Assembly (NCBI GenBank): GCA_964549075.1
Contig: CAZJUB010000066.1
Location: 1-14,874 of the forward strand
From: an uncultured archaeon
GTDB taxonomy: Archaea > Asgardarchaeota > Heimdallarchaeia > Heimdallarchaeales > Heimdallarchaeaceae
DNA: 14,874 nt
Reading direction: 5' to 3'
Notes under the pieces: model-generated
Databases searched by the model: none
Seen by the model: only the letters and a program-made list of their open reading frames with translations
Told to the model about the DNA's origin: nothing
In this document: positions 1 to 14,874 of the stretch, one piece after another
Layout of the letters: each line of letters begins with the position of its first letter
How positions within the stretch are numbered: the stretch's first letter is position 1
Translations under genes and position numbers: made by a program

Positions 1-68
1 ATTTCTCAATAATATTATTCAATAAACTCTAATAAATATTTTTTAGAAATTCTTCTTTGTCACTGAAT

Positions 69-81
69 AATTCTTTTAAGC
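69..81 (+). promoter_or_regulatory. Putative archaeal TATA box for ptrB
   Basis: TTTTAAG at 75-81, about 22-28 nt before the ATG at 103. Spacing fits a short-leader or leaderless transcript. The AT-rich background weakens the call. Confidence 0.35.
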
Positions 82-102
82 ATTTCTCATATTTATAGAT
101 AT

Positions 103-2151
103 ATGAGTGAAACTGTTAAACCTCCTATAGCTAAAAAAGAGCCGAAAATAACTAAGATACATGGTCTAGAATTAGAAGACGACTATTATTGGTTGAGATT
201 TAAAGAAAATCAAGATGTAATTGATTATTTAACAGATGAAAATAAGTATACTGAATTTAAAACTAAACATCTAAAAGCTTTCACAGATGAAATATTTACT
301 GAAATGAAGAATAGAATAAAAGAAGATGATGAAAGTGTTCCGTATAAGTATAAGGATTATTTTTATTATAATAGAGATATTAAAGGAAAGGAATACAAAA
401 TATACTGTCGAAAATATCAAAATTTAGACGCTGAAGAGGAGATTCTCTTAGATTTAAATGAATTAGCAAAAGGTTATGATTACTATAAGCTTCGCACTTT
501 CAAAGTAAGTCCAAATCAGCAACAATTAGCATATTCAGTTGACACAACAGGATACGAGAAATTTGTTTTATATATCAAAGATTTGGAAACAGGTGAATCT
601 TATGCTCCTGGTATTGAGAATATTGGGTGGAATTTTGAATGGGCTGATGATACTGTGATTATCTACAATATTCGAGATGAAGCGCAAAGACCATACATGC
701 TCAAACGTCATATTATCGGAAACGAAGTCGAACGAGATGAGATAATTTTTGAAGAAAAAGATATAGAAAGAAGAATATCAGTTTGGAAGGAGAAAGATTA
801 TAGTTACCTGTATATGCTATCAGAATCAACTTTGAGTTCAGAGATTCACTATCTTAATCTAAATACTCCTTTAGGAGAATTCAAGATTTTTTATCCTCGT
901 GAGGAAAAACATGAATATATGATCTCTCACAAAGATGAATATTTCTACATTGTTACAAATTCAGATGGAGCTACTAATTTCAAATTAATGCAAACTCCAG
1001 TAGAAAATACATCTAAAGAAAATTGGGTTGAGTTATTGCCTTATAATGAGGATATAAGGTATGAATATACTGAGTCTTTCAAGGATTTTCTTGTTATTTA
1101 TAAACGAGAAGAAGGACTCCCAAAGATAGATATCTATTTCGGAGAAAATGACAATAGAAACCACACATTAGAATTGCCAGAAACTGTCTATAGCGTCTGG
1201 AGCGATGAAAACCATGAATACTCTTCCGAATATTTAAGGATTAAATATACTTCTTTAATTACTCCTCTATCAACCTATGATTATTATGTTGATAAAAGAG
1301 AATTAGATCTGAAGAAACAAGAGGAAATCAAGAATTATAAAAAGGAAGATTTCTTGACAGAGAGAAGATTCATCACATCACGAGATGGAACAAGAGTACC
1401 TATCTCACTTGTCTATAAGAAAGATATCAAATTTCCAGCACCAGTGTATCTCTATGGTTATGGTTCTTATGGTATAAATATGGATCCTAATTTCTCACCA
1501 ATGATACTAAGTCTGACTAGTCGTGGTGTCGTATATGTGATTGCCCATATTCGAGGTGGGGGAGAGCTTGGGAGAAAATGGTATGAAGATGGAAAGATGC
1601 TTAAAAAGAAGAATACTTTCTATGATTTTATCGACTGTGGTGAATATCTGATAGAAGAAAATGTGACTACAAGAAATTCTCTTGTAATTGCTGGAGGAAG
1701 TGCAGGTGGTCTTCTTGTAGGTGCAGTTGTTACTATACGTCCGGATTTCTGTCACTATGCTGTAGCACGAGTTCCATTTGTAGACGTGATTAACACTATG
1801 TTAGATGAAAGCATCCCTCTTACTGCTCAAGAATGGAAAGAATGGGGAAATCCAAATATCAAAGAGCAATTTGATTATATGATTTCATACTCTCCTTACG
1901 ATAATATACAAGCTACCAATTACCCTCATATGCTTGTAACTTCTGGATTAAATGATCCACGTGTTGCTTTTTGGGAACCTGCAAAATTTGTAGCAAAACT
2001 TAGAACTCTTAAGACTGATAACAACGAGTTGTTGTTGAAAACTAATATGGGTGCTGGTCACCATGGCGCTTCTGGAAGATATGCTCACATGAAAGAAACA
2101 GCCTTTATCTATGCAACTGTCTTAGATAAAGTGGGATTAGTACCCAAATAG
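103..2151 (+). CDS. ptrB: Oligopeptidase B (peptidase family S9A)
   Basis: 682 aa. N-terminal PPIAKK..IHG..EDDYYWLR, YGYGSYG, HIRGGGELG, nucleophile GGSAGG, DESIPLT..EWGNP, catalytic Asp in NDPRV and His in GAGHHGASGR. Confidence 0.95.
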   Translation: MSETVKPPIAKKEPKITKIHGLELEDDYYWLRFKENQDVIDYLTDENKYTEFKTKHLKAFTDEIFTEMKNRIKEDDESVPYKYKDYFYYNRDIKGKEYKIYCRKYQNLDAEEEILLDLNELAKGYDYYKLRTFKVSPNQQQLAYSVDTTGYEKFVLYIKDLETGESYAPGIENIGWNFEWADDTVIIYNIRDEAQRPYMLKRHIIGNEVERDEIIFEEKDIERRISVWKEKDYSYLYMLSESTLSSEIHYLNLNTPLGEFKIFYPREEKHEYMISHKDEYFYIVTNSDGATNFKLMQTPVENTSKENWVELLPYNEDIRYEYTESFKDFLVIYKREEGLPKIDIYFGENDNRNHTLELPETVYSVWSDENHEYSSEYLRIKYTSLITPLSTYDYYVDKRELDLKKQEEIKNYKKEDFLTERRFITSRDGTRVPISLVYKKDIKFPAPVYLYGYGSYGINMDPNFSPMILSLTSRGVVYVIAHIRGGGELGRKWYEDGKMLKKKNTFYDFIDCGEYLIEENVTTRNSLVIAGGSAGGLLVGAVVTIRPDFCHYAVARVPFVDVINTMLDESIPLTAQEWKEWGNPNIKEQFDYMISYSPYDNIQATNYPHMLVTSGLNDPRVAFWEPAKFVAKLRTLKTDNNELLLKTNMGAGHHGASGRYAHMKETAFIYATVLDKVGLVPK

Positions 2152-2158
2152 TTTTTTT
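2152..2158 (+). terminator. T-tract terminator candidate after ptrB
   Basis: T7 run directly after the TAG stop. Confidence 0.45.
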
Positions 2159-2191
2159 GAATAATAAAAACATATAATATCTTGAAATTAA

Positions 2192-2806
2192 ATGATGTTT
2201 GAAATGAATTTCTCGAAACTTGTATCTAAAAGGAGAGCTTATCGAAAGCTCAAACCATTTGATGTAGAACCATCTATCATAAAAGAACTAGTAGATATAG
2301 CTAAATTAGCTCCTTCTTGTGATAATAAACAACCTTGGAGATTTGTATTTATCTATGATAAAGAGCAATTAAAAGAGATGAATAAGGCTTTTTATGAACA
2401 AAACAGATGGGTTAAAAACTCTTCATTATTAGTTGGAGTATTTTCTAAACCTGATTATGATTGTCGAGTTGAGAATCGTGATTATTATCTGTTTGATACT
2501 GGTATTGCAGTGTCATACATGATGTTACGTGCTACAGAGATGGGATTGGTTGCTCATCCGACTTCTTATTTCGATGAAACTAAAGCTAAAAAAATATTGA
2601 AGATACCTGAAGATATGAAACTGATAACAATTTTAGTTATGGGGAAACATGCTGAATCAGGAGAAATAAAATTGACTCCTGATCAAGAACAGGATGAATT
2701 AGGAAGACCTAAGCGTTTTAGTATCCAATATCTTAGTTACTTAAACAATTATTTAGAAGAATATGAGGAAAATAAAGAAAGATATAATCAGTTTTTATCA
2801 AAATAA
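2192..2806 (+). CDS. Nitroreductase family FMN-dependent oxidoreductase
   Basis: KRRAYRKL, LAPSCDNKQPWRF, DTGIAVSYMMLRATEMGL and a late RPKR FMN-binding segment. The true start may be ATG 2204 (MNFSKLV). Confidence 0.92.
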   Translation: MMFEMNFSKLVSKRRAYRKLKPFDVEPSIIKELVDIAKLAPSCDNKQPWRFVFIYDKEQLKEMNKAFYEQNRWVKNSSLLVGVFSKPDYDCRVENRDYYLFDTGIAVSYMMLRATEMGLVAHPTSYFDETKAKKILKIPEDMKLITILVMGKHAESGEIKLTPDQEQDELGRPKRFSIQYLSYLNNYLEEYEENKERYNQFLSK

Positions 2807-2808
2807 CT

Positions 2809-2842
2809 CCTTTTTCTTCTCTTTTTTTCAGTTCCAAAAAAA
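2809..2842. terminator. Bidirectional T-rich terminator region between convergent genes
   Basis: Pyrimidine/T tracts at 2809-2828 on + after the nitroreductase stop. A7 at 2836-2842 is T7 on - after the 85 aa ORF. Confidence 0.5.
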
Positions 2843-2843
2843 T

Positions 2844-3101
2844 TTAGAAAAGTATTGGAACTTCTATTATTGAATTATTATCCTCTTGGTCAAGAACGAC
2901 TGGTTCAATGCCAGTTAATGTAAGAAATTTTGTCATGTCTTTAATTATTTCATCTCTCTCTTTTTCTGAAGCAAGACAATTCAGTGCTTTAAAACGTATT
3001 ATTTCTAAATCCATGGGTATAAGGTTGTTTTGTATATAGAATTCAATTGGTTTCTCGTAAAAGTAGGGTATTATTATTTTGACAAATTGTTTATTTGTCA
3101 T
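2844..3101 (-). CDS. Small hypothetical protein (85 aa)
   Basis: ATG-start ORF filling the gap, with its own BRE/TATA-like box upstream and a T-tract downstream. No recognised motif. Confidence 0.7.
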   Translation of the reverse strand: MTNKQFVKIIIPYFYEKPIEFYIQNNLIPMDLEIIRFKALNCLASEKERDEIIKDMTKFLTLTGIEPVVLDQEDNNSIIEVPILF

Positions 3102-3120
3102 GTTTCTAATTAGTCAAATT

Positions 3121-3136
3121 CATATAAAACTTTTCG
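3121..3136 (-). promoter_or_regulatory. Archaeal BRE + TATA promoter for the 85 aa ORF
   Basis: The minus strand reads CGAAAAG-TTTTATATG, a purine-rich BRE followed by a TATA box about 21-28 nt before the ATG at 3101. Confidence 0.6.
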
Positions 3137-3176
3137 TAATAAATTGATTTTGAGAGAAAACTAATTTCGGTTCTAA

Positions 3177-4118
3177 TTACTCCATAAAATAGTTTGTGGT
3201 TGTATAACTCTCCTTAATTCCAACTTTACCGTCTTTGTATTGTGTTGCAAATTGACCACAGTTTGTACCTATCTCGTTCTCTTCCCAAGCACCAATACTA
3301 ATAGCTGCATCAAAACCTAGTTTTCGAAATTCTTCTACTAGTGGGAAGTATTCAGTATTTTCTTTAGTAATTCCGCTTTGAAGTTTGTTGTTTACTGCTT
3401 TACTTGTAGGATTAACCGGTGTAAGTTTAATCCAATATTTAGTTGGATCAAAGAGTTTTTGAATAATCTGAGGATCGATTTTTGAATCTTCTGCAACTGC
3501 AAAATTAAGAGTGATTCTTCTATCACCATCTTTAAACCATCTTTCTCCAAATTCAGCTATCTTTTTCAAAGACCACATGTTTTTGGTCATCCATTTTTGT
3601 CTCTCTTCTTCATCTGTAGAATGGATGGAGAATTGTAGCTGAAAATTGCCATTAGGATAAAGTTCATCTTTTATTAATATTAGTTCATCAAGGAATTTTT
3701 CTCCACCTTTAGGAGCTATTGTACTTATACAAGGCATTAATCCCATAGCTTCATATTTCAATGGAAGAATTTTCAGAACTTCTAGAACTTTCTCATTGAG
3801 TGTAGGTTCTCCCATACGAGCAAATTGAATTTTAAATTTATTGACTGGTATCTTTCCGTCTGGAAAACGGTTCTTAATCATAAAATCAATTTCTTTCAAC
3901 ATACCTTCAGCTGAAATGTTTCCGTGATAGTATTCTCCAGCATCGCACATTAAACAGCCAACAGGACAACCATACATGGTTGAAATGATTAAAACCCATT
4001 TTTTTTCTCGGGGAATAGGTGGTTGTAAACTTTCGACAAACTCAATAATTTTGCCATCATGTTTAGCAATATAAAGGATAGCTAAATCTTCTCTACCATA
4101 TTTACCAATCAATTCCAT
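3177..4118 (-). CDS. Radical SAM protein, RlmN/Cfr-like but atypical (no N-terminal domain, no resolving Cys)
   Basis: CxxxCxxC (C51, C55, C58; CPVGCLMC). ARMGEP matches RlmN MGMGEP, SIHS matches SLH, KLTPVN matches NLIPWN, and IGTNCGQF matches IDAACGQL. Confidence 0.88.
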   Translation of the reverse strand: MELIGKYGREDLAILYIAKHDGKIIEFVESLQPPIPREKKWVLIISTMYGCPVGCLMCDAGEYYHGNISAEGMLKEIDFMIKNRFPDGKIPVNKFKIQFARMGEPTLNEKVLEVLKILPLKYEAMGLMPCISTIAPKGGEKFLDELILIKDELYPNGNFQLQFSIHSTDEEERQKWMTKNMWSLKKIAEFGERWFKDGDRRITLNFAVAEDSKIDPQIIQKLFDPTKYWIKLTPVNPTSKAVNNKLQSGITKENTEYFPLVEEFRKLGFDAAISIGAWEENEIGTNCGQFATQYKDGKVGIKESYTTTNYFME

Positions 4119-4181
4119 TAGTAATTCACTTTACAAAATTTAGATACATTATTAAGAATTATTATGAGTGATAGTCTCTGT

Positions 4182-5111
4182 TTACCATATCTCTCTTGTG
4201 ATTCCGTAATTACCTTCTTCTTCTGTAGTTTTTTTTACTATTTTCATTGCAGCGTTCATTCCGTCCCCAATAGCAATTGATGTTTGTCTAAAGTTATCCT
4301 TCTTAACATCCCCAATATAGTACAGATTAGGAATTTCTTCATCTTTTTCATAAGCTTCTAGAAGCTCAGGACTTAACATAGAAATATTTGGCTCTCTTCC
4401 TATAGCAACAAGAATTAAGTCAGCAATTAATGGAATTATGTTCTCTTCTCTTTTAGAGGATAGAATGACTCTCTTGCTTTCAAATTTAATTTTTTCAGGA
4501 ATGAGATTAGTTAGAATGCTGATATTAGTTTGCCTTGCTACTCTCTCTTGTAATATTGGGATGCTTCTTGCTTTTCTTGATCTTTGAACTATTGATATAT
4601 GATTCGCTGAATCTTTTAGATTCATTGCATAGTCATAAGCAACATCGCCACTTCCAACAATTATGATAGTTTTATCTTTAACATTATTTCTAGCTTCATA
4701 ATTCTCATAATAAAGAAGTTTCTTTTGATAAGCTTCATCTTCATATGGAATATCCATCTTTATGGGGATTGAACCTGTAGCAATTATTAAATGATTACAA
4801 ACTATTTTATCTTTAGAAGTTCTAATAATAAATCTCTCTCTGAATAATTTAATCTCTTCGACAATTCCTTTAATCATAGGAATTTTAAAATTAGTAAATT
4901 GCTGTTTTAAGATTTTTACAAACTCTTCTCCGCTGATGCCTTTTGGAAAACCTACTAGATTTTCTATTAGGTTCGCATTCTTGATTTTTCCCCCAATTTC
5001 ATCAGAGATCAGCTTGATATCTATCCCATTTCGCATTAATTGGATTGCTGCTGTCAAACCTGCAGGTCCTCCTCCTACTATAGCTACATCAGCGTAAATT
5101 TCATCAGCCAT
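4182..5111 (-). CDS. Thioredoxin-reductase-like FAD/NAD(P)H oxidoreductase lacking CXXC
   Basis: GGGPAG FAD motif, IENLVGFPKGISG, ATG motif, GSGDVA second dinucleotide motif, VAIGREPN and GDV..RQ...A.GDG. Only one Cys in the protein. The start overlaps the upstream gene's stop by 8 nt. Confidence 0.88.
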   Translation of the reverse strand: MADEIYADVAIVGGGPAGLTAAIQLMRNGIDIKLISDEIGGKIKNANLIENLVGFPKGISGEEFVKILKQQFTNFKIPMIKGIVEEIKLFRERFIIRTSKDKIVCNHLIIATGSIPIKMDIPYEDEAYQKKLLYYENYEARNNVKDKTIIIVGSGDVAYDYAMNLKDSANHISIVQRSRKARSIPILQERVARQTNISILTNLIPEKIKFESKRVILSSKREENIIPLIADLILVAIGREPNISMLSPELLEAYEKDEEIPNLYYIGDVKKDNFRQTSIAIGDGMNAAMKIVKKTTEEEGNYGITREIW

Positions 5112-5751
5112 TCAAAATCGCCTCAGTTGCAACACATCTACCAAATCCGTGTGATATTGATTTAAGTGTACCTAAGTGTAGCTCTTCAGTATAGGTAGCA
5201 TTTGCATCCACAATGAATAATACTTCAAAATCCTTCATAAAGGCATCTCTTGCTGTTGTTTCACAACAAATGTGAGACATAATTCCAGTTACTATAAGCT
5301 GTTTTACCCCTTTCTCTCTCAGTGTTTTTTCTAAATCGGTTTTCTCAAAAGCACTATATCTAGTTTTAATGAATATCTCTCCAAGTTTTGTGTCAAATTC
5401 TGGAATGATTTCAGATCCCTCACTACCTTCTGTTACTGAATCCCTCCACCATTTGGTCATCATTTCTTCAGGTTTTTGAGTATCGATGTGTTGAGTAAAA
5501 ATAATTGGTCTATTATTAGTATCAAAGAAATCTAGTAATTTCTGTATGTTAGGTATAATCTTTACAGCTGTTGGTATGAATGCATGATTTTCTTTATCTA
5601 AGAAAAATTTTTGCATGTCAAGTACTAATAGAGCTGCTTTGGAAAGATCAAATTCAAAAGCAATGTATTTTTTCATTCTCTTACATTCTTGTATCCACGA
5701 TTCTATCTTTTGTTTCTGATTTTCAGCTGTTAGATATAGTTCTTTTTGCAT
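5104..5751 (-). CDS. Cysteine hydrolase (isochorismatase/nicotinamidase superfamily)
   Basis: Catalytic triad motifs LLVLDMQ (Asp), KTRYSAF (Lys) and GIMSHICCETTARDA (Cys), plus DANAT and LHLGTL. Confidence 0.92.
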   Translation of the reverse strand: MQKELYLTAENQKQKIESWIQECKRMKKYIAFEFDLSKAALLVLDMQKFFLDKENHAFIPTAVKIIPNIQKLLDFFDTNNRPIIFTQHIDTQKPEEMMTKWWRDSVTEGSEGSEIIPEFDTKLGEIFIKTRYSAFEKTDLEKTLREKGVKQLIVTGIMSHICCETTARDAFMKDFEVLFIVDANATYTEELHLGTLKSISHGFGRCVATEAILNG

Positions 5752-5791
5752 CAGAACAGTCTTGTAATTACACCTTAATATTTCTATTTCT

Positions 5792-6625
5792 CTATTTGTA
5801 GGCTAGAATACTTTCATTGTCTTCTGTTCTTTCTGTATAAAAACCACAATCTGTCAATCTTCTCTCAATCCCACTTATGAAATCTTTCCCTCTGTATTTT
5901 GCACCAGGTTTTCCTATATAGTGTAGCATTCTTCCTCCATCTCTTAAAACTCTATATAATTCTCGGTAGAATTTCGCAGAATAAAGCTCTCCTGCTAAAG
6001 AAAATCTAGGTGGATCATGGAGTATAACACTAAAAGAGCTATCTTCAAAGGTTGTTATCACTTCACTCGCATCATCATTAAGTAGAGTTATCCTGTTTTC
6101 TTCTATCCCTTTGAATAAATCTTGGGAATATGGATTATATTCAGCTATTTCTATTACATTTTGATCTTTTTCTATCGTAATAACTCTGGCTTTTTTCCTA
6201 TATGATTCGATAGCAGTATATCCTAATCCTGTACAAATGTCTAGAACATCTTCACCTTCAGCTACAGAAACTAAGTTTATTTTCTTACGAGCATCTTCTA
6301 AAGGTGTAAGGTATTTTGTTCTGTGCATCCTTATTCCATCAATTTCAAGAGTTGGTGCAGTGTTCTCTATTGGCTCTAATTTGTAGTAACTTTTATCAAA
6401 GAAAGCAATTATCCTTGGAGGATCCTCTACAATAAAAACTGCAGGATTCTTAGCTATTTTCTTAATAACCTCAGGTTCATAACTAATCTCACCAATGATT
6501 ATTTTCCCTCCTCTAAACCTTACTTCTTCTTGAGTAAATCGTAAGTCAAAAAAAGCTATAATAGAATCTCTTCCTTCTTCATAAGCTTCTAATATTTTTC
6601 TAGCTTCGAAGGAATCGATAAGCAT
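5792..6625 (-). CDS. Class I SAM-dependent methyltransferase, COG2521-type (predicted archaeal methyltransferase)
   Basis: PTLEIDGIRMHRT, motif I VLDICTGLGYTAI, TIEKD, motif IV HDPPRF, GELYS and VLRDGG. Confidence 0.88.
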   Translation of the reverse strand: MLIDSFEARKILEAYEEGRDSIIAFFDLRFTQEEVRFRGGKIIIGEISYEPEVIKKIAKNPAVFIVEDPPRIIAFFDKSYYKLEPIENTAPTLEIDGIRMHRTKYLTPLEDARKKINLVSVAEGEDVLDICTGLGYTAIESYRKKARVITIEKDQNVIEIAEYNPYSQDLFKGIEENRITLLNDDASEVITTFEDSSFSVILHDPPRFSLAGELYSAKFYRELYRVLRDGGRMLHYIGKPGAKYRGKDFISGIERRLTDCGFYTERTEDNESILAYK

Positions 6626-6655
6626 CTCTGATCAAGCTAGTCTCTGAACAAATAT

Positions 6656-6668
6656 CCTTTTAAGTTTC
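6656..6668 (-). promoter_or_regulatory. Putative BRE/TATA box in the divergent intergenic region
   Basis: The minus strand reads GAAACTTAAAAGG about 31-43 nt before the methyltransferase ATG. The same site reads CTTTTAAG on +, upstream of the divergent gene at 6699. Confidence 0.35.
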
Positions 6669-6698
6669 ACCTTCTACATAACAAAACAAGGGAAAAAG

Positions 6699-7244
6699 AT
6701 GGTATCCAAGAAACACGAAGCTATCGTATTCTATTTGTTACTAACTTCAATATTAGCTCTAGTAGCAGTTAGTATCTCTTTCAAATATTATTTCCCTGAT
6801 GAAACGTTTCTCTTCGAAGACAGTGGTACGATAGTAGCTACAGAAACCATTATTTATAATGGAACACTTTTTGATGTCCCACAACATATCTATAAGATTA
6901 CTCTGTCTAATTGTACTGCATTAAGTGATCCACTTCTTGCAGCAAATCTTAGAGTAATTATAAATGAAAACTATACTAGAACTTTGAATGGTCCTGAAGA
7001 TTATATGGTTTATAACGAAGTTTTTGATGGTAAAATTACAGAGTTAGTTTTAACTGATGCTGGATTATCAGTTAGCTTTAATATTGCATTTAGTGCCTTG
7101 AGAGATAGAAATCCTATTTACATCTCATTATCAATTGTAAGTTGTGTTTTAGCTTTATATTATTTCTATGTAACTGTTAATTTAAGAAAAGCAGAAAATA
7201 AAAAGGCATTTGAAGAGGTTAAAGATAAACAAGAATCTAAGTAA
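6699..7244 (+). CDS. Hypothetical membrane protein (two predicted TM helices)
   Basis: Hydrophobic segments near residues 8-28 and 140-160 flank a domain of about 110 aa. The C-terminal tail is charged and Lys-rich. Confidence 0.8.
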   Translation: MVSKKHEAIVFYLLLTSILALVAVSISFKYYFPDETFLFEDSGTIVATETIIYNGTLFDVPQHIYKITLSNCTALSDPLLAANLRVIINENYTRTLNGPEDYMVYNEVFDGKITELVLTDAGLSVSFNIAFSALRDRNPIYISLSIVSCVLALYYFYVTVNLRKAENKKAFEEVKDKQESK

Positions 7245-7256
7245 TAGACTTTTCTT

Positions 7257-8228
7257 TTATTCAACACTTTTTGTCTCTAATACTTTCTTAGCACTTATTA
7301 TCAGATTTTGTTTGTTTATTTTTTCTGCAAGCTTTATTCCTCTTTCCAAGTAGGGTACTGCTTTGGGATATTGATCTAGTTTTATGAAAGTTCTACCAAT
7401 TGATATAGATCCCATCGCTTGTGCAACTTTAATTCCAAGACCTAATGCAGCATCATATCCTGATTTATAAAATTCTAGGGCTCTTTGATATTCTTTCTTC
7501 TGCATATACAAATCTCCAAGACTAAGGATCGAAAACGGAACACCAATCTTGAATCTTAACTCATCTCTCAGTCTCAACGACTCAGCAAGATATTTCTCAG
7601 CTTCTTCAAACTTTTCATTTCTAAGCTCTAATAAACCTAGATGTCTTGCTGCAAAGGATAATTCGATGGGATTACCTGTGTTTTTGGCTAAATGATATGC
7701 ATTACTATACCATTTTCTTGCATCCTCAAACTGCTTATCTCTCTCAAAAAACAGACCACGATAGAAATATGCCATACTTAGATATTTTGGATTTCTAAGT
7801 ACTTCCAGTATTTCAACAGCTTTAATGATATAGTCTAATGCTACATTCAGATTAGCTATTTTTTCTTCTGGACTTGTAGCAGCTCTATAATCCCAAACTA
7901 TTGCATATTGGATAAATAATCTTGCACTTTCTAACGATTGATCATCATGAATCAGATTTTCGCAAATTTGCAATTTCTCTGCAGCTAAATCAAAGCTTAC
8001 GTCTTCCATAAAAACTGCAACGACAAGTATCTCACAATATAGGAGATAGAATTGTTCTTTGAGATACTCTTCAAACCCTTCCTCATGAACAACGAGTTCA
8101 CCTTTTTCCAATAATTCGATAGCTTTGTTCAAATCACCATTATAATAAACTTCTTGGACCTTTGCTAGAAATGATGAGATATCCTGAATCTGTTGCTCTT
8201 TCATCACTGTTAACATCAACATTATCAT
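7257..8228 (-). CDS. Tetratricopeptide repeat (TPR) protein
   Basis: Repeated units of about 40 aa with A..LG..Y...G/K.YE.A..Y...A character (SMAYFYRG, FAARHLG, SILSLGDLY, SISIGRTF). The start is uncertain and may be 8216 or 8204. Confidence 0.85.
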   Translation of the reverse strand: MIMLMLTVMKEQQIQDISSFLAKVQEVYYNGDLNKAIELLEKGELVVHEEGFEEYLKEQFYLLYCEILVVAVFMEDVSFDLAAEKLQICENLIHDDQSLESARLFIQYAIVWDYRAATSPEEKIANLNVALDYIIKAVEILEVLRNPKYLSMAYFYRGLFFERDKQFEDARKWYSNAYHLAKNTGNPIELSFAARHLGLLELRNEKFEEAEKYLAESLRLRDELRFKIGVPFSILSLGDLYMQKKEYQRALEFYKSGYDAALGLGIKVAQAMGSISIGRTFIKLDQYPKAVPYLERGIKLAEKINKQNLIISAKKVLETKSVE

Positions 8229-8286
8229 TGATATACTTTTTTAAGATTAGATAATTATCTATATCAAATATCTAGAAAATAGTTCA

Positions 8287-10149
8287 TTATCCAACAATTT
8301 TTTTTCTTTTTAAAACTAATTGAACAATAGATGTTACAATAATCGGTAATATTAGAATAACTGAAAAGCCAATTGCGAATATTGGTGGTTCTGTATAAAT
8401 TGTAGGTTCAGCTAGAGGGTATGGGTCTGTAACATTTGTCCAGCTCAAGATAGAATAAGGTTCTGAACCAGACCAATCCGAATAATAGTTTCCTTCTTTT
8501 GTTGATTCTTCAAACCAAGTATTATTGATTCCAAAGTCCATAGCTTGAGGAGATCCGTCCAATTGGTTATCGATAAAATTATTGTGATGAATGATATTGT
8601 AATCAGAAAAATCTAATCTTAATCCGGGATAACCGGTATAATCATAGTGATTGTTGTTTATTATGTTATTGTATTTTATTTTACACTCATCTGAATATAT
8701 TAGATAAATCCCCCCAAATTGATTTTCTCTACAAGTGTTGTTTACTAAGGAAGTACGATTTGATTCTATAATCCAAATTCCACAAAAGCTGTTGTTCTCT
8801 ATTAAATTAGATTTTATCAAAATATCCTCACTATCTTGAAGGTCTATGCCTTTTATCCAGTTTATACAAATTGTGTTAATAACATCTATATTTTTACTCG
8901 ATACTATCCTAATTGCATATCTGTTTATGTAATTGTATGATATAAGCTTCAGATTGGAGATAGTTACTTTTTCACAATTAAACAAAGCAATCCCACAAAA
9001 CTCCGCTGTATTAAGCTGGTTTCTAATTTTTATCTTATAACCATTAATTATGATGATTTGACCATATATTGGTTCATCAAAATTAAACCGTTTTAGATTG
9101 AGAAAGAATCCTAATTTGTAATTATTTACAAAATTTCCACATACTACACTATCAATATAATTTTCATAATAATCGTCAGCGATTTCTAAACCTGAACCAA
9201 ATAGATGATTATATGAAATTTTTATTTCGGGGGATTGATGGACAGATAAAGAATCCCTTTCAGATGTAGAAGTATTATTTAGTACTGAAACTGAGATTGA
9301 GTTGCCTATTGCAATTCCAGAGCAGTCATTTTCAGAATACGCATAATTCTGGTCAATTATAGCAAAATTCGAATAAGAACACATTATCCCTGCAAGTTCA
9401 TTATTTATACAAGTGTTGTTTCTTATAATAGAGTTGTGGGAGTAATAAATTTCAATACCGTTTGAATAGCTGTTCTCTATTAAAATATTATCTGCAATTT
9501 GACAGTTCAAGGAATGTTCAACTATAATTCCTCCCTGAAGATTATGTTTGCAGATATTATTAGTGATTGTAGAATAATTACATCCTTCTTTCAGTAGTAT
9601 TCCATTAAAATGATTTCTAGAACAAGTGTTGCTGGTTATAGATAGCTCCTTAGAGTATTTACCCCAAATGCCAATATGGTTGGTGTTTGAACAAATATTA
9701 TTCTCTACAACACATGTTCCCGCAGAAACATTAAACAGATAAATACCAAAGCCACTAGAGCATAGAAGACAATTTCTTATTACAAAATATCTGGTTGTGT
9801 TAACAACGTTAATCGCTCTAGCATCATTAGTGGTTATGTTATAATTTTCAATTATAAATGGATCATAATGGGTTCCAATCCCACTTGAACTAAAATTCCC
9901 AAAATCATTATCTGTCAGAATTTGTATAGAGGAATGAGAGATGTAATTGATGTTGTACTCTTTTTGTTTAATACTTAATACATAATTGCTGCTATAATTT
10001 CCTCTATGTTCTTGTTTAAGTGATGGAACATTGCTTGCTACTTCTTGATAATGATAAATAGGAATAATTAGAAATAACATTAATAGCAGCAACCTTATCT
10101 TCAATTTTATCATAATTGTTAGATCTTTAAAACTCATATAGTTTTTCAT
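8287..10149 (-). CDS. Secreted, membrane-anchored right-handed parallel beta-helix (NosD/CASH-like) protein
   Basis: N-terminal hydrophobic signal. G.GT..DPFIIENYNI lead-in. Many GI.L..S....I.NN.C..N repeats. GNYYSDW..DPYPL cap. C-terminal TM helix followed by KRKK. The true start may be a downstream Met. Confidence 0.88.
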   Translation of the reverse strand: MKNYMSFKDLTIMIKLKIRLLLLMLFLIIPIYHYQEVASNVPSLKQEHRGNYSSNYVLSIKQKEYNINYISHSSIQILTDNDFGNFSSSGIGTHYDPFIIENYNITTNDARAINVVNTTRYFVIRNCLLCSSGFGIYLFNVSAGTCVVENNICSNTNHIGIWGKYSKELSITSNTCSRNHFNGILLKEGCNYSTITNNICKHNLQGGIIVEHSLNCQIADNILIENSYSNGIEIYYSHNSIIRNNTCINNELAGIMCSYSNFAIIDQNYAYSENDCSGIAIGNSISVSVLNNTSTSERDSLSVHQSPEIKISYNHLFGSGLEIADDYYENYIDSVVCGNFVNNYKLGFFLNLKRFNFDEPIYGQIIIINGYKIKIRNQLNTAEFCGIALFNCEKVTISNLKLISYNYINRYAIRIVSSKNIDVINTICINWIKGIDLQDSEDILIKSNLIENNSFCGIWIIESNRTSLVNNTCRENQFGGIYLIYSDECKIKYNNIINNNHYDYTGYPGLRLDFSDYNIIHHNNFIDNQLDGSPQAMDFGINNTWFEESTKEGNYYSDWSGSEPYSILSWTNVTDPYPLAEPTIYTEPPIFAIGFSVILILPIIVTSIVQLVLKRKKIVG

Positions 10150-10165
10150 TATAATGTAAGAATAA

Positions 10166-10297
10166 AAACTGAATGAAAAACAGACATCCTTGCTGTTTAG
10201 AGGACCTTATAGGAAGGGAGTGCTTGCCTTACACCTCTCTCTATTTATTTGATTTACTTTTTTTCTTGTGCGGTTTTCTTCAGTTTAAAAGAAAAAC
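10166..10297. other. Structured non-coding element (nested inverted repeats)
   Basis: AAACTGAA(T)GAAAA at 10166-10179 pairs with TTTTCTTCAGTTT at 10274-10286. Internal stems AAACAG/CTGTTT and AGAGG/CCTCT. The core is GC-richer than its flanks. Confidence 0.4.
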
Positions 10298-10363
10298 TTG
10301 AGCAAACAAACATTTATTATAGTAAAAAATACAACTATCCAATGGTCAGAAGAAAGTGGTAGA

Positions 10364-10813
10364 ATGATACACAAATTAACTAAAAACGAATACAATCATT
10401 TTCTTAAAAACTCTAATCAACAAATTAAAGAGTTATTCGAGTTTTTTGATGAACATAAAAATATTGATGTTTTAACCTCTTTAATTTTCAAGTCAGAAAG
10501 TTTTGAAGAACTTAAGAAAGAATTTCCAAATTATGAGGAAAGATCTTTAGCCGAATTTATCATTCATGCAAGGAAAGTTGGATTACTCGAATTATTGGAT
10601 AATGATAAATATAGGATGACAGATTCTGGAAAGAATTATCTCCATGGAATTGTTCACTTGATAATCGATTCCCATATCAATCATGGAATACCAGACGATA
10701 AAATGAAAAAGATTATCTATGATTATATCGGAAAAGATGAAGTGAAAAAACGTAAAGAACAAAAAGAAGTAGAACATGCGAAGGAAGTAGAATTAGGTTT
10801 ATTTCCAGTCTAA
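10364..10813 (+). CDS. Winged-helix domain protein, paralog A (149 aa)
   Basis: wHTH-like pattern IDVLTSL...SFEEL...L...GLL.....YRMTDSGK. Start moved from TTG 10298 to ATG 10364 because that Met aligns with Met1 of the paralog at 13314. Confidence 0.8.
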   Translation: MIHKLTKNEYNHFLKNSNQQIKELFEFFDEHKNIDVLTSLIFKSESFEELKKEFPNYEERSLAEFIIHARKVGLLELLDNDKYRMTDSGKNYLHGIVHLIIDSHINHGIPDDKMKKIIYDYIGKDEVKKRKEQKEVEHAKEVELGLFPV

Positions 10814-10974
10814 GGTTTTTTTCTACTATTTTCTCTCTCTATCTTTTAATCTTCAATTCTTTTTTAATAGTAGATTCTAATGAAGTATATTTATTGGTTG
10901 TTTGATTGTGTTCTCTTCATTTAGTAAGAATTTTATATTTCTGTAGAATTCATCTTGTATCTGGAAGTGTTCAT

Positions 10975-11796
10975 GTGAGTGTCATAAATTACTTCAACCA
11001 AAATCCACCTGGTGATATTCCTCTTGTCTTTGCTCCAGGAATAATTTCTACTGAACATTATGAATTTGCTGGATCTTTTACTCCTGATGGAAAAGAATTC
11101 TTCTTTACTCGTCGACCAACCTTCGAAGGTTCTGATAATCGTATTTATCATTGTACAGTTCAAGATGGTAAGTGGACTGAACCTAAACTTGCTCCTTTTG
11201 CATTAGATGTTTTTGAAATGTTACCTTATGTTACACCTAAAGGTGATAAACTGTTCTTTAGTTCTTATAGATTAAAGCCTGAAGAAGCAATAAGAGATGG
11301 AGAAATCTGGTACTCAGAGAAGATTAAACAAGGGTGGACTGAAGCTAGGTATTTTGATGCTTCTTTAAACAGGAAGTTCACAATGTATATTACATCAATG
11401 TCCACTGGAACCCTTTACTTTACTGCAAAAATCGGAGATAAACGAGGTATTTTCAAGTCTCAATTTGTAGATGGACAATATCAAGAACCAGAATATCTTC
11501 CTTCTGAAATAAACTCAATCGGTGCAGCTCATCCTTTCATAGCTCCTGACGAGAGTTTTCTTATTGTTGATTCACAACAAAAAGGGATAGGAAAACCTGA
11601 GTTGTTTATTAGTTTCAAGAATAAAGATGGGAATTGGACTGAGATGGTAAATATGGGCAATGAGATAAACGCTACTAGTACTGAATATGGAGCAAGTTTA
11701 TCTCCATGTGGTAACTATTTGTTCTTCCATAGAAGGATTCAAAATAAAGGTGACATCTATTGGGTTTCAGCTGACATAATCAAAACTTTATGTTAG
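10975..11796 (+). CDS. PD40 (WD40-like/TolB-like) beta-propeller repeat protein
   Basis: NQNPPG..P.VFAPGIIST, SFTPDGKEFFFTR, PYVTPKGDKLFFSS, PFIAPDESFLI, SLSPCGNYLFF and GDIYWVSA. GTG 10975 is preferred over TTG 10906 because the extension does not look protein-like. Confidence 0.82.
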   Translation: MSVINYFNQNPPGDIPLVFAPGIISTEHYEFAGSFTPDGKEFFFTRRPTFEGSDNRIYHCTVQDGKWTEPKLAPFALDVFEMLPYVTPKGDKLFFSSYRLKPEEAIRDGEIWYSEKIKQGWTEARYFDASLNRKFTMYITSMSTGTLYFTAKIGDKRGIFKSQFVDGQYQEPEYLPSEINSIGAAHPFIAPDESFLIVDSQQKGIGKPELFISFKNKDGNWTEMVNMGNEINATSTEYGASLSPCGNYLFFHRRIQNKGDIYWVSADIIKTLC

Positions 11797-11859
11797 TATG
11801 TTGTGTTAAAATCAACTATAACTTTAAAATCCACTTGAATTTTATATTTTTGATTAGAG

Positions 11860-13206
11860 ATGCCTATACAGTTTGCAACTAAAGTGAAAGGATCCTTACC
11901 CCCTACAAATCTTCTCCCTCTTTTAGTTGCATACATGCTTGATTCTATAGCCATATCAAGTTATTGGATTTTTTTCAGCGTATGGTTAAACGAAGAAATA
12001 ATAACTCCTGAAGCAGGTTACCAATTTCCCTATCTTATGTTAACTGTTGTGATTTCAGTTCCAGCTTTTGTTTCGATATTGGGGAGTTCATTCTTTAGTA
12101 GTTTTTCAGATAAGACAGGTAAACGTAAAGAAATCATGTTTCTCGCTCGAATTCTTTTAATGGCCCAATGTATTCTATTAATATTCTTTAATGACACAAG
12201 TATTCAGATTTTACTTATACTCGCAGTCTTTAGCGTTCACAACGTTTTTTACATTATGCATAACGCTTTAATTACTATTATCTGTCATCCAGATAAAAGA
12301 GGGGAAGTTTCCAGTTTTCAAATGCTTTTTGCAAGTTTAGGTTGGATGATTGGAAGTAGTGTATCAGGTTTGATTTACAAAAATTTGGGAATGATTGGAG
12401 GTTTATCAATTGGAGCTGGTTTTGCTCTTTTAACAGGAATAACTGTTCTGTTTTCGCCTACTAAACCTGATATTACTGAAGACACAATAGTGGAAGCTGA
12501 TCAACCTATTGTAACTCCAACTAATGCAGTGAGTCAAATTAAACCTCCATATCCTAAAATACCAGCTACTGAAATGACAATAAAATCTAAGAATTATTGG
12601 CAAATATTAACCCAAAAAAACATTCTAATCTTTCTTGTTATGCTCGCAATAATCGATTTTGGCACTGGACCTTTCAATGCTATGGCTTCAGTTTATTTGA
12701 GTAAAGTCGGGTTAACGGATGATTTTATTGGAATTTCAAATATGATAGCTACGTTTCTGGGGATGATTTTCCAGCTTTTCATTGGCAAATTGTTAGATAG
12801 AAAAGGAAGAAGACCGGTATTTCTTGCAGCAATGATTGGTTACCCAATAATATACTTGTTAATCTATCTGCTATCTGGATCTTGGATTGCAGTTTTCATA
12901 ATCTACTCATATCCACTGTATGCTCTTAGAAATCCTTCAGCTAATGCGATTATGTCTGATTTAACTGATGAAAAGGAACGTTCTAGAGGGATGAGTTTAC
13001 TTTCATTTGAGCAATCAATTTTCCTTAATACAGGCTCGTTTTTAGGTGCCTTTATAGCTGATATCTCTACAAAAGGGATCTTAATCTTGCCAGTATTTCC
13101 TTTGGCTTTCGGTATAATAACAGTTATTTTAGCGTTTTTCTTTATGAAGGAAACTAATAGAAAACTCCTGAAAGGGATGATTCCTGGACTAACACAAAAA
13201 GAATAG
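11860..13206 (+). CDS. Major facilitator superfamily transporter
   Basis: About 12 hydrophobic segments. MFS motif A in both halves (SDKTGKRK, GKLLDRKGRR), plus RGEVSS and ERSRGMS. Confidence 0.92.
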   Translation: MPIQFATKVKGSLPPTNLLPLLVAYMLDSIAISSYWIFFSVWLNEEIITPEAGYQFPYLMLTVVISVPAFVSILGSSFFSSFSDKTGKRKEIMFLARILLMAQCILLIFFNDTSIQILLILAVFSVHNVFYIMHNALITIICHPDKRGEVSSFQMLFASLGWMIGSSVSGLIYKNLGMIGGLSIGAGFALLTGITVLFSPTKPDITEDTIVEADQPIVTPTNAVSQIKPPYPKIPATEMTIKSKNYWQILTQKNILIFLVMLAIIDFGTGPFNAMASVYLSKVGLTDDFIGISNMIATFLGMIFQLFIGKLLDRKGRRPVFLAAMIGYPIIYLLIYLLSGSWIAVFIIYSYPLYALRNPSANAIMSDLTDEKERSRGMSLLSFEQSIFLNTGSFLGAFIADISTKGILILPVFPLAFGIITVILAFFFMKETNRKLLKGMIPGLTQKE

Positions 13207-13313
13207 ACGATATTTTTTCATTTTATCTCTTTTACTTCAATATATGCATTCTTTAGAAAATCAAATTTGCAATAGTTTAATATTGGCCAATTCATAATTA
13301 GAATGGTGAACTT

Positions 13314-13766
13314 ATGTTCGATAAACTTGATGATGAAGATTTTAGATATCTTTTAGTTAATTCAAGAGAGGCTATCTCATATATTCTTGATGTTTTAGAT
13401 GATAAAGATGCATTAGATATTCTAGCTTACCTGCATTATGAATCCGCTTCATTTAAGGCTTTAAACACCTTCTTTGATAAGATAGATAAGAACACTTTGT
13501 CTTCTTATATTACTAGACTCTGGGATTTTGGAATAGTTAAATATACCAAAAAAGAGGAATTTGAATTAACTAAATTAGGTAAGAAATTTTTACAAATAAC
13601 AGTTCAATTTGTAATTGAATCTTTTCTAAGTGACGAGATACAAGATGAGAAAATGAAGAAGATACTGGTACAAAGAATAGGTGCGACAGAGTTAGCACAA
13701 TTTAAAAAAGAAAGAGAAGAGAATAGAGCAAAAGGAATACAAATAGGACTTTTTAGAGGTACATAG
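13314..13766 (+). CDS. Winged-helix domain protein, paralog B (150 aa)
   Basis: LDILAYL...SFKAL...TLSSYITRL...GIV.....FELTKLGK resembles ArsR/HxlR-type wHTH domains. An SD-like GGTGA precedes the ATG. Confidence 0.82.
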   Translation: MFDKLDDEDFRYLLVNSREAISYILDVLDDKDALDILAYLHYESASFKALNTFFDKIDKNTLSSYITRLWDFGIVKYTKKEEFELTKLGKKFLQITVQFVIESFLSDEIQDEKMKKILVQRIGATELAQFKKEREENRAKGIQIGLFRGT

Positions 13767-13816
13767 CAGATTTATTCTATTTTCAGCTTCTTTTCATTTT
13801 TCTAGGAATAATGTTT

Positions 13817-13862
13817 AAAAGAAGAAAAGAAGAAAAGAAGAAGAGAAAAAAGGAAGAAAAAA
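13817..13862 (-). terminator. 46-nt polypurine/polypyrimidine tract with (AAAAGAAG)x3; likely terminator of the minus-strand flavoprotein gene
   Basis: Uninterrupted purines at 13817-13862 on +, which is T/C-rich on - starting 2 nt after the TAA stop. Three perfect 8-mers at 13817-13840. Confidence 0.55.
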
Positions 13863-13864
13863 TA

Positions 13865-14874
13865 TTACCATGTGGGTTCTTGTTCATACAGTTGTACTAA
13901 TCTGTCTCTCACAGCATCACTTCGGTATTCAGGTAGGATGATTGGTGAATACCGTTTTTCTTTTAAGTCAAGGGAATCTAGTATTTTCATTACTTTTCTT
14001 ACATGGTCAAGAGTCAGTTTTCCTGATAATTTAACTTTCTTTTTATATTCTTTAGCAGCAGTTATACCTGCTCGTCTTCCAAATACATTAATCTCAAGAA
14101 GTGAATTACCCATTAATCGATTCATTCCATGCACACCACCTGATATTTCTCCAGCTACGAGTAACCCATTAAGTGAAGTATAGCAGTTTTCATCAATTTC
14201 CACTCCCCCATTTTGATAATGTAAGGTTGGATATACTAAGATGGGATCTTTTGATATGTTAATACCAAATCGCTTCATCATTCGAAACATAGCACTTAGA
14301 TTCTTTTCCACAGTTCCTTTTCCATGAATTTCATCTATCAAAGGACTATCTAACCAAATTCCTCTCATTCCAGTTGGAGTTTCTATATAGTTATCTGTGC
14401 TTGTGCAACATTTGATTAATGAGGAAGCCTCAACATCTCTTGGTTCTAGTGGATAACAAATTTGTTCACCATCTCTCCCAAGGACTTGTCCTCCCATACT
14501 CCTTACTTTTTCAGTGATTAACAAACCAACAATTTGCTCAGGAAAAGCTGCACCAGTAGGATGGAATTGAGTAGATTCTAGGTTTCTCAATTTTGCTCCA
14601 GCACGATATGCCATAACAACACCATCAGCTGTAGCTCCATAGTGGTTTGTAGTTGGAAAACCAGCAACATGTAGTCTACCAAAACCTCCTGTACTTAAAA
14701 CAGTGATTTTTGATCTTACAATGAAATATTGTTTAGTTTCAACATTATATAATACTGCTCCAGCAATTCTACCTGTTTCGTCAGTTAGTAATTCTACAGC
14801 TGGAGAAAATTCAAGATATGGAATCTCTTTTTTGATAACTTCATCTTTTATGGTTCGGAAAATTTGCATTCCAG
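13865..14874 (-). CDS. Succinate dehydrogenase/fumarate reductase/L-aspartate oxidase family flavoprotein (5' partial)
   Basis: STGGFG, TADG..MAYRAGA, QFHPTG, LITEKVR, PRD, HYQNGG and GE..GGVHGMNRLMGNSL...VFG. The frame stays open to the window edge and the N-terminal GxGxxG region is outside the window. Confidence 0.9.
   Translation of the reverse strand, partial: GMQIFRTIKDEVIKKEIPYLEFSPAVELLTDETGRIAGAVLYNVETKQYFIVRSKITVLSTGGFGRLHVAGFPTTNHYGATADGVVMAYRAGAKLRNLESTQFHPTGAAFPEQIVGLLITEKVRSMGGQVLGRDGEQICYPLEPRDVEASSLIKCCTSTDNYIETPTGMRGIWLDSPLIDEIHGKGTVEKNLSAMFRMMKRFGINISKDPILVYPTLHYQNGGVEIDENCYTSLNGLLVAGEISGGVHGMNRLMGNSLLEINVFGRRAGITAAKEYKKKVKLSGKLTLDHVRKVMKILDSLDLKEKRYSPIILPEYRSDAVRDRLVQLYEQEPTW

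Follow-up and report, generated by a model that had tools for sequence, protein, structure and literature searches.

A conserved module made up of an isochorismatase-family cysteine hydrolase (IsoC), a TrxB-like (TrxR-fold) flavoprotein and a radical SAM enzyme (rSAM) with the RlmN/Cfr fold is encoded in the window (the whole stretch of DNA that was analysed, 14 874 nucleotides, from an Asgard archaeon) and is found across many archaea and bacteria. It is proposed, with about even chances of being right, that the module is one functional unit, in which a flavoprotein-rSAM core, frequently accompanied by the accessory hydrolase, would act as an NAD(P)H-driven radical SAM system on a small heteroaromatic metabolite. 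A literature search found no published description of the hydrolase-flavoprotein-rSAM trio, in agreement with the initial annotation of this DNA, in which the trio was a candidate undescribed pathway.

Gene organization

According to the ORF list, four co-directional genes on the minus strand span positions 3177-6625 (table 1), and the ORF coordinates bear out the layout initially described for them, with a 40 nt gap, an 8 nt overlap and a 63 nt gap. The overlap ATGGCTGA reads in context ...AATGGCTGATGA..., and a search of the window against Rfam gave no matches at E ≤ 0.1.

The upstream methyltransferase yields generic class-I matches only in Pfam/NCBIfam-type profile scans. It was found next to the module at two of the 18 Asgard loci and at none of the 38 metagenome loci, and was dropped as a pathway member because its adjacency is limited to the window's genus and its distribution in the phylum is decoupled from that of the module. 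Thus, the caution with which it had been called perhaps only a neighbour was well placed.

Table 1. Genes, intergenic segments and key residues of the module and of the adjoining methyltransferase gene.
Feature	Position	Strand	Basis or remark
Methyltransferase ORF	5792-6625	-	277 aa, class-I SAM
Methyltransferase-hydrolase gap	5752-5791	-	40 nt
Isochorismatase-family cysteine hydrolase (IsoC) ORF	5104-5751	-	215 aa
Codons of C161-C162 (IsoC)	5266-5271	-	EntB alignment (query hiCC versus EntB hiGC); C161 opposite EntB Gly
Hydrolase/flavoprotein overlap	5104-5111	-	8 nt, ATGGCTGA; hydrolase stop codon within flavoprotein start region
TrxB-like (TrxR-fold) flavoprotein ORF, without CXXC	4182-5111	-	309 aa
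Y135-E136-N137-Y138 in place of the TrxR redox-active CXXC	4698-4709	-	Alignment to TrxR 7jyp (C-A-A-C)
Flavoprotein-rSAM spacer	4119-4181	-	63 nt
RlmN/Cfr-fold rSAM ORF	3177-4118	-	313 aa
Codon of I44, in the column of RlmN C118 (resolving Cys)	3987-3989	-	Alignment to 4pl1 (C118A RlmN)
CX3CX2C motif C51/C55/C58, binds the radical SAM [4Fe-4S] cluster	3945-3968	-	Invariant in 45/45 aligned members
Codon of C287 (GTNCGQ), fourth invariant Cys	3258-3260	-	Family alignment and profile alignments to 6fz6, 9p0p and 4pl1

Conservation of the module

A scan of genome contigs with a single protein returned only two close loci, and a genome-wide search of the Asgard set was used for the counts. Of the 18 Asgard loci that offer 1.9 kb or more of sequence to each side, which come from several families, 16 carry both partners on the same strand, and the gene order is either IsoC-TrxB-rSAM or rSAM-IsoC-TrxB. 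The metagenome contigs that carry the module range in GC content from 0.29 to 0.68. The flavoprotein gene is beside the rSAM gene in 46 of the 47 metagenome loci that extend 1 kb or more to each side and, where at least 1.9 kb is available on each side (38 loci), the TrxB-like gene is found in 37 and the hydrolase gene in 29. IsoC, being missing from nine of these 38 informative loci, is dispensable for the core reaction. Beyond the module, the flanking genes are unrelated from locus to locus.

Gene fusions were found in both directions, with TrxB-like::rSAM proteins (P0128, P0149 and P0165) and rSAM::isochorismatase proteins (P0155, P0158, P0162, P0164 and P0166), the fused domains being orthologous in architecture to the window proteins. 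Among 301 Asgard genomes, rSAM and IsoC occur together in 41 and are both missing from 256; IsoC is found alone in two, and rSAM alone in a single genome, in which its gene lies at the start of a contig, and the remaining genome holds only a paralogue with 31% identity. Within the phylum rSAM is patchy (43/301 genomes). In G130 and G199 its gene has been relocated, and IsoC and TrxB are still present in both genomes. The rSAM homologues are, therefore, both linked and fused to the hydrolase and the reductase, and the earlier suggestion of a self-contained module is upheld by synteny with changing gene order, by fusions in both directions and by near-perfect co-occurrence in genomes. The linkage is also specific: a sister subfamily of the rSAM is encoded at 119 viral loci, and neither partner was found at any of them.

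Other neighbours recur in a few loci each (fumarase, DegV, an epimerase, a methyltransferase, NUDIX, adenosine deaminase, a nitroreductase and CbiM/Q), and they share no consistent functional clue. No transporter or regulator was seen to accompany the module in the loci scanned, and Rfam searches over 17 metagenome loci gave only one tmRNA and one tRNA, and no riboswitch.

The radical SAM enzyme

The rSAM resembles RlmN and Cfr in its fold, in the CX3CX2C motif, in a GEP motif and in an invariant C-terminal Cys within a CGQ motif. The best folds for its AlphaFold2 model (pLDDT 92.7) are those of RlmN (TM 0.66-0.71), with Cfr at rank 11. However, identity to RlmN and Cfr is 18-21%, and the scores are far under the family cut-offs (TIGR00048, the RlmN model, 39.4 bits with a cut-off of 290; Cfr models, 36-39 bits with cut-offs of 468-550). 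The N-terminal accessory domain of RlmN is absent: the TIGR00048 match begins at profile position 87 of 355, and nothing ahead of chain residue 67 (83 for the RlmN chains that carry a tag) is covered in the alignments to E. coli RlmN and Cfr. The rSAM further differs from both enzymes in the absence of the resolving Cys, in being tied, and sometimes fused, to the flavoprotein and the hydrolase, and in its patchy occurrence in archaea and bacteria.

Only four Cys residues are invariant in the family alignment (n = 45), namely the three cluster ligands and C287, which is aligned with the Cys of the AACGQL motif of RlmN and Cfr (6fz6, Cfr 9p0p and RlmN 4pl1). In E. coli RlmN the Cys of the C-terminal AACGQL loop, C355, is the methyl carrier. 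In the column of the resolving Cys (C118), which in E. coli RlmN precedes the first cluster Cys by seven residues, the window protein has I44, as aligned to 4pl1, which is the C118A crystal form of RlmN with Ala at this position, and no conserved Cys is found in this column in the displayed rows of the family alignment. Thus, the initial annotation of an rSAM without canonical catalytic cysteines holds for the C118-type residue, but not for the C355-type one, which is kept as C287 in 45/45 members. Besides RlmN and Cfr, the rSAM represents a third line of this fold, with the C-terminal Cys kept and the resolving Cys dropped, which makes the mechanism of the fold testable anew. A search at E ≤ 0.001 gave 5629 proteins, a large family whose members are unannotated or mislabelled as rRNA methyltransferases, so that assigning a function would correct many annotations.

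The flavoprotein

The flavoprotein matches Pyr_redox_2 (E 1.1e-31) and shares with TrxR and YumC-like FNRs the two-domain FAD/NAD(P)H architecture with invariant GxGxxG/A, GD and RQ motifs; both dinucleotide-binding motifs are invariant in its family (G13/G15/A17, G153/D156/D160 and G267/D268; n = 52). Among solved structures TrxRs are matched best (E 1e-26), with TrxR-type FNRs weaker (E 1e-14). As in the latter, the redox-active disulfide is absent, and the description of a reductase without catalytic cysteines was correct: YENY stands opposite the C-A-A-C of TrxR 7jyp. The protein also differs from TrxR in a conserved motif of its own at this site (family consensus FYE, with E136 conserved at 90% or above) and in a score under the cut-off of TIGR01292, thioredoxin-disulfide reductase (163.9 versus 343 bits). 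In TrxR-type FNRs a C-terminal aromatic residue stacks on the flavin. The C-terminal tail of the window flavoprotein, W309 included, is not conserved among orthologues, so that a stacking residue of this kind cannot be claimed.

The cysteine hydrolase

The hydrolase matches PF00857, Isochorismatase (E 1.7e-42; 145.9 bits with a gathering threshold of 27), and is under every NCBIfam equivalog cut-off. EntB (2fq1) is its best solved relative (E 1.5e-29), with a full-length likeness that includes the N-terminal lid segment. D45 (in DMQ), K129 and C161-C162 (in LCCETTAR) are conserved in 51 orthologues, at 90% or above for D45, K129 and C161, which we take to be the Asp-Lys-Cys triad positions of amidase-type cysteine hydrolases. 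The full-length frame and the family Asp and Lys are shared with EntB/PhzD-type isochorismatases. However, the conserved C161, which by sequence comparison would occupy the nucleophile position of amidase-type family members, takes the place of a Gly of EntB, which indicates an EntB-like frame equipped with a putative amidase-type nucleophile. The fused form P0155 reads LCVE where the window hydrolase reads LCCE.

The sister subfamily and queuine lyase

The sister subfamily of the window rSAM (33-37% identity; E 2.6e-28 to P0225) is hosted by phages and gut Firmicutes, and is common in gut Lachnospiraceae. Its alignment rows also keep the C-terminal Cys and are without the resolving Cys. Fusions to a QueT-type transporter component and to an MTA/SAH-type nucleosidase occur in part of the subfamily and suggest free-base chemistry, perhaps similar to that of queuine lyase. 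In PMC11477304 and PMC11570991, QueL of Clostridioides difficile is described as a radical SAM queuine lyase that converts queuine to preQ1 and is encoded in the queK-qrtT-queL operon, which the combination of nucleosidase, QueT/QrtT component and rSAM in the sister subfamily appears to mirror. By analogy, the rSAM may be kin to queuine-lyase-type enzymes, QueL having been compared through its described operon. No QueL model turned up in NCBIfam scans of the window proteins and of the sister-subfamily fusions, and the matches listed in searches from P0225 and P0272 included neither a protein under the name QueL nor any C. difficile protein.

The window subfamily differs from the QueL system in having the flavoprotein and IsoC as partners and no QueT or nucleosidase partner; a scan of 20 Asgard and 80 metagenome loci identified neither a QueT/QrtT component nor a queuosine nucleosidase as a recurrent neighbour. 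A further difference is that the window host makes preQ0 itself. Its genome (G000) carries arcTGT, QueC and QueD, which makes the host independent of 7-deazaguanine salvage, and on these grounds an inability to make 7-deazaguanine was ruled out as the host's need for the module.

Proposed mechanism and alternatives

In the proposed unit the FAD of the flavoprotein would accept an electron pair from NAD(P)H and release the electrons singly. The first would reach the [4Fe-4S] cluster, where SAM would be cleaved to yield the 5'-deoxyadenosyl radical, and the second would quench or resolve an intermediate involving C287. The rSAM may act on a nucleoside-like metabolite or a free heteroaromatic base, by radical C-methylation or by cleavage of a C-N or C-C bond, and the hydrolase may strip an amide, amidine or enol-ether type group off the substrate or the product; the upstream methyltransferase would be outside the unit. 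A 7-deazapurine-type compound is the leading guess for the substrate class, made by analogy with a subfamily of only 33-37% identity. A small molecule is favoured over RNA as substrate because the rSAM is without the N-terminal domain of RlmN, its pI is acidic (median over 90 orthologues, 5.96), its distribution is patchy, the module is tied to a small-molecule hydrolase family and members of the sister subfamily are fused to the QueT-type component and the MTA/SAH nucleosidase. The absence of a transporter, regulator or riboswitch with the module counts against the proposal, as do the host's own arcTGT, QueC and QueD.

The supply of electrons to rSAM enzymes in vivo is usually ascribed to generic ferredoxin or flavodoxin systems. 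The hosts already reduce many other rSAM enzymes, so that a generic donor need not adjoin this one, as the flavoprotein does in 46/47 loci, or be fused to it. The retained linkage and the conserved FYE/E136 at the TrxR disulfide site hint at a role of the flavoprotein more specific than that of a generic donor. A more detailed version of the proposal is offered tentatively, and we would expect it to fail in some part rather than hold throughout: the rSAM, an RlmN/Cfr fold minus RNA binding and the resolving Cys, would form an obligate complex (or one polypeptide) with the CXXC-less flavoprotein, which would couple NAD(P)H to reduction of the cluster or to resolution of a Cys287-CH2-substrate intermediate, the system being self-sufficient and its substrate a free nucleobase-like compound, e.g. 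a 7-deazapurine, trimmed by the hydrolase. If so, an rSAM enzyme would for the first time have a flavoprotein dedicated to it, a third function would be added to the class A fold, and a naturally occurring and portable link from NAD(P)H to rSAM chemistry, ranging from Asgard archaea to bacteria, would become available for use in vitro and in heterologous hosts. Prediction of a complex of rSAM and flavoprotein, each entered as an alignment, gave a score of 0.00, which is below the mark and weighs for neither side.

A different division of labour, which we consider unlikely, is a reductive methylation that would proceed as in RlmN up to the Cys287-CH2-substrate adduct, with the reduced FAD of the flavoprotein resolving the adduct by hydride transfer in place of the resolving Cys, and not serving as reductant of the cluster; ThyX and TrmFO, which are flavin-dependent methylases, provide the model. 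This route is suggested by the invariant C355-type Cys in the absence of a C118-type one, by the obligate pairing or fusion of flavoprotein and rSAM, by the location of the FYE motif and E136 exactly at the flavin-side disulfide position of TrxR, and by the finding that the sister subfamily, which has no flavoprotein, occurs alone. However, we infer this chemistry rather than observe it, and the sister subfamily keeps the Cys and is without the resolving one, yet has no flavoprotein, so that the Cys alone does not require such a partner.

Less probable still is that the rSAM is an RNA (tRNA/rRNA) adenine C-methyltransferase like RlmN and Cfr, with a private reductase and a hydrolase that would be unrelated or regulatory. 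The only solved relatives found are indeed RlmN and Cfr, homologues are labelled 23S rRNA (adenine2503-C2)-methyltransferase in some sources, and the sequence is well conserved, with 66% identity to a Promethearchaeum syntrophicum protein. Scores of about 39 bits against RlmN/Cfr cut-offs of 290-550, the missing N-terminal domain and C118-type Cys, the acidic pI of the family, the restriction to 43/301 genomes with signs of transfer among hosts differing widely in GC content, and the genetic tie and fusion to a small-molecule hydrolase family all argue against it. A role in antiviral defence or conflict, in which a modified nucleotide would be made or a metabolite depleted, as by viperin-like rSAM enzymes, would suit a compact, patchily distributed module of varying genomic context with rSAM relatives abundant in phage contigs, but is very improbable, given that PADLOC has no match for rSAM or IsoC and an insignificant one for the flavoprotein (E 0.009), that the neighbours are metabolic or housekeeping rather than defence genes, and that the relatives in phages fall into the other subfamily, which has neither partner.

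A common phage family, phrog_24834, is likely kin of the rSAM; with the suggested kinship to queuine-lyase-type enzymes, it would tie the rSAM family to nucleobase salvage.

Gene linkage across genomes

The isochorismatase-family cysteine hydrolase (IsoC), the TrxB-like flavoprotein and the RlmN-like radical SAM protein (rSAM) constitute one conserved genetic unit, sometimes even one polypeptide. Their genes, together with that of a methyltransferase encoded upstream of IsoC, lie between positions 3177 and 6625 of the minus strand of the window. The window is a contig of 14.9 kb (G000:C66) from an Asgard archaeon. Re-reading of it returned the spacings of the initial annotation (40 nt, an 8-nt overlap, ATGGCTGA, and 63 nt), and Pfam and NCBIfam agree with its family assignments, the methyltransferase being a putative COG2521 member. 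The closest named relatives of the window proteins are found in Heimdallarchaeota MAGs.

Coordinates of the four-gene span and of other features of the window
Feature	Position	Strand	Basis
Methyltransferase, 277 aa	6625-5792	minus	ORF
IsoC, isochorismatase-family protein, 215 aa	5751-5104	minus	ORF
TrxB-like flavoprotein, 309 aa	5111-4182	minus	ORF
Radical SAM protein, 313 aa	4118-3177	minus	ORF
85-aa ORF	2844-3101	minus	ORF
Nitroreductase-family gene	2192-2806	plus	
NosD-like right-handed beta-helix protein, 620 aa	8287-10149	minus	
Small protein, first paralogue	10298-10813	plus	
Small protein, second paralogue	13314-13766	plus	

Twenty Asgard loci around rSAM homologues, belonging to several families, were compared, 18 of which include 1.9 kb or more of sequence on each side. 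IsoC and the flavoprotein are encoded on the strand of the rSAM gene in 16 of the 18, in the order IsoC-TrxB-rSAM or rSAM-IsoC-TrxB, and neither is present in the other two. Both exceptions (L033 on G130:C3 and L034 on G199:C117) come from the genus of the window and retain the methyltransferase, IsoC and TrxB-like genes elsewhere, still together (L258, L259), with the rSAM gene relocated beside an S9 peptidase gene, 16 kb away or on another contig.

A scan of metagenomes with the family alignment gave 590 confirmed stretches, the best 80 of which, not a random sample, were analysed. Within these 80, the flavoprotein gene is found in 46 of the 47 loci that include 1 kb or more on each side; raising the requirement to 1.9 kb leaves 38 loci, 37 of them with the flavoprotein and 29 with IsoC in addition. 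The GC content of the contigs carrying the module ranges from 0.29 to 0.68, and the flanking genes vary from locus to locus. In one metagenome copy (L108:4968-5369) a bacterial tmRNA gene lies approximately 90 nt from the IsoC gene, which shows Bacteria to be among the carriers of the module. The cultured archaeon Promethearchaeum syntrophicum (P0064) is another carrier.

Fusions were found among the cluster representatives, both of the TrxB-like protein with rSAM (P0128, P0149, P0165) and of rSAM with the isochorismatase-family protein (P0155, P0158, P0162, P0164, P0166). Furthermore, among 301 genomes sampled from the phylum, strong matches to rSAM and IsoC occur together in 41, IsoC alone in two and rSAM alone in one, where the locus is cut by the contig start; one genome has only a paralogue of 31% identity, and 256 have neither protein. 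Although related genomes are not independent, the co-occurrence recurs in five families (f1, f3, f6, f14, f27). From these results it follows that the flavoprotein-rSAM pair is the core of the module, which IsoC frequently joins as a third member.

Two of the 18 Asgard loci carry the methyltransferase gene, and none of the 38 metagenome loci that include 1.9 kb or more on each side does (within the best 80 of 590). The protein is encoded by 64 of the 301 genomes, including those of the module-free families f11, f12, f21 and f24, and a single-query search did not find it in the majority of genomes of other genera that bear the module. This different distribution in the phylum bears out the initial suggestion that it may be a mere neighbour. 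Of the four co-directional genes first noticed, the linkage of hydrolase, reductase and rSAM is retained, while that of the methyltransferase holds at the genus level only: gene clustering exceeds chance for three of the four genes. Rfam searches of the window and 17 metagenome loci found no riboswitch or regulator near the module.

The radical SAM protein

The rSAM protein carries the cluster motif CX3CX2C (C51/C55/C58) and matches the RlmN and Cfr models weakly (E about 1e-10, 36-39 bits, cut-offs of 290-550). Its AlphaFold2 model, obtained from 45 homologues (pLDDT 92.7), has RlmN (TM 0.66-0.71, 18-21% identity) and Cfr as top structural matches. On alignment of the family profile to the solved RlmN and Cfr structures, the family motif GSNCGQ overlies their AACGQL, which makes C287 the counterpart of the C-terminal cysteine conserved in these enzymes, and I44 of the window protein occupies the column of RlmN C118. 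The initial view that canonical catalytic cysteines are missing is thus correct for C118 and has to be abandoned for C287. Alignments to E. coli RlmN and Cfr start at chain residue 67 (83 in tagged RlmN chains), hence the N-terminal domain of these enzymes has no counterpart in rSAM. Only C51, C55, C58 and C287 are invariant among the cysteines of 45 diverse homologues, so that an auxiliary cluster is absent. The family is acidic, with a median pI of 5.96 (90 orthologues).

The rSAM protein shares the scaffold of RlmN/Cfr (cluster motif, C-terminal cysteine and fold) and is outside their membership, from which it is set apart by the absence of the resolving cysteine and of the N-terminal domain and by the low family score. 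Searches of openly accessible full texts returned no account of an rSAM protein partnered by both a TrxR-like flavoprotein and a hydrolase of the isochorismatase family, in line with the initial statement that such a partnership of an RlmN/Cfr-type enzyme is not known to have been described. In our rating, rSAM adds a third branch to the class A radical SAM fold, one equipped with a dedicated flavoprotein; its family has thousands of members (roughly 5600 homologues), currently without annotation or mislabelled as rRNA methyltransferases.

The flavoprotein and the hydrolase

The flavoprotein is nearest to thioredoxin reductases (E 1e-26), followed by the TrxR-type ferredoxin-NADP reductases (E 1e-14). 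Y-E-N-Y stands in place of CXXC, whose absence had been noticed at the outset. The two dinucleotide-binding motifs do not vary among 52 orthologues, and the place of the lost disulfide is taken by an FYE motif with E136 at least 90% conserved. The protein is not a thioredoxin reductase.

The similarity of IsoC to EntB extends along the whole protein (E 1.5e-29). C161 (motif LCCETTAR) is conserved, with Gly at the same place in EntB, and so are D45 and K129; IsoC thus combines an EntB-like frame with the nucleophile of the amidase-type members.

The sister subfamily and QueL

The search of cluster representatives also revealed a more distant group (33-37% identity to the window's rSAM), in which rSAM shares a polypeptide with a component of a QueT-type transporter (P0196) or with such a component and a C-terminal MTA/SAH-type nucleosidase (P0221 and P0225, the nucleosidase domain of P0225 scoring above the NCBIfam cut-off). 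The stand-alone form of this sister subfamily (P0272) is common in gut Lachnospiraceae, and large phage contigs carry it very often (542 confirmed stretches; phrog_24834, function unknown). TrxB-like and IsoC genes are absent from all 119 viral loci retrieved, a set taken from the best-scoring 80 of a larger match list and not a random sample, so that this partnership is specific to the window's subfamily. In 33 of these loci (L139-L257, e.g. L173:3138-4118) a DUF4406/nucleoside 2-deoxyribosyltransferase-like gene is next to rSAM, and in eight a SAM synthetase gene is nearby.

Four reports describe the C. difficile operon queK-qrtT-queL, whose radical SAM product QueL (YP_001088187.1 in PMC11570991) acts as a queuine lyase and forms preQ1 (PMC11477304, PMC11570991, PMC11130926, PMC12632869). 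As described there, its function set is that of P0221 and P0225, namely nucleosidase, QueT/QrtT component and rSAM. This shared gene content provides a lead, and a rather promising one, that QueL belongs to the sister subfamily.

Proposed mechanism

A free heteroaromatic base or a nucleoside-like compound is favoured as the substrate over RNA, as judged from the absence of the RNA-binding N-terminal domain in an acidic family, the patchy distribution of rSAM and its tie to a small-molecule hydrolase family, and the fusion of the sister subfamily to a base/nucleoside transporter component. Should the substrate be a 7-deazapurine, the module would not be an obligatory salvage route, since the host genome (G000) encodes arcTGT, QueC and QueD.

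The invariance of C287 hints at one of two roles for it, in RlmN-type chemistry via an S-methyl cysteine or as hydrogen donor in a lyase reaction. Two electrons per turnover would be needed in both cases, and one NAD(P)H could supply them singly via FAD. However, three points suggest that the flavoprotein has a more specific role: each host already reduces many rSAM enzymes, the sister subfamily copes in its absence, and a conserved motif of its own has replaced the disulfide. An alternative in which the reduced flavin resolves a Cys-CH2-substrate adduct therefore merits serious weight. IsoC is missing from nine of the 38 informative metagenome loci (within the best 80 of 590); its probable place is a step preceding or following the core reaction, with an amide-, amidine- or enol-ether-type group as the target.

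Neighbouring genes

The 85-aa ORF follows the rSAM gene after 75 nt and shares its strand; it matches no family and was not seen to recur as a neighbour in other loci. A nitroreductase-family gene adjoins the module in the window, where its product matches BluB partially and under the cut-off (56 bits), and in three metagenome loci (L053:3238-4056, L058, L075). CbiM/CbiQ/ABC-ATPase (ECF-type) transporter genes are directly beside the module in one Asgard family (L049:8123-10224, L051). Two small paralogous proteins, one with a weak winged-helix match, flank PD40-repeat and MFS transporter genes in the window, and both match one single ORF in a relative (L036). The NosD-like protein, with hydrophobic segments at its N- and C-terminus, is probably a surface protein.
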